Part shown: positions 1 to 64,000 of the stretch, in pieces
Position numbering within the stretch: position 1 is the stretch's first letter
Layout of the letters: the number at the start of each line of letters is the position of its first letter
DNA from: Candidatus Omnitrophota bacterium
GTDB lineage: Bacteria; Omnitrophota; Gorgyraeia; JAGLLT01
Assembly: GCA_030632085.1 (NCBI GenBank)
Contig: DAOVJY010000001.1
Location: 335,402 to 399,401, forward strand
Length of the DNA stretch: 64,000 nt
Direction: 5' to 3'
Notes under the pieces: generated by a model
The model's database searches: none
Told to the model about the DNA's origin: nothing
The model's input: only the letters and a program-made list of their open reading frames with translations
Position numbers and translations under genes: made by a program

Positions 1-61
1 TTATACAGCTGATAATTTTATTCTCTAGATTATCAGCATCTATCTGCCAGCTTACACAGTA

Positions 62-96
62 TAATTCCGGTGACACAATACTTAATTATTTGATTC
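62..96 (+). repeat. REP-like element copy R1 (taattccggtgacacaatacttaattatttgattc); near-identical copies flank the RAYT gene at 44533-44568 and 45267-45292
   Basis: 34/36 nt identity to 44533-44568; also an inverted copy at 45267-45292. Confidence 0.6.
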
Positions 97-320
97 TAAA
101 AATTCAAGAATCAAAACCTACCCCTATTTTGCGTTCATCAGTCTCCACCCAAATATCAGTAACTATATCAAATAAATCCGCATTATCATAATCCGCCGGT
201 AGAACATTCCATGCTGGCTTATCAAACAAATTATAATTTTGTTTATGCTTCTAATATTAAAATCAGTGGCGGTGCCCGCAGCGCAAAGCGATGTGGGTAA
301 CAGTCCACTGAATTACTTTG

Positions 321-1118
321 TTAACTTTGATTGTTTAATCCTATTTCAATAATATTAATCCCAAATTTATCCTTTTTTACTTCTGCCTGATAAAGTTTTG
401 GTTGTATTTTCCGATCTGAAGTAAGTTTTTTAATCTGCTGCTTATATTCTTCCAATATCTTGCAGCCAAATATGACGCCTGTCAATAATTCTCCAGAGAA
501 ATTATATATTCCTGGTCCTTTATCGTGATTAATTATTCTCCATTCTTGTTCGTATTCCCAAATTTTTGATTTTGTTAATAAGGTTGTTTGCATTTGTTCA
601 TCTCTGGAACTATTGAAAAAATTTACTTTGGGGTATTTATCATTATACTTAACTTTCTGAGCGATTACAAAAAATGGACTATTAGATTGGAATTCAAGAC
701 AAAAACCAGTGTGCCCCTGTGCATAATGCGACCACAATAAAAGATGATCCTTTTTTTCCGACATACAAAAAACACCTATTTTATCAAGATAGGAATCAGA
801 TAAATTTTCAGGTATTCGTTTATGTCGTTCTTCTTTCAATATATTTGTTATTTTTTTTTCTTTTTGTTCAATACTTATTTGCGGTGCGTATCTGCAAAAA
901 AGATCTCCAAGATATTTTTTCCAGTCTTCGTTGCTACCGTCATAACATAGCTGAATTTTTGAATCAAAAGGGTCATTAAATTCCTTAGGGGAAGGGAATC
1001 TTAATTCATTATGGGTAAAAATTTTTTCAATAAATTTAAAATTTTCGTTATTAACTGAGTAATATTTATAAAAATAGGTTGGATTTGTCATTTGACTATC
1101 AGTATTTAATGTTTTCAT
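321..1118 (-). CDS. DUF2971 family protein (uncharacterised; candidate effector/toxin of the island)
   Basis: N-terminal YFYKYYS...NELRFPSPKEFNDPFD signature typical of DUF2971; 265 aa; last gene of the minus-strand cassette next to tRNA-Glu. Confidence 0.6.
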   Translation of the reverse strand: MKTLNTDSQMTNPTYFYKYYSVNNENFKFIEKIFTHNELRFPSPKEFNDPFDSKIQLCYDGSNEDWKKYLGDLFCRYAPQISIEQKEKKITNILKEERHKRIPENLSDSYLDKIGVFCMSEKKDHLLLWSHYAQGHTGFCLEFQSNSPFFVIAQKVKYNDKYPKVNFFNSSRDEQMQTTLLTKSKIWEYEQEWRIINHDKGPGIYNFSGELLTGVIFGCKILEEYKQQIKKLTSDRKIQPKLYQAEVKKDKFGINIIEIGLNNQS

Positions 1119-1193
1119 ATCGTTTTATTTTATGGCTAACAATTAATATACGAACTTCGTTTTTTAGGAATTTTAATATCATATACATATATT

Positions 1194-1403
1194 TTACCGT
1201 TGACCTTCTTTTTGCATTAATTCATCAAATTCTTCCCAAGAAAGATGGTGTCCATACGAACGATTGACTGGAACCCACTTAATACTCCCTTTGCTTATTT
1301 TTAAAGTTCCGCTCTTAACTTCGTTAGAGTAAATTTCAAATTCTACATCTTTATTTAACACTATTTTTTGTGGCATTGTAAAATAAATATCATGTTTTGC
1401 CAT
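1194..1403 (-). CDS. hypothetical small protein (69 aa), hydrophilic, no recognisable domain
   Basis: ORF between the Panacea gene and the DUF2971 gene, same strand, with its own ~200-nt upstream spacer. Confidence 0.4.
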   Translation of the reverse strand: MAKHDIYFTMPQKIVLNKDVEFEIYSNEVKSGTLKISKGSIKWVPVNRSYGHHLSWEEFDELMQKEGQR

Positions 1404-1605
1404 TGAACAATCTCCTTTTTAATTTTTTCACCTAACACTTTAAATCAACGGTGCGCTAGCATCCGCTGGATTGCTTTGTTAAATTTTTTAAAAGTTTTCT
1501 GGTAAACCTATCCTCGAAATGAATCAATGGGGTCAGGTCTCTATATTCCACACTTAATTGTTTTACTATCACATCGTGGATTTGATAGTCGCGGTTCCCT
1601 TTTAA

Positions 1606-2655
1606 CTATATGTCAAAAGATAATTCTTCGGCTAATGTATAAGAAATCTTCTGCCCTTCTACAGTGCTTTTGTATGGAACTTCTTCGTGAGAATATTCTG
1701 ATATTTCGCCACATTTAAATTTTTTGAATTTATTCAATACAAAATCCATAATTTCTATTTCATCATCAGAAAATATACTTTCATCACAACTAGCTGTGGA
1801 TTTGAGTTGTTCTCTTATTGCTTGATGAACAACAATTTCATCCTTGCCTATTAACACATCCCTCAACATAACGCTTATTATTAATTCATAATCATCAGCA
1901 GTAGGCCCATAAGAAGAATGGGTATATGAATTCCCGCTTATCGAAACAGAATAAACCCTATAACAAAGAAAGTCCATATACCACAGGAGTTTATTTATCT
2001 TCGTTCTATAAGTCTCGTGGAATCTTAAAATATATAAAATCATATTTTTAATTTTCTCTAGATCGAATTCTTTATATCCAGTGAATTCACCAATTTGCCG
2101 CTCCGAAAGAAACATTTGCTCTAAAGCTTTATTAAAATTAGGTTGGATTTCTTTTTGAATTAATTCATTGATTCGTTTCTTCAAGGCTTCGCCTACACGA
2201 GGAACTAATAGGTGAGCTTGTTTTTCGTAAATTTCTAATAGATTCTCCGGCTTAGCAATAAGTTTTAATACTTCATCATGGACTTCATCTTGTAAATTTC
2301 CCGACTCATATCTATGTATAGTTATTTCCCCCCACCCCAAAAGCTTACTTAAAGCTCTTTGACTTAAACCATAACGATCTCTAATTTCTTGGATTTGTAA
2401 TGGAGTAAGCAAATTATGAATTTTCCTATATTCTAAATATGCAATTTCAAGATTCTTCTCATCTAATGCTTCAACAAATGATTCTTCGTTACATGCTTTA
2501 CATATCATAACGGAAGCATTGACTTTCACATCCTCCCCCCTAACATTGAACAATTCTACTTTTGAAATAATTTGTCCATCAGTCATCTTATTACAATGTG
2601 CGCAATATATTTTTTCATTCATCACATTCTCACCTCCCTTTTCAATTTCCATCAA
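1606..2655 (-). CDS. MqsA-like antitoxin (zinc ribbon + XRE/HigA-type HTH) fused to a C-terminal Panacea (DUF4065) domain
   Basis: N-term CxxC...CxxC ribbon and YGLSQRALSKLLGWGEITIHRYESG HTH resemble E. coli MqsA; C-terminal KLLWYMDFLCYRVY...SYGP region matches the Panacea/SocA-like domain; 16 nt downstream of the MqsR-like ORF. Confidence 0.65.
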   Translation of the reverse strand: MMEIEKGGENVMNEKIYCAHCNKMTDGQIISKVELFNVRGEDVKVNASVMICKACNEESFVEALDEKNLEIAYLEYRKIHNLLTPLQIQEIRDRYGLSQRALSKLLGWGEITIHRYESGNLQDEVHDEVLKLIAKPENLLEIYEKQAHLLVPRVGEALKKRINELIQKEIQPNFNKALEQMFLSERQIGEFTGYKEFDLEKIKNMILYILRFHETYRTKINKLLWYMDFLCYRVYSVSISGNSYTHSSYGPTADDYELIISVMLRDVLIGKDEIVVHQAIREQLKSTASCDESIFSDDEIEIMDFVLNKFKKFKCGEISEYSHEEVPYKSTVEGQKISYTLAEELSFDI

Positions 2656-2671
2656 CGCAATTACAAAACTA

Positions 2672-3019
2672 TTAAGTTGTTTTATGCGGATATTTAATTG
2701 GATAAGTCGCTATATGAAAAGAAATGCATTTAGCTCTATTAAAACTAAAATCGTCACTTAACTTAATATAAATTTCTTCCCCTTGGACATGAATTCCAAA
2801 TTGCCATACCATATTGCCTTGCCTATCTTTATCTTTTTCTGGTCCACTTATGTAATCTTTATAGGTTAGTTGAGCAAATAAGGTTTTTACATACGATATT
2901 TTAATCCCTAAGTATAAAACTGTATCTAAATTCTTTTTGCGCTTGATAAAGACAAATTCCTGGAGTAAAACATACTTGAATTTTTTTAGAAAAACTGTGA
3001 TTTCTTGAGGGGTAGTCAA
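2672..3019 (-). CDS. MqsR-family type II toxin (mRNA interferase)-like protein; probable TTG start
   Basis: LTYKDY..MVWQ...GEEIYIKL pattern aligns to E. coli MqsR D(F)YKS...WQ...GQVYLKI; AGGAGA RBS 5 nt upstream of TTG; immediately precedes the MqsA-like gene. Confidence 0.5.
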   Translation of the reverse strand: MTTPQEITVFLKKFKYVLLQEFVFIKRKKNLDTVLYLGIKISYVKTLFAQLTYKDYISGPEKDKDRQGNMVWQFGIHVQGEEIYIKLSDDFSFNRAKCISFHIATYPIKYPHKTT

Positions 3020-3038
3020 TCATATCTCCTATTGAATA

Positions 3039-3075
3039 TTATCATATGATAACACTTTTGTCAAATCTGTCAAGT
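3039..3075 (-). promoter_or_regulatory. Promoter/operator of the MqsR-like/MqsA-Panacea operon: perfect 14-nt palindrome TTATCATATGATAA (3039-3052) overlapping a -10-like region, with TTGACA-like hexamers at 3059-3064 and 3068-3073 (minus strand)
   Basis: palindrome and hexamers read directly from the sequence ~20-55 nt upstream of the TTG start. Confidence 0.4.
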
Positions 3076-3251
3076 ACTTTTTTTGGCCTTTAATTTTCGC
3101 ACTTGTGATTACAATTTACACAAAACTTCTTCGCCTACTCTTTAAATGCACAAAAAAGGGGAAGTTACCCCGCACTATACGATGCGAAACAACTCCCCTA
3201 AATTCATGGAACTCCTTGTAATCATTTAAATTACAAAAGTATCCGTAGTGA

Positions 3252-3329
3252 TGGTAGCCCCAACGGGATTTGAACCCGTGTCACCGGAATGAGAATCCGA
3301 CATCCTAGACCGAGCTAGACGATGGGGCC
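3252..3329 (-). tRNA. tRNA-Glu (anticodon CUC)
   Basis: cloverleaf by eye: acceptor GGCCCCA/TGGGGCT, anticodon stem TCGGA/TCCGG, loop TTCTCAT, T-arm ACGGG-TTCAAAT-CCCGT, encoded CCA. Confidence 0.8.
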
Positions 3330-3377
3330 AATTGAGCTGAAATACTATCAAAATAACTTTTTAGTGTCAATCTAATT

Positions 3378-3683
3378 CTAGAAACCCATACCCGGAAGAT
3401 TTAATCCCCCCATATTCTGCTTCATTTTATCCAACATAAGAGCTTTAATCTTAGCAGAAGCTTCATTTATGCACTCTCGAATAGCATTTTCTAAAATTGT
3501 TTTTTTATCTTCAATTAAGAGTTCACTCTCTATATTAATGCTCTTTAATACGTTATCTCCTGTAAACGACATCTTTATCTTGCCGCCTAATTTCTCAACA
3601 TCAATAATAGAGTTTTCTAAATCCCTCTTCATATCTTTGGCTTTTCTCTGCATATCCATTAGCTGTTTCATTTTATCAAACAT
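3378..3683 (-). CDS. ybaB: YbaB/EbfC family nucleoid-associated protein
   Basis: MFDKMKQLMDMQRK... and C-terminal GGLNLPGMGF typical of YbaB. Confidence 0.8.
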   Translation of the reverse strand: MFDKMKQLMDMQRKAKDMKRDLENSIIDVEKLGGKIKMSFTGDNVLKSINIESELLIEDKKTILENAIRECINEASAKIKALMLDKMKQNMGGLNLPGMGF

Positions 3684-3694
3684 CTTCTTCTCCT

Positions 3695-4141
3695 TTAAAT
3701 ATCTTTTTCAGTAATTACTTTTATCCCGTTTTTTAAAAGATAAGCGCAGGTAACGCCATTGCCTTCTCTTAGCTTACCTGAAAAACTACCATCATATATC
3801 TGCCCTAAGCCGCAGGCAGCACTTTCAGCTTTTAGTATGGCTTTTTTTATCTTATACTTTTTGGCAATAGCCAGGACAATCTTGGCTCCATCAATAAAGC
3901 TTTTAGTAACATCAGCGCCTTCTTTGTTGTAAACTTTGGCTTTTGAATCAAGAACATCTTCACCCGTAGCATTTTTAATTTCAGAAGGTAGTCTGGGTGT
4001 GGATAATCCACCTAACTCCTCCGGGCAAACACATACAGCCTTGCCCTCTTCAAGAAGTTTCTTTATCTTTTTATTGAGTTTGCTTTTGCCATCATAGCGG
4101 CAGTTTATACCGGCTAAACAGGCGCTAACTAATACTTTCAT
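3695..4141 (-). CDS. DUF523 (TudS-like) domain protein
   Basis: MKVLVSACLAGINCRYDG N-terminus characteristic of DUF523. Confidence 0.65.
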   Translation of the reverse strand: MKVLVSACLAGINCRYDGKSKLNKKIKKLLEEGKAVCVCPEELGGLSTPRLPSEIKNATGEDVLDSKAKVYNKEGADVTKSFIDGAKIVLAIAKKYKIKKAILKAESAACGLGQIYDGSFSGKLREGNGVTCAYLLKNGIKVITEKDI

Positions 4142-4656
4142 TTTATCTGCCTAAAATAAACCTCTCTGATTTCATTTAGCACTTTACAATATTCTTTAGT
4201 GGCATAATCGGGATAAGTCCAGTCCCAGGTAGTGAAGCCCCCATCCTTATACCTGAGGGCGCATTCCGCAAAAATACCCTTTTTTAGATATATCCTCTGC
4301 TGCTGATTCTTAGTGGTGGCCAGAATAAATTTACCCAGGCTTAAATAACCCGGGTCTATATTTATTTTTCTCTTATTATTAATTCTAAACCTATTCTCGA
4401 GCTTATTAGAGTATAACTTTATCCCTGCTATTGTATCACGATTTAAAAGTTTTTTAAAAGCATAAAATTGCCTTATTAAATTAGCCCCCATTTCAAGGGT
4501 ATAATAATCAGTCACTAATTTTAAATCATAACTTTCATAATCAAGAGGGCCAAACTTCTTTGCTAAGGCTGTTTTTACCTTTTTGATTATCTCAATATCC
4601 CGGCTAAAGACGGATATTACCAGTTTTACCTTATCAGTTGACTTTACATTTCCCAT
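4138..4656 (-). CDS. DUF4416 family protein
   Basis: FxxTDYYxxEMG motif region. Confidence 0.5.
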   Translation of the reverse strand: MGNVKSTDKVKLVISVFSRDIEIIKKVKTALAKKFGPLDYESYDLKLVTDYYTLEMGANLIRQFYAFKKLLNRDTIAGIKLYSNKLENRFRINNKRKINIDPGYLSLGKFILATTKNQQQRIYLKKGIFAECALRYKDGGFTTWDWTYPDYATKEYCKVLNEIREVYFRQIK

Positions 4657-5299
4657 TTATAATTCCTTTAAGCGGGCAATTATCACAAAGAGGTTTCGGT
4701 TTGCAGTAATTTTTACCCAAATTGACTATTAAGGCATGATATTCATTAAATAGTTGATATCTCTCTTTAAGATGCTTACAAAAAATGCCCTGGATTTCAT
4801 CATATTCGATATCTTTTTTGCAAATACCCAACCTCGAAAATATCCTTTTAGTATAGGCGTCAATTACAAAGACTGTTTTTTTACCCGCATAACACATTAT
4901 TGAGTCGGCTGTCTCCTTGCCGACACCGTTAACACTTAAGAGTTTCTTTCTTAAATTTTTATCAGGTTCCAAAAACATCTTTTTCAGAGAACCATTATAT
5001 TCGCTGAAGATAAAATTTATCAGGTTCTTCAGGCGTTTAGCTTTTATATTATAATATCCACTGGGCCTAATAAGCTTAGCCAGTTTATTCAAGTTTACTT
5101 CCTTTAAAGCTTTTAAGCTTAATATCTTTTCCTTTTTTAAATTGCTGATGGCTATTTCGACATTAGCCCAGTTAGTATTCTGAGTAAGAACCGCCCCCAC
5201 CATAATCTCTAAAGGGCTATCCCCCGGCCACCAGTCTTGGGGGCCAAAGGCCTGATACATTCTCTTAAAAGCAGAAGAAATTATTTGTGATGTTCCCAT
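4634..5299 (-). CDS. Endonuclease III-like HhH-GPD DNA glycosylase with a C-terminal Fe-S cysteine cluster
   Basis: LSVNGVGKETAD helix-hairpin-helix and CKPKPLCDNCPL cluster. Confidence 0.7.
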   Translation of the reverse strand: MGTSQIISSAFKRMYQAFGPQDWWPGDSPLEIMVGAVLTQNTNWANVEIAISNLKKEKILSLKALKEVNLNKLAKLIRPSGYYNIKAKRLKNLINFIFSEYNGSLKKMFLEPDKNLRKKLLSVNGVGKETADSIMCYAGKKTVFVIDAYTKRIFSRLGICKKDIEYDEIQGIFCKHLKERYQLFNEYHALIVNLGKNYCKPKPLCDNCPLKGIINGKCKVN

Positions 5300-5967
5300 G
5301 GCATTATTATATCAAAATCCCGCTTGATTCCTTTATTTGGAAAAAATAAATAGATTATGCCCAGTCCGGCTAAAAAACCGCCTATATGGGCCAAGAAAGC
5401 TATCTGATGCGCTGAAGGATTAGCCGCGTAAAGTAACTGAAAAGCAAACCAGATGATTAAAAAGAAGGTTGAAGGAATCCAGACAAAACGGATAATAAAA
5501 AATATAGGCACGATAGTTAAAACCCTAACTTCAGGATACAACAAAAAATAGGCTCCTAAAATACCCGATATCGCTCCACTGGCCCCTAAAACAGGAATAT
5601 GCGAACCATGATAAATAACTGAATGCAATGATACTGCCGCCAGGCCGCAGATAATATAAAACACCAGATATCTAAAATGCCCCAAGGCATCTTCTATATC
5701 ATCTCCGAAAATCCAGAGAAAAATCATGTTTCCTAACAAATGCCAGATGCCGGCGTGTAAAAACATTGAGGTAAATAAAGTTATATAAACTTCCCGGCTT
5801 TGCGGATGAAAAATATTATATGGAGTAACCGAGAAATCATATGTCAGCATTTTCCCGAACTCGCCGCTTAATATCTGAACTAAAAACACAGCCGCATTTA
5901 TAGCGATTAAAACTACAGTCACATACGGAAAGCTCTTTAAGTAATTATCATCTTTTATGGGTATCAT
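5281..5967 (-). CDS. Rhomboid family intramembrane serine protease
   Basis: multi-TM; GASGAISG catalytic Ser motif and downstream AHIGG. Confidence 0.8.
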   Translation of the reverse strand: MIPIKDDNYLKSFPYVTVVLIAINAAVFLVQILSGEFGKMLTYDFSVTPYNIFHPQSREVYITLFTSMFLHAGIWHLLGNMIFLWIFGDDIEDALGHFRYLVFYIICGLAAVSLHSVIYHGSHIPVLGASGAISGILGAYFLLYPEVRVLTIVPIFFIIRFVWIPSTFFLIIWFAFQLLYAANPSAHQIAFLAHIGGFLAGLGIIYLFFPNKGIKRDFDIIMPWEHHK

Positions 5968-6433
5968 TTTTATCTATCCACTTTTTCTTAAATTCCCTGG
6001 TTATCACATCTAATTCTTCATCATCTAAATGGTGCTTTTCATAAGATGCCTTGGGCCTTGCGGCCTTCATCTTTTTTAGAAAACCCGCCGTAGAGACATG
6101 CTTGGCGTTTAAGTTTCTTATCTTTGTGCCAATGGCTTTATCATCAGTAACTACCCTAACGCTTTTAGGATTATCCATTTTTGAAACTAAACGAATTATT
6201 AAGTTATCAGCCGACTCCCCTTCGGAAAATAATACAATAAAATCAGTATTGTGCGGCGGAGCGACTACATCGTGGCGGCCGTCAAAGACAACTGTTACTT
6301 TATTTTTCCCGCAGAGATTGTTTAACTTTATTATTTCAAGTAAGTTTTCCCTGGCTTGCTGCAGGCTTAAACCTTCAAGCTCCGGGATTTTATGCATCAG
6401 ATTATAACCGTCAATCACATAACACAAAGACAT
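5948..6433 (-). CDS. NYN domain protein (YacP/Rae1-like RNase)
   Basis: CYVIDGYNLMHK...VVFDG NYN/YacP signature. Confidence 0.7.
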   Translation of the reverse strand: MSLCYVIDGYNLMHKIPELEGLSLQQARENLLEIIKLNNLCGKNKVTVVFDGRHDVVAPPHNTDFIVLFSEGESADNLIIRLVSKMDNPKSVRVVTDDKAIGTKIRNLNAKHVSTAGFLKKMKAARPKASYEKHHLDDEELDVITREFKKKWIDKNDTHKR

Positions 6434-6434
6434 C

Positions 6435-7391
6435 TTACTTTTTCCTTTTAAAATAATCTTCTATAATTTTTCTGTGATCAAAGGCGACTTCAGCCGGTAA
6501 ATTGTCTTTTGAAAAAAACTTAGCATCCTTGGCATCGCTATCCGCCTTAGGCTCTTTATCGGTCGTAGCCGTAAAAACAACTGAGATTGTATGAAATCTC
6601 GGATCCCTCTCGGGCTCTGAATAAACATGAAATTGCTTCAAATTTTCCACCTTCAGGTGAGTTTCTTCTTCTGCTTCCCTTAAAGCCCCGGTTTCCACCG
6701 ATTCACCCACTTCACAAAAACCTCCGGGTAAGGCCCAGCCAAAGGGAGGATTTTTTCTTTCGATTAGGACAATCCCTTGGCCATTATCAATAATTATATC
6801 AACTGTAGGTATAGGATTTCTGTTTAACTTCTCCACCGTCCTCACAAAGCGCTCGGTAACTATATCAGAAAAAACCTTAAAAGCCTTATATGTGTATAAA
6901 ACAAAATAGACTTTCTCTAAATTATGATTCCACTGGGCATAATGGATAACTTCTTCCAACATAATCCTGGCTGCTTTATCTAAAGGAAACCTTCCTACTC
7001 CGCAACCCAAGGCACAAAAGGCAAGTGATTTAATATCCTTTTCTTTTGTAATTTCTAAGGTGGCCCTGGTAACTTTTCTAATAATATCCTGATTAGTTTT
7101 AAAGTCCCCGCCTGCGCCAACGCTATGGCGGGCAGGCATAGCCATAGTAGCCGCGTGAATGACATATTTGGCTTTTAGCTTACCGGCCGTGGTTATGGCT
7201 GCGCCGCCTACTTCAATGGGCCCAATTTTATCGGCTTCTTTTTGAATAGCCGAACCACCCTTTTTCGATATCTCTCCGGCAACACCGCCGCCCATCTGAA
7301 GCCGGTTATTAGCCGCGTTAACTATGGCTTCGGCTTCTATCTGAGTAATATCACCTTTTATAACTTCTAACTCCGTATTTTCAATTTTCAT
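6435..7391 (-). CDS. Macro domain (ADP-ribose/O-acetyl-ADP-ribose processing) fused to a NUDIX hydrolase
   Basis: N-term IVNAANNRLQMGGGVAGEI macro motif; C-term GGFCEVGESVETGALREAEEETHL Nudix box. Confidence 0.8.
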   Translation of the reverse strand: MKIENTELEVIKGDITQIEAEAIVNAANNRLQMGGGVAGEISKKGGSAIQKEADKIGPIEVGGAAITTAGKLKAKYVIHAATMAMPARHSVGAGGDFKTNQDIIRKVTRATLEITKEKDIKSLAFCALGCGVGRFPLDKAARIMLEEVIHYAQWNHNLEKVYFVLYTYKAFKVFSDIVTERFVRTVEKLNRNPIPTVDIIIDNGQGIVLIERKNPPFGWALPGGFCEVGESVETGALREAEEETHLKVENLKQFHVYSEPERDPRFHTISVVFTATTDKEPKADSDAKDAKFFSKDNLPAEVAFDHRKIIEDYFKRKK

Positions 7392-7395
7392 CTAT

Positions 7396-7911
7396 TCACC
7401 TTTCCAGTAACTTTCTGCAATTTCTGCAAAAACGTGTTTTTTTATAATCGACATCTTTAATATCTAAAGAAAGACTCATAACACAAAACTTATCCTGACA
7501 GTGCCCCAAATTAAATAAATGGCCCAGTTCATGAAGAGCTTCTTTTAAAAGCCGGCTTAAAAAAAGTCCCGCGTTTTGACCTTTTAAACGGTGGGTTGAA
7601 ACAACCGCCGTCCGCGCTCCTCTTCTTTCGCTCAAGCCGAAGATAAACTCCGCTTGCGGCCGGTATATATCTATATCAGTCAAAAAGAGTTCTTTCTTTT
7701 TATGAGACCTTGATAAACTTTTAGGTAAATAATCTAATAAAACTTCAGCATTACATTGCCGGCGCTTAAAATTATAAGCCGCCTGAAGCCGACAATCATC
7801 ATTACCTAAAAATAAAACTGAAATCTCATTTAAAGATTCCAAAAGTTTAAAATTAACTTCTTGAGCTAAGAGGCATAAAAACTTATCTGCGTCTTTTAGG
7901 GTATTTATCAT
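7396..7911 (-). CDS. Archaemetzincin-like zinc metalloprotease
   Basis: HELGHLFNLGHCQDKFCVMS...CRNC matches HExxHxxGxxHCxxxxCxM...CxxC. Confidence 0.7.
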   Translation of the reverse strand: MINTLKDADKFLCLLAQEVNFKLLESLNEISVLFLGNDDCRLQAAYNFKRRQCNAEVLLDYLPKSLSRSHKKKELFLTDIDIYRPQAEFIFGLSERRGARTAVVSTHRLKGQNAGLFLSRLLKEALHELGHLFNLGHCQDKFCVMSLSLDIKDVDYKKTRFCRNCRKLLER

Positions 7912-8017
7912 ATGCGTATATTATAACACCTTTGAGAGACACCTTTCAACCGGATAACAAAATAGGATTTTTTGCCCTGGCTATTGACATTATAGCCATA
8001 GTCGTGTAATTATTGAA

Positions 8018-9487
8018 GTGGAAAATCTTACAGAAGCTTTCCAACATATCAAGGAGGATTGTATGTTTGATGACAGAAGTAAAAAGTTTAAAAATCAATA
8101 TGTTCACTTAAAGAAAATGGACGTCAACAACTATAAGAGTTTTGTCGGCAAACAACGTATAGACAATCTCAAATGGCTGGCAGAACCCCTGCAGCGCAAA
8201 GTCTGGGCCAATGTCAACTCTACGGCTATTGGAGGTGGAGTAGCTGAAATGCTCCAAAGCACTATTCCCTTTTCCAGGGGCCTGGGTGTTGACTGCCGTT
8301 GGTTTATCATTGAGGGGTCCCCCGAGTTTTTTAAAGTAACCAAGAAATTCCATAACCTCTTACAAGGCGTTAAGCAGGACATCAGCATGGAAGAGGTTTT
8401 TCACGCTTACTTAGATACTATTAAATGGAACACCGAAAAAACAAAGGTTGTCGGCCATATGGTGGTAGTCCACGATCCGCAACCGGCGGCCATAGTTATG
8501 AGCGGAAACGTTTACGGGCATCTTCTCTGGAGGTGCCACATCGATACCTCCCAGGCCTCAAGGAGAATCTGGCGTTTTCTCCTACCTTATATTAACCATT
8601 TTGACGGAGCCATTTTTACCTGCAAGGAATTTATAAAAGACCAACTGCAAATTCCGGCTTATGAAGTCCATCCCTGCATCGACCCCTTAAGAAAAAAAAA
8701 TCAGCTGATGACTAAAAAAGAAGCTCTTGATAAATTATCCAATCTTTTTAATGAGCATAATATCGATCCTAAACGGCCTATCGTTCTGGCGGTTTCCCGT
8801 TACGACGTTCATAAAAACCAAAAAGGAATTATTAAATCCTTTAAACAGGCAAAGTCTCTTTTAAGTAAAAAAATTAAACCTTACCTAATTATTGTCGGCA
8901 ACTCCGCCTCTGACGACCCTGAGGGTGAAATGATGTACCAGGAAATCTTAACCGCCATTGACGGCGATAAGGATATCCAGGCTTGGTTGAATATAGAAGA
9001 AAATGATGACTGTATCGGTGCCTTAATGGCCTTAGCTGACTGCTTTATACATTTATCTACTAAAGAAGGTTTCGGCCTGGTTGTTACCGAAGCCATGTGG
9101 CATAAAACTCCGGTTATCGGAAGTAAAATCGGAGGCATTAAACTCCAAGTCATCGATGAAGAGACCGGCTACTTAGTCGAACCTGACGACTCTAAAACCG
9201 CGGCTAAAAGAATTAAATCAATCCTGGAAAACTCCAAAGAAAAACAAACCCTGGGTAAAAATGCCCATAGGCATGTTAAAGAAAATTTTCTCTTACCTTC
9301 TTTAGTTGAGCGCTATCTTTTATTAATGAGATATTATCTGGAAATTGATAATAAGATACCTGAATTCAGGATGAACGAGCTGACCTACAAGGAAATAAAG
9401 GCCGCTCTCTACGGCAGAACTGTCTGGCCGTTTTCTTCAAACGACCTCAAGAAAAAAGTGGAGACTATCTGGGAAGGATTAGCTTAA
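8018..9487 (+). CDS. treT: Trehalose glycosyltransferring synthase (GT4 family)
   Basis: NSTAIGGGVAEMLQS...CRWFIIEGSPEFFKVTKKFHNLLQG and FGLVVTEAMWHKTPVIGSKIGGI closely follow archaeal/bacterial TreT. Confidence 0.75.
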   Translation: MENLTEAFQHIKEDCMFDDRSKKFKNQYVHLKKMDVNNYKSFVGKQRIDNLKWLAEPLQRKVWANVNSTAIGGGVAEMLQSTIPFSRGLGVDCRWFIIEGSPEFFKVTKKFHNLLQGVKQDISMEEVFHAYLDTIKWNTEKTKVVGHMVVVHDPQPAAIVMSGNVYGHLLWRCHIDTSQASRRIWRFLLPYINHFDGAIFTCKEFIKDQLQIPAYEVHPCIDPLRKKNQLMTKKEALDKLSNLFNEHNIDPKRPIVLAVSRYDVHKNQKGIIKSFKQAKSLLSKKIKPYLIIVGNSASDDPEGEMMYQEILTAIDGDKDIQAWLNIEENDDCIGALMALADCFIHLSTKEGFGLVVTEAMWHKTPVIGSKIGGIKLQVIDEETGYLVEPDDSKTAAKRIKSILENSKEKQTLGKNAHRHVKENFLLPSLVERYLLLMRYYLEIDNKIPEFRMNELTYKEIKAALYGRTVWPFSSNDLKKKVETIWEGLA

Positions 9488-9846
9488 CCCGGAGGCCAGG
9501 TAAATTTCCTACCGCTTAAAAGATGTAGATGGATATGAAAAACTTCCTGTCCGGCATCTTTACCGCAGTTTAAGACAATGCGGTATCCTTTATTCGCCAG
9601 TCCCTTTTCCTGGACTATTTTATTGGCAGCCATAATCATCCGGCCCATTAGATGCGCTTCTTCCTCTTTTAAGTCTGAAACCCTCGCGATATGTTTCTTG
9701 GGAATTATTAATGTATGATTCGGCGCCTGGGGATTTATATCAGAAAATGCCAAAACTAAATCATCTTCATAGACGATGTCTGCCGGGATTTCTCTATTAA
9801 TTATTTTACAAAACAAACAATCATTCATTGACTTCTGCCTCGTCAT
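9484..9846 (-). CDS. HIT family (histidine triad) hydrolase
   Basis: HIHLHLL histidine triad motif. Confidence 0.85.
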   Translation of the reverse strand: MTRQKSMNDCLFCKIINREIPADIVYEDDLVLAFSDINPQAPNHTLIIPKKHIARVSDLKEEEAHLMGRMIMAANKIVQEKGLANKGYRIVLNCGKDAGQEVFHIHLHLLSGRKFTWPPG

Positions 9847-10300
9847 CGTATAAAAGCCGGCTGCCCGACCTTAAGATTATCCTGAAGATAAAAATTATCC
9901 CCACGAAAAAAGCTATACTCCCCACGGGTGAAAAATATGTATATAAATCAGCATACTCTCTTGTAAGAAACATTATTGCTCCATATTGATAACTGAGCAT
10001 GGTAACTAAAACAAAATTACTCGCCGCGTAAAACTCCCAGAAATAATAAAATCTCTTCTCAACCGACTTCTTAAAATAAAACCTGTCTAAAAAGAAAAAC
10101 ATTAGGCAACTCAAAACTATACTACCTGAAAAAAAGAAGATATCGTTCTTTTTAGAAAACTCCCAAATAAAAAATGAGATATAAAACTTACGGACGAAAA
10201 AGGAAGGAACAAATACATAGAAATATATACTGTACGCCGCGGATATCAAGGCGACACTAAAAGGAAAAATATCTTTTTTGAAGGCTCTTTTTTTTATCAT
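9821..10300 (-). CDS. hypothetical multi-pass membrane protein; start trimmed to the internal Met because the longest ORF (to 10339) overlaps tRNA-Leu
   Basis: hydrophobic F/I/L-rich segments; ORF track 9821..10339. Confidence 0.45.
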   Translation of the reverse strand: MIKKRAFKKDIFPFSVALISAAYSIYFYVFVPSFFVRKFYISFFIWEFSKKNDIFFFSGSIVLSCLMFFFLDRFYFKKSVEKRFYYFWEFYAASNFVLVTMLSYQYGAIMFLTREYADLYTYFSPVGSIAFFVGIIFIFRIILRSGSRLLYDDEAEVNE

Positions 10301-10309
10301 AAGATAAAC

Positions 10310-10398
10310 TGGTGCGAGGAGGGGGATTTGAACCCCCATGAGATTTAACTCTCACTAGGCCCTCAACCTAGCGCGTATGCCAATTCCGCCACCCTCGC
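10310..10398 (-). tRNA. tRNA-Leu (anticodon GAG), long variable arm
   Basis: GCGAGGG acceptor, anticodon stem CTAGG/CCTAG with loop TTGAGGG, T-arm GGGGG-TTCAAAT-CCCCC, CCA encoded; 89 nt. Confidence 0.8.
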
Positions 10399-10745
10399 AG
10401 TTTTAAAAAAGTTGATTTGCAGAACAACATTAAATTTGATTAAAATCAACAAATTTTAAAGCGTTTTATTGCTTTTCTTTGTCTTTTTCCTGATTTTCCA
10501 TAATTTATGCGCTGTTACATAGATAAAATTGCTGAACTCTCTGATATTTTCAGTTATTCTCTATTAACTAAGGGCGAGTACGACAAAAAAACACCAAAAG
10601 AAACCTAAAGACAACTATTTATCCACTTTAGATATTCTTTATTTCCTTCATTTATTTCAACTAATATTACCTCGGGTACTTCATAAGCTATCCGTTTAAG
10701 GCGGACTTAACACTTATTCAGTGCCAAAATTTTCTACAAAAATTT

Positions 10746-10820
10746 TGGCTGCCCGACTAGGACTCGAACCTAGAATAGATGAACCAGAATCATCCGTGTT
10801 GCCAATTACACCATCGGGCA
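10746..10820 (-). tRNA. tRNA-Gln (anticodon CUG)
   Basis: U1:A72 acceptor TGCCCGA/TCGGGCA, discriminator G, anticodon stem GATGA/TCATC with loop TTCTGGT, T-arm CTAGG-TTCGAGT-CCTAG. Confidence 0.75.
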
Positions 10821-10867
10821 AAATTGTTTTATTATTATATACTACTTTGTAATTTATTGTAAAGGGC

Positions 10868-12538
10868 TTATTGTTTCTTGTTTATCTTAGCCCATGTATC
10901 TCTTAAAGAGACGATACGGTTAAAAACTATTCTTTCTTTTGTCGCGTCTTTATCTAAGCAGAAATATCCCAATCTTTCAAATTGATACTTATTATCATGT
11001 TTCGCGTTTTTTAAGCTGGGTTCTAAATAACACTTATTTAATATAACTAATGAATCTTTATTAAAATTATCTTTATAATCTTCCGCTTCATTGGGATCTC
11101 TCACTAAAAAAAGATGGTCATATATTCTTACTTCCGCCTCTATAGCCGTATTAGCTGCTACCCAATGCAGAGTGCCTTTTACTTTTCTGCCGTCAGGAGA
11201 ATCTCCGCCTTTAGTCGCGGGGTCATAAGTACAGCGTAATTCAACTATTTCACCGGTCTTTTCGTCCTTTATGACTTCTTTACAGGATATAAAGTAGGCA
11301 TAACGTAAGCGGACTTCCCTATCTGGTGCTAAGCGGAAGAATTTTTTATGAGGAACTTCCTGGAAATCATCTTTTTCAATATATAACACCTTTGAAAAAG
11401 GAACCTTTCTTGTACCGCTTGCTTCATCTTCCGGGTTATTAATACAATCTAACTCTTCGGCCTTATCCTCCGGATAGTTTTCGATTACTACCTTAAGAGG
11501 ATTTAAGACAGCCATTACTCTATTGGCCTTTTTATTTAATTCTTCTCTTAAAGAGTTCTCTAATAAATTAGTTTCAATAATAGAGTTTATTTTTGTAACC
11601 CCTATAATTTTACAGAAGTTTCTTATGGACTCCGGAGTATAACCTCTTCTTCTTAAGCCTGAGATAGTCGGCATCCTGGGGTCATCCCAGCCATTTACGT
11701 ATTTTTTCTCAACAAGCTCTAATAGTTTTCTTTTGCTTAAGATGGTATGACTTAAATTAAGCCTGGCAAACTCTATCTGCTGGGGATGATGAACTTCCAA
11801 TTGATCTAATATCCAATCATATAATGGCCTATTATTTTCAAATTCCAATGTGCATATAGAATGGGTTATATTTTCAATGGAGTCCGATAAGCAATGAGTA
11901 AAATCATACATAGGATAAATTACCCATTTATCAGCTGTTCTATAATGATTTAGTTTACGTATTCTATAAAGAGCGGGATCCCTCATAGTTAAATTTGCAG
12001 AGCTCATATCTATCTTAGCTTTTAGAGTCCTGCTTCCTTCTTCAAACTCACCCGCCTTCATTCTTTTAAATAAGTCAAGGTTTTCATCAATTGAACGGTC
12101 TCGATAAGGACTGTCTTTTCCGGGCTCGGTTAAAGTGCCGCGGTATTTTCTAACATCTTCAGGGCTTAAATCACAGACATAGGCCTTGCCTCTTTTAATT
12201 AATTTTATGGCATAGTTGTATAACTGCTCAAAATAATCAGAGGCATAATATAAACCATCCCATTTAAAACCTAACCAGCTAACGTCTTCTTTAATGGAAT
12301 TTACATACTCCATCTCTTCCGTCTCGGGGTTGGTATCATCCAGCCTTAGGTTGCAGGGGCCGTTGTATTTTTTAGCTAATCCAAAATTAAGACAGATAGA
12401 CTTGGCATGGCCGATATGAAGATAGCCGTTAGGTTCCGGAGGGAAGCGGGTATGAACCTTGGAATCATTCTTATTATTTTCCAGGTCTTTATCGATTATC
12501 TCTTCTATAAAATTAGCTGCTTTTTCTTTATTATCCAT
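10868..12538 (-). CDS. glnS: Glutaminyl-tRNA synthetase
   Basis: [28 protein letters not shown] region almost identical to E. coli GlnRS; ILSKR. Confidence 0.9.
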
Positions 12539-12554
12539 TGTATACTTTTATTTT

Positions 12555-13841
12555 TTAATTAAGGGTTTTTTCTATTCTCTTTATAACTGTCTCTTTGCCC
12601 AACAACTCCATTACCTCAAACAATCCCGCCCCTTTAGTTTTACCGCTTATGGCCATGCGGGTGGGGTGAATGATATTAGCCGGCTTTAGATTATTTTTAT
12701 CAGCCAAGGCTCTATATACTTCTTCTATTTTCTCATGGGAAAAATCATCAATTCCCTCTAGTTCATTTAGAGCTAATTTTAAATTCTCTTTATTTTCTTC
12801 CTTATCCAAGTGCTTTCTCCGGCCCTTCTCATCAACTGAATAATCATCTTTAAAGAAGAAATCGGCTAAATCTAAGAATTCACTAAAAACTTTTATGCGC
12901 ACTCGGTATAATTCAATTATCTTTTTTAGTTTTTCCTCATCAATAGTTTGTGGGTCTATATTATTTTTTTCTAACTCTTTAATGAAATAAGGGTAAATGT
13001 CTTTGAAATCTTTAGAACGAATATATTCACCGTTTAACCATTTTAATTTATCTATATCAAACTTCACCTGGGTATTATTTATTTTGCTTATCTCAAATTC
13101 TTTCGCCGCCTCGCTCATGCTGATAACTTCCCTATCTCCTTGCGGCTGCCAGCCTAAAAGTAAAAGATAGTTATTTAAGGCCTCGGGTAAAAAACCGTCT
13201 CTCCTATACTCTGAGACGGCTACTCCACCATGCCTTTTTGAAAGTTTTGCGCCATCTTGGCCCATCATTAAAGGTATATGCGCGAACTCCGGCACTTCTA
13301 TGCCCAGAGCCTCATAAAACATAATTTGCTTAGGAGTATTGGAAATATGATCATCACCTCTAATAATGTGGGTAATTTTTAAATTAGCATCATCAACTAC
13401 ACAAGCAAAATTATAGGCCGGTGAGCCATCTGACTTTATCAAAACCTGGTCTTTAATCTGATCGGTGTTAACTGTAATTTTACCATGCACCAGGTCATTA
13501 ATTGAAATAACTCTGCCTTTTTCCACCTTAAAAATAATAGCTTCGCCTTCTTTATATGCCAGGCCTTTATCTAAAATATTTTGAGCTTTTTCTTTATAAA
13601 GCCCGAAGTTATCAGACTGAAAAAAAGGGCCCTCATCCCACTCTAAACCCATCCACTTCAAGTCATTTAAAATATCATCCAAGAATTCTTTTTTTGAACG
13701 TACCAGGTCAGTATCTTCCACTCTTAGCACGAAGGTACCACCAACGTGTTTAGCGTAGAGCCAATTAAAAAGGGCTGTCCTGGCACTTCCTAAATGAAGA
13801 AAACCCGTGGGGCTGGGGGCAAATCTAACTCTTATACTCAT
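12555..13841 (-). CDS. gltX: Glutamyl-tRNA synthetase
   Basis: VRFAPSPTGFLHLGSARTALFNWLYAKH HIGH motif; KLSKR. Confidence 0.9.
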   Translation of the reverse strand: MSIRVRFAPSPTGFLHLGSARTALFNWLYAKHVGGTFVLRVEDTDLVRSKKEFLDDILNDLKWMGLEWDEGPFFQSDNFGLYKEKAQNILDKGLAYKEGEAIIFKVEKGRVISINDLVHGKITVNTDQIKDQVLIKSDGSPAYNFACVVDDANLKITHIIRGDDHISNTPKQIMFYEALGIEVPEFAHIPLMMGQDGAKLSKRHGGVAVSEYRRDGFLPEALNNYLLLLGWQPQGDREVISMSEAAKEFEISKINNTQVKFDIDKLKWLNGEYIRSKDFKDIYPYFIKELEKNNIDPQTIDEEKLKKIIELYRVRIKVFSEFLDLADFFFKDDYSVDEKGRRKHLDKEENKENLKLALNELEGIDDFSHEKIEEVYRALADKNNLKPANIIHPTRMAISGKTKGAGLFEVMELLGKETVIKRIEKTLN

Positions 13842-14373
13842 CGGCTAATTTTACCCCTTCATGAAGAGCTTGTTTATTTATATCAAGCATTATGTGGCGG
13901 TACGGCGGAAAAACATCTTTTAAAATAGCTATAATACTTTCTAGTTTTACAAGGTTGGTAATTCTCTGATAAGCGCCCAGAGCAACCATGTTGGCTACTT
14001 TGATGTTTCCTAACTCCTTGGCTTTTTCTGTGGCCGGAATTCTGACAATTTTTAAATCATCCCTGTCTGTCTTATCGCTAACTAAAGAACTGTTTATAAT
14101 CATTAAACCGTTTTTCTTTATTACATGCTCAAACTTTATAAAAGAAGGCCTGTTCATGACAATACAATCCTGAGGTTCGTAAAAAAGTCCTGAGGCCACG
14201 GGCTTGTCTGAAACAATAATCTTGGAGTGTGCTGTTCCGCCCCTAACCTCAGCTCCATAAGAAGGCATCCAGGTAACTTCTTTGTTTTCTTTCATGGCGG
14301 CATTAGCGATAAGTTTTCCCATAACCATAATTCCCTGTCCGCCAAAGCCCGAGCAGATAATCTCTTTATACAT
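13825..14373 (-). CDS. 2-oxoacid:ferredoxin oxidoreductase gamma subunit
   Basis: ICSGFGGQGIMVMGKL; position in the delta-alpha-beta-gamma cluster. Confidence 0.8.
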   Translation of the reverse strand: MYKEIICSGFGGQGIMVMGKLIANAAMKENKEVTWMPSYGAEVRGGTAHSKIIVSDKPVASGLFYEPQDCIVMNRPSFIKFEHVIKKNGLMIINSSLVSDKTDRDDLKIVRIPATEKAKELGNIKVANMVALGAYQRITNLVKLESIIAILKDVFPPYRHIMLDINKQALHEGVKLADEYKS

Positions 14374-15100
14374 CTTTTATAACTCCAAGAGGCGTCTCTT
14401 TAATAATTTCATTTTCTATTTTATCTACCGCTTCTTCAGGTGTTAAAGCCCAGTAAGTCGGACACTGGGAGATGATCTCCACCATGGAAAAGCCTTTACC
14501 TTCAATTTGATTTACAAAAGCCCTCTTTATGGCTTTTTTAGTTAAGATAACATTTTTAGGTTTATTAACGGCTGTTCTTTCAATATAACAAACTCCATCT
14601 AAAACAGCCAGCATCTCTGATATCTTCAGAGGATAGCCGTCTCTTTTTTTATCCCGTCCGGATTTACAGGTAGTTGTCCTCTGCCCTAAAAGAGTTGTCG
14701 GGGCCATCTGGCCGCCGGTCATTCCATAGACACCGTTATTTACAAAAATACAAGTCAGATCTTCGCCTCTATTAGCGGCATGAACCGTCTCGGCGGTTCC
14801 AATAGCGGCTAAATCACCGTCACCCTGATAAGTAAAAACAATCAGATCGGGCCTCATTCTTTTTATGCCTGTCGCTACCGCCAGGGGCCTGCCATGTGCC
14901 GCTTCTGTTGTATCAAAATCCCAGTAGTCATAGGCTAAAACGGCGCAGCCTACCGGCGCGATAGCTAAAACTTTTTCAGTAATATTAAGCTCTTCAATCA
15001 CCTCGCAAACTAACCTGTGGACTATACCATGTCCGCAACCGGGACAGTAATGCGTAACCGGATCTAATAATAAAGGGCTTTTCTTAAATATCTTTTTCAA
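14366..15100 (-). CDS. 2-oxoacid:ferredoxin oxidoreductase beta subunit (TPP-binding)
   Basis: CPGCGHGIV and GDGD TPP motifs. Confidence 0.8.
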   Translation of the reverse strand: MKKIFKKSPLLLDPVTHYCPGCGHGIVHRLVCEVIEELNITEKVLAIAPVGCAVLAYDYWDFDTTEAAHGRPLAVATGIKRMRPDLIVFTYQGDGDLAAIGTAETVHAANRGEDLTCIFVNNGVYGMTGGQMAPTTLLGQRTTTCKSGRDKKRDGYPLKISEMLAVLDGVCYIERTAVNKPKNVILTKKAIKRAFVNQIEGKGFSMVEIISQCPTYWALTPEEAVDKIENEIIKETPLGVIKDV

Positions 15101-16188
15101 GAGAGGCTCCTTATTTTTTTAATTATTTCTTTCTCACTCGGAATTATCCCGGCTGTCCTGCCGTAAAAATGGACTTCAGACTTACCAAAAACAGCCATTC
15201 GTACATCTTCAACCATCTGGCCCATATTCATCTCAACTACCAGGAATTTAACCTTTTTATGGGCGGCATCTGAAATAATCTTTTTAGGAAACGGCCAGAG
15301 AGTTATAGGCCTGATCATACCTATCTTAAGGCCTTCATTTCTTAAGGTCATCATCACCTTTTTACAAATACGGCTGGTCGCTCCAAAAGCAACTAAGATA
15401 ATTTCACAATCATCGATATAAAAAGTCTCAGCCCTAACCTCATTACTTTCTATAATGTCATATGTTTTTTTCAGTTCTTTATTCAGGTTCTCCAGCGCGC
15501 CATACTCCAAAAATAGAGACTTGACAACCTTAGGCTCCTTATTTTTAGTCTGAGCCAGGGCCCAGCTTTTATCCACCTTTGTCTTTTCATGCTTAAAAGA
15601 AGGCTTCAAAGTAACCGGCTCGGCCATCTGGCCTAAAACACCGTCTCCTAAAACTAAAACCGGAGTCCTGTAGATATCGGCTAAATCAAAAGCCAGGTAA
15701 GTCAAATCAAAAAGCTCCTGAGAACCATTGGGAGCCAAAACAACAGTGTGGTAATCTCCGTGGCCGCCGCCTTTAGTTGCTTGAAAATAATCTGACTGCG
15801 CGGGGCTGATATTTCCCAGGCCGGGTCCGCCGCGCTGCATATTAACTATAACCGCCGGCAACTTACAAGCCGCCAAATAGGAAATGCCTTCCTGCTTTAA
15901 GCTTATCCCGGGTGAAGAGGAAGAAGTCATAACTCTTTCTCCGATGACTGAGGCCCCAAAAATCATACTAATGGCAGCCAGCTCACTTTCAGCCTGAATA
16001 AAAACCCCGCCTGCTTCAGGCATATTATCAGCCATATAGGCTGTCAGTTCATTCTGGGGAGTTATGGGATATCCGGCATAAAACTTACAGCCGGCTTCTA
16101 TGGCCGCCTGCCCTATTATATGGTTACCCACCATTAATACCCTATTTTTATCTTTTTGATTATTTTTTGTCATTTGACTTTTCATCAT
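15097..16188 (-). CDS. 2-oxoacid:ferredoxin oxidoreductase alpha subunit
   Basis: size and position; PorA/KorA-like. Confidence 0.75.
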   Translation of the reverse strand: MMKSQMTKNNQKDKNRVLMVGNHIIGQAAIEAGCKFYAGYPITPQNELTAYMADNMPEAGGVFIQAESELAAISMIFGASVIGERVMTSSSSPGISLKQEGISYLAACKLPAVIVNMQRGGPGLGNISPAQSDYFQATKGGGHGDYHTVVLAPNGSQELFDLTYLAFDLADIYRTPVLVLGDGVLGQMAEPVTLKPSFKHEKTKVDKSWALAQTKNKEPKVVKSLFLEYGALENLNKELKKTYDIIESNEVRAETFYIDDCEIILVAFGATSRICKKVMMTLRNEGLKIGMIRPITLWPFPKKIISDAAHKKVKFLVVEMNMGQMVEDVRMAVFGKSEVHFYGRTAGIIPSEKEIIKKIRSLS

Positions 16189-16390
16189 CTATTATTTCAA
16201 TCGCGGCTTCGGGGCACATTATAGCGCAAGACTTACAACCCGTACACTCATCTTTACCGCGGACGAACTCCGCGGGATAAACGCCCCTTTTATTAAGTTT
16301 TTTAGATTCAACTATGAGCCCTTTCGGACAGTATTTTATGCAAAGCCCGCAGCCCTTGCATTTTTCAGTATCTATTTTAATCCTAATCAT
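16160..16390 (-). CDS. 2-oxoacid:ferredoxin oxidoreductase delta subunit (2x[4Fe-4S] ferredoxin)
   Basis: CKGCGLCIKYCP and CTGCKSCAIMCP. Confidence 0.8.
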   Translation of the reverse strand: MIRIKIDTEKCKGCGLCIKYCPKGLIVESKKLNKRGVYPAEFVRGKDECTGCKSCAIMCPEAAIEIIDDEKSNDKK

Positions 16391-16391
16391 T

Positions 16392-17222
16392 TCAGCGAAC
16401 CTTGCCCCATTTCAACTTTTCATTTAATATAGCAAAATAACTTCTCTTTGAAGAGGTAATCAACCTAAAGGGCCTTTTAGCCTTATTAATCCTGACGATA
16501 TCTCCATTTTTTAATTTTATGCCTTCTTGTCCGTCGGCTACCAGAGCTACATCTTTGGCTTCTTGAGAAACAACCTTTATCCGGATATCTGAGGTCATCG
16601 GCAAAACCAAAGGCCTATTAGACAAAGTATGCGGGCATATAGGAGAAACAACAAAGGCCTTTACCTCCGGATGCAAAATAGGTCCGCCGGCGGATAATGA
16701 ATAAGCAGTTGAACCTGTCGCACTGGCTACAATCAACCCGTCGCATAAATAAACCGCCACCTGCTCATTATTAATTATCAGCTCTAAAGTCAAAATACGC
16801 GACAAAGAACCTCTGCTAACAACAATATCATTTAAAGCGCTGAAACTATTTATAATTTTGTCGTCTCTGATAATCCCCGCGTTAATTACCTGCCTTAAGC
16901 TAACAGTATATTTACCTTCTAAAACCTCATCTATAGCCGCTTTAATCTCATTGGTTTTAATCTCGGTCAAAAAACCAAAGTCGCCTAAATTTATACCTAA
17001 GACATCTATCTTTTTATTGATATGCCTGGCTATATTAAGTAGTGTACCATCTCCACCTAAGGCAATAATTAAATCTGACATCCTAATTACTTCATGGCGT
17101 GACAATTTCTCATCAGTAATGGCCATGATCTTCTTTTTTCTTAAGATACTGACAACTTTTTTCTGATAAGCTAAGGCTTTTTTCTTTGAGGGATTAGCGA
17201 TTACGCCAACTGTTTTAATCAT
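16392..17222 (-). CDS. nadK: NAD(+) kinase
   Basis: GGDGTLL motif. Confidence 0.85.
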   Translation of the reverse strand: MIKTVGVIANPSKKKALAYQKKVVSILRKKKIMAITDEKLSRHEVIRMSDLIIALGGDGTLLNIARHINKKIDVLGINLGDFGFLTEIKTNEIKAAIDEVLEGKYTVSLRQVINAGIIRDDKIINSFSALNDIVVSRGSLSRILTLELIINNEQVAVYLCDGLIVASATGSTAYSLSAGGPILHPEVKAFVVSPICPHTLSNRPLVLPMTSDIRIKVVSQEAKDVALVADGQEGIKLKNGDIVRINKAKRPFRLITSSKRSYFAILNEKLKWGKVR

Positions 17223-19104
17223 TTAATATCTCTTTTGCTTTGTTTATCACAGCATCAACCGTTATGCCGTATTTATTAAAAAGTTCTTCTCTGGTACCGT
17301 GTTCAATAAATTCATCCGGCAGGCCAATTAGCCCGGATCTATAATCTGTAATCTTGTTTTCTTCTAAAAGTTCTAAAATCGCGCTTCCCGCGCCGCCAAG
17401 CCTGACACCTTCCTCAAGACAGATAAAGCGCTTACCGGTCTTTTTAATACAGTTAATTATCTTTTTATCAAGCGGTTTAATAAAACGCAAATCAACCACC
17501 TGAGCGGAGATATTTTCGTCCTCCAATTTCCCGGCTGCTTTAAGGGCAATTTCAGCCATAGGGCCGTAGGAAATTATAGTTATATCTTTGCCCTCTTTTA
17601 AAACCGCGGATTCACCTAGTTTTATAACGGACTTCTCAGTCGTTGATGGCTTCTTTGTCACAGCTCTGGGATATCTGATAGCCACCGGTCTTTTTAAACT
17701 AACAGCTAATTCCAACATCGCCTCAAAATCATCCGCATCCTTAGGAGCCATTATAACTAATTTAGGTAAATTTCGCAAGTAGGCTATATCAAAAACTCCC
17801 TGATGGGTCACCCCGTCTTGGCCAACAATGCCGGCCCGGTCAATAGCCAGGATAACTCCCAATTCCTGCAAACAAATATCATGGAATATTTGGTCGTAGC
17901 CGCGCTGCAGGAAAGTAGAATAAATAGCTACTACCGGTATAAAGCCTTCTTTAGCCATCCCGGCTGAAAAAGTCAAGCCATGCTGCTCGGCAATACCCAC
18001 ATCAAAAAACCTCTCAGGATATTTTCTGGCAAAAACATCCAGGCCGGTTCCATGAGGCATAGCCGCGGTAACGGCTACTATTTTATTGTTTTCTTTAGCT
18101 AGGGCGCATATTTTATCAGAAAATACTTCAGTAAAACTTATCTTGTTACCAAACTCTTTTTTATCTAATTTACCCTCTTCAATACCGTTTTCCTTATCAA
18201 AAGGATTAAGGCCGTGGAAATGAGCCGGGTCAGATTCAGCCGGTTTATAACCTTTCCCTTTAGTTGTCACCACATGAACTATCCTGGGGCCGCTCAAAGC
18301 GGAAACTTTTTGAAAGATAGCTATCAATTCTTTCATGTCATGGCCGTCAATAGGCCCGAAATAAGTAAAGCCCAGCTCTTCAAAGTAAATACCTGGAACA
18401 ATAAGGTTTTTAAGGCCCTCCTCAAATCTCTTGGCTGCCTTGGCCACTTTAGGCCCGAATTTAGGGATGCGTGAAACAAAAGTTCTCAGTTCATTTCTAA
18501 CCTTATTAAATAACGGCTCTGATATAAGACGGGTTAAATAACTGCTTAACGCCCCTACGCTCTCGGAAATGGACATCTCATTACTGTTTAAAACAATAAT
18601 AAAATCTTTACCCATTTGGCCCGCGTTATTTAAAGCCTCAAAAGACTCACCCCCGGATAAAGCCCCGTCACCAATAATGGCGACAACCTTATTTTTTTTC
18701 TTTTCTAAATCTCTGGCCGCGGCCAAACCCAGAGCAAAAGAGATAGAGGTTGAACTATGGCCCGAGGTCATAACATCATAGGGGCTCTCATCTTTATTAG
18801 GAAAGCCGCTTAAACCGCCAAATTGCCTTAAGGTTTTCATTTTATCTTTTCTGCCGGTAAGAATTTTGTGGGGATAACACTGGTGCCCTACATCCCAGAC
18901 AAGCTTATCCTGGGGTGTATTAAAAATATAGTGCAGGGCAATGGTCAGCTCTACAACTCCCAGGCTTGAGGCCAAATGGCCCCCAGTCTCAGAGACAGTA
19001 TTTATAACCAACTGCCTGACTTGCGAACTGAGTTCATTCAATTTATCTACAGGAAGTTTCTTTAAATCAGCCGGACTGTTAATTTTTGAAAGTATCTCAG
19101 ACAA
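17215..19104 (-). CDS. dxs: 1-deoxy-D-xylulose-5-phosphate synthase
   Basis: GHLASSLGVVELTIALHY...GHQCYPHKILTGR. Confidence 0.9.
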   Translation of the reverse strand: MSEILSKINSPADLKKLPVDKLNELSSQVRQLVINTVSETGGHLASSLGVVELTIALHYIFNTPQDKLVWDVGHQCYPHKILTGRKDKMKTLRQFGGLSGFPNKDESPYDVMTSGHSSTSISFALGLAAARDLEKKKNKVVAIIGDGALSGGESFEALNNAGQMGKDFIIVLNSNEMSISESVGALSSYLTRLISEPLFNKVRNELRTFVSRIPKFGPKVAKAAKRFEEGLKNLIVPGIYFEELGFTYFGPIDGHDMKELIAIFQKVSALSGPRIVHVVTTKGKGYKPAESDPAHFHGLNPFDKENGIEEGKLDKKEFGNKISFTEVFSDKICALAKENNKIVAVTAAMPHGTGLDVFARKYPERFFDVGIAEQHGLTFSAGMAKEGFIPVVAIYSTFLQRGYDQIFHDICLQELGVILAIDRAGIVGQDGVTHQGVFDIAYLRNLPKLVIMAPKDADDFEAMLELAVSLKRPVAIRYPRAVTKKPSTTEKSVIKLGESAVLKEGKDITIISYGPMAEIALKAAGKLEDENISAQVVDLRFIKPLDKKIINCIKKTGKRFICLEEGVRLGGAGSAILELLEENKITDYRSGLIGLPDEFIEHGTREELFNKYGITVDAVINKAKEILND

Positions 19105-19115
19105 TGTTTTACCCG

Positions 19116-19343
19116 TTATTCCTCTTCAAGGGAAAAAGGTTTACTTGTAAGCTTACCTTCTTCTTTGGTTAGAATTTCTATTTTTTTCTCAGCTTCATTT
19201 AGTTTCTTGCTGCAAAGCTTGATTAATTTTACACCTTCTTCATAAGCCTTAAGCGAATCGTCTAACTCAAGAGAACCGCTTTCTAATTCATCTACTATTT
19301 TTTCAAGGCGCTCTACAGCCTTCTCAAATTTAAGTTCTGCCAT
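19116..19343 (-). CDS. xseB: Exodeoxyribonuclease VII small subunit
   Basis: FEKAVERLEKIVDELESG; adjacent to xseA. Confidence 0.8.
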   Translation of the reverse strand: MAELKFEKAVERLEKIVDELESGSLELDDSLKAYEEGVKLIKLCSKKLNEAEKKIEILTKEEGKLTSKPFSLEEE

Positions 19344-19374
19344 GTATTTTATAACCTCCTGATTTGTACTTTCT

Positions 19375-20733
19375 CTACTTCTTTATTTCATAATTTATCT
19401 TTTTAACAATACTTCTTACGCGGCCGTCTTTAAGTAAAGTTTCTATTTCATCATCTTTTTTGACATCATTAATACTCTTAACAATCTTATTATCCTTATT
19501 GAAACTGATGCCGTACCCCCTGGATAAAACTGCTAGCGGGCTTAAGGCCTCCATTTTCGAAGAAACAGCCGCTAAATCCCTGCCTTTAATATCTATATAC
19601 TGTATTATACCCCTCTTAAAATGCCTGTAAAGGTCCAATAACCTTCTTCGATAATCCCTTAGGATAACCTCCGGCCTTTTAGCCAGAAGCAGGCTGGAAT
19701 ATCTCTTCAGGCGCTCTTGTTTTAAACTGACATAATGGCTGAATGATCTTGATAATAAAACCACAGCCTCATCTAATTCCTGTTTTCTCTGATATACAAG
19801 TTCACCGGGGTCTTTAAAAAAACGGCTATGGCTTAATTTTAAAAGGAGTTTTTCAAGGTTATTTAACGAGTTCTTAAAAACCGCTTGCAGCCTTTTAGAA
19901 TAATTAATTAAGGCGGCATTAAACTCTTTTTCTGAGCCAATGACCACCTCAGCCGCTTTAGTCGGTGTCGCCGCTCTTAAGTCAGCCACAAAATCGCTTA
20001 TAAGATAATCCTTCTGATGGCCTACAGCCGAAATAACCGGTATCTTAGAGTTAAATATAGCTCGAGCCACAATTTCTTCATTAAAAGCCCAGAGATCTTC
20101 TAAGCTTCCGCCGCCGCGGCCAACAATTAAAACATCTATTTCATCTAAAGTATTAAATTCTTCTATAGCCCGGGCAATTTCCTCAGCCGAACCTTCCCCC
20201 TGGACACGCACCGAATTAATTATGAGGTGAACTCTGGAGAAACGTTTATTAATATTATGAACAATGTCTTTTATGGCCGCTCCGGAAGAGGATGTGATTA
20301 TACCGATTTTTTTTGGAAAAAGTGGAATGGGCTTCTTGTGCTTTTCATCAAAGAGGCCCTCTTTCTCCAACCTGGCTTTTAACTGTTCAAAGGCAAGCTG
20401 CAAGGCGCCTAGCCCTTGAGGCTCAATACTTTCAATGTAAATTTGATATTTACCCTGAGGTTGATAAACACCGATACTGCCGAAACATAAAACTTTCTGG
20501 CCGTCTTTAATTTCAAATTTTATTTTTTGTCCGACGTTATTAAAAATAATAGCGCTTAACTGGGCTTTTTCATCTTTTAAAGTCAGATAACTGTGGCCGC
20601 TGAGGGGGTGTTTTTTATAGTTAGAAACTTCCCCTTCTACCCAGATACTACTAAAGGTATTTTTTAAAGTTCCGTTTATTCGGGATGTAATTTCGCTTAT
20701 TGAAAATATTTTTACACCATCAACTGGCTTCAT
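19375..20733 (-). CDS. xseA: Exodeoxyribonuclease VII large subunit
   Basis: OB-fold N-terminus, VGRGGGSLEDLWAFNEE. Confidence 0.85.
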   Translation of the reverse strand: MKPVDGVKIFSISEITSRINGTLKNTFSSIWVEGEVSNYKKHPLSGHSYLTLKDEKAQLSAIIFNNVGQKIKFEIKDGQKVLCFGSIGVYQPQGKYQIYIESIEPQGLGALQLAFEQLKARLEKEGLFDEKHKKPIPLFPKKIGIITSSSGAAIKDIVHNINKRFSRVHLIINSVRVQGEGSAEEIARAIEEFNTLDEIDVLIVGRGGGSLEDLWAFNEEIVARAIFNSKIPVISAVGHQKDYLISDFVADLRAATPTKAAEVVIGSEKEFNAALINYSKRLQAVFKNSLNNLEKLLLKLSHSRFFKDPGELVYQRKQELDEAVVLLSRSFSHYVSLKQERLKRYSSLLLAKRPEVILRDYRRRLLDLYRHFKRGIIQYIDIKGRDLAAVSSKMEALSPLAVLSRGYGISFNKDNKIVKSINDVKKDDEIETLLKDGRVRSIVKKINYEIKK

Positions 20734-21511
20734 CTAACTTTAGCTTTATTCTTTTAATTGACTTTGCTTTACCGGTTTTCTCATCAATGTCGATAAGTAC
20801 ACCCTGAAGCTGGATATTATTTTTAGCCATAGGGAATTTAGCCGGCATGCCGGTTAGAAAATGTTCAAGAACATTATCAATATCTCTGCCCAAGACAGAA
20901 TCAATAGGCCCGGTCATGCCTAAATCGGTAATATAGGCGGTACCTTTAGGAAGTATTATTTCATCCGCCGTCTGAACATGGGTATGCGTTCCCACAACAG
21001 CTGAGACTTTGCCATCTAAAAACCAACCCATAGCTATTTTTTCGCTGGTAGCCTCGGCATGAAAGTCGACAATAATATTAGGCGTTTCTTGGCTTATTTT
21101 CTCCAAAAGCGTATCCATAATTTTAAAAGGGCACCTTAGAGGCTTTAAGAATACGCGGCCTAAGATATTAACCACCGCAATTTTCAGATTACCATTAAGA
21201 GGCAGAATGATATAACCGCAGCCGGGAACTCCCTCGGGGTAATTTGCCGGCCTTAAAAGTTTATTCTCTTTGATTATGTAACTAAGGATATCTTTCTTTT
21301 TAAAGACATGATCCCCTGATGTAACAACATCAACGCCGGCTGAAAATAATTCCGTAGCTGTTTTTTCAGTATAGCCCGATCCACCGGCAGAATTTTCACC
21401 GTTGGCAATAACGAAGTCAACTTCATTTTTCTTCTTCATTTTACCAACGAATTGTTTTATCGCTTGACGTCCGGGCTTACCAACTACATCGCCAATCGCT
21501 AGGATTTTCAT
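20720..21511 (-). CDS. YmdB-like metallophosphoesterase (TIGR00282 family)
   Basis: MKILAIGDVVGKPGR; conserved partner upstream of rny. Confidence 0.75.
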   Translation of the reverse strand: MKILAIGDVVGKPGRQAIKQFVGKMKKKNEVDFVIANGENSAGGSGYTEKTATELFSAGVDVVTSGDHVFKKKDILSYIIKENKLLRPANYPEGVPGCGYIILPLNGNLKIAVVNILGRVFLKPLRCPFKIMDTLLEKISQETPNIIVDFHAEATSEKIAMGWFLDGKVSAVVGTHTHVQTADEIILPKGTAYITDLGMTGPIDSVLGRDIDNVLEHFLTGMPAKFPMAKNNIQLQGVLIDIDEKTGKAKSIKRIKLKLDEAS

Positions 21512-21609
21512 TATTTAGCTTTCAGTTTTCGGCTTTCGATTTTTAGTCGTCAGCATTTTTTAAGTTTTTTGTTTTTTCGCTGTCAACTGATGGCTGAAGG
21601 CTGAAGACT

Positions 21610-23181
21610 TTATTTAGCGTATTCTATAGAACGAGTTTCCCTGATAACCACAACTTTAATCTGTCCGGGATACTCAAGCTCATCTTCAATCTTCTTGGTT
21701 ATCTCTCTAGCTAAACCAACAGTCTCTATGTCTGAAATCTTATCCGGTACAACCATAATTCTTATTTCTCTACCCGCTTGTATAGCGTAAGACTTCTGCA
21801 CACCACTAAAAGTGTTGGCAATACTTTCAAGATTGTTCAAACGCTTGACGTAACTCTCTAAAGTTTCTTTTCTGGCGCCGGGCCTTGACGCGCTAACGGC
21901 ATCAGCCGCCTGGGTCAAAACAGCGTAGAGTGTTTTAGGTTCAGCGCTTTCATGGTGGGCCTCTATAGCATGAACCACTTGATGCGACTCACCATATTTT
22001 TTAGCCAGGTTAGCGCCTATCTGATCATGCGAACCTTCAACCTCATGATCAACCGCCTTACCTATATCGTGTAAAAGTCCTATACGCCTGGCCAGTTTAA
22101 AATCAGATCCTAATTCAGAAGCCATAATACCCATTAGAAAGGCAACCTCTTTAGAGTGTTGTAAAACATTCTGGCCATAACTTGTTCTATATTTGAGTTT
22201 GCCTAATAATCTGATAATCTCGGCATGCAATCCGTGAACGCCGGCATCAAAAGCGGCTTTCTCGCCTTCTTCTCTGATGGTGGCTTCCATTTCTTCTTTA
22301 ACTTTCTTTACAACTTCTTCTATTCGTGCCGGGTGAATTCTTCCATCAGTGATAAGCCGTTGTAAAGAAATGCGGGCAACTTCGCGCCTAACCATATCAA
22401 AACCGGACAAAGTAACCGCACCCGGCGTATCGTCAATAACCACATCAATGCCTGTAGCCATTTCAAAAGCCCTGATGTTTCTACCTTCTCGGCCAATAAT
22501 ACGGCCCTTCATCTCGTCATTAGGTAAACTGACAACGCTAACTGTTGTCTCGGTAGCATGATCCGCCGCGCATCTTTGAATCGCCAAACTAATTATATTC
22601 TTAGCTTTTTTCTCGGCTGTAGTTTTAGCCTCATCTTCTATATTTTTTATCATTATGCTGGCTTCATGCCTGACATCAGACTCCATACGTTTTAATAAAA
22701 GATTCTTGGCCTCATCAGCGCTTAATCTGGAAATACTCTGAAGCTTCTCTTTTTCTTCTTCAAGAAGATTGTTTAACTCAACGCCTTTTAACTGAACATT
22801 TTTTTCTTTTTCTTGAATTGATGCTTCTAATACAACTACATCTCTTTCTTTCTTATCTAAGATATCAACTTTCCTATCAATATTATCCTCTTTTTGCACA
22901 AGACGTTTTTCAAGCCGCTCTAATTCCTGGCGCTTTTCTTTTGTTTGTTCTTCAAACTCTGATCTTACACGATAAAGAAGATCTCTACCTTCAAGTTCAA
23001 CTTCTTTTCTTTTTGCTCCTACTTCTTTTTCTGCTTGGTTCAAAATCTGAGTTGCTCTTTCTTCAGCTCCCTTTACTTTACCTTCAGCCATAAGCTTCCT
23101 GATAAAATAGCCGATTAAAAGAAGCACTATGGGAACTGCTATTATTAAAATTTGTTTTAAGATTGGATTTTCAGTTAACAT
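21610..23181 (-). CDS. rny: Ribonuclease Y
   Basis: N-terminal TM, coiled coil, KH (IIGREGRNIRAFE) and HD (HDIGK) domains. Confidence 0.9.
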   Translation of the reverse strand: MLTENPILKQILIIAVPIVLLLIGYFIRKLMAEGKVKGAEERATQILNQAEKEVGAKRKEVELEGRDLLYRVRSEFEEQTKEKRQELERLEKRLVQKEDNIDRKVDILDKKERDVVVLEASIQEKEKNVQLKGVELNNLLEEEKEKLQSISRLSADEAKNLLLKRMESDVRHEASIMIKNIEDEAKTTAEKKAKNIISLAIQRCAADHATETTVSVVSLPNDEMKGRIIGREGRNIRAFEMATGIDVVIDDTPGAVTLSGFDMVRREVARISLQRLITDGRIHPARIEEVVKKVKEEMEATIREEGEKAAFDAGVHGLHAEIIRLLGKLKYRTSYGQNVLQHSKEVAFLMGIMASELGSDFKLARRIGLLHDIGKAVDHEVEGSHDQIGANLAKKYGESHQVVHAIEAHHESAEPKTLYAVLTQAADAVSASRPGARKETLESYVKRLNNLESIANTFSGVQKSYAIQAGREIRIMVVPDKISDIETVGLAREITKKIEDELEYPGQIKVVVIRETRSIEYAK

Positions 23182-23271
23182 ATCTATACAAACACCTCCT
23201 TAGCTTGATCTACATATCGAGCATTTAGTGAAATTATAAATATTCAGAAATTTTTTGAAAGTTGATAGATA

Positions 23272-23835
23272 TTAATTAGAGATAATCTCTTTAACCGCGA
23301 TATCGCGGGATGAAGTGGGTATATTATCGACTAATTGAAAGTCGAAGGCTAAGCCAATAGTGAGCGCACTTTCTGGAATTTTAGAAAGAAATCTGTCATA
23401 GTATCCTGTGCCGCGCCCTAAGCGATAACCTCTCAAATCAAAAGCCACGCCTGGCACTATAATTAAATCTATTTTTTTTAACGGAACGGGCCTGACAAAA
23501 TCACTCTTTGGTTGAAGTATTCCATAGGGCCCCTTACTTAATTCCTTATCAAAATCTACCAGCAATGATGCGATTAACTTGTTTTGGCTTACCACTGTTA
23601 TAGGTACCGCTATCTTTTTCCCACTTTTAAGTGAATCTCTAATCATTTGTTCTGTATTAACTTCAAAGTCTTCTGAAATATAAAACATCACTGTATCCGC
23701 GATTTTAAATTTCTCATGCGCATACAGCCTCCCCTTAATTTTTTCGCTCTTCAATCTCCTTTGTTCTTTATCCTGACTTCTTAATTTCTTAAGAAGTTCC
23801 TGTCTTATATTCTTTTTCTTTTCTTTAACATCCAC
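23272..23835 (-). CDS. 5-formyltetrahydrofolate cyclo-ligase
   Basis: VPGVAFD..GYRLGRGTGYYDRFL. Confidence 0.8.
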   Translation of the reverse strand: MDVKEKKKNIRQELLKKLRSQDKEQRRLKSEKIKGRLYAHEKFKIADTVMFYISEDFEVNTEQMIRDSLKSGKKIAVPITVVSQNKLIASLLVDFDKELSKGPYGILQPKSDFVRPVPLKKIDLIIVPGVAFDLRGYRLGRGTGYYDRFLSKIPESALTIGLAFDFQLVDNIPTSSRDIAVKEIISN

Positions 23836-23887
23836 AATCTTATTATATACTAAAAATGGGTAGTGTCAAGAAAATACCCGAAACGCA

Positions 23888-25162
23888 CTAAATAACCTCT
23901 TCCAGAGAACTCATAACCCGGCTAGTAGCTCCTTTTAAGCCTTTGAGGCATTTATATGAATTTTCCCCAACTTCTTTATTTAAGGTATGTTGTGATAAAA
24001 GTTCTCTAATTTTCTCTTCTAACTCTACCTCATTCCCGACCATAAGAGCCCCATTTGCCTTAAGCAAACTCTCCGCCAGATAACGGCAGTTATCCACATG
24101 AGAACCAATAATAATGGGTTTTGAAAAAATAGCCGGTTCCACAAGATTATGGCCTCCTATTTTAGCCATAGTACCTCCCACGAAGCAAACTTCCGATAAG
24201 CTATAGGCCGCTTTTAACTTGCCCATAATATCTAGAATTAAAACATCGGCTCCGGGAGCCGACTCACCCAGCGGCTTACTGTAACTGGTATAGGTCAGAT
24301 CATTCTCGGCCACTAACTGCCTGATATACTCAGCCCTTTTTGTGTGGCGCGGCACAAGGATAAGTTTTAAAGTTTTAAACTCATTTTTAAGTTTCCCGTA
24401 GACCTTAATTAAAATGCTTTCCTCCGGATAATGGGTACTACCGGCACAAACGAGAAGGTCATCATTATTAATGGTAAAAATATTCTTTATCAATTCCTGA
24501 TCTTCTTTAACGTCGGCTATCATCTCAATTATATCAAACTTAGTATTACCGGTCACCTTAACCGCCTTTTTAGCGGCTCCCAACTCCATTATTCTCTTAG
24601 CGTCAGCTTCCGACTGCATCATAAAGAATTTTACTTTCTCAATTAACCTTCCAATAAACCATCTCCCGAAAAGATAACCGCGATAAGACCCCTCTGATAC
24701 GCGCCCGTTAATAAAAACTACCGGGATATTATCTTTATGTAGACGAGATAATAAATTAGGCCAAAGTTCCGTCTCGACTATAATAAATACTTCCGGCTTC
24801 AGAAGGCGGATAACTTTTCTAACAATAAAACTTAAATCTAAAGGTAGATAAATAACACTCACCCTGCCTTTGGCAATTTCTTTCGCACGCGCGTTACCGG
24901 TAGGTGTTACGGTTGAAATAACAATCTTTTTTCCGGGATACTTTTTTATAAGGGCTTCAACCAACGGTTGCGTACTGTTAGCCTCGCCAACACTGACGGC
25001 ATGAATCCAAATAACTTCTTTTCCGCTTAAGCCTTTGAGAATACTATTAGGTATAACTCCCAGGCGCATCATAAACCCCTGATGAAACTTCCGCTTTATA
25101 ATAAATAGGGGTATATATAAAATTAAAAAAACAATAAATAAAAAATCATATAGAATAAACAT
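23888..25162 (-). CDS. waaA: 3-deoxy-D-manno-octulosonic acid (Kdo) transferase
   Basis: IWIHAVSVGE motif. Confidence 0.8.
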   Translation of the reverse strand: MFILYDFLFIVFLILYIPLFIIKRKFHQGFMMRLGVIPNSILKGLSGKEVIWIHAVSVGEANSTQPLVEALIKKYPGKKIVISTVTPTGNARAKEIAKGRVSVIYLPLDLSFIVRKVIRLLKPEVFIIVETELWPNLLSRLHKDNIPVVFINGRVSEGSYRGYLFGRWFIGRLIEKVKFFMMQSEADAKRIMELGAAKKAVKVTGNTKFDIIEMIADVKEDQELIKNIFTINNDDLLVCAGSTHYPEESILIKVYGKLKNEFKTLKLILVPRHTKRAEYIRQLVAENDLTYTSYSKPLGESAPGADVLILDIMGKLKAAYSLSEVCFVGGTMAKIGGHNLVEPAIFSKPIIIGSHVDNCRYLAESLLKANGALMVGNEVELEEKIRELLSQHTLNKEVGENSYKCLKGLKGATSRVMSSLEEVI

Positions 25163-25169
25163 TACTTTC

Positions 25170-26042
25170 TCAGGCTCTGGGATGAGCCTTACTATAAACC
25201 TCCTTTAATCTCTGTGTGGTAATATGGGTGTATATCTGAGTAGAGGATAAATTAGCGTGGCCTAAAAGTTCCTGGACCGAACGTAGGTCAGCTCCTCTAT
25301 CTAAAAGATGAGTCGCGAATGAATGGCGCAGGCTATGAGGCGAAATACCTGTCTTATTACAGAAAACCTTTATATATTTCTCAACAATACGCCTAATGGT
25401 TCTTTGATTTATTCTGCGGCCCCTCTTATTTAAAAAAACTACGCGGCTGCTTTCATTCACAGAAACAACTTTTTTATCCAAATATTGCCTTATAGCCTTT
25501 AAAGCGCTTTCCCCGACGGGGACCAGCCTTTCCTTCTTGCCTTTTCCCCTAACTTTTATGACCCCGCCGATAAAGTCTATATTTTCTATATTAAGGGCAA
25601 CTAGTTCACCTACGCGCATACCGGTTGAATAAAGCGTTTCTAAGATAGCTCTGTCTCTTAGGCCAATTTCAGTATTTTTATCAGGAGCTTCTAAGAGTTT
25701 TATAATTTCATTTTCGGTTAAAAAATTGGGGAGTTTTTTTTCCTGTCTGGGAGTGGCCAGGCTGAGAGCCGGATTAGTCTCAATAAAATTTTCTCTGACA
25801 CAAAACTTAAAAAAAGACCTTAGGACGGCCAGTTTTCTGGCAATTGTCGATTTAGCATAACTCTTCTTTTTCAAGAAAGCCATCCAGGTTCTTAACTTTA
25901 AATGAGTTATCGCCTTTAAATCCTCTGAATTAATAAAAGCGGCAAACTCCTCTAAATCTTTATGATAATTTAAAAGGGTGTAATTGGAAGCATTCTTTTC
26001 AACTTCTAAATAATTAATAAATTTAATTATATATCGTTTCAT
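25170..26042 (-). CDS. Tyrosine recombinase XerC/XerD
   Basis: HSLRHSFATHLL...LLGHANLSSTQIYTH. Confidence 0.85.
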   Translation of the reverse strand: MKRYIIKFINYLEVEKNASNYTLLNYHKDLEEFAAFINSEDLKAITHLKLRTWMAFLKKKSYAKSTIARKLAVLRSFFKFCVRENFIETNPALSLATPRQEKKLPNFLTENEIIKLLEAPDKNTEIGLRDRAILETLYSTGMRVGELVALNIENIDFIGGVIKVRGKGKKERLVPVGESALKAIRQYLDKKVVSVNESSRVVFLNKRGRRINQRTIRRIVEKYIKVFCNKTGISPHSLRHSFATHLLDRGADLRSVQELLGHANLSSTQIYTHITTQRLKEVYSKAHPRA

Positions 26043-26050
26043 AAGAAACT

Positions 26051-28018
26051 TTATTCGTCCGGCAGTTTATTGCTGATATGGGTGCATTTGGGATAATTGG
26101 TGCATCCATAAAACATCCTGCCTCTTTTTGAACGGCGCTGAACAAGCCGTCCGTCACAGCCTTCCTCCGGACAAGCAACACCGCTATCCAGGGATTTGGC
26201 ATTTTTACACTTAGGAAAACCGGAACAACTCAAAAATTTACCATGACGAGACCACTTGATAACCATGGGCAGCCCGCATTTCTCACAAACTTCATCGGTC
26301 TTGATAACTTCTTTTTTGACATCCCGCATCTTAACCTTGGCTACATCTAAATCTTTGGCAAAAGGTGTATAAAATTTACTTAATAACTCTCGCCAGCCCA
26401 GGTCTCCCCGCTCAACCTTATCCAGCTCTTCTTCCATCTTAGCTGTAAACTTTTTATCCAAAACATCAGGGAAATTATCCATCAATAAATCATTGACTAA
26501 TATGCCTAATTCAGTCGGCGTAAGTGAGCGTTTCTGACGCTCAACATAATGCCGTATAATTAATGTCCTGATGGTCGGCGCGTACGTCGAAGGCCTGCCG
26601 ATACCTTCTTCTTCTAAAGCTTTAATCAGGCTGGCATCGGTATACCTGGCCGGCGGCTGGGTAAAGTGTTGTGAAGGTATTAGTTCTATTAAATTAAGCG
26701 TTTCGCCTTTTTCTATATCAGGCAAAAGCTTACTCTCTTCGTTTTGCTCATTATCCTTAAAAACTTTCATGTGGCCCTCAAAAATGATTTTTAAACCCGT
26801 GGCCTTAAAACTACAGTTATCCGCTTTAATGACAACTGAAGTCAGAGCCACTTGAGCTTCTTTCATACAGGCGGCCACAAATCTTTCCCAGATGAGCTTA
26901 TAAAGTAGAAATTGTTCTTTAGATAAATGTTTTTCAATGCTCTGCGGCGTACGCCAAACTGATGTCGGCCTGATGCTCTCATGGGCCTCTTGGGCGCTCT
27001 TTTTAGATTTATAAATCCTGAATTTTTCAGGTAAAAACTCCTTGCCGAAAGTCTTGGAAATATAATCACGCGCCTGCGTCTGAGCTACATTGGAAATAGC
27101 TACCGAGTCGGTTCTCATATAAGTAATTAAACCTGTGCTGCCCTCTTCATCCAAGCTAATACCTTCATAAAGCTTCTGAGCAATAATCATAGTTTTTGAA
27201 GCCGTATACCGTAAAGTATTAAATGCCGCTTGCTGAAGGCTGCTGGTTATAAAGGGTGGCTTAGGATTTCTTTTTTGAATCTTTTTGGTAACGCTTTCAA
27301 CTATAAAGTCAGTTGTTTTAAGCCTGGCGGTTAACTCTACTGCTGTTTTCTCATCTTTTATTTCGGCCTTCTCATTGTTTATCTTCTCTAATTTGGCATT
27401 GAAAGTCCTATTTTGATTTTCTTTTTTAGATAAGTCAGCTGTCAACTGCCAATATTCTTCTTTTATAAAAGCGTTTATTTCTCGCTCACGAACTACCAGG
27501 ATATTTAAAGCGGCTGATTGTACTCTACCGGCACTTAAACCCCGCCCGACCTTTTTCCAGAGAAGCGGACTTAGCTGATAACCAACTATCCTATCTAAAA
27601 TACGCCTGGCCTGCTGAGCATTAACTCTATTGATATTAATTTCACTTGAATGGTTAAAACCATCCAGAACAGTATCCTTACTCAACTCATTAAAAACCAC
27701 CCTTTTGATTATCGGGCCTTTTTTAATTATGTGGGCTATATGCCAGGCAATAGCTTCTCCTTCTCTATCGGGGTCGCAGGCCAAAAAGAGAATATCTTTA
27801 CCTTTGGCGCTTTTTTTGATTCGGGAGACGATCTTCGTTTTACCTGTAATTATCTTATACTCAGGTTCAAAACCATTTTCTATATCAACTCCTATTTGAC
27901 TTTTGGGAAGATCTCTAAGATGTCCCCCGCAAGCTTCAACTTCATAATCACTATTTAAAAACTTACTGATTGTCTTAACTTTTGTGGGTGACTCAACGAT
28001 CACTAGATATTTAGACAA
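26051..28018 (-). CDS. topA: DNA topoisomerase I (short form, C-terminal zinc ribbons)
   Basis: Toprim MSKYLVIVESPTKVKTI...; C-term CEKCG...CSGFPKC. Confidence 0.85.
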   Translation of the reverse strand: MSKYLVIVESPTKVKTISKFLNSDYEVEACGGHLRDLPKSQIGVDIENGFEPEYKIITGKTKIVSRIKKSAKGKDILFLACDPDREGEAIAWHIAHIIKKGPIIKRVVFNELSKDTVLDGFNHSSEININRVNAQQARRILDRIVGYQLSPLLWKKVGRGLSAGRVQSAALNILVVREREINAFIKEEYWQLTADLSKKENQNRTFNAKLEKINNEKAEIKDEKTAVELTARLKTTDFIVESVTKKIQKRNPKPPFITSSLQQAAFNTLRYTASKTMIIAQKLYEGISLDEEGSTGLITYMRTDSVAISNVAQTQARDYISKTFGKEFLPEKFRIYKSKKSAQEAHESIRPTSVWRTPQSIEKHLSKEQFLLYKLIWERFVAACMKEAQVALTSVVIKADNCSFKATGLKIIFEGHMKVFKDNEQNEESKLLPDIEKGETLNLIELIPSQHFTQPPARYTDASLIKALEEEGIGRPSTYAPTIRTLIIRHYVERQKRSLTPTELGILVNDLLMDNFPDVLDKKFTAKMEEELDKVERGDLGWRELLSKFYTPFAKDLDVAKVKMRDVKKEVIKTDEVCEKCGLPMVIKWSRHGKFLSCSGFPKCKNAKSLDSGVACPEEGCDGRLVQRRSKRGRMFYGCTNYPKCTHISNKLPDE

Positions 28019-28019
28019 C

Positions 28020-29165
28020 TTACTCTCCCGTATTAAGTTTCGTGAATTTACCGCCGGAAGTCTGCTCTATGATGCCTTTTACTTCAAGCGCTGTTAAATT
28101 ATCTTTAAGCCCTTCTTCTTTACCATTAAAGCAGGTAACCAGTTCTTGATAAGTTCTGGGTTGGAGGCTTATTAGTTCATATAGGCTCTCCCGCGTCACT
28201 TTAGATTGCGGCTCAAAAGAAGCCATATGCTTATCCTGGGTAATTGTCCCACTTTTTGGAACATATTGCAAATATTTTTTAACTTCGGGATTTAATTCCT
28301 CTATAACATCCTGGGCGCTTTGGATAAGAATAGCTCCTTGTTTTATGAGTTCATTCGTCCCTTGAGATGAGAAAAGCCCGGCTCTATGAGGTATGGCAAA
28401 AACATCCCTTCCTTGTTCCAGGGCCATATTAGCTGTAATTAGTGAACCGCTTTTCTTTCTGGCCTCAACAACCACCACTCCTAAAGATAAACCGCTGATA
28501 ATTCTGTTTCTTCGTGGAAAATTATACCTGTAAGGTGGACAGTTTAAGGGAAATTCGGAAATAACCGCTCCGTTTGAAGTCACTTCATTATAAAGCTTCT
28601 CATTTTCAGGCGGATATATCCTCAAAAGGCCGCTGCCCAAAATAGCCAATGTCCGTCCTTTGACAGAAAGGGCGCCCTGATGAGCCTGAGTATCTATGCC
28701 CCTGGCTAAACCGGAAACTATAGTAATGCCTTCTTTAGCTAAATTGATACTTATTGTGCGGGCCATTTTAAGGCCGTATTCTGAAGACTTGCGCGAACCA
28801 ACAACCGCTAAGGATAACTTGTCTGTTTCTAAATAGTAACCTTTAACATATAAAACAATAGGCGGATCGTGTATCTGCCTTAGTACGGAGGGATAAGCTT
28901 TATCCTGGATAGTAATGATATTAATTTTATGCTTATCTATTAAATTTAGTTCTTGTGGAAAAACCTTTGATGAAAGAAAGGATGATATTGTCCGGGCTGT
29001 TTTAAAATTTATACCTGAAACGCTCCTAAGTTCAACCGTAGAAGCTTTAAAAATGGCAGAGGGAATTTTATAATATTCAAGTAATTTTTGAACCTTTAAA
29101 GTGTTGAGGCCCTCAATCATATTTAAGGCAATTAAGTAATCTCTAGACTCCATTATCCGCTTCAA
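28020..29165 (-). CDS. dprA: DNA processing protein DprA (Smf)
   Basis: VVGSRKSSEYGLKMARTI...GLARGIDTQAH. Confidence 0.85.
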   Translation of the reverse strand: MKRIMESRDYLIALNMIEGLNTLKVQKLLEYYKIPSAIFKASTVELRSVSGINFKTARTISSFLSSKVFPQELNLIDKHKINIITIQDKAYPSVLRQIHDPPIVLYVKGYYLETDKLSLAVVGSRKSSEYGLKMARTISINLAKEGITIVSGLARGIDTQAHQGALSVKGRTLAILGSGLLRIYPPENEKLYNEVTSNGAVISEFPLNCPPYRYNFPRRNRIISGLSLGVVVVEARKKSGSLITANMALEQGRDVFAIPHRAGLFSSQGTNELIKQGAILIQSAQDVIEELNPEVKKYLQYVPKSGTITQDKHMASFEPQSKVTRESLYELISLQPRTYQELVTCFNGKEEGLKDNLTALEVKGIIEQTSGGKFTKLNTGE

Positions 29166-29658
29166 AAAAATGATTTATGACCTCTTCGGCCACTTGTTTT
29201 ATAGAAAGTTTGCCGGTCTCAATTACGTAATCAGCCTTTTTGTAAAAAGGTTTTCTTTTTTTTAATAACTCTTCTATTTCTATTTGGGGGTTGTCTACGT
29301 TTAAAAGCGGGCGGTGCTTCTGGTCTTTTATTCTTTGGTAAATTACTTCAGGCTCCGCCTTAAGGCAAATTAACAGCCCCGAATCTTTCATGAGCCTGAT
29401 ATTTTCTTTATCAATAACCACTCCCCCTCCGCAGGACACCACCTGATTATCATCAAGCCCAATTTCTCTTATGGCTTCTTTTTCTGTTTTTCTGAAATAG
29501 TCCTCACCGCTGTTTTTAAATATATCGTTTATACTGCGGCCCTCTTTTTTTTCAATAAGCTCATCTATTTCGACATATTTTAAATTAGTAGTTTCGGATA
29601 TCTCCTTAGCTACGGCTGTTTTGCCGCTACCCATAAAACCCACTATATATAAATTCAT
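29143..29658 (-). CDS. aroK: Shikimate kinase
   Basis: IVGFMGSGKT P-loop. Confidence 0.85.
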   Translation of the reverse strand: MNLYIVGFMGSGKTAVAKEISETTNLKYVEIDELIEKKEGRSINDIFKNSGEDYFRKTEKEAIREIGLDDNQVVSCGGGVVIDKENIRLMKDSGLLICLKAEPEVIYQRIKDQKHRPLLNVDNPQIEIEELLKKRKPFYKKADYVIETGKLSIKQVAEEVINHFFEADNGV

Positions 29659-30786
29659 TTAAAAACCTTTGATTTGTTCTATATAAGATTTATGGTTTCT
29701 CGTTGTTTCACCTACCGAGTCACCTCCGAATTTCTCAAGAAACAGCCTGGCTAATTCAAAAGCTACCGCTGCCTCGGCAACTACAGACGCGGCCGGTACC
29801 GCCGTTATGTCGGATCGTTCTACCTGAGCTTTAAACTTTTCTTTGCTTTTTATATCAACCGATTCCAGTGCTTTTTTCAAAGTGGGTATAGGCTTCATGG
29901 CACAACGCATAATAATCGGCTCCCCGTTAGACATACCGCCTTCTATGCCCCCGGCGTTATTCGATTTGCGAAAAAAACCATTCTTCTTATTATAGAAAAT
30001 CTCATCATGAACCCGTGAACCCGCTTTTTTCGCGACTTCAAAACCAAGGCCCACTTCTACTCCTTTTATGGCCTGAATTGACATAAGAGCGCCGGCTAAT
30101 ATGGCATCTAATTTTCTGTCATAATGCGTAAAGGAACCTACTCCGGGGCAGACTCCGCTTATAATAACTTCAAAGACACCGCCTAAAGTATCCCCTTCAT
30201 GTTCAATTTTACTTATTTCTTCCTTCATTAATTTTTCCGCGGTTTTATCCGCGCAGCGTAACTCGGAATTTTCCGCTTTCCGGATTATGTCTTCCAACTG
30301 CAGGCCTTTTGTGTGGGCATCCACACCGCCTAAAGCGATTACGTGCGAAACAACCCCTACCTGAAAATGACTTAAAAATGTCTTAGCTATAGCTCCAACC
30401 GCCGTTCTTATGGCCGTTTCTCTCGCTGAGGCTCTTTCAAGTATATTACGAATATCATCCTGATTATATTTAAGCGCTCCGGCTAAATCAGCATGGCCCG
30501 GCCTGGGTTTAGATATAGCGCAAAGTTTATCTAAAGAGCAATCTTTATTTTTAATCGTCAATGCTAAGGGGCTTCCCAAGGTAAAGCTGTTACGAATACC
30601 GGATAAAAATTCAACCTTATCATTTTCTATACCTTTAGAGCGGGGGCCTCTGCCGTAACCGGCTTGTCTTCTTTTTAATTCACCATTAATAAACTCTTCG
30701 TCTAGTTTAAGGCCTGAAGGCAGGCCTTCAATAATAGCCGAAAGGCATTTTCCGTGAGATTCTCCCGCGCTTAAATATCTTAACAT
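29659..30786 (-). CDS. aroC: Chorismate synthase
   Basis: MLRYLSAGESHGKCL. Confidence 0.9.
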   Translation of the reverse strand: MLRYLSAGESHGKCLSAIIEGLPSGLKLDEEFINGELKRRQAGYGRGPRSKGIENDKVEFLSGIRNSFTLGSPLALTIKNKDCSLDKLCAISKPRPGHADLAGALKYNQDDIRNILERASARETAIRTAVGAIAKTFLSHFQVGVVSHVIALGGVDAHTKGLQLEDIIRKAENSELRCADKTAEKLMKEEISKIEHEGDTLGGVFEVIISGVCPGVGSFTHYDRKLDAILAGALMSIQAIKGVEVGLGFEVAKKAGSRVHDEIFYNKKNGFFRKSNNAGGIEGGMSNGEPIIMRCAMKPIPTLKKALESVDIKSKEKFKAQVERSDITAVPAASVVAEAAVAFELARLFLEKFGGDSVGETTRNHKSYIEQIKGF

Positions 30787-30818
30787 AACAACCTCCTAAA
30801 AAATTCCATTTAACTTTT

Positions 30819-31691
30819 TTAAAATCCCGATATCCCGTATAAATAATTGGAAACAGCCGCTACAATCTGATCCTGCCAGATAAAAACCACTAAAGCTGCC
30901 GCTGAAAGAAAAGGCCCATAAGGAATAATATGGTCCTTTTTAGTTACAAGGATAACAAGCCCGATTATCGAACCTAAAAAGGGCGCTGCAATAAAAGTAA
31001 TCAAAACTCCTTGAATACCTAAAAAAGAACCGATTAAAGCCATCAAGGTTACATCGCCTAACCCCATGCAGCTCGCCTCTTCCTCATTATCAAACTTCTT
31101 CAGCAAATAAAAAACCTTACCTCTTTTTTTGTAAATAGTCGCAACTACATCAAAAAGGATAAAATTAAAAATTATAATAACTAAATAAACCAGGCCCCCT
31201 CCAAAGATAGCACCGGCAAGTGAGCTGATAATAGGTTTTTGTAAAATATCCCCGCAGAAACCTATGCTTTGGCCGGCTTTAATCACAAAAATAAGAAGTA
31301 AGGCACCCACGGATACGCTGTCAGGAATAAATTGATATTTAATATCAATAAACGACGCAACTATCAAGCTTGAGAAAAATATCATTCCCAGGAGAAAGTC
31401 CAAACCTAAGCCGCAACACCAAAAAAGATAAACAGCTAAAACCCCGCTTATTAATTCCACCAGCAGGTTTCCTATGGAAATAGGTTTTTTGCAATACCGG
31501 CATTTACCCTTTAAAAGGATAAAACTTATAATGGGAATATTATCAAACCATTTCAACGGCTTATTACAGCTGGTGCAATGTGAAGCCGGCCGTATTATAG
31601 ATTCATCTTTGGGTAACCTGTAAATACAGACCCCCAAAAAACTGCCTAAAATTAATCCAAAAATTGAAACTACAATATATGCCAATATCAT
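30819..31691 (-). CDS. Prepilin peptidase (A24 family) with N-terminal zinc-finger
   Basis: CTSCNKPL...CRYCKK and SFIDIKYQFIPD. Confidence 0.8.
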   Translation of the reverse strand: MILAYIVVSIFGLILGSFLGVCIYRLPKDESIIRPASHCTSCNKPLKWFDNIPIISFILLKGKCRYCKKPISIGNLLVELISGVLAVYLFWCCGLGLDFLLGMIFFSSLIVASFIDIKYQFIPDSVSVGALLLIFVIKAGQSIGFCGDILQKPIISSLAGAIFGGGLVYLVIIIFNFILFDVVATIYKKRGKVFYLLKKFDNEEEASCMGLGDVTLMALIGSFLGIQGVLITFIAAPFLGSIIGLVILVTKKDHIIPYGPFLSAAALVVFIWQDQIVAAVSNYLYGISGF

Positions 31692-31732
31692 TTTATTCTC
31701 TTAAATTTTATTTCTATCTTTACACTTTTTAC

Positions 31733-32608
31733 TTAAAGCCCACTTTCTAAAAAACTACTTAAGGCCTGTTTATAGATTTTTATAGAAGGTTTTTTATTAG
31801 TCCATATCTTAAAAGCTCTGAGGCCCTGATATAAAAGCAAACCTTCTCCGTTTAAAACTTTAAGGCCTCTTTTTTTAGCTGCCTTTAATAAAACAGGCAC
31901 TTTGGGATTGTAAATTAAATCACAAACTAAGGTTCGTTTATTTAAAAGTTCTACATCAATTACCGCGGCATCTTTCTTCCTAAGGCCAACTCCCGTCGCG
32001 TTAATAAATAAATGCGCATCTGATAAGAAAATTCCGGTTTTCTTTTTATCCCTTAAGTGAATTGCTATTACATTCAATTTGGGATAATATTTCCTTAAGG
32101 ATAAAGCTAAACCAAAAGCCTGTTTATCCTTAATATCCTGGATATAAATTACTTTAGGTTTCTTTTGGGCCAATGAAAAAGCTATAGCCCTGGCTGCCCC
32201 ACCGGCACCCATAATAAAAATAGATTTATTTTTTACATCAAATGCCGCGTCAAACTTAAGCGAATCAATAAAGCCGTCAGCGTCAGTATTATAGCCGACT
32301 AATTTCCCGTTTCTATTTATAACGGTATTAACCGCTCCTATATTTTTGGCTTGCCGGTCTATTTTATCCAGATATTTCATGCAGGTTTGCTTATGAGGAA
32401 TGGTAATATTAACCCCGGCTATATTAAGAGCCCTTATAGAAGCCAAAGCTTCTTTCAGATAATTCGTTTTGACATCCAAAGCTATATAACAGGCATTAAT
32501 ATTCAAGGCCTTAAAAGCCGCGTTATGCATCGCGCACGAGGCGGTATGTTCTACCGGATGGCCCAGTAAAGCATAAATTTTACTATGTCCGTCTATTTTT
32601 AATTTCAT
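31733..32608 (-). CDS. aroE: Shikimate dehydrogenase
   Basis: GAVNTV, GAGGAARAIAF. Confidence 0.85.
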   Translation of the reverse strand: MKLKIDGHSKIYALLGHPVEHTASCAMHNAAFKALNINACYIALDVKTNYLKEALASIRALNIAGVNITIPHKQTCMKYLDKIDRQAKNIGAVNTVINRNGKLVGYNTDADGFIDSLKFDAAFDVKNKSIFIMGAGGAARAIAFSLAQKKPKVIYIQDIKDKQAFGLALSLRKYYPKLNVIAIHLRDKKKTGIFLSDAHLFINATGVGLRKKDAAVIDVELLNKRTLVCDLIYNPKVPVLLKAAKKRGLKVLNGEGLLLYQGLRAFKIWTNKKPSIKIYKQALSSFLESGL

Positions 32609-32626
32609 ATATTTTATTCTAAGGTT

Positions 32627-34141
32627 TTATTTCTTTTTACCGGAAAAAAGAACTTTGTTTATAGCATTAATATATGCTTTAGCACTTGCTTCAAAAATAT
32701 CGGTACTTGAACTCTTGGCAACTATTTCCCGGTTTTTAAACCTTACTTTTATAACCACTTCTCCTAAAGCATCTTTGCCCCGAGTAACAGATTCCAAGGC
32801 ATAACTTATTAATTTACCTTTTGATTTTACTATTTGGTCAATAGCTTTATAGCAAGCATCCACCGGGCCGTCGCCTGTCGCTTGAGCCTCGTAAATTTTT
32901 CCTTTGGACTTAATTTTGACATTGGCCATAGGCGCTTTATCCGTTTCAGAAACCACTTTAATATTTAATAACTGCCATATCTGAGGCGTCTGGGTTATCT
33001 CACCTTCAATGATGCTCCGCAAATCTTCATCATAGACTTCTTTTTTCTTATTGGCTAATTGCATAAATTTCTCAAAAGCGTCCTGTAATTCTGTTTTATC
33101 CAAGTCAAAACCCAACTGCTGCAAGCGAACCTTAAAAGCATGTCTGCCGGAATGACGGCCTAAGACTAATTTACTTTCTTTAAAACCCACATCTTCAGGT
33201 TTCATGATTTCATAGGTGCTTCTTTCTTTTATGACACCATCTTGATGTATTCCCGACTCATGACTAAAGGCGTTATCACCTATAATAGCTTTATTAGGCT
33301 GCATCTTAATACCCATTAGATGACTTATTAAACGCGAACTTTTATATAACTCTCTGGTTTTAACAGATGTCTTAACTTTATAAAAATCTCTCCGCGTCTT
33401 AATGGCCATAACCACCTCTTCCAGGGGAGCACTACCGGCTCTCTCGCCGATACCGTTAATGGTACACTCTATCTGCCTGGCACCGTTTACCACGGCAGCT
33501 AATGAATTAGCCGTAGCCATTCCTAAATCATCATGGCAGTGCGTACTGATAACAGCCTTATTAATATTAGGCACATTATCTAATAAAAACTTAATCACCT
33601 TGCCATAATCCTCCGGAGTGGCATAACCAACAGTATCAGGAATATTCACAGTTGTAGCCCCTGCATCAATTACCGCCTCGACAACCTGAATCAAAAACTC
33701 CAAGTCTGTCCTGCTGGCATCTTCCGGTGAAAATTCTATATCGGCTACTTTACGCTTGGCATATTTAACAGCGTCGACAGCCAGTTTTAATATTTCATCC
33801 TGAGCTTTTTTTAACTTATACTGCATATGTATTTTGGAAGTAGCCAAAAAAACATGGATGCGTTTTCTCTTGGCCCGCCTAGTAGATTTATAAGCCGCGT
33901 CTATATCTTCTTTTTTGGCCCTGGCCAACGCGCAGATTATTGGTTTCTTGATTTCTGAAGCAATAGTTTTTACCGCTTTAAAGTCAAGGTCCGAGGAAAT
34001 CGGAAAACCCGCTTCAATTACATCCACGTTTAAACGCTCCAATTGATGAGCCACTTGTATCTTCTGCCTTAAATCAAGACTGGCCCCGGGAGCTTGTTCT
34101 CCGTCTCTTAATGTTGTATCGAAAATTATTACTTTATCCAT
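32627..34141 (-). CDS. leuA: 2-isopropylmalate synthase / citramalate synthase family
   Basis: IFDTTLRDGEQAPG...; ~500-aa LeuA/CimA class with a regulatory domain. Confidence 0.8.
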   Translation of the reverse strand: MDKVIIFDTTLRDGEQAPGASLDLRQKIQVAHQLERLNVDVIEAGFPISSDLDFKAVKTIASEIKKPIICALARAKKEDIDAAYKSTRRAKRKRIHVFLATSKIHMQYKLKKAQDEILKLAVDAVKYAKRKVADIEFSPEDASRTDLEFLIQVVEAVIDAGATTVNIPDTVGYATPEDYGKVIKFLLDNVPNINKAVISTHCHDDLGMATANSLAAVVNGARQIECTINGIGERAGSAPLEEVVMAIKTRRDFYKVKTSVKTRELYKSSRLISHLMGIKMQPNKAIIGDNAFSHESGIHQDGVIKERSTYEIMKPEDVGFKESKLVLGRHSGRHAFKVRLQQLGFDLDKTELQDAFEKFMQLANKKKEVYDEDLRSIIEGEITQTPQIWQLLNIKVVSETDKAPMANVKIKSKGKIYEAQATGDGPVDACYKAIDQIVKSKGKLISYALESVTRGKDALGEVVIKVRFKNREIVAKSSSTDIFEASAKAYINAINKVLFSGKKK

Positions 34142-34475
34142 TTTCTTTCTTACTTAACAGGAACATATTGTTAAAATTATTCAATTTTAGATCACCAATA
34201 TTCAAACAATTTCCAATAACCAAGATGCAAGATATGCCCTTTCGGGCACAGGCAAACAATTTCCAAATTTCAATATCCAATAACCAAACAGTTGCTTTTG
34301 TCTTAGGCTGGTTATTTTATTATCTCATCATTCTTGTTTGGTTATTTTAATTTGGTCATTGATTATTATTTGGTTATTGTATCTTGTTTCTTGTATCTTG
34401 ATTTCAAAAACTCTATGAACCAAGAACCAAATTACACCCTAACGGGCACAAACAAACAATATTTAAGTTAAATAC
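34142..34475 (-). promoter_or_regulatory. Repeat-structured 334-nt ilvC-leuA intergenic region (candidate leader/cis-regulatory RNA)
   Basis: two copies of AUUGUUUGYYUGUGCCCG-loop-GGG hairpin unit (one with a GAAA tetraloop), multiple AATAACCAA/TTGGTTATT units. Confidence 0.35.
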
Positions 34476-35468
34476 TTATTTACTTATCCAACTCATCATA
34501 CCTCTGAGTTTCTTACCAATAACTTCCAGAGGATGTTTTAAGTCCCTTTTTCTCAATTTGGTAAATACGGGCCTTTTCTTTTCGTTTTCCCGCATCCATT
34601 CTTTAGCGAATTTACCACTTTGGATATCCTTAAGTATTTTCTCCATTCTTTTTCTTACCGCTTTATCAATAACTACCGGGCCTCGGCTTAAATCTCCGTA
34701 TTCAGCCGTATCAGAAATAATCTGTCTCATACCGGCTAAACCTGATTTATAAATAAGGTCGGTAATTAATTTCAATTCATGACAACATTCAAAATAAGCT
34801 ATCTCCGGCTGATAACCGGCTTTAATTAACGTATCAAATCCGGCCTTGATTAGCTCGGTAACTCCGCCGCAGAGAACAGCCTGTTCACCGAAGAGGTCGG
34901 TTTCCGTTTCCTCTTTAAAAGTTGTCTCAATAACACCGGCTCTGGTACCACCGATACCCTTGGCATAGGCTAGAGCCTTATTAAGAGCTTTTCCGGAATA
35001 TTCTTGAAAAACGGCTACTAAGCAGGGAACACCCATGCCTTTTTCATACATTTCTCTAACCAGAGTTCCGGGGCCCTTAGGGGCCACCATAAAGACATCA
35101 ACATATTTTGGCGGCTTAATCTGCTTAAAATGAATGTTAAATCCGTGTGAAAAAACAAGTGCCTTGCCCTCTGTCAAATTGGGTTCAACGCTGTCGCGAT
35201 AAACCATACCCTGAACATGATCCTGAGTTAAAATCTGGATTATATCAGCTTTTTGCGCTGCTTCTTTGGCTGAGACGGGCTTGAACCTGTCTTTTTGAGC
35301 CTGCTTCCAGTTAGCACTTCCTTTAAGATCGCTGACAATAACTTTCAAGCCGCTGTCTCTTAAGTTAAGGCTTTGAGCGCGGCCTTGAGCGCCATAACCT
35401 ATAACGGCAATAGTCATACCTTTTAATTCTTTTAAGTTCGCGTCTTTCTCTTTGTAAACCTTAGCCAT
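34476..35468 (-). CDS. ilvC: Ketol-acid reductoisomerase
   Basis: [17 protein letters not shown]. Confidence 0.9.
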
Positions 35469-35487
35469 TCCGTTTCTCCCTGAAATG

Positions 35488-35979
35488 TTATTTTTCTTTA
35501 GCTATAGCTAATTTTCCGGTTCTAGTCATTTCTCTTAATTTGTAATTTGATATTTCTTTAAATAACTTTTCCACCTGAGAGCTATCTCCGCAAAATTCAA
35601 CCGAAAGAGTCTCATTTTTTTCATCAAAAACCTTGGCCTTATTCTTTCTTAAAACCTCTTTAATTTTCTTAAGATTAGCAGAGCTGACTTTAACTTTAAA
35701 AAGTACCAGTTCCCTGTCGACAAACCCTTTTTTAGTAAGGTCATCAACCCTGATAACATCAATCAGACGATTAAGCTGTTTGTCTACCTGCTCAAGCGTC
35801 CTGTCATCTCCGGTAACTACTATTGTCATGCGGGACATCGAGGAGTCTTCAGTCTCTCCAACTGTCAGAGAATCAATATTAAAACCTCTGGCTGAAAACA
35901 AACTGGATATATGAGCTAAAACCCCAAATCTATTTTCAACTAAAACAGAAATAATATGTTTTTTAAACTTATCGGACAT
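35488..35979 (-). CDS. ilvN: Acetolactate synthase small (regulatory) subunit
   Basis: ACT domain [28 protein letters not shown]. Confidence 0.85.
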
Positions 35980-35983
35980 AATT

Positions 35984-37657
35984 TTACGCTAAGCCTCCCA
36001 TCATCTTATTAATAGCATTACCGGGCGCGACCATAGGAAAAACATTTTCCTCACCTTCAACATGAAAATCAACTAAAACCGGCCCCGGGGTCTTAATAGC
36101 TTCTTTAAGCGCCATGATAACATCTTGTTTCTTGGTAACCTTAATACCTTTAACTCCATAACCTTCAGCTATTTTAACAAAGTCGGGATTTTTTAAAGGT
36201 GTAGATTGATAACGCTTATCATAAAACAACTCCTGCCACTGCCTAACCATTCCCAGGCATGAGTTATTTAGTATTAAAATTTTAACCGGAATCTTATACT
36301 CGGCTACTGTAGCTAACTCCTGAATGTTCATCTGAATGCTGCCGTCACCGGCAATATCAAAAACCAATTTATCAGGACATCCTACCTGAGCGCCAATAGC
36401 TGCCGGAAAGCCATAACCCATAGTTCCCAGGCCGCCGCTGGTTAAAAAAGTACGCGGCCTTATGTGCTGATAAAACTGCGCCGCCCACATCTGATGTTGG
36501 CCAACCTCGGTAGCAATAATAGCCTTACCTTTAGTTAGTTTGTTGAGCTCTTCAATAACATACTGTGGATGCAGCTTATTATCATCTTCATAAGTCAAGG
36601 GATGCGTCTTCTTCCAGCCGTCTATCTGCTTAAGCCATGCGCTGGTATTTGGTTTCTTATTTATTTTCTTATTTAAATCACTTAAAACACTCTTGCAATC
36701 ACCGACTATAGGTATATCAACATCAACGTTCTTACTTATACTTGATGGGTCAATATCAATATGGATTACTTTAGCACTTGGGGCAAATTCATCAATCTTA
36801 CCCGTAACTCTATCATCAAATCTGGAACCTACGGCAATAATCAAATCCGAGTCCATAATCGCGTAATTGGCATAAGCTGAACCATGCATACCCAGCATCT
36901 TTAAAGATAAAGGATGCGCCTCGGGAAAACCGCCTAAACCGGTCAAAGTAGTCGTAACCGGAATACCATTTCTCTCAGCCAGTTTTATTAATTCCTTTTC
37001 AGCTCCGGAAATAATAACTCCGCCGCCGGCATAAATAACAGGACGCCTGCTCTTAGATATCAGTGCCGCCGCCCTTTTTATTTGACCCGGATGCCCCTCA
37101 TATGTCGGATTATAACTTCTTAAATTGAGTTTCTTAGGATAATTAAAATCTATTTCCTCCAAAGTAATATCTTTAGGTAAATCAATTAAAACCGGGCCGG
37201 GCCTGCCGGTTGAAGCAATATAAAACGCCTCTTTTACTATGCGGGCTAAATCCTTAACGTCCTTAACCAGATAATTATGCTTAGTAACCGAGCGGGTAAT
37301 ACCCGTTAAGTCAGCTTCCTGAAAAGCATCGTTTCCAATCATATTGGTATTAACCTGGCCGGTTATAGCCACAATAGGAACAGAATCAAAATTAGCGGTC
37401 GCTAAACCGGTCACTATATTAGTAGCTCCCGGACCGGAAGTCACCATGCAAACCCCAACTTTACCTGTAGCCCTGGCATACCCGTCGGCTGCGTGAGCCG
37501 CCCCCTGTTCATGGCGCGTCAGAAGAAACTGTATCTCCTTACAATCATAGAGCTTATCTAAAACGGGCAACAGACATCCACCCGGTATACCAAAGATAAC
37601 TTCAACATTCTCTTTAATAAGCGAATTAATTAAAATCTGCGCGCCGCTTAGTTTCAT
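35984..37657 (-). CDS. ilvB: Acetolactate synthase large subunit
   Basis: TPP enzyme motifs, [12 protein letters not shown]. Confidence 0.9.
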
Positions 37658-37697
37658 TTTAATACTCCTAATTTAATTTTGCCCTAAAAAATTATAT

Positions 37698-37783
37698 AAC
37701 CGCCAAAAAGCGGTTATTAATAAATAAAGCTATATTATTAAATGATTTATATTTAATTATATCATAAGCTTTTTTGATGTCAA
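37698..37783 (-). promoter_or_regulatory. sigma70-like promoter for ilvBNC (TTGACA-16 nt-TATAAT on the minus strand, 37756-37783) followed by a leader hairpin AACCGC-loop-GCGGTT plus U-tract (37698-37720)
   Basis: consensus hexamers and perfect hairpin read directly from the sequence. Confidence 0.5.
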
Positions 37784-37879
37784 GAACACCTTTTGCTTTA
37801 GTTATTTGATTAAAAGTGCAAAACATTCAAGGCATTCCGCACTAACAAACTTGATATTTAGTCTTTATTAAGGTAAAGT

Positions 37880-40800
37880 ATGAACATTATGGAAAATCTA
37901 TGGGTTTATATATTAACGATAATAATTTACCTTACTTATCCTTGTCTCGGCTATGCCGAATGCAACAGAACCTTACTTATTGCCGATTTCGACAAATGCT
38001 CTAATTTCAATTATCTTCATGGCCAAATGGGAGGAGATACAAAAGCACCCGGTACATGCAACTCTTCTTTTATTACAAATCCCACTGATGTCTATGGCGG
38101 TGGAGGAAGCTCATTAAAATTGGATTTTGATGTTACTCTCTCCGATACTTATTCATTCTTTTGGTGCAAACTAGGGCCAAAAATTTCAGATTTATCTAAC
38201 GCTACTGAATATCTTGATTTATCCTCATACAAATATTTATCATTCTACGTAAAAGGATTAAAAGGGAATGAAATTTTCAAAATTGAAATGCATCAAGACG
38301 TAGATAATAACCATATTTTTAATTTCGATAAAGACATTGCAAGCTCGGTCTATGCTCCGGTTTATTTAAAAAAATGTATTACAAGCAATTGGCAAAAGGT
38401 AATTGTTCCTTTGGAAGATTTTACAAAGTTAAAAGATAAAACAAAAATGCTTGAGATAGTTTTTGTTTTTGAGAATAGCTTCAATAAAGAAAACCCGAAA
38501 AGTTCCGTTTTTGTCGATAATTTTATTTTAGGTACAGCTTTTATCCTTAATGACAAAGAAGCGCCGCGCTCACCGCTCAGAAACAGTTTTAAAGTCAACA
38601 ATAAACTCTTAAAAGACGGAATATCATTTAAACCTCCGGTTCACCTGCAGGTAGAAGCCCTTAGCTCTTCAGATGATAACTCCTTAGAAAATATCCGCTT
38701 TATGTTTAAACATCCTGCCGCAGATTATTACAGAACCATAGGATATGATTATGATACCGATGATAATATATACAATATAACTTGGCCCGCGGCTAATCTG
38801 GCAACTGATAAAACATATATCATACAAGCTGAAGCGGAAGACGCGGCCGGTAACAAAACCAAGATGATATTTCCTATAAAAAAATGTAGACTGCACCCTT
38901 TAACCGATAGTGAATTTCTGAATATTTTAAGTAAAACGGCTTTTAATTACTTCCTTGATTATCAAGATGATGAAACAGGTTTGATATCGGATAATTCACA
39001 GGGAGGATACGCAAGTATTGCCGCGACCGGATTCGGATTGGCTGCTTATACCATTGGAGCTGAGCGCGGCTGGATAGAAAAAGAAGAAGCGGAATTAAGA
39101 ATTATTAAAACCCTTGATACTTTCTTAGGAAATCCTCAAGACGCAAACGATATTCTCGCCCAAGGAAAAGACGGTTTTTTCTATCACTTTTTAGATATGA
39201 ACACCGCCAAGAGAGCCGGAGATTGTGAAATCTCTATTATCGATACCGCCCTACTTGCCTGCGGAGCTTTAACAGCCGGTGAATACTTTGGCGGAGAAAT
39301 AAAAGTAAAAGCGGAAGAACTTTATAAAAACATCAATTGGCAAAGTTTCTACGATAAAGATAAAGGCTTGTTTTACATGGGCTGGTCACCTGAAAAAGGA
39401 TACTTTGATAGATATTGGAACTTTTTTACTGATGAAGTTATTATAATTAGTCTCTTAGCCGTTGGCTCACCTACTTATCCTGTTGAACCTTCAAGTTACT
39501 ATGCCTTTAAAAGAAAAGAAGGAAGCTATAAAGATATTGGGCCTTTCATCTATTCATTCAATGGAACTTTGTTCTGTCATCAATACGCCCATGCTTGGTT
39601 CTATCTTAAAGATATGCGAGACAAAAAAGGCGTTAACTGGTGGAAGAATTCATATCTGGCTACCTTAGCCAACAGGCAATTCTGTATAGATAATTCCTCC
39701 GCTTATAAAACTTATGAGCTTGACTCCTGGTGCATATCCTCCTTTTACCTCCCCGAGGCATACACTATGCATTTTGGAAGCCCGCCTTGCGGTCAAAACA
39801 CGCCCATGCACAATGGTACCGTTTCGCCTGTAGGTGTAGCCGGTTCAATAGTTTTTACACCCAGAGAATCTTTCTCTACTTTAGAAAATTTCTTTATAAA
39901 CTATCCTAACCTTTGGGGCCATTATGGCTTAAAGAATTCATTCAACTTAGACAGAGGCTTCTATGCGCCTGTTTATTATGGTATAGACAGAGGCCTTATG
40001 CTCTTGATGCTGGAGAACTTCAAAGACGGTTTTATCTGGACCTCGTTTATGAAGAATGAATATATACAAAATGCTTTAAATAAAGCCGGATTTAAGCGGG
40101 TAGAAGAAGATAAAACAATAGCAGAACCCCAAAAAGATTATCTTGGACTAATCGAATCACTAAAAAAACAGGTGAAATCAATTAAAGATAAAAATCAAAA
40201 GGCGCTTCTTCATTATATGATAGCCGAAAGTTACATAAAATACTTAGAATCATTAAGGCAAAATGATCTTAATAAATTCAGGCTCTATATTAAAGTAAAT
40301 GATATTTATTATGAACATGCCTTAAAACATCTTGATTGCGCTCTACAGCTAACCTCTGATGAAGGCCTCACAATAGACAGCCTATTAGATAAACTTATAA
40401 TTTATCATCTTGAATTTAAGAATAAACAAAAGGAAGAGGCATTTACTGAGTTAAAACAAAGTATAAATACATACCTAATGGGCGGAGTTGACCGCTCATT
40501 TAAACTAAACCGGATAACCTCTAATCTACATCAGTTCGGCTTAGAAGAATACGCTTTAAAACTCCAAATGGATAATATAAGACAATTGCCAAATTATGAG
40601 GCAAAAGAAGCCTTAAATAATATGAAAAAGAAAGCAGATGGCTATTTAAAAAAAGAAAAAATAACCGAAGCGGAAGCTATCTATAAACAGTACCTAAGAC
40701 TATCAAAGGAATACTACCCGGAAAAAAAAATACCTTTATTCTATCAGGATATTGCTGACGAGTATTATAAAGTGGAAAAATATCAAACAGCTTTAAAATA

Positions 40801-41236
40801 TTATAATTATATTATTGATAATCTCTCAAACTATAAAGGATTAGATAAAATTCAACTAAGGATTGCTTTATGTTATAAAGAAAATAGAAACTATGAAAAC
40901 GCGATTCGGGCGTATGAGAAATTTATTAAGATGTATCCTGATAGTTCAGATATCAATCAGGCGTATCTGGATTTATCAGAAGCATATTATATAAAGTATA
41001 AATCTCAAAAAGCTATATCACATCTTGAAGAACTCTTAAGTTCGGCTCCCCAAAAAGCTATACCGGATATCCGTGTTAACATTGCTAAGATTTATTATAA
41101 TATGAAAGAATTAGATAAAGCGAAGAAAGGGTTTGAAGAGATCATCAGATTATATCCGGATAATCCTCTATCATCTGTAGCTCAAAAGTACATTAAAAAG
41201 ATTAACAACGCGGAAATGAATACTAGGAAGAATTAA
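37880..41236 (+). CDS. Large secreted multidomain protein: signal peptide, beta-sandwich/CBM-like region, six-hairpin glycosidase-like (DUF3131/GH144-like) domain, C-terminal TPR repeats
   Basis: N-terminal hydrophobic leader; GLISDNSQGGYASIAATGF...DRGLMLLMLENFKDGFIW resembles glucoamylase-like (alpha/alpha)6 families; TPR-like helical repeats at the C-terminus. Confidence 0.5.
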   Translation: MNIMENLWVYILTIIIYLTYPCLGYAECNRTLLIADFDKCSNFNYLHGQMGGDTKAPGTCNSSFITNPTDVYGGGGSSLKLDFDVTLSDTYSFFWCKLGPKISDLSNATEYLDLSSYKYLSFYVKGLKGNEIFKIEMHQDVDNNHIFNFDKDIASSVYAPVYLKKCITSNWQKVIVPLEDFTKLKDKTKMLEIVFVFENSFNKENPKSSVFVDNFILGTAFILNDKEAPRSPLRNSFKVNNKLLKDGISFKPPVHLQVEALSSSDDNSLENIRFMFKHPAADYYRTIGYDYDTDDNIYNITWPAANLATDKTYIIQAEAEDAAGNKTKMIFPIKKCRLHPLTDSEFLNILSKTAFNYFLDYQDDETGLISDNSQGGYASIAATGFGLAAYTIGAERGWIEKEEAELRIIKTLDTFLGNPQDANDILAQGKDGFFYHFLDMNTAKRAGDCEISIIDTALLACGALTAGEYFGGEIKVKAEELYKNINWQSFYDKDKGLFYMGWSPEKGYFDRYWNFFTDEVIIISLLAVGSPTYPVEPSSYYAFKRKEGSYKDIGPFIYSFNGTLFCHQYAHAWFYLKDMRDKKGVNWWKNSYLATLANRQFCIDNSSAYKTYELDSWCISSFYLPEAYTMHFGSPPCGQNTPMHNGTVSPVGVAGSIVFTPRESFSTLENFFINYPNLWGHYGLKNSFNLDRGFYAPVYYGIDRGLMLLMLENFKDGFIWTSFMKNEYIQNALNKAGFKRVEEDKTIAEPQKDYLGLIESLKKQVKSIKDKNQKALLHYMIAESYIKYLESLRQNDLNKFRLYIKVNDIYYEHALKHLDCALQLTSDEGLTIDSLLDKLIIYHLEFKNKQKEEAFTELKQSINTYLMGGVDRSFKLNRITSNLHQFGLEEYALKLQMDNIRQLPNYEAKEALNNMKKKADGYLKKEKITEAEAIYKQYLRLSKEYYPEKKIPLFYQDIADEYYKVEKYQTALKYYNYIIDNLSNYKGLDKIQLRIALCYKENRNYENAIRAYEKFIKMYPDSSDINQAYLDLSEAYYIKYKSQKAISHLEELLSSAPQKAIPDIRVNIAKIYYNMKELDKAKKGFEEIIRLYPDNPLSSVAQKYIKKINNAEMNTRKN

Positions 41237-41262
41237 TTTTAGATTATTTATAGATTTATTAT

Positions 41263-42066
41263 TTAACAGCCATGATCTTTATGCAATTGTTTTAACTTTG
41301 CTTTCGCTTTAGTTATCTTAGTTTTCATAGCCGAAATCTCTGATTTTAGTTTTTCAATCTCCCCGCAGTCCATTTCACCGGCAAGTTCTGACTCAAGACT
41401 TTCAAGTTTACCTTTAAGGTCTTTTATTTCGTCTTTTTTGAGTTCGATTTTTTGTTCAAGTTTCTTGAGTTCTTCTTGTTTTTTTTGCAATAAATCTTTT
41501 GCATCTTTAAGTTCCTTCTTTTTATCCTTCCACGTTTTTTTAGCTACTTTCTTCCGTAATTTTAACACATCTTTGTTAAATGTAAGTTTTTCTAGTTCTT
41601 TTCCTAATTCTTCAAGTCTTTTCTCTAATTTCTCAATTTCCTTCCTCATAACATTCAACTTTTTAGTCCAAGGAAGCCGCTTAGCCACAAATCTATCAAT
41701 AGCTTCTTGAACCCAAGGAGCCCATGGTTGGGCAAGGTATCTTAATTTTGTTATCTTAGTTGACAACTCCGTTATTATTCTAACTATGGGATTGCATGCT
41801 TTTTCCAAGTTATGTATCTTTGCAGCTACTCTGCCACCTTCTAAAGCGTTGTCATAAATATTTTTCTCAATCTTTTCAAGTTCATCTGAGATATCTTTAT
41901 ATTTACTATATAACTCTTTTTCTTGTTTTTCTAAAATCGGAATTTGTTCTTTTAATTTACTTATCTCATTTTCCACACAAGCATAGCTCCCAATTAAAGA
42001 ATTTAAACTAAAAAAAAGTATCAAAATAATAGTAGTTATATTCTTTAATTTTCTCGATATAATCAT
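41263..42066 (-). CDS. Secreted/anchored coiled-coil protein (K/E-rich)
   Basis: N-terminal hydrophobic segment then heptad-like KELEKLEK repeats. Confidence 0.5.
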   Translation of the reverse strand: MIISRKLKNITTIILILFFSLNSLIGSYACVENEISKLKEQIPILEKQEKELYSKYKDISDELEKIEKNIYDNALEGGRVAAKIHNLEKACNPIVRIITELSTKITKLRYLAQPWAPWVQEAIDRFVAKRLPWTKKLNVMRKEIEKLEKRLEELGKELEKLTFNKDVLKLRKKVAKKTWKDKKKELKDAKDLLQKKQEELKKLEQKIELKKDEIKDLKGKLESLESELAGEMDCGEIEKLKSEISAMKTKITKAKAKLKQLHKDHGC

Positions 42067-42073
42067 AAGCTAT

Positions 42074-42973
42074 TTACCTTAAGGTTGTAATAATATCAAT
42101 ATTGGTAATCTGTTCCTTAGTTTTTACTTCTACATTCTCTCTTGAACCAATCTCTTTTCCATCACTTGCAAAAACTATTATTTGATATGTGTCTTCTGTC
42201 AATTTTTCAATTTTATACTTACCGTTTTTATCTGATAAACTATCCCGACCTTCCCCTTTTTTGCCGAATGTAAATACCGATACGCCACTAACAGGAGTTT
42301 TGCCGTCAGATTTTAAAACTTTACCCGATATGGAACCATACTTTTCAGGTTCAGATATGATTATATTAACATCTGTAAGAATAGTATCTTTTTTTATTTC
42401 TATGTTTTCCTTTATGCCTAAAGTTTTTCCTTTTCTTATTGCAAACAATCTATAAATACCTTCGGGTAGGTTTTCTATTTTATAAACCCCATTTACATCA
42501 CTAAATGCACTATCTGCATAGTCGCTATCCAATTTCTTAATAATCAGCCATATGCCACTATCAGAAGTTTTACCATCTGCCTTTAGAACTCTACCAGATA
42601 TGGAATTGGGTTTAGTTAATATAAAATTTACATCCTTAGTCTCTTCTCCTGTTTGTATAACTACATCTTTTTTAATAATAGTTACAAAGCCTTCTTCCTC
42701 TACCTCTAACTGATATGTACCTGGAGCTAATCTTCTGATTTTATAAAAACCGTCTGCATTGGTTTCATCTATATCAAGTGGTTTTTTACCTTCTTTATCT
42801 TTTACTTCAACATAAACTCCTTTAATTCCAGTTATTTCGTTTTCTATTGTAACCTTACCGCTTATTGAGCCAAATATGTCCTTTTGCTCTTCAGCGAAAG
42901 ATGTCTTTATTATTAAACACATTCCTATAATTGTAAGTAACAATAACGGTACAATATACATCTTCTTAAACAT
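42074..42973 (-). CDS. Secreted protein with three carboxypeptidase-regulatory-like (CarbopepD_reg) beta-sandwich repeats
   Basis: signal peptide; repeated SISGKV..DGKT..SGV....DGxYKI..L..G.Y units. Confidence 0.55.
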   Translation of the reverse strand: MFKKMYIVPLLLLTIIGMCLIIKTSFAEEQKDIFGSISGKVTIENEITGIKGVYVEVKDKEGKKPLDIDETNADGFYKIRRLAPGTYQLEVEEEGFVTIIKKDVVIQTGEETKDVNFILTKPNSISGRVLKADGKTSDSGIWLIIKKLDSDYADSAFSDVNGVYKIENLPEGIYRLFAIRKGKTLGIKENIEIKKDTILTDVNIIISEPEKYGSISGKVLKSDGKTPVSGVSVFTFGKKGEGRDSLSDKNGKYKIEKLTEDTYQIIVFASDGKEIGSRENVEVKTKEQITNIDIITTLR

Positions 42974-43487
42974 TTTGAATCTCCATGTTTTTTTGTTTCT
43001 TTGATATTATTAAAGCTATATATACAAAATAAATCCAAAAAGCTACAATAAGAAAACCTATTATATAAATTTGTATATTAGGTCCATTAGCGAAAATAGT
43101 AGAATACATCAATGCCAGAATTAGGCCAGTTGTAAAAATAGAGTATATTTTGGCTAATTCCTTATTTTTCTTCCTCATTTGTTTCATCTGCAACCACTCC
43201 TCTTTTATTATAAGGAATCTGATGACAAAAATTACGGCAAGTACTGCTATAAATAAGAACAAAGGATGGTAGTCAGGAACCCGAATATCTGACAGGCGAG
43301 ATAAATAAACCTGTAACATTATCGTTATTATAGGTGAAAATAGCACAAGCGAACTATAAATGATAAATTGAACTGGTTTTTGCTCTCTTAATTTATTTGC
43401 CTTACGCTTAAAGACAAAAGCTGCCAATAGTGGAATAATTAGAATACTTAATATTAATAATGTATTGCTAACATATACTTTATTCAT
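42966..43487 (-). CDS. hypothetical membrane protein
   Basis: several hydrophobic helices; shares an ~84-bp 5' region with the gene at 43662-44360. Confidence 0.5.
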   Translation of the reverse strand: MNKVYVSNTLLILSILIIPLLAAFVFKRKANKLREQKPVQFIIYSSLVLFSPIITIMLQVYLSRLSDIRVPDYHPLFLFIAVLAVIFVIRFLIIKEEWLQMKQMRKKNKELAKIYSIFTTGLILALMYSTIFANGPNIQIYIIGFLIVAFWIYFVYIALIISKKQKNMEIQNV

Positions 43488-43564
43488 TTTTTGCCTCCAC
43501 TTAATGAAACTGTCTATCTTATTATTAAAATATCATAAAAACTACTTAACGTCAATGTGCTTTT
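43481..43564 (-). repeat. ~84-bp direct repeat copy A (RBS/start region of the membrane-protein gene); copy B at 44411-44494
   Basis: ~90% identity between the two copies including GGAGGCAAAAAATGAATAA. Confidence 0.7.
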
Positions 43565-43661
43565 ATGTGGAAGTTTCATCTTTTAAAAAAATACATCCAT
43601 AAGAGCAAAAACTAATATTTTTCTAATTTCATCTTTAATATCAACTTTCTATTTTGTAATG

Positions 43662-44360
43662 CTACCATTTATTTACCATCCAAAGATAAACAATCCCGCC
43701 CAATACAAAAGATATCAATAAAATCAGTAAATTGAATCCTAAAGCTCTAACTTGTTTCTTTTTGTTAAATAAGGTGAGCTTATTAAATGTAAGTACCATA
43801 CCTAAAAAAAATAGCACGCAAAATAGTCCAATAATTAAAGAAGATGTAATAGTGGAAAGTATGGTAAGCACGCAGGTAAGAAAAACTCCAACAATGATAG
43901 AGAATAGCACAATATAGATTAAATACAGAAAGGTCAATTTTTTTTCAGTTAAACTCATATTGAAATAGCCAATAAAAAAATTAGCAACAGGAACTAAAAA
44001 TACAAATGGAATAACCACAAATGTTGCTATTTTTGCTAGAACATCAAAATAATGCGGGTAGCTTTTCTCTCCTAATATCACAAAAAATGAGCTTAAGAGC
44101 AGAAGGAAAAATAGTGAGCAAAGTGCACTTTTAACTTTAATCTTATTACTATCTTCAGATGTTATGAAAAATTTATTTATCATGTAAAACCGCCGAAAAA
44201 CTATTAAAAAAAATATAGAAATACTCAAATAATCAGGATTAACTTCACAAAACAACCAACTAAAAAAGAAGATAAGCATAGATATAGTAGTAAAAAACGC
44301 GGTAAGGAACCAACATTTTCTTCTTTGATTTTTATCTTTAAATTCTAATTTCTTAGGCAT
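43662..44360 (-). CDS. hypothetical polytopic membrane protein
   Basis: 5-6 hydrophobic helices. Confidence 0.5.
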   Translation of the reverse strand: MPKKLEFKDKNQRRKCWFLTAFFTTISMLIFFFSWLFCEVNPDYLSISIFFLIVFRRFYMINKFFITSEDSNKIKVKSALCSLFFLLLLSSFFVILGEKSYPHYFDVLAKIATFVVIPFVFLVPVANFFIGYFNMSLTEKKLTFLYLIYIVLFSIIVGVFLTCVLTILSTITSSLIIGLFCVLFFLGMVLTFNKLTLFNKKKQVRALGFNLLILLISFVLGGIVYLWMVNKW

Positions 44361-44410
44361 AAATTATCTTTTCCTTATTTCACATAGTAAATACTATAAT
44401 GAAAAACCAA

Positions 44411-44494
44411 TTATTCATTTTTAGCCTCCACTTAATGAAACTATCTATCTTACTATTAAAATATCACAAAAACTACTCAACATCAATGTGCTTT
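44411..44494 (-). repeat. ~84-bp direct repeat copy B (retains the ATGAATAA start remnant followed by a 12-codon ORF)
   Basis: aligned by eye to 43481-43564. Confidence 0.7.
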
Positions 44495-44510
44495 TGGATA
44501 AAAGTGCGTT

Positions 44511-44568
44511 TAATTCCGGTAATTCCGGGGGGTAATTCCGGGGACACAATACTTAATTATTTAATTCC
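44511..44568 (+). repeat. REP-like element R2 with partial tandem triplication of TAATTCCGG; 3' flank of the RAYT gene
   Basis: taattccggggacacaatacttaattatttaattcc is 34/36 identical to 62-96. Confidence 0.6.
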
Positions 44569-45228
44569 TGTTATTTTTTCTTTGGGCCCTGGTTTTTTCT
44601 TTTTCAATCTTACGCTCAATAACTTCTCAAGTTCTTCAATAAACACTTTGCTCCCTAATGGCCTACCGGTTCGCTCGTGAAGTTTAAGCATATTGGTATC
44701 GTTTGTATGCAATTCTTCCTGTAAGAAAGCGCACCAATCATCTATCATCCCTTTTAGAAGAGCATCTTTTACTAAAAAACTTTTTTCTATTCCTAAATGA
44801 TGTTTAATGCTGGACCACTTATAATCTTCCGGTGTTTTAACAATGTTTGCCTTTACAGGGTTAAGAAGAATATATCTAACAGCTCTTAAAAGATAAAATT
44901 CGTCTAAAAGATAAGAATTGAATCTTCCTTGCCAAAGATATCCGCGCCAATTTTCTCTGAAATTAATCATTCTGGTATAATTGCGATGTGTCTCCCCTAT
45001 TGCCTTGGCAAGGCTATTACTGTTCTCAGGAATGGCGATAATGTGGACATGGTTTGGCATTAAACAATAGGATAATATCTTTAACTTGAATTTATTAGAA
45101 TACTTACCGAGAAGGCGAAGATACTCCTGGTAGTCTATCTTTGAGAAGAAAACTTCTTGCCTGCGATTTCCCCTCTGGATAATGTGGTATGGAAAATTGG
45201 GCGCCGCTATACGCGCTATCCTTGCCAT
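44557..45228 (-). mobile_element. REP-associated tyrosine transposase (RAYT; IS200/IS605-like Y1 HuH transposase), flanked by inverted REPs (REPtron)
   Basis: HIIQRGNRRQ...LMPNHVHIIA HuH motif, YLWQGRFNS..., catalytic-Tyr region YKWSS; REP copies at 44533-44568 and 45267-45292 in opposite orientation. Confidence 0.7.
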
Positions 45229-45230
45229 AA

Positions 45231-45488
45231 TTAACTTTTATTATATTCTAGAATAGCATCATTGTCAATTAAGTATTGTGTCCCCGGAATTAGGAATTTA
45301 AGATGGATGTGATTACTCATAAAACAATAACTATAAATTTTACAGTTCGTTTTCTCTTTAGCTCTTCTTAAACATTCAATAAAAAAACGCTTATCCTTAT
45401 CAACATAAAAGATAGCGTTTCTATTATTTCCGCGCAAAATAATGTGATGCGGATATCCTATTAGAACTATTCTATTTTTCCTTGACAT
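45231..45488 (-). pseudogene. N-terminal remnant of a second RAYT/Y1 transposase copy, truncated at the REP
   Basis: HIILRGNNRNAIF...FMSNHIHL then diverges; its last 20 codons are encoded by REP copy R3. Confidence 0.6.
45267..45292 (-). repeat. REP-like element R3 (inverted relative to R1/R2)
   Basis: reverse complement reads taattccggggacacaatacttaatt. Confidence 0.6.
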
Positions 45489-45591
45489 AATTGCAGTATA
45501 ATTTTAAAATATCCTCCTTGTCAAGAAAAATCACTCTGACCCCTTTTTTTTACTTTTTTTTAATATTTGTACGAATTAACACTTATCTCTT

Positions 45592-47136
45592 TTATTGTAA
45601 AAATTTATCTCTAACCATTTGTATAAGTTCTTTGAATGTATCAACTTTACCGGCCTCTATCAAATATTCTCCATCTCGCCCTTCAAGAAACCTCTCATCA
45701 AGAAACTTCTCAAAATCTTCTCTGCCGAGTTCTATATAAATTAGCCCCATACCCAACAAAGGTCCGCCTAATTTGCTATAACGGCCTTTTTTCATTGAAT
45801 CTCTCTCAGCTTTTGCCAGTTGAGCCTTCTCTTTCATTTGGCTGGCCTTTTCAGTTTGATTAACCTTTTCATAGTAACGGGCTAAACCACTACAGCCATG
45901 TATTCGGCAGTTTGCGTTTAAGGACTTTGCCAATAAAGTATCTGCAGCTTCTGTGGCCTGTTCCGATAACCTGATAAGATAGTTATACATATCCCTTGCT
46001 TCTTTCCATCTTTTTTCTTTCTCTCTTTCAGAAGCTATGTCCTGCATTTTCTCAACTAGAGACCATAAGTCATAAGCTTTTATAGGACCTAACAGGTCCC
46101 CTATCAGAACCTTTGTCGTAATCGGCTCAATGTCAAACTCTTCTGCTACCTCAATAGCTGCTTTAAGGCCTTCTATTTGATAGAAGTTAAGGTATGGTTT
46201 TTTGCTTCCGGTTTCAATCTGAGTTAAGGCAAGTTTTTCTTTGTCAGTCGTGAAATAATAATAGGCTAAGAGGTAGTCATAAACCGCATTTTCACTATCT
46301 ATCTTCTCGGCCTCTTTTAGAGTTTTAGGTATTCTATCTTGGTAATCCTCAAACTTATAAAAATATACGCATAGTAGCCCTGAGTAGATAGAAGGGCTAT
46401 TGGTATCTAAGGCTAATGCCTTCTCGTAATAGTCAACAGCCCTCTTATACCAGTCATCTTCTGAGCCTTTTATTTTGCGAGTTAAGTATAATTCTGCAAT
46501 ACCCTGATAAGCTCTGGCGGTGGGCTTGACGCTGGTCAAATAATCTTCTATATCTTTATTGGTTATATTGGTCATCTTATCCCATCTTGCCACTTGCACG
46601 GCAAAGGTTAACATAGACAACCTATCATTAACGATATTGACTTTCAGAGAACTGTCTTCGTATATTCCAATTTCTAATAAATATTCTTCAATAGTCTTTC
46701 CTGATTCAATATACTTTATAAAGTCCTTTTTTTGTTCTTGAGAAAGTTTACTAGCCGCTTCCACTTTCTGCATAACTTCTTTACACACTCCAGGCTGCTT
46801 AAGATATTCTTGTGCTTGATTAAAGATAACTTTCAGATAATTCATGTAGTCTTTTGGCGGTAATTTAATAAGTAAATCATTGACGCGGTCAATCTCTTCT
46901 TGACTTATATTTTCCCTTTTATGTTTTGTTAATAAGGTAATTAATTCATCTTTTGTTTTAACTTCAATATCAGAAAGGTTCTCTATGTACTCTATCTGCT
47001 TATCTATGCTCAACCTTCTAAAGCTCTCCATGATTTTAGAAGTATCCAAGAGCATCTCGGCAGGTTGAGCCTGAATCGGCGCATTAGAGAACATAAAGAA
47101 TAAAAGTGTAATTAGAATGCTTGTTTTAGGCATCAT
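45592..47136 (-). CDS. Secreted TPR-like repeat protein (hypothetical)
   Basis: signal peptide MMPKTSILITLLFFMFSNAPIQA; helical repeats. Confidence 0.5.
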   Translation of the reverse strand: MMPKTSILITLLFFMFSNAPIQAQPAEMLLDTSKIMESFRRLSIDKQIEYIENLSDIEVKTKDELITLLTKHKRENISQEEIDRVNDLLIKLPPKDYMNYLKVIFNQAQEYLKQPGVCKEVMQKVEAASKLSQEQKKDFIKYIESGKTIEEYLLEIGIYEDSSLKVNIVNDRLSMLTFAVQVARWDKMTNITNKDIEDYLTSVKPTARAYQGIAELYLTRKIKGSEDDWYKRAVDYYEKALALDTNSPSIYSGLLCVYFYKFEDYQDRIPKTLKEAEKIDSENAVYDYLLAYYYFTTDKEKLALTQIETGSKKPYLNFYQIEGLKAAIEVAEEFDIEPITTKVLIGDLLGPIKAYDLWSLVEKMQDIASEREKEKRWKEARDMYNYLIRLSEQATEAADTLLAKSLNANCRIHGCSGLARYYEKVNQTEKASQMKEKAQLAKAERDSMKKGRYSKLGGPLLGMGLIYIELGREDFEKFLDERFLEGRDGEYLIEAGKVDTFKELIQMVRDKFLQ

Positions 47137-47204
47137 TATATTTCCTTATTTATAGTTATCTTATGTATTTTTTCGCTTCCATTCATTTTGCCAGAACTTT
47201 TTTT

Positions 47205-48047
47205 ATCTATAATATCGAGACGCCGCCTCGGATGTAAAACTAAACCTATCTTTCAGTGTTCGATGTATTCTTTCGTGTCGGCCATTTTGTTGAGGGCAGC
47301 CTTTATCAATACGTTCCGGTGTAATGCCAAGTTGTATCCACCATACAGATAAACGGCTCAGCCGCCAACACTTTTGCCGGCAAAAGGCGTACCGTTATCG
47401 GTCCGAATGGCATCCGGAAGGCCGCATTCCTTAAATACTGCCTCGAATACAGCTTTGGGTTCATGATACCGCGGGCCCGGTAATCCGCTGCATTTTAGTA
47501 AGTACCAGCTATAATTATCACTGATTGTAAGAAGATAACATACATAGCCATCTTTTGTATAAAACTGTCCTTTATAATCAGTGCTCCAAACAGTATTTGA
47601 TGTTTGACATTCCTGAAATGGTTCAGTGTATGGCGGCACTCGTAAGCGTTTCTTGCGCTTTTTAACAAGGCCATACTTTTTGAGCCATGCGCTAATAGTT
47701 GTTATTGATGGTAATTCAAGATGCGGATATTGTTCTTTTAGCTGATAATAAATTTTTTTTGGTCCACGTTTATGATTTTTGAGTTTTTCTTTTACAATTA
47801 AATCTACAATATTGTTTTTGGTTTGATTTGGACTATATATTGGTGCTCTGCTTTGTTCTTTTAAAGCATCTATGCCCAGCTTTTCGTATCGATTGATCCA
47901 TTTGTAAATAGTCGGGCGGCTAACACCATACTTTTGAGAAAGATCGGTAATGTTTAATTGTTTTGTTTGCCAATCAGCAATTAATTGAAGTTTTTGATCC
48001 ATCGGACTCACTGTTTTCCATGGCATAAGAAGTGCCTCCTTTACCAT
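47205..48047 (-). pseudogene. IS481-family transposase, interrupted by a -1 frameshift after ...RTDNGTPFAGKSVGG and C-terminally truncated
   Basis: N-terminal HTH (VSRPTIYKWINRY), DDE core DNGTPF; the -1 frame continues LGITPERIDKGCPQQNGRHERIHRTLK; local GC higher than surroundings. Confidence 0.65.
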
Positions 48048-48094
48048 GTATTGTACAGTGTAAACGATGTATCTTGTTTGTTTTGTAAACTATG

Positions 48095-51000
48095 TTACCA
48101 GTTTATACCAACGTCAGGGCTACGAGGGCCCATCGGGTCGCCGTTTTCAACTTGATCCCCAATGCCTTCTAACATACCTACTGCATCCATAGCTGAACCA
48201 GTAGTTGCGCCGGACAGATCTGCTCCTCCAGCTAGAACATTGAGCCAGAAATCCTCCCACCACTCATCCCACCATCGCTTCTCCTGCTCCTTCTCAAGCT
48301 GCCTTTTCCTCTCTGCTTCTTCCGGAGTTAAGCCTTCCTCACTTTCTTCTTGCTCTTCAAGTTCCTCTAATTCCTTTTCTATCTCTTCTTCCGTCATCTC
48401 CCCGGGGTCTTCGGGTGCCGGCTCTTTATAATATCCCCAGGGGTCTGTGTAGTTTACAGGGTCATTTGAGCAGTAGGCGTAGAGGTTAATTCCTCCAAGA
48501 TAGCCTATGGGGTCGGTTGTCAAAAATCTCCCTAAATCCGGATCATAATACCTGGCTCTATAATAATATAAACCTGTCTCAGTATCAAGCCTTCTTCCTG
48601 TGAAGAAATATGGATTAGAAAGGCCGGATTCAGATAAAGGCTTACCTTGGCCATCAGTTATAGAGACTTCACCATAAGCATCATAGCTATACTTCTCAAC
48701 TAACTCACCGGATGAGTCTGTAATCTCAGTAACGCTTCCTAAAGCATTATAGTGGTAATAATGGGTGATGGCGGATGGCGTATAGCGGGTGGCGGATAGG
48801 ATTTCATCTATTCTGGCACCGTGGACATACTTAGCTATGGTGTTTCCATTGGCATCAATTTCTAAAATAACATCAGCGCCGTCATAGAGGTATCCGGTAA
48901 TTATGCCGGCTATGTTTTTCTCTATCCTTCTGCCATAAGCGTCATACTTATAATTTATAGTCCGCGCTGGAGTAATTACTTTAATTAATCTGTTCTCATA
49001 GTCATAGGAATAATAAATTATTCCTTCAGGAGTAACTTTTTGAGTCGTATTGCCATTGGCATCATAGCGATAAGTAACATCACCTACGGTCTCGTATTGA
49101 TTCATATTATTAGAAGTAGAGCCAATAGTAACACCATTTGCTACAGAAAGCCTATTGCCGGCGGGGTCTAATTCATAGATATTTTTGAATTCAAAAGGAG
49201 ATGATCCGGGGTTTAAAGACTCAGTAACCGGGTCTTCTACGTTGTATTTGACATTGGTTAATTGATAAGTCTTGTCATAGGTGTAGACATCACCTCTTCC
49301 TTGTTCGTGTTCTCTAATAACATATCCGCGATTACCTACTTCATCATAACCATATGTAAAACCAGAGATAAGTTGTGAAGAAGGAGAGCTATTAGATATA
49401 TTAGTCAGCTGATACAGCTCATTATAGGTATAAGTTGTAGAGGTATTATTTAAGAGGCCTTTTTCTTTTCGTAGGTTAACTTGCGGATCATAGGTATAGT
49501 CGACTATAATATGGCTTGCCTTGTCCTTTATCCGCTTTACCCGATTAAGCTTATCATAATTATAGGTGATAAAATCAGAGTCCGGATAGACTAGTTTAGT
49601 ACGTGAACCCAAACCGTTATATTTATAGCCTATGGTATTACCATCGGGATAAGTTACCTGAACCACTCTTCCTAATATATCATAAGTATAATGTATAGTT
49701 CCAGTTAAGTTTCTGATGTCAGTTAATCTGCCTCTACCATCATAAGTATAGCCTACTGTTGATGCATCCGGATAGGTCTTTTTAATAAGCCTTCTTAGAT
49801 AATCATACTCATAATTTATAGCTTGCTTCTTCTGGTCGGTTCTGCGTATACGAAATGCTTTATTAGAAATATCGTATTTATATTCATTGGCCTTTGTGGT
49901 TCCGTCTTCGTAGGTGGTAATTAAGAGTCTGTTTATTTCATCGTAGGTGTATTGGGTTTGATGGCTATTGGCATCAATAAGCTTTTTGAGGTTTGAGTTT
50001 TCATCGTATTGGTACTGAGTGGAGTTACCTAAGGCATCGGTTGTTTTCTTTAATCTATATAAAGCGTCGTATTCATAGGTAGTGGTATTATTATTAGCAT
50101 CGGTTTTACTTAAGGGGTTGTCAACTTTATCATAGGTGTAAGAAGTAGTGTTCCCCTGAGCATTGATTATCTTCCATAATCTGTCTAAGCTATCATATTT
50201 ATAGGTGGTGGTATTTCCCCGCCCGTCGATTATCTTGATCCTGTTTCCCGCCTTATCATATTTATAAGTAGTGATGTAGCAATCTTTCTTACTTAACCAC
50301 TGATAAATATTTATCAAACGGCCTAATTTATCGTATTTGTAAGTAGTAATATAAATAACCGGTTTTTTGGGCTTGGTCTTGTCAATAATAGTAGTAGTTA
50401 TAAGATTGCCGGATAAATCATACTTATATTCTGTAGTATTTCTTTTGGCATCGGTTATTTTTTTAAGTCTATCCACCTCATCATATTTATAGGCGGTTGT
50501 GGTGTTCTTGGAATGCAGAATGTTTAAATTATCGGTTATGGTCAAAGTAATGAGATTGTCCATTCCATCGTATTTATATTTAATGGTATTTCCTTGAAGG
50601 TCTCTTATTCGGGTTAGTCTATTTAGCGTATCATAGTTGAAGGTTGTAGCATTCCCCTCAGGGGTAGTCTTGTTTTTTAAATTACCGAGAGCATCATAGG
50701 TATTGATAGTCTTGTTACCCAGCGAATCTACCACCTTGGTTAAGTTACCATATAAGTCATATTCATAGGTAGCGGTGTAGTTACCATCTGGATTTTCAAC
50801 ATTCCCCTTGGGTTCGGTTTTTGTTTTCAATAAACCATTTGGGTAATAGGTATAACTGGTGATAATTTCCTCTTCGCCTAACATCTTTTTGGTCTTTAAG
50901 AGATTTCCATTAGAGTTGTATTTGTGGGTAGTGATATTTTCTTCGGGGTCGGTGAGAGTTTTTATTTTATTAAAATCAGAACAATAGGTATATGTCCAGG

Positions 51001-52432
51001 TGTGGCGGATATTGTCTTTGTCCGGCGGACTGGTCTTGGTATGCGTATTACCATCTTTATAGGAAGTATAGTTCCATGTATGGCCATTGACATCAGTAGC
51101 AGAAGTTAAATTTAGTTTATTGTCCCATGTTTTGTGAGAGGAATTGCCATAGGCGTCTATTGACTTAACGACTTTGTTATTCTTATAAAATTCTGTTGTA
51201 ATATAGCCACGCGGACTGGTTTTGATAATTTTGCCTTCGTCATCACAATATTCATAACTTACCTTATTATTGTTATTGTCATTGTATTTGGATTTAAGCC
51301 GCCCATCAGGATAATAGCTAAGGTAGGTATGATAACCCCTGGGGTTAGTGATAATAATGAGGTTATGCCTACTGCTATATTCAGCGGTATTATATTCATA
51401 AGTAGTCTCATGGCCGGCAGGATTGGTATATTTTATGAGATTGCCGATTGAGTCGTATTCGTAATTAAAAGTTCTTCCTGTAAAGTCAGTGATGGTTTTA
51501 ATCTTGCCATTAGAATAAGAAGTAAAGGTAATCACTCTGCCTGAGGTGTCAGTAATGGTAGTAAGAAATCTATTAGAATAACTTAGAATAAGCTGATTGC
51601 CGCTTAAATCCCGGATAGAGCTGAGGTTGCCGCTTTTGTTGAAATTATAACTGAGGTTATTGGGCCTCTTTAGAGTAAAGGTGCCATCCGGGTTTTTGAT
51701 TAACGTCATACGGCTGCCAAGAGGACTATTATATGATCCATCCGGGTTTTTGATAAAGAAGTTCCAGATATCTCTCTCATCCCATAACTGAACATTGCCG
51801 TCCTCCACCTCCGCGATGTGCATATTATAATTATGCGTCCAGTTGTATCCCATGGAGCCGTCGTGCTTCATATCGTTTAGATAATACCTTTCAAATTTCA
51901 AAGGTATGCCTATTGAGGGGATAGAGAAATCCGTCTCTAAGTGAGTGCCATAGTGAGCCGGAGGCGGCCCAAGGATTAAAGAGATGGTCAGGCGGGGGTC
52001 TTGTTTTGAACCATCCGCATTAGTCTGTCCTTTTGCGTCGGTTAAAGTAGCGGCGACTATATAATCATTGGCTACGCCTAAACCATGGGTGTCCCAGTGG
52101 CAGAAGTAATATGAGCCGCGCCCGATTTTAGTGATATTTATTAACCCTGAATCATAATTTTGAGATAAAGATGTGACCCTTATTACACCTGAGACTATAT
52201 CGCGGGCATTGTATTTTTCAGTAACGCTGAACTTGACATAAGAACCTATTGGGTATTCATTATCTTTATCAGCACCTACATAGGAACAGACATCCTTGAT
52301 TGCAGGCGGCTTATCTGTTGCGGCAGAAACGGCATTCACAAAAGAAAGCAGGGAAAATAAACAAAAAACCGCCAAGGTTAATATTAACTTAAACCCTAAC
52401 GGTCTATTATTCTTGTTCTTTACAGAAAGCAT
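48095..52432 (-). CDS. RHS/YD-repeat polymorphic toxin precursor with Sec signal peptide, DUF6531-like N-terminal region, RHS core (DPxGx motif) and an unrecognised C-terminal tip
   Basis: dozens of YD repeats (YEYD..GNL, YKYD..GR); [20 protein letters not shown]...GYNWTHNY (DUF6531-like); RHS core end [28 protein letters not shown]; 111-aa acidic/W-rich/Gly-zipper tail. Confidence 0.85.
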   Translation of the reverse strand: [1445 protein letters not shown]

Positions 52433-52806
52433 GATGTTTGCGCTCCCAACTTAACTCTTTTCTTATAACTCCATAATGCTGTTTTTGCCTCTCACTTGCT
52501 TTTTTTAGAGCTATCTGAGAAAATCTGCAATAAGACAGGAATCTCCTATTAATAGCTGAACTTTGCAAGATACTTTTATCATATAATAAAAACAGCAGCC
52601 TGTCAAAGGAAAAAGCCTTCTTATGCAACTAACATATCAAGATGTCCGCTTTTGGTTAAATGTAGTAATCTCTAAACGGTGCAGATGTACTAGCACAATA
52701 ATTCGGTAACCTTTTGTTTAATATTTGGTCCACCTCAATAACTGTACATTTTAAAACATCACAAGCAAGATAAACAACAATATTCAACCGCAATATGCTT
52801 TTAAGG

Positions 52807-53949
52807 TTAAATATTTTTATTTCTTTTTTCTGTATATATCCTTTTTACCCTGTCACCTATCCAACAGAGGAGTTCATAGGGTATTATCCCTGCCATCTGA
52901 GCCAATTGTTCGACAGTTATCTTTTTACCCTTATCTTCACCGATAAGAATAACCTCATCTCCAATAGCTAAATCAGCTATGGAGCTTACATCAACCATTA
53001 TCTGATCCATGCATATCTTGCCTAAAACGGGAACTTCCTCGCCTTTAATAAGCACCTTTACCTTATGAGTTAATAATTGCGTATAGCCATCAGCATAACC
53101 TACAGGCAGGGTAGCTACTTTCATATCCCTTTCGGCAATATAAGTCCTTCCATAACTTATTGACCTGCCGGCTTCGACATTTTTTATATAAACCACCTTT
53201 GTTTTTAAAGAGAGTATGGGCTTAACGTCAATATTCCTTTTAGATAATATATCAGGATATACGCCATAAAGAATAATCCCCGGCCTAACTAAATTAAAAT
53301 GGGCTTGTTTATAATGAAGTGTCGCTAAGCTGTTGGCCGCGTGATAAATATCTATTTTAATCTTGGTAGTTTCCACATCTTTAATAATTTGATTAAACCT
53401 ATCCAGCTGCTTCAAAGTAAAATCATGGTCTTTATCCACGCTGGAAAGATGAGTATATAGCCCTTTTATTTTAATATGCTCTAAATTATTTATCTTCTTA
53501 ACGGCCTCAAGGGCATCCTTATGCCAAAACCCGAGGCGCCCCATACCGGTATCAATTTTAACCTGAATAGCCGCTTTTTTCTTCATCGAACTGGCAATTT
53601 CATTTATTTTAAAAGCTGTTCTCTCATCAGTAACTGTTACTTCCAGTTCATATTCCAACGCTTTGGTAAGTCCTTCATCGAGGGTGTTACCCAGTATTAA
53701 AATAGGTGTTTTTATATTATTTTTTCTAATTCGTACGCCTTCTTCAACATAAGCCACACCTAAATAATCAACCTTACCTTCTAAAAAGTTGGATATCTCC
53801 ACAATTCCGTGGCCGTAGGCATTAGCCTTAACAGTGGCCAGGACTTTTACCTTAGGGCCGACAACCTGCCTGATCTGCCGGAGATTATGCTCCAGGGCAT
53901 TTAAATTTATATCCGCGTATGTATGGTAATAATTATCTTCTGTTTTCAT
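52807..53949 (-). CDS. alr: Alanine racemase
   Basis: VKANAYGHG PLP-lysine motif. Confidence 0.9.
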   Translation of the reverse strand: MKTEDNYYHTYADINLNALEHNLRQIRQVVGPKVKVLATVKANAYGHGIVEISNFLEGKVDYLGVAYVEEGVRIRKNNIKTPILILGNTLDEGLTKALEYELEVTVTDERTAFKINEIASSMKKKAAIQVKIDTGMGRLGFWHKDALEAVKKINNLEHIKIKGLYTHLSSVDKDHDFTLKQLDRFNQIIKDVETTKIKIDIYHAANSLATLHYKQAHFNLVRPGIILYGVYPDILSKRNIDVKPILSLKTKVVYIKNVEAGRSISYGRTYIAERDMKVATLPVGYADGYTQLLTHKVKVLIKGEEVPVLGKICMDQIMVDVSSIADLAIGDEVILIGEDKGKKITVEQLAQMAGIIPYELLCWIGDRVKRIYTEKRNKNI

Positions 53950-54665
53950 ATTTTTTTAGGCTTGGTGATATTCGCGTATTGAGAGTGCAAATACAAAGGT
54001 TCAATTTCAGAATTTTTAACTTTCATTTTCTTATTCAATTTGCAGTTTTCAAAAGTCAGGCGGGCTATATTTGCCGCTTTAGGCAACCACTTTTTTTCAT
54101 CGGCAAAAACAGCCGTCTTAAACGCTTTTTTTAATTCTTCTTTATAAGAATTTATCCCGTCCTTTGTAAAAATAACATCTTTCTTATATTTTTTTGAAAG
54201 CTTAAGGATATATTTACAAAAATCTTCTAAGGGAAGTAATTGATAGTCGCTTATGCGCTCTAACTTACCTATATCATTATTTAGATAAACACAACCATAA
54301 ACCATCTGTTTACGAGCATCCTCAATGACAACTATTAACCTTTCCGGATCTTTAATGTTTAAAGCCACCGCGTCAAATGAGCAAATGCCCATGAGCCTTC
54401 TTCCGCTTTTAAACACCAAACCTTTAGCTGCCGCCAAACCTATTCTTAAACCCGTAAAAGAACCTGGCCCCCTGCCGACAGAAATGATATCAATATCATT
54501 AATTGTCAAATTACATTTTTCCAGCAAACTCTTAATTTCCCTTAAAAGCAAGCGGTTATGCTCAAACTTTTTAAGTTGCCTGTTTTTTTCTTTAAGTATC
54601 TTATCGTTCTCACTAAGAGCCAGACTAAGAAACTTACTTGAGGTATCAATAGCTAATATTTTCAT
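53946..54665 (-). CDS. tsaB: tRNA t6A biosynthesis protein TsaB (YeaZ)
   Basis: MKILAIDTSS. Confidence 0.8.
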   Translation of the reverse strand: MKILAIDTSSKFLSLALSENDKILKEKNRQLKKFEHNRLLLREIKSLLEKCNLTINDIDIISVGRGPGSFTGLRIGLAAAKGLVFKSGRRLMGICSFDAVALNIKDPERLIVVIEDARKQMVYGCVYLNNDIGKLERISDYQLLPLEDFCKYILKLSKKYKKDVIFTKDGINSYKEELKKAFKTAVFADEKKWLPKAANIARLTFENCKLNKKMKVKNSEIEPLYLHSQYANITKPKKI

Positions 54666-55120
54666 TCTTTAAGTTTCCTGATAATATTATTATACCTGTC
54701 TGATTTACTTTTAAAAATTATTTTTCTTTTATGCTCTGATAAAAAGTTAATATCTATTTCCAGATATTCCGGAGGCAAAAGTTCCTTTATCTTATCTGCC
54801 CACTCTATACAACAAACCCCGTCGCCATAAAAATATTCTTCATAACCCAAAAGCTCCACTTGTTCTAAATAATCCAGGCGGTAAAGATCAAGGTGATATA
54901 AAGGCAGCTTACCTTTATATTGCCTGATAAGCATAAACGAAGGGCTAATCACCCGCTTTTCTTTAATATTCAGTCCCCTGGCTAAACCCTTTACAAAAGT
55001 GGTCTTGCCCGAACCTAAATCCCCACAAAGAGCCAAAACATCCCGGGCATTTAAATACTTGGCCAATTTAGCGGCAATGTTTTTTGTTTGATTTTCATCT
55101 TTGGAATTTATAGTTATCAT
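54662..55120 (-). CDS. tsaE: tRNA t6A biosynthesis ATPase TsaE (YjeE)
   Basis: GDLGSGKTTFVKGLARGL. Confidence 0.85.
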   Translation of the reverse strand: MITINSKDENQTKNIAAKLAKYLNARDVLALCGDLGSGKTTFVKGLARGLNIKEKRVISPSFMLIRQYKGKLPLYHLDLYRLDYLEQVELLGYEEYFYGDGVCCIEWADKIKELLPPEYLEIDINFLSEHKRKIIFKSKSDRYNNIIRKLKE

Positions 55121-56034
55121 TTAAAATGCCTGTATTTACTTTTAGGTTTAATTTTATTTTTTTTACCACACCTATCTTGATAATAAAAACCTTCTTTTTT
55201 ATCAACTATAACCCCTATTTCACTTACTTTTAATTTGAAAGATTTCGGCCAACTTTTTATTAGCTTATCAGCTTTTTTCTTTTCAATGGTAAATAAGAGT
55301 TCGAAGTCTTCTCCATCATACAAAGCATTCTTAATAGAAGAGCTTTCTTTAGCTATAGGAATATTTTCTTTATAAAGCCGCGCGCCGACGTTACTTTGGC
55401 CAATTATATGCCCCAAATCCCGCGCGAGTCCATCTGACAAATCAATCATAGAAGTAGGCTTAAATTTTTCAACTAAGTATCTGGCCTCTTTCAGGCGGGG
55501 CGTGAAGCTAAGGTGTTTTCCTTTTATGGAACCGCCAAGTTTTCCGGTTACAAATATCAATTCACCCTTTTTAGCCGTATCACGATAAGTAATTTCCGCT
55601 TTTTTAGCCAAACCTATTAAGGCAATATTAATAATCAGTTTTTTTGAGCTTGAAACATCACCCCCGGCAATTAAAACTCTGAATTTCCGCGCGGTTTTTT
55701 TTATTCCACTATAAAGTGTTTTAATATTTTTTAAGTTGTAATTCTTAGGTAAACCCAAAGAAACTGTCGCGTATTTTGGTACTCCTCCCATGGCGGCGAT
55801 GTCGCTTACATTACGAGCCAGGGCCTTATGCCCGACCGCTCCCCAGGAAGCCGTCTTTAAATCAAAATGAACCCCCTCAATAAGCATATCCGAAGTAAAC
55901 AACAGCAAATGTTTCTCAGGAAATTTAATTACAGCCGCGTCGTCTCCTATATGCTTAAGAAAACTCTCATCTGTCTCTAAGTTAAAAGTAAGCTGTTTAA
56001 TTAACTCAATTTCGTCTATATTTTTTAAGCGCAT
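55117..56034 (-). CDS. thiL: Thiamine-monophosphate kinase
   Basis: GDDAAV, AIR synthase-related fold motifs. Confidence 0.8.
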   Translation of the reverse strand: MRLKNIDEIELIKQLTFNLETDESFLKHIGDDAAVIKFPEKHLLLFTSDMLIEGVHFDLKTASWGAVGHKALARNVSDIAAMGGVPKYATVSLGLPKNYNLKNIKTLYSGIKKTARKFRVLIAGGDVSSSKKLIINIALIGLAKKAEITYRDTAKKGELIFVTGKLGGSIKGKHLSFTPRLKEARYLVEKFKPTSMIDLSDGLARDLGHIIGQSNVGARLYKENIPIAKESSSIKNALYDGEDFELLFTIEKKKADKLIKSWPKSFKLKVSEIGVIVDKKEGFYYQDRCGKKNKIKPKSKYRHFK

Positions 56035-56054
56035 AATTTTATTAAACCGGGGAT

Positions 56055-57143
56055 TTAATTACTTAGCCCTTTTACAATAAACAAAAACAGGGTTATTGAG
56101 CTATTATGAATAATGTGTATGGTAATGCTGGATAACAAACTGCCGCTTTTTTCATATATATAAGCTAACAAAATTCCTAAAAAGAAAATTGGCAAAAAGC
56201 CTACAAAAGTCATATGCAATAAAGAAAAAAGCGCGGAACTTACAAGAATGCTTAAAAATGTACCTATCTTTTTTCTTAAAGCCGGATACAAAAAACCCCT
56301 AAAAAATAACTCTTCGATAATGGGGCCAACGAGGCAAATACAAAGCACAAAATAAAAAAGAAGCCAGGGCCTGCCTTCAATTGAAAAAACATTCAAAAGA
56401 GGATTTTCTTCCGGAGCTATCTTAAAAAAATCCGATAAACCCAAAGATATCAAAAGGGCTATAAAAAGGAAAGGTAAATAGCTAATATATGAAGCCAATC
56501 CCAATAAAGCGCTCCGAATAAAGCTTTTTATATTTATACCAAGTGACTTAAAGAAAGATTGTTTGTATTTAAAGGTGATAAAATAAATCAAAAGCAAAGC
56601 TATAATAGAATAGGATAAAGTAAATCCCAAAGCCATACCTTCAAAACTATCTAAAATAATAATGGTATCTTGTGACCTTAAGAAAAAACGAATTAATAAA
56701 CAAAATGAGCCGCTCGCGAAAAATAAACGGATGATGGCCAAGAAAGAAAAATAAAGGATTACAGCTCTTACGACATCAGCCAGGCTCCAGAGCTTCTCCT
56801 TTGAATCACCCAGACGCGGGACAATATCTCTTTTCCTCGATCGAAAGACAAAATAAATAACGTCTAAAACAATACCACCGACAAAACCCAGAACTATTAA
56901 AAAGGTAATTCCAAAAAGCCCCCAGGCATAGATATTACCCTCGAGAATTAAATCTTTCACCGCTTCTTCACTGGGAAATTCATCCTTCCATTCAACTACC
57001 TGTCCGCCCTCAAAAATAATACCGGGCGAATTCGTAAGCCAAGCTGAATTAATTAAATAATTAAAAGCTATAAGAAGGATTATCAGGATAAGATATAATT
57101 TATTATGTCTAAAAAAAGATATACGAGTGTCTTTAGTATGCAT
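56055..57143 (-). CDS. CPBP (CAAX) family intramembrane metalloprotease
   Basis: EELFFRGFLY and HxxxN/H motifs. Confidence 0.75.
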   Translation of the reverse strand: MHTKDTRISFFRHNKLYLILIILLIAFNYLINSAWLTNSPGIIFEGGQVVEWKDEFPSEEAVKDLILEGNIYAWGLFGITFLIVLGFVGGIVLDVIYFVFRSRKRDIVPRLGDSKEKLWSLADVVRAVILYFSFLAIIRLFFASGSFCLLIRFFLRSQDTIIILDSFEGMALGFTLSYSIIALLLIYFITFKYKQSFFKSLGINIKSFIRSALLGLASYISYLPFLFIALLISLGLSDFFKIAPEENPLLNVFSIEGRPWLLFYFVLCICLVGPIIEELFFRGFLYPALRKKIGTFLSILVSSALFSLLHMTFVGFLPIFFLGILLAYIYEKSGSLLSSITIHIIHNSSITLFLFIVKGLSN

Positions 57144-58684
57144 TATTCTTTCTTTATTCTGGGAAATAAAGGGTCTGCTTTGGATATATTTTTGTCAACT
57201 TCCAACTTGCCCCACTTAAATAATTCATCAAATCCATCATCGCTTAAATGGTCTTTGAGGCCTAATTGACTTAACATCTCATCAGCTGTTTTAGGAATAA
57301 AACTGGATACAGCAACGGAAACTATTCTTAATACTTCTAAAAGGTTATAGATAACGGTTTTCAGGCTTTGCTCATCTGTCTTTTTCAACTGCCAGGGTTT
57401 TGAGTCTTCAATATACTTATTGGCTTTATTAATCAAGCCCCAAATTAAATCTAAGGCCCCATTCAGATCCAACAAACTCATAGCTTGAGTTAATTTATCA
57501 GCCAAGCCACTGGCTTCAACTACTAAGGCATCATTTTTATAGGTATTGTCTTCAGGCTCGGGAATTACCCCATCAAAATACTTTTCAACCATAGTTAAGC
57601 TTCTATTTAATAAATTACCTAAATCGTTTGCCAAATCGCTATTATAACGCTGAATAAATGAATCTTGGGAAAAATCTCCGTCCTGGCCGAAAACTATGCC
57701 TTTCAAAAGAAAAAGTCTTATAGGGTCAGCTTTGAATTCTTTTGTAAGTGGTATAGGATCAACTATATTTCCCAGGCTTTTACTGATTTTCTTGCCTTCG
57801 GCTGTCAGGTAACCGTGGACATAAACTTTTTTCGGTAATTCAATTTCAATAGATAAAAGCATCGCCGGCCAGATAACGGAATGAAACCAATTAATACCCT
57901 TTCCAACAAGATGCAGGTCAGCCGGCCAGTAAGTTTTGAATTTATCACCCTTTGGATAATCCAGGGCTGAAATATAATTAATCAGGGCATCAACCCACAC
58001 ATATATTTTATGTTCTTTATCAAAAGGCATGGATATGCCCCAATCAATATCTTTTCTACTAACGCTTAAATCATTCAGCCCCTCTTTGACCCTGTTAATC
58101 ATCTCGTTTCTTCTGGTCTCGGGTGCCACCAGGTTAGTTTCTAAAAGCGCGAGTATTTTATCTTGATATTTGCTTAATTTAAAAAAGTAACTTTCCTCAC
58201 AGATAACTTCCGGCTTGGCGTTATGTTCAGGGCATTTACCATCTACAAGTTCCTTTTCGGTAATAAAAGCTTCGCACCCCTGGCAATAGAGGCCTTCATA
58301 CTGCCCTTTGTAGATATCGCCTTTATCAAACATTTTCTGAAGAATGAGTTGAGAAATCTTAGCATGTCTTTCTTCGGTTGTTCTAATAAAATAATCATAA
58401 GAAATATTCAGAGTTTCACACAGCTCAATAAACTTCTGAGAATTTTGCTTCACAAAAGCCGCCACATCCACACTTGCTTCCTTGGCGGCAGCAACATTCT
58501 TCTGGGCATTTTCATCAGTACCGGTTAAGAAAAAAACATCCTCGCCCTTTAGCCTGTGCCAACGGGCAATAACATCCGCGCAGACCTTCTCATAAGCATG
58601 TCCTATATGAGGAGCCGCGTTAGCATAATCAATTGCGGTAGTTATATAATATTTATTGTTCTTTTTGTTGCTCTTTTTGATCAT
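57143..58684 (-). CDS. metG: Methionyl-tRNA synthetase (short form)
   Basis: AAPHIGHAYE, zinc knuckle CQGCEAF...CPEH, KISKS. Confidence 0.9.
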   Translation of the reverse strand: MIKKSNKKNNKYYITTAIDYANAAPHIGHAYEKVCADVIARWHRLKGEDVFFLTGTDENAQKNVAAAKEASVDVAAFVKQNSQKFIELCETLNISYDYFIRTTEERHAKISQLILQKMFDKGDIYKGQYEGLYCQGCEAFITEKELVDGKCPEHNAKPEVICEESYFFKLSKYQDKILALLETNLVAPETRRNEMINRVKEGLNDLSVSRKDIDWGISMPFDKEHKIYVWVDALINYISALDYPKGDKFKTYWPADLHLVGKGINWFHSVIWPAMLLSIEIELPKKVYVHGYLTAEGKKISKSLGNIVDPIPLTKEFKADPIRLFLLKGIVFGQDGDFSQDSFIQRYNSDLANDLGNLLNRSLTMVEKYFDGVIPEPEDNTYKNDALVVEASGLADKLTQAMSLLDLNGALDLIWGLINKANKYIEDSKPWQLKKTDEQSLKTVIYNLLEVLRIVSVAVSSFIPKTADEMLSQLGLKDHLSDDGFDELFKWGKLEVDKNISKADPLFPRIKKE

Positions 58685-59462
58685 CGTATTTTACCTGGAT
58701 AATTTTATTATCTTCAAGCTCAACTGAAACTAATCTGTTTAGTACGTCAAGATTGACAACCGTGCCCTTACCCGAAGGAGTTTTAATAATCTGACCCTCC
58801 TTGGGTAACTCTTTTAACGCTTTCTTATACATTTTATATTCGAAACTCAGGCAGCACATCAGCCTACCACACAAACCGGATATCTTTGAAGAAGCTAGCG
58901 GCAGCCTTTGGTCTTTGGCCATCCTGATGGTTACCGGCTCAAAGTTCTTTAAAAAACCGGCGCAGCACAAGGGCCTCCCGCAAGGGCCAAGCCCACCTAA
59001 AAATTTAGCTTCATCTCTAACCCCTATCTGCTTAAGTTCAATGCGTGCCTTAAAAACCGCGGCTAAATCCTTAACTAAATTTCTAAAATCTACCCTACCT
59101 TCGGCTGTAAAATAGAATATTATTTTTGAGCGGTCAAACGAATACTCAACATCAATGAGTTTCATGGGAAGTTTATGTTCTTCGATTTTCTTTACAGCCG
59201 TCTTAAGAGCCCCCTTGGCCTTTTTTTCATTTTCTTTTATCTGGCGAATATCATGAGCCGTAGCCAATCTTATTATATTTCTTAAGACATCCTCAGCTTC
59301 AACATCCATTGTCTTTTCAATTTCTGAAATCACCTGCCCGTATTCCAAACCTCTGTCAGCTTCAACAATAACATAATCTCCGATGTTAAGTTTTAACTGG
59401 CCAAGATCATAATAGGCAACTTTACCAGCCTCCCTTATTTTTACCTGAACAACTTCATGCAT
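58653..59462 (-). CDS. PSP1 domain protein (RicT/YaaT-like)
   Basis: PSP1 C-terminal domain with Cys cluster CGRPLCCAGF...CGRLMCC. Confidence 0.75.
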   Translation of the reverse strand: MHEVVQVKIREAGKVAYYDLGQLKLNIGDYVIVEADRGLEYGQVISEIEKTMDVEAEDVLRNIIRLATAHDIRQIKENEKKAKGALKTAVKKIEEHKLPMKLIDVEYSFDRSKIIFYFTAEGRVDFRNLVKDLAAVFKARIELKQIGVRDEAKFLGGLGPCGRPLCCAGFLKNFEPVTIRMAKDQRLPLASSKISGLCGRLMCCLSFEYKMYKKALKELPKEGQIIKTPSGKGTVVNLDVLNRLVSVELEDNKIIQVKYDDQKEQQKEQ

Positions 59463-59472
59463 CTATATAACC

Positions 59473-60339
59473 TCAACTTTCCATCATCTCTTTAAAGGAT
59501 TGGGCTGTGTCGAGCTGGCACAATCTTAAATTAACGTTAGCCATAGAATAACGGTACATCTTATCGATAGTTTCTATAGCCACAGTGATTTTTTTAGCAT
59601 TTAGCTTGCTGATATATTCTAAAAATCCTTGATTCATATCTGTCAAAAATAGGCTCTTATCATCTATATTATTTTTTAAATAAGCCGCATCTCTAAAAAA
59701 ACAATAAAGTATTTTTAATGTTTCACGATAAGCATTTTTATCTTCAAAATTAAAGTAATCGAGGTAATTGTTATCTTTAACTTTAATGAATCCTTCAATA
59801 ACCCCGCTACCCTCTTTTATTGCCAAATTACCTTTTTCCGCGAGTCTCCGGTCGTTTAACCTGATAATCTTGCACCTGGATATAATTGTATCTAAAAGTC
59901 CAACGGCCTCATTACATAAAAGAAATATAATTGTATCTAAAGGAGGCTCTTCCAAAGTTTTTAAGAAAGCGTTCTGAGCCGCCTCATTCATCCTGTAGGC
60001 CTCATTAATTATAATCACTTTTTTTTTGGCCTCATAAGGTTTTAAGTTAACCTTAGAAGAAATATTCCTAATAGAATCAATTTTAATGGCCACCGTTTTA
60101 TTTTCCGCTTCAAGCCAAACAACATCCGGATGTGATAATTTTTTTACACGCTCAATGCTATCAGACTTGAGATTTGAATCATCTATTAACTCAGCGGCAA
60201 TTTCTAAAACCGTTTCTCTAGCATAATCCTCACTAGGACACAAAACTAAATACGCGGCTGATAATCTGTCGCGCTTATTTAAAAACCCAAAAAATTCCCC
60301 GGCCTTTTTTCTATCAAACAATTCACTGGAGGATTTCAT
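59473..60339 (-). CDS. holB: DNA polymerase III delta-prime subunit
   Basis: AAA+ clamp-loader-like; conserved tmk-holB arrangement. Confidence 0.7.
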   Translation of the reverse strand: MKSSSELFDRKKAGEFFGFLNKRDRLSAAYLVLCPSEDYARETVLEIAAELIDDSNLKSDSIERVKKLSHPDVVWLEAENKTVAIKIDSIRNISSKVNLKPYEAKKKVIIINEAYRMNEAAQNAFLKTLEEPPLDTIIFLLCNEAVGLLDTIISRCKIIRLNDRRLAEKGNLAIKEGSGVIEGFIKVKDNNYLDYFNFEDKNAYRETLKILYCFFRDAAYLKNNIDDKSLFLTDMNQGFLEYISKLNAKKITVAIETIDKMYRYSMANVNLRLCQLDTAQSFKEMMES

Positions 60340-60988
60340 TTACCTTCTCTCTAATCCTAAGCTGGACTTCATCCATCTCACCGACAGAAGATATCACTTT
60401 TATTCTCTCTGGGTATTTTTTAGCTAGCCTTAGATATCCTTGCCTGACTTTATCATGGAATTCAGCACCTTTTTTTTCAATGCGATCAGCCGGACGCAAA
60501 GAAGCCGCTCTTTTAAGCCCCAACCTAACATCAACATCAAGCAGGATGGTTAGGTCGGGGCCTACATTCATTTCATTTATAAAATTATTAAATCCCGTCA
60601 TAATGAACTCGGGGCATTTACCGGCATAGACCTGATAGGCCATAGTAGCATCGTTAAATCTATCGCAGATAACAATTTTATTATCTTCTAAGAAAGGGGT
60701 AATCTTTTCCTGAATGAGTTGAAAGCGGGCCGCCAGATAGAGATAGAGCTCACAAACATTAGCCATATCACCCAAAGCTGTATCTAAAAGAATCTGTCTG
60801 ATTTTTTCACCTATTTGAGTGCTGCCGGGTTCTCTTAGAACCTCAGCCTTTAGGCCTTTTTCTTTTAGATATTCAACCAAAAGCTTTATATGAGTACTTT
60901 TACCACTGCCTTCAGGGCCTTCAAAAGTTATAAATTTTCCTCGCTTATCTTGCATATCTATTAATTCTATCAAAGACTTAGGTTGCAT
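60323..60988 (-). CDS. tmk: Thymidylate kinase
   Basis: ITFEGPEGSGKST P-loop. Confidence 0.9.
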   Translation of the reverse strand: MQPKSLIELIDMQDKRGKFITFEGPEGSGKSTHIKLLVEYLKEKGLKAEVLREPGSTQIGEKIRQILLDTALGDMANVCELYLYLAARFQLIQEKITPFLEDNKIVICDRFNDATMAYQVYAGKCPEFIMTGFNNFINEMNVGPDLTILLDVDVRLGLKRAASLRPADRIEKKGAEFHDKVRQGYLRLAKKYPERIKVISSVGEMDEVQLRIREKVNEILQ

Positions 60989-61035
60989 TCAAGTAAAATA
61001 TAGGGATAAAGCAGTAAGTGGCCGGTAGAGCCTGT

Positions 61036-62232
61036 CTAGCCTTTCAAACCCTGCATCTTAATTCCCTCAACAAAGAATCTCTGGGTGAAGACAAACATTA
61101 TAACCAAGGGGATTATAGCCATAAAAGCACCTGCCATTAAAAGTTCATACTGGGTGCCGAAACCTGTATCCTGAAAATATGCTAAACCTACAGGCAGGGT
61201 TTTCATACTGACACTGTTAGTTACAATTAAAGGCCACATAAAACTCATCCAAGAGCCTAAAAGAGTAAAAACAGTCAGGGTCGCCAACGCGGGCTTACTT
61301 AAAGGAAGGATTATATTCCAGAAAATTCTTAAAAAATTGCAGCCATCTATTTTAGCGGCATCCTCTAAATCGACTGGAATTGTCATAAAAAACTGCCTCA
61401 ACATAAATGTACCATACGCGCTAAACATACCGGGTATAATAAGGGCCCTAAAGGTATCAACCCAGTTGAGCCAGTTCATAAGAATATAGACAGGTACCAA
61501 AACTACAGCATAAGGAATCATCATAGTTGCCAGATATCCTAAAAACAGCTTATCCCTGCCTGGAAAATTAAGCCTGGAGAATGAATAAGCCGCCATAGCA
61601 CTGGTCAGAACTTGACCAAAGGTAATAAGCACTGATACAATAAAGCTGTTCCAGTAGAAACGCAAAAAGGGCATAACCTCTATGACCTTGCTATAATTTT
61701 TCCATACCGGCCTAACGCCTTTAAACACTTTATCAACTGAAACTTCTTTAGTTCTAAAATTAGTAACACCGTCTTTAACAAATAAGATATCAAGCGTAGC
61801 CACACCACTTAAGATTTCAACTTCATCCCAGCGGGGAAACTTCTTATTCTTTGAAGTGTTAACTAAATTAACTTTATCCCAGGGAGTCCACCAGCGACGC
61901 CATTCGACATCTATGTTTCCCTTGGGTACGGTACTTTTAGTACCTTTTAAAGCACCGCTTATATACTTAATTTCGTACACTTCATTAATAACATTAACTT
62001 CTACTTTATTACCATCTTCAATAATATAATTATAATCCGGAATCCACTTAGGCGGATAAACAAATACATCAGCCGGATTCTTAAGCGATGTTGAAATCAT
62101 CCAGAGAAGAGGCACTATCATAAAACAGGCAACCAAGGTCAACAATATATAATAACCCACACTAACCTTTTCGCCGGGCTTTTTTCTGTTTAATACCTTT
62201 ATTTTACTGAGGTCTACTTTATTATCACTCAT
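61036..62232 (-). CDS. Carbohydrate ABC transporter permease (MalG-like) with an ~120-aa periplasmic loop insertion
   Basis: EAA loop KIDGCNFLRIFWNIILPLSKPAL; the extra hydrophilic segment after TM1 lengthens it to 398 aa. Confidence 0.75.
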   Translation of the reverse strand: MSDNKVDLSKIKVLNRKKPGEKVSVGYYILLTLVACFMIVPLLWMISTSLKNPADVFVYPPKWIPDYNYIIEDGNKVEVNVINEVYEIKYISGALKGTKSTVPKGNIDVEWRRWWTPWDKVNLVNTSKNKKFPRWDEVEILSGVATLDILFVKDGVTNFRTKEVSVDKVFKGVRPVWKNYSKVIEVMPFLRFYWNSFIVSVLITFGQVLTSAMAAYSFSRLNFPGRDKLFLGYLATMMIPYAVVLVPVYILMNWLNWVDTFRALIIPGMFSAYGTFMLRQFFMTIPVDLEDAAKIDGCNFLRIFWNIILPLSKPALATLTVFTLLGSWMSFMWPLIVTNSVSMKTLPVGLAYFQDTGFGTQYELLMAGAFMAIIPLVIMFVFTQRFFVEGIKMQGLKG

Positions 62233-62248
62233 TTATAACACCTGTATT

Positions 62249-63211
62249 TTAAGTATAATGGACTAACTTCCCGCCATATCTCCAGTTTATTAATGTAGCT
62301 CCAAATATTAGCACAAACATAAACCAGGCTAAACAGCAAGCATATCCAAAGTTATGCCATGTAAAGAAATTGTCGAATATGTAATACATTAAAGTCGTAC
62401 TGGCGCCATGAGGGCCACCCTTGGCAAAAATATAAGCGAACATAAAACCACCCTGAAAACCACCGATAACACTCATAACCGCGATAAAAAAAGTTGTTGG
62501 TGAAATCATGGGCCAGGTTACCGCCCAGAATTTCTGGAGATTGCTCGCTCCATCTATATCCGCGGCCTCATAAAGCTCTTTAGGTATGTTCTGCAAGGCG
62601 GCTAAATATAAAATCATATTAGTGCCGCCGAGATATGTCCAGGTACTGGCTATAATCATTGATGGCTTAATCCACTCAGCGCTCAACCAGTGTACACCTT
62701 CTAAGTTAAGATTAAATAGATCACCTAAATTTCGTATGAAGGTATTTATGATACCGTAATCATAATTATAAATCCAAAGCCACAAAAGAGCAACGGCAAC
62801 CGTCTGACACATAGTCGGCAGGAAAAAAATAGTCCTAAAAACAACAATTCCTTTTTGCTTTTTATTTAGAAGTATAGCTAAAATTAACGCGCCTGCCATG
62901 GCGAAAGGAATACCTACCATTAAAAATATAGTATTCCAGAGATACTTCCAGAATAGGGGATCATTGGCAATAATAGCCCCAGCCTCTCTATGAAAACCTA
63001 AAAGCTCTATAAAATTCTCCAAGCCCACAAAGCTTACATTGGGAGGCCAACTCAAAGATAAACCTTGATATTCAAAAAAACTCAATAAAAGGGATGTAAA
63101 TACGGGGAGTAGAGTAAATACTAAAAAACCTATGAGGTTAGGTAAGAGAAATAAATACGCGAATAAAACCTCAATCTTTTTTTTATTTGTATGTGGTTTT
63201 TTTTGTTTCAT
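62249..63211 (-). CDS. Carbohydrate ABC transporter permease (MalF-like)
   Basis: EAADIDGASNLQKFWAVTWPMISP. Confidence 0.8.
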   Translation of the reverse strand: MKQKKPHTNKKKIEVLFAYLFLLPNLIGFLVFTLLPVFTSLLLSFFEYQGLSLSWPPNVSFVGLENFIELLGFHREAGAIIANDPLFWKYLWNTIFLMVGIPFAMAGALILAILLNKKQKGIVVFRTIFFLPTMCQTVAVALLWLWIYNYDYGIINTFIRNLGDLFNLNLEGVHWLSAEWIKPSMIIASTWTYLGGTNMILYLAALQNIPKELYEAADIDGASNLQKFWAVTWPMISPTTFFIAVMSVIGGFQGGFMFAYIFAKGGPHGASTTLMYYIFDNFFTWHNFGYACCLAWFMFVLIFGATLINWRYGGKLVHYT

Positions 63212-63254
63212 AGCTTTCTGATAGTATTATAAAATAAATAATGAACTTATACAA

Positions 63255-63285
63255 GAATAAAAAAGCGCCTCAAAAAATGAGGCGC
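63255..63285 (-). terminator. Rho-independent terminator after rplQ (GCGCCTCA-UUUUU-UGAGGCGC then U-tract)
   Basis: perfect 8-bp GC stem and T-tract read directly. Confidence 0.8.
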
Positions 63286-63297
63286 TTTTAGGTAGAA

Positions 63298-63903
63298 TTA
63301 TTCCTTATTTCCTTTTTTTAGATAGCTTCTTAAATTCTTTAAAAAGCCTTTATCTTTCTGCTCGGCATCCTTTTTAGTTGCCTTTGGAGCAGCTTTTTTA
63401 GTCTTTTTAGAAACCGTTCCCTTTGCTTCCGGTTTCCGCGTTGTCTTCTTTTCTTCTTTGACGGACTTTACCGCTTCTTCTTTAACATTAGAAGCTTTTT
63501 CCTTGATTTTCTTAGCTGCAGCTTTTTTAGTTTTAGTTTTTTTCGGTTTTAGATCCACCAGGCTTAAAATAGCCATTTTAGCGCCATCGCCCGGCCTTGT
63601 ATCCAAACGCGTGATACGGGTATAACCACCTGTTCTATTCTTAAATCTGGGACCAATTTCTTTAAAGAGCAAAGAAGTCAGCTTATGATCCTGAAGCACC
63701 TTATAAACAGCTCTTTTATTAGCAAGGCTATCTTCCTTCATAAGAGTAATGATTTTCTCCGCTACCTTTCGCGTTTCTTTAGCTTTAATAATAGTTGTGG
63801 TTATGGTTTCATTAATCAGCAAATTTCTGACCATGTTGTTTAACATGGCTTTTCGATGAGCTGTTGTTCTTCCGAGTTTTCTTTTATTTTTTTTATGCCT
63901 CAT
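63298..63903 (-). CDS. rplQ: Ribosomal protein L17 with ~85-aa Lys/Ala-rich C-terminal extension
   Basis: MRHKKNKRKLGRTTAHRKAMLNNM...GGYTRITRL; tail KPKKTKTKKAAAKK... Confidence 0.9.
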   Translation of the reverse strand: MRHKKNKRKLGRTTAHRKAMLNNMVRNLLINETITTTIIKAKETRKVAEKIITLMKEDSLANKRAVYKVLQDHKLTSLLFKEIGPRFKNRTGGYTRITRLDTRPGDGAKMAILSLVDLKPKKTKTKKAAAKKIKEKASNVKEEAVKSVKEEKKTTRKPEAKGTVSKKTKKAAPKATKKDAEQKDKGFLKNLRSYLKKGNKE

Positions 63904-63920
63904 TATTATTCATCCTGATC

Positions 63921-64000
63921 TTATTTATTTTCCTTTAACATTTCTTCAACTTTCATGCCGAAGTAAAGACCCATAGTGTCAAGTATTTCTTTAATTTCCG
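63921..64000 (-). CDS. rpoA: 3' end of RNA polymerase alpha subunit gene (partial, runs off the window)
   Basis: C-terminal ...EIKEILDTMGLYFGMKVEEMLKENK*; conserved rpoA-rplQ order. Confidence 0.45.
   Translation of the reverse strand, partial: EIKEILDTMGLYFGMKVEEMLKENK

Follow-up and report, generated by a model that had tools for sequence, protein, structure and literature searches.

The DUF2971 gene near one end of the window (the whole stretch of DNA analysed, 64,000 nt) is probably a self-contained, single-gene defence candidate of the abortive infection (Abi) type, belonging with PDC-S31 and Aristaios, and the conserved 69-aa gene that precedes it is best taken as independent. The initial annotation had proposed that these two genes form a toxin/effector pair acting in a conflict system. 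Our results support the conflict role but not a dedicated pair, and the locus looks like an unremarkable part of a tRNA-linked defence island. Both ORFs (265 and 69 aa) were found as originally described, as was the Panacea-domain gene upstream of them, which encodes an MqsA/HTH/SocA_Panacea fusion. All genes of the cassette lie on the minus strand (Table 1); 75 nt separate the 69-aa ORF from the DUF2971 gene, and the first gene, encoding a protein of 115 aa, lies 17 nt upstream of the MqsA-Panacea gene. The Rfam scan returned the tRNA as its sole match.

Table 1. Features of the DUF2971 cassette and its surroundings, in window coordinates
Feature	Position	Strand	Basis
DUF2971 / PDC-S31-like gene, 265 aa	321-1118	-	Pfam, PADLOC and PHROGs matches, AF2 model
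Conserved 69-aa gene, family without Pfam model	1194-1403	-	ORF call, profile search, codon changes
MqsA-type zinc-ribbon/HTH antitoxin fused to SocA_Panacea, 349 aa	1606-2655	-	Pfam, NCBIfam, PHROGs
Weakly MqsR-like putative toxin, 115 aa, first cassette gene	2672-3019	-	E 4.3e-4, below Pfam cut-off
tRNA-Glu(CUC), 3' end facing the island	3252-3329	-	tRNA scan, Rfam
Spacer between Panacea gene and 69-aa ORF, 202 nt	1404-1605	-	Consensus scan, RNA folding
Leader with AAGGAG ribosome-binding site, 26 nt	1404-1429	-	Conserved in the L001 copy
Terminator-like imperfect hairpin (311-263) and U-rich tail (262-252)	252-311	-	RNA folding
Best promoter-like site of the region, TTGACA-16-TATCAT	3046-3073	-	Sigma-70 consensus scan

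The 265-aa protein carries the expected FYKYYS...EFNDPFD signature and passes the Pfam threshold for DUF2971 (PF11185; 35 bits against a cut-off of 22, E 3.8e-8). It is also matched by phrog_1762 (E 4e-51) and, over its full length, by the PADLOC profile PDC-S31 (PDLC04990; E 2.9e-59, residues 12-257 against profile positions 5-256 of 259). The PDCs have candidate status only; they derive from genes that lie inside BREX, DISARM and type I RM systems (Payne et al., bioRxiv 10.1101/2024.01.29.577857). The same Pfam family includes Aristaios, a 316-aa DUF2971 protein encoded by the Lactococcus plasmid pUCCL641_199 and predicted to have an ADP-ribosyltransferase (ART)-like fold (Grafakou et al. 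2024, PMC11381338). Cloned as a single gene, Aristaios is active in an Abi-like manner and interferes with phage transcription, and it is both active and tolerated when carried alone on a high-copy vector (PMC11381338, PMC13064643). Because of the full-length PDC-S31 match and the family held in common with Aristaios, to which the literature on the ART superfamily can be added, the earlier view of DUF2971 as lacking a known function is outdated.

An alignment with 99 homologues sharing 25-74% identity, all of which match PF11185 as well, revealed that N48, D49, Y132, G138, Y158, K183, W187, E190 and E192 are invariant. The two glutamates form an ExE motif (E190-x-E192), and together with Y132 and Y158, likewise invariant in the 99 sequences, they fit the published description at the level of the alignment: DUF2971 has been assigned to the ART superfamily, close to DarT and AbiGi, on the basis of profile-profile methods, and is described as having an ExE motif and a Tyr that is strictly conserved (PMC12522546). 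The AlphaFold2 (AF2) model of the protein is confident (pLDDT 93.3), and in it E192 opens a beta-strand. A Foldseek search of this model against the PDB gave no significant match; four of the best 25 matches were to the ART CteC, at E 0.56-2 and TM 0.24-0.29. A profile search of the PDB sequences with DUF2971 retrieved nothing, and no Pfam match to DarT, AbiGi or Tox-ART-HYD1 was found at E<=5 for the 99 members among the best 25 of 61 families.

Members of the family are frequently encountered on mobile DNA. Homologues with about 30% identity are carried by SSU5-like phage-plasmids of ~105-115 kb from E. coli, Klebsiella, Salmonella and Citrobacter, as well as by phage SSU5 and pLF82/phage Cyrano, and 499 out of 72,556 plasmids encode one, many of the 499 being such phage-plasmids and 280 being from Klebsiella. 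We surveyed the gene neighbourhoods in 80 loci from species-representative genomes and six from metagenomes, the window locus being counted apart; genes in the fetched loci were called by a simple longest-ORF method. All-against-all BLAST clustering of 675 ORFs neighbouring DUF2971 did not bring out any partner family that recurs: such clusters as formed are due to synteny among close Nitrospira relatives, beyond which no neighbour family recurred across 84 non-redundant loci from many phyla. The Pfam labels of the neighbours were heterogeneous (type I RM, PLDc_2, SRAP, recombinase and many housekeeping genes; first 145 of 285 proteins, best 25 families by frequency). Rare neighbours may have escaped this Pfam scan; the BLAST clustering took in all the neighbour proteins. 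Over ~170 loci the family is seen to travel alone, a point in favour of a protein that is sensor and effector in one.

The 69-aa ORF is a genuine conserved gene and more than a chance ORF. A k-mer search retrieved only two relatives (90% and 57% identity), and an exhaustive HMMER profile search gathered 690 cluster representatives at E<=1e-3, a number that falls to 115 at E<=1e-10; with few exceptions these are proteins of 65-80 aa that stand alone. Named sources include Desulfothermus, Acidimicrobiia, Acidobacteria, Chloroflexota and Flavisolibacter. The family found no match in Pfam, NCBIfam, PADLOC, PHROGs or the PDB sequences, the profile search of the latter returning noise. D19, G32, S37, G39, W43, W56 and F59 are near-invariant in it, and AF2 models the 69-aa protein as five beta-strands followed by a C-terminal helix (pLDDT 80.6). 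Foldseek found no significant neighbour for this model, and we do not take the faint PH-like and ssDNA-binding matches as evidence. Several family members end in Lys/Ala-rich basic tails, which might weakly hint at nucleic-acid binding. HTH, RHH and AbrB antitoxin signatures were searched for in the 69-aa protein and none was found.

The history of the gene can be read from a close copy in an unrelated context (L001), where a DUF2283 gene is the next one downstream. Nucleotide identity between the window and this copy is 92% inside the ORF and 23-26%, the random level, in the flanks; it starts 26 nt before the ATG, covering the strong AAGGAG ribosome-binding site, and ends at the stop codon. 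The codons of the two copies differ by eight synonymous and seven non-synonymous changes, a pattern consistent with purifying selection. The gene is therefore real and, the identity being restricted to the interval from ribosome-binding site to stop codon, was moved as a bare cassette with no conserved promoter of its own; the leader being the only flanking DNA still conserved, the mobile unit therefore comprises just this interval.

To describe the surroundings of the family, we assembled 66 loci from metagenome contigs which, with those collected earlier, made 72 loci in total, or 45 dereplicated groups including the window locus. The 66 were retrieved with a 10-sequence alignment from metagenome contigs only, and because of this narrow search the census is biased to the GTLK[IV]SKGS subfamily. 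A co-directional gene lies upstream of the family member in 29 of the 45 groups; downstream, a co-directional gene follows within 150 nt in 23 and a convergent one in 18. Ordinary neighbours include a permease, MPG glycosylase, UbiA, PTS EIIA, GNAT, AhpC and an ECF sigma factor, and no recurrent partner of the family was found in the loci surveyed. Relatives were sought in phage genomes and IMG/VR, where none was found; only one is located on a plasmid, of Gordonia, in which an Xre/RES TA pair is followed by the 67-aa member and by a 355-aa hypothetical protein.

Two further arrangements were observed in the course of this survey. In L015 (801-7300), L017 (1-8219) and L113, members of the 69-aa family are located between an N6_N4 DNA methylase of ~1060 aa and a ResIII helicase of ~1020 aa, in an operon that is type III-like or DISARM-like; L017 also encodes an SNF2 helicase, a DUF6932 protein and a 317-aa protein. 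In a Nitrospirales MAG (L089, 3269-5804), an AbrB/PIN TA pair, a 68-aa family member, an opposite-strand 157-aa gene and a DUF2971 gene form a mini-island flanked by housekeeping genes, whose composition parallels that of the window cassette. The 157-aa gene looks HEPN-like by eye, a PADLOC match being absent.

As for transcription, the spacer upstream of the 69-aa ORF had been described as about 200 nt long and as holding its own putative promoter, so that the two genes downstream might form a separate transcription unit. The length is right, but a minus-strand scan of 1404-1605 for the sigma-70 consensus, which may not be that of the lineage, returned no promoter-like site, and a separate unit is not supported. 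The RNA of this spacer folds moderately better than shuffled sequences (z -2.28). The only strong minus-strand sigma-70-like site lies at 3073-3046, upstream of the MqsR-like gene, with 11/12 matches and a TG; this site could drive all four genes. The count of sigma-70 matches in the region is not above that of shuffled controls. The consensus scan found no terminator between the four genes. The hairpin just after the DUF2971 stop codon was missed by the simple terminator scan and found by folding (MFE -21.1 kcal/mol, z -2.06). A single four-gene transcript is possible, as is an internal promoter that went unrecognised.

Further evidence for a conflict role comes from the island itself, which we followed beyond the window on the same contig (L004; window coordinate = 11404 minus L004 coordinate). 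GC content is 0.27-0.33 in window positions 1-3000 and 0.37-0.42 beyond 3500. The MqsA-Panacea protein combines an MqsA-type antitoxin (TIGR03830, E 8.5e-28) with a C-terminal SocA_Panacea domain (E 5e-17), an architecture that recurs as phrog_10390 (E 3.7e-27). Past the left edge of the window follow a 192-aa protein, a 175-aa DUF7931/PLD-like protein and a 208-aa membrane protein, then AbiEi/AbiEii (PADLOC E 6e-64 and 3.5e-98), an RHH/PemK TA pair and finally housekeeping genes. The last 14 nt of the tRNA-Glu, GTTGGGGCTACCAT, at L004 8140-8153, are repeated at 13807-13820, 15621-15634 and 16378-16391, these three distal copies lying past the left edge of the window inside 48-nt repeats. The copies bound three modules, namely MqsRA-Panacea/69-aa/DUF2971 with the genes downstream, AbiEi/AbiEii, and RHH/PemK, which looks like serial integration at one tRNA. 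Window positions 1-3250 are thus the tRNA-Glu-proximal end of an ~8-kb low-GC TA/abortive-infection island. With MqsRA-like/Panacea, AbiE and PemK genes in this island, the PDC-S31 match and the family held in common with Aristaios, the conflict role first suggested from genomic context finds support.

Several details of the island are recorded here in their own right. The distal copies of GTTGGGGCTACCAT resemble a tRNA 3' end with the T-loop deleted. Window positions 1-76, on the minus strand, are the cut start of the 192-aa ORF (L004 11328-11906), which is coiled-coil-like; its interpretation as a serine-recombinase remnant was dropped, Pfam and PADLOC having given no support. At L004 12367-13499, the gene for the 175-aa DUF7931 protein (E 1e-6; its similarity to PLDc_2 and MkoC is faint) overlaps the start of that for the 208-aa protein, which is a multi-pass membrane protein, and the overlapping genes may make up a further two-gene defence candidate within this module of the island. 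A 37-nt AT-rich stretch, GTAAAATATATGTATATGATATTAAAATTCCTAAAAA, at window positions 1161-1197 (L004 10207-10243), overlaps the 69-aa stop codon and extends into the spacer before DUF2971. It is 81% identical to L004 16574-16610, upstream of a 309-aa metallo-beta-lactamase-fold gene that lies at the opposite end of the island; the resemblance could reflect a promoter-like element common to both places or, the DNA being rich in AT, could be due to chance.

The idea of a two-gene module, in which the 69-aa protein would restrain an ART-like DUF2971 toxin as its antitoxin, chaperone or regulator, deserves to be weighed first. The two genes are co-directional and closely spaced with no terminator between them, the short gene stands close ahead of a co-directional gene in about half of its groups (23/45), and in the unrelated genome of L089 a family member lies within 725 nt upstream of DUF2971. 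However, the conserved adjacency that characterises type II TA systems was not found. The 69-aa profile matches only that one locus among the 86 other DUF2971 loci, the remaining 85 being devoid of it, and DUF2971 occurs near family members only in the window locus and L089, i.e. in 2/72 loci or 2/45 groups, leaving 43 groups without it. Even in L089 an opposite-strand gene stands between the two, the 92%-identical L001 copy has DUF2283 in place of DUF2971, and the downstream gene is convergent in 18/45 groups. Nor was a recognised antitoxin fold found in the 69-aa protein with Pfam, NCBIfam, PADLOC, PHROGs, the PDB or Foldseek, and the lack of HTH, RHH or AbrB signatures also speaks against the pair. 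Finally, Aristaios works alone on a high-copy vector, which points away from an obligate partnership. Both the window locus and L089, in unrelated genomes, show a TA pair, a 69-aa family member and, within 1 kb, DUF2971, in this order, and two such co-occurrences exceed what random placement of two uncommon genes would give, leaving room for some functional link; they are best explained by common residence in TA/defence islets and not by obligate partnership. We therefore consider the toxin/effector pair unlikely: the 69-aa gene is a real neighbour of DUF2971, not its regular or dedicated partner.

Two other readings appear less probable still. Panacea domains pair with very diverse toxins, and the one in MqsA-Panacea could neutralise DUF2971 as a second toxin, within a four-gene TA/defence operon transcribed from 3073-3046. 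Such an extended operon would agree with the common direction of the four genes, with the only strong promoter-like site preceding the first of them and with the only terminator-like hairpin following the last. On the other hand, the enrichment next to Panacea genes that the initial annotation had proposed to look for did not appear: phmmer, at single-sequence sensitivity, found no homologue of Panacea, MqsA or the MqsR-like protein in any other fetched locus, so that the recurrent Panacea adjacency of a PanAT system was not seen with DUF2971 as the toxin. The MqsA-Panacea fusion recurs by itself as phrog_10390 and already has a candidate toxin immediately upstream, and DUF2971 homologues have no conserved partner. 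The MqsA-Panacea gene is part of a neighbouring TA module and not of the DUF2971 unit, and we regard neutralisation of DUF2971 by Panacea as the least probable of the readings weighed here. Slightly better placed, yet still improbable, is a non-defence role, for example that of an ART-like effector for secretion, or of a passenger gene in decay. Here one may invoke the Legionella survey in which ~18% of DUF2971 proteins were predicted effectors (PMC12522546), the housekeeping genes that flank many DUF2971 loci and the candidate status of PDC-S31. Decay is, however, at odds with an ORF that is intact, full-length and endowed with all family-invariant residues, and a non-defence role with the position of the gene in a TA/Abi island, the frequency of the family on plasmids and phage-plasmids, and the finding of no secretion-related genes among the DUF2971 neighbours.

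For the self-contained DUF2971 protein, we infer the following scheme, in which anti-phage activity, ART chemistry and trigger are all putative. The protein would be inactive until phage infection; after sensing the phage it would probably act as an NAD+-dependent ART-like enzyme, whose E190/E192 site may modify either nucleic acid or some part of the transcription machinery, and the resulting block of phage and host gene expression would amount to abortive infection. The 69-aa gene moves separately, as a minimal cassette from ribosome-binding site to stop codon, into many contexts, several of them restriction/defence or mobile.

A divergent member, chromosomal and of an uncultured low-GC lineage, is thereby added to the DUF2971/PDC-S31/Aristaios family; the practical value of this addition is modest. 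The widespread family of ~70-aa proteins, missing from all of the four domain libraries searched, is possibly the more useful by-product. Because its members repeatedly occur within restriction and TA modules or next to them, and move as a bare ORF cassette, it is a reasonable guilt-by-embedding candidate, though we would give only a slender chance to its being a promiscuous accessory domain of conflict systems.

Comparison with known systems places the DUF2971 gene as follows. It resembles PDC-S31 in its full-length HMM match and in being a single gene with no conserved partner (84 loci), and differs in residing in a tRNA-linked TA/Abi island instead of inside BREX, DISARM or type I RM systems. 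With DarT (DarTG) and AbiGi it would have in common, according to the literature, the conserved Tyr and ExE motif, represented here by the invariant Y132/Y158 and E190-x-E192; unlike in these systems, no cognate macrodomain or antitoxin gene adjoins DUF2971, HMMER detected no similarity and Foldseek did not recover DarT. The 69-aa family, in turn, can be compared with genes embedded in defence systems, from which it differs in that about half of its contexts consist of ordinary housekeeping genes and in its absence from PADLOC, Pfam, NCBIfam and PHROGs. Aristaios is longer (316 against 265 aa), plasmid-borne where the present gene is chromosomal and belongs to an uncultured low-GC host, and the link between the two proteins is their common DUF2971/PF11185 domain; both are encoded by single genes that have defence genes around them and lie on DNA gained by horizontal transfer, a plasmid in one case and the island in the other.
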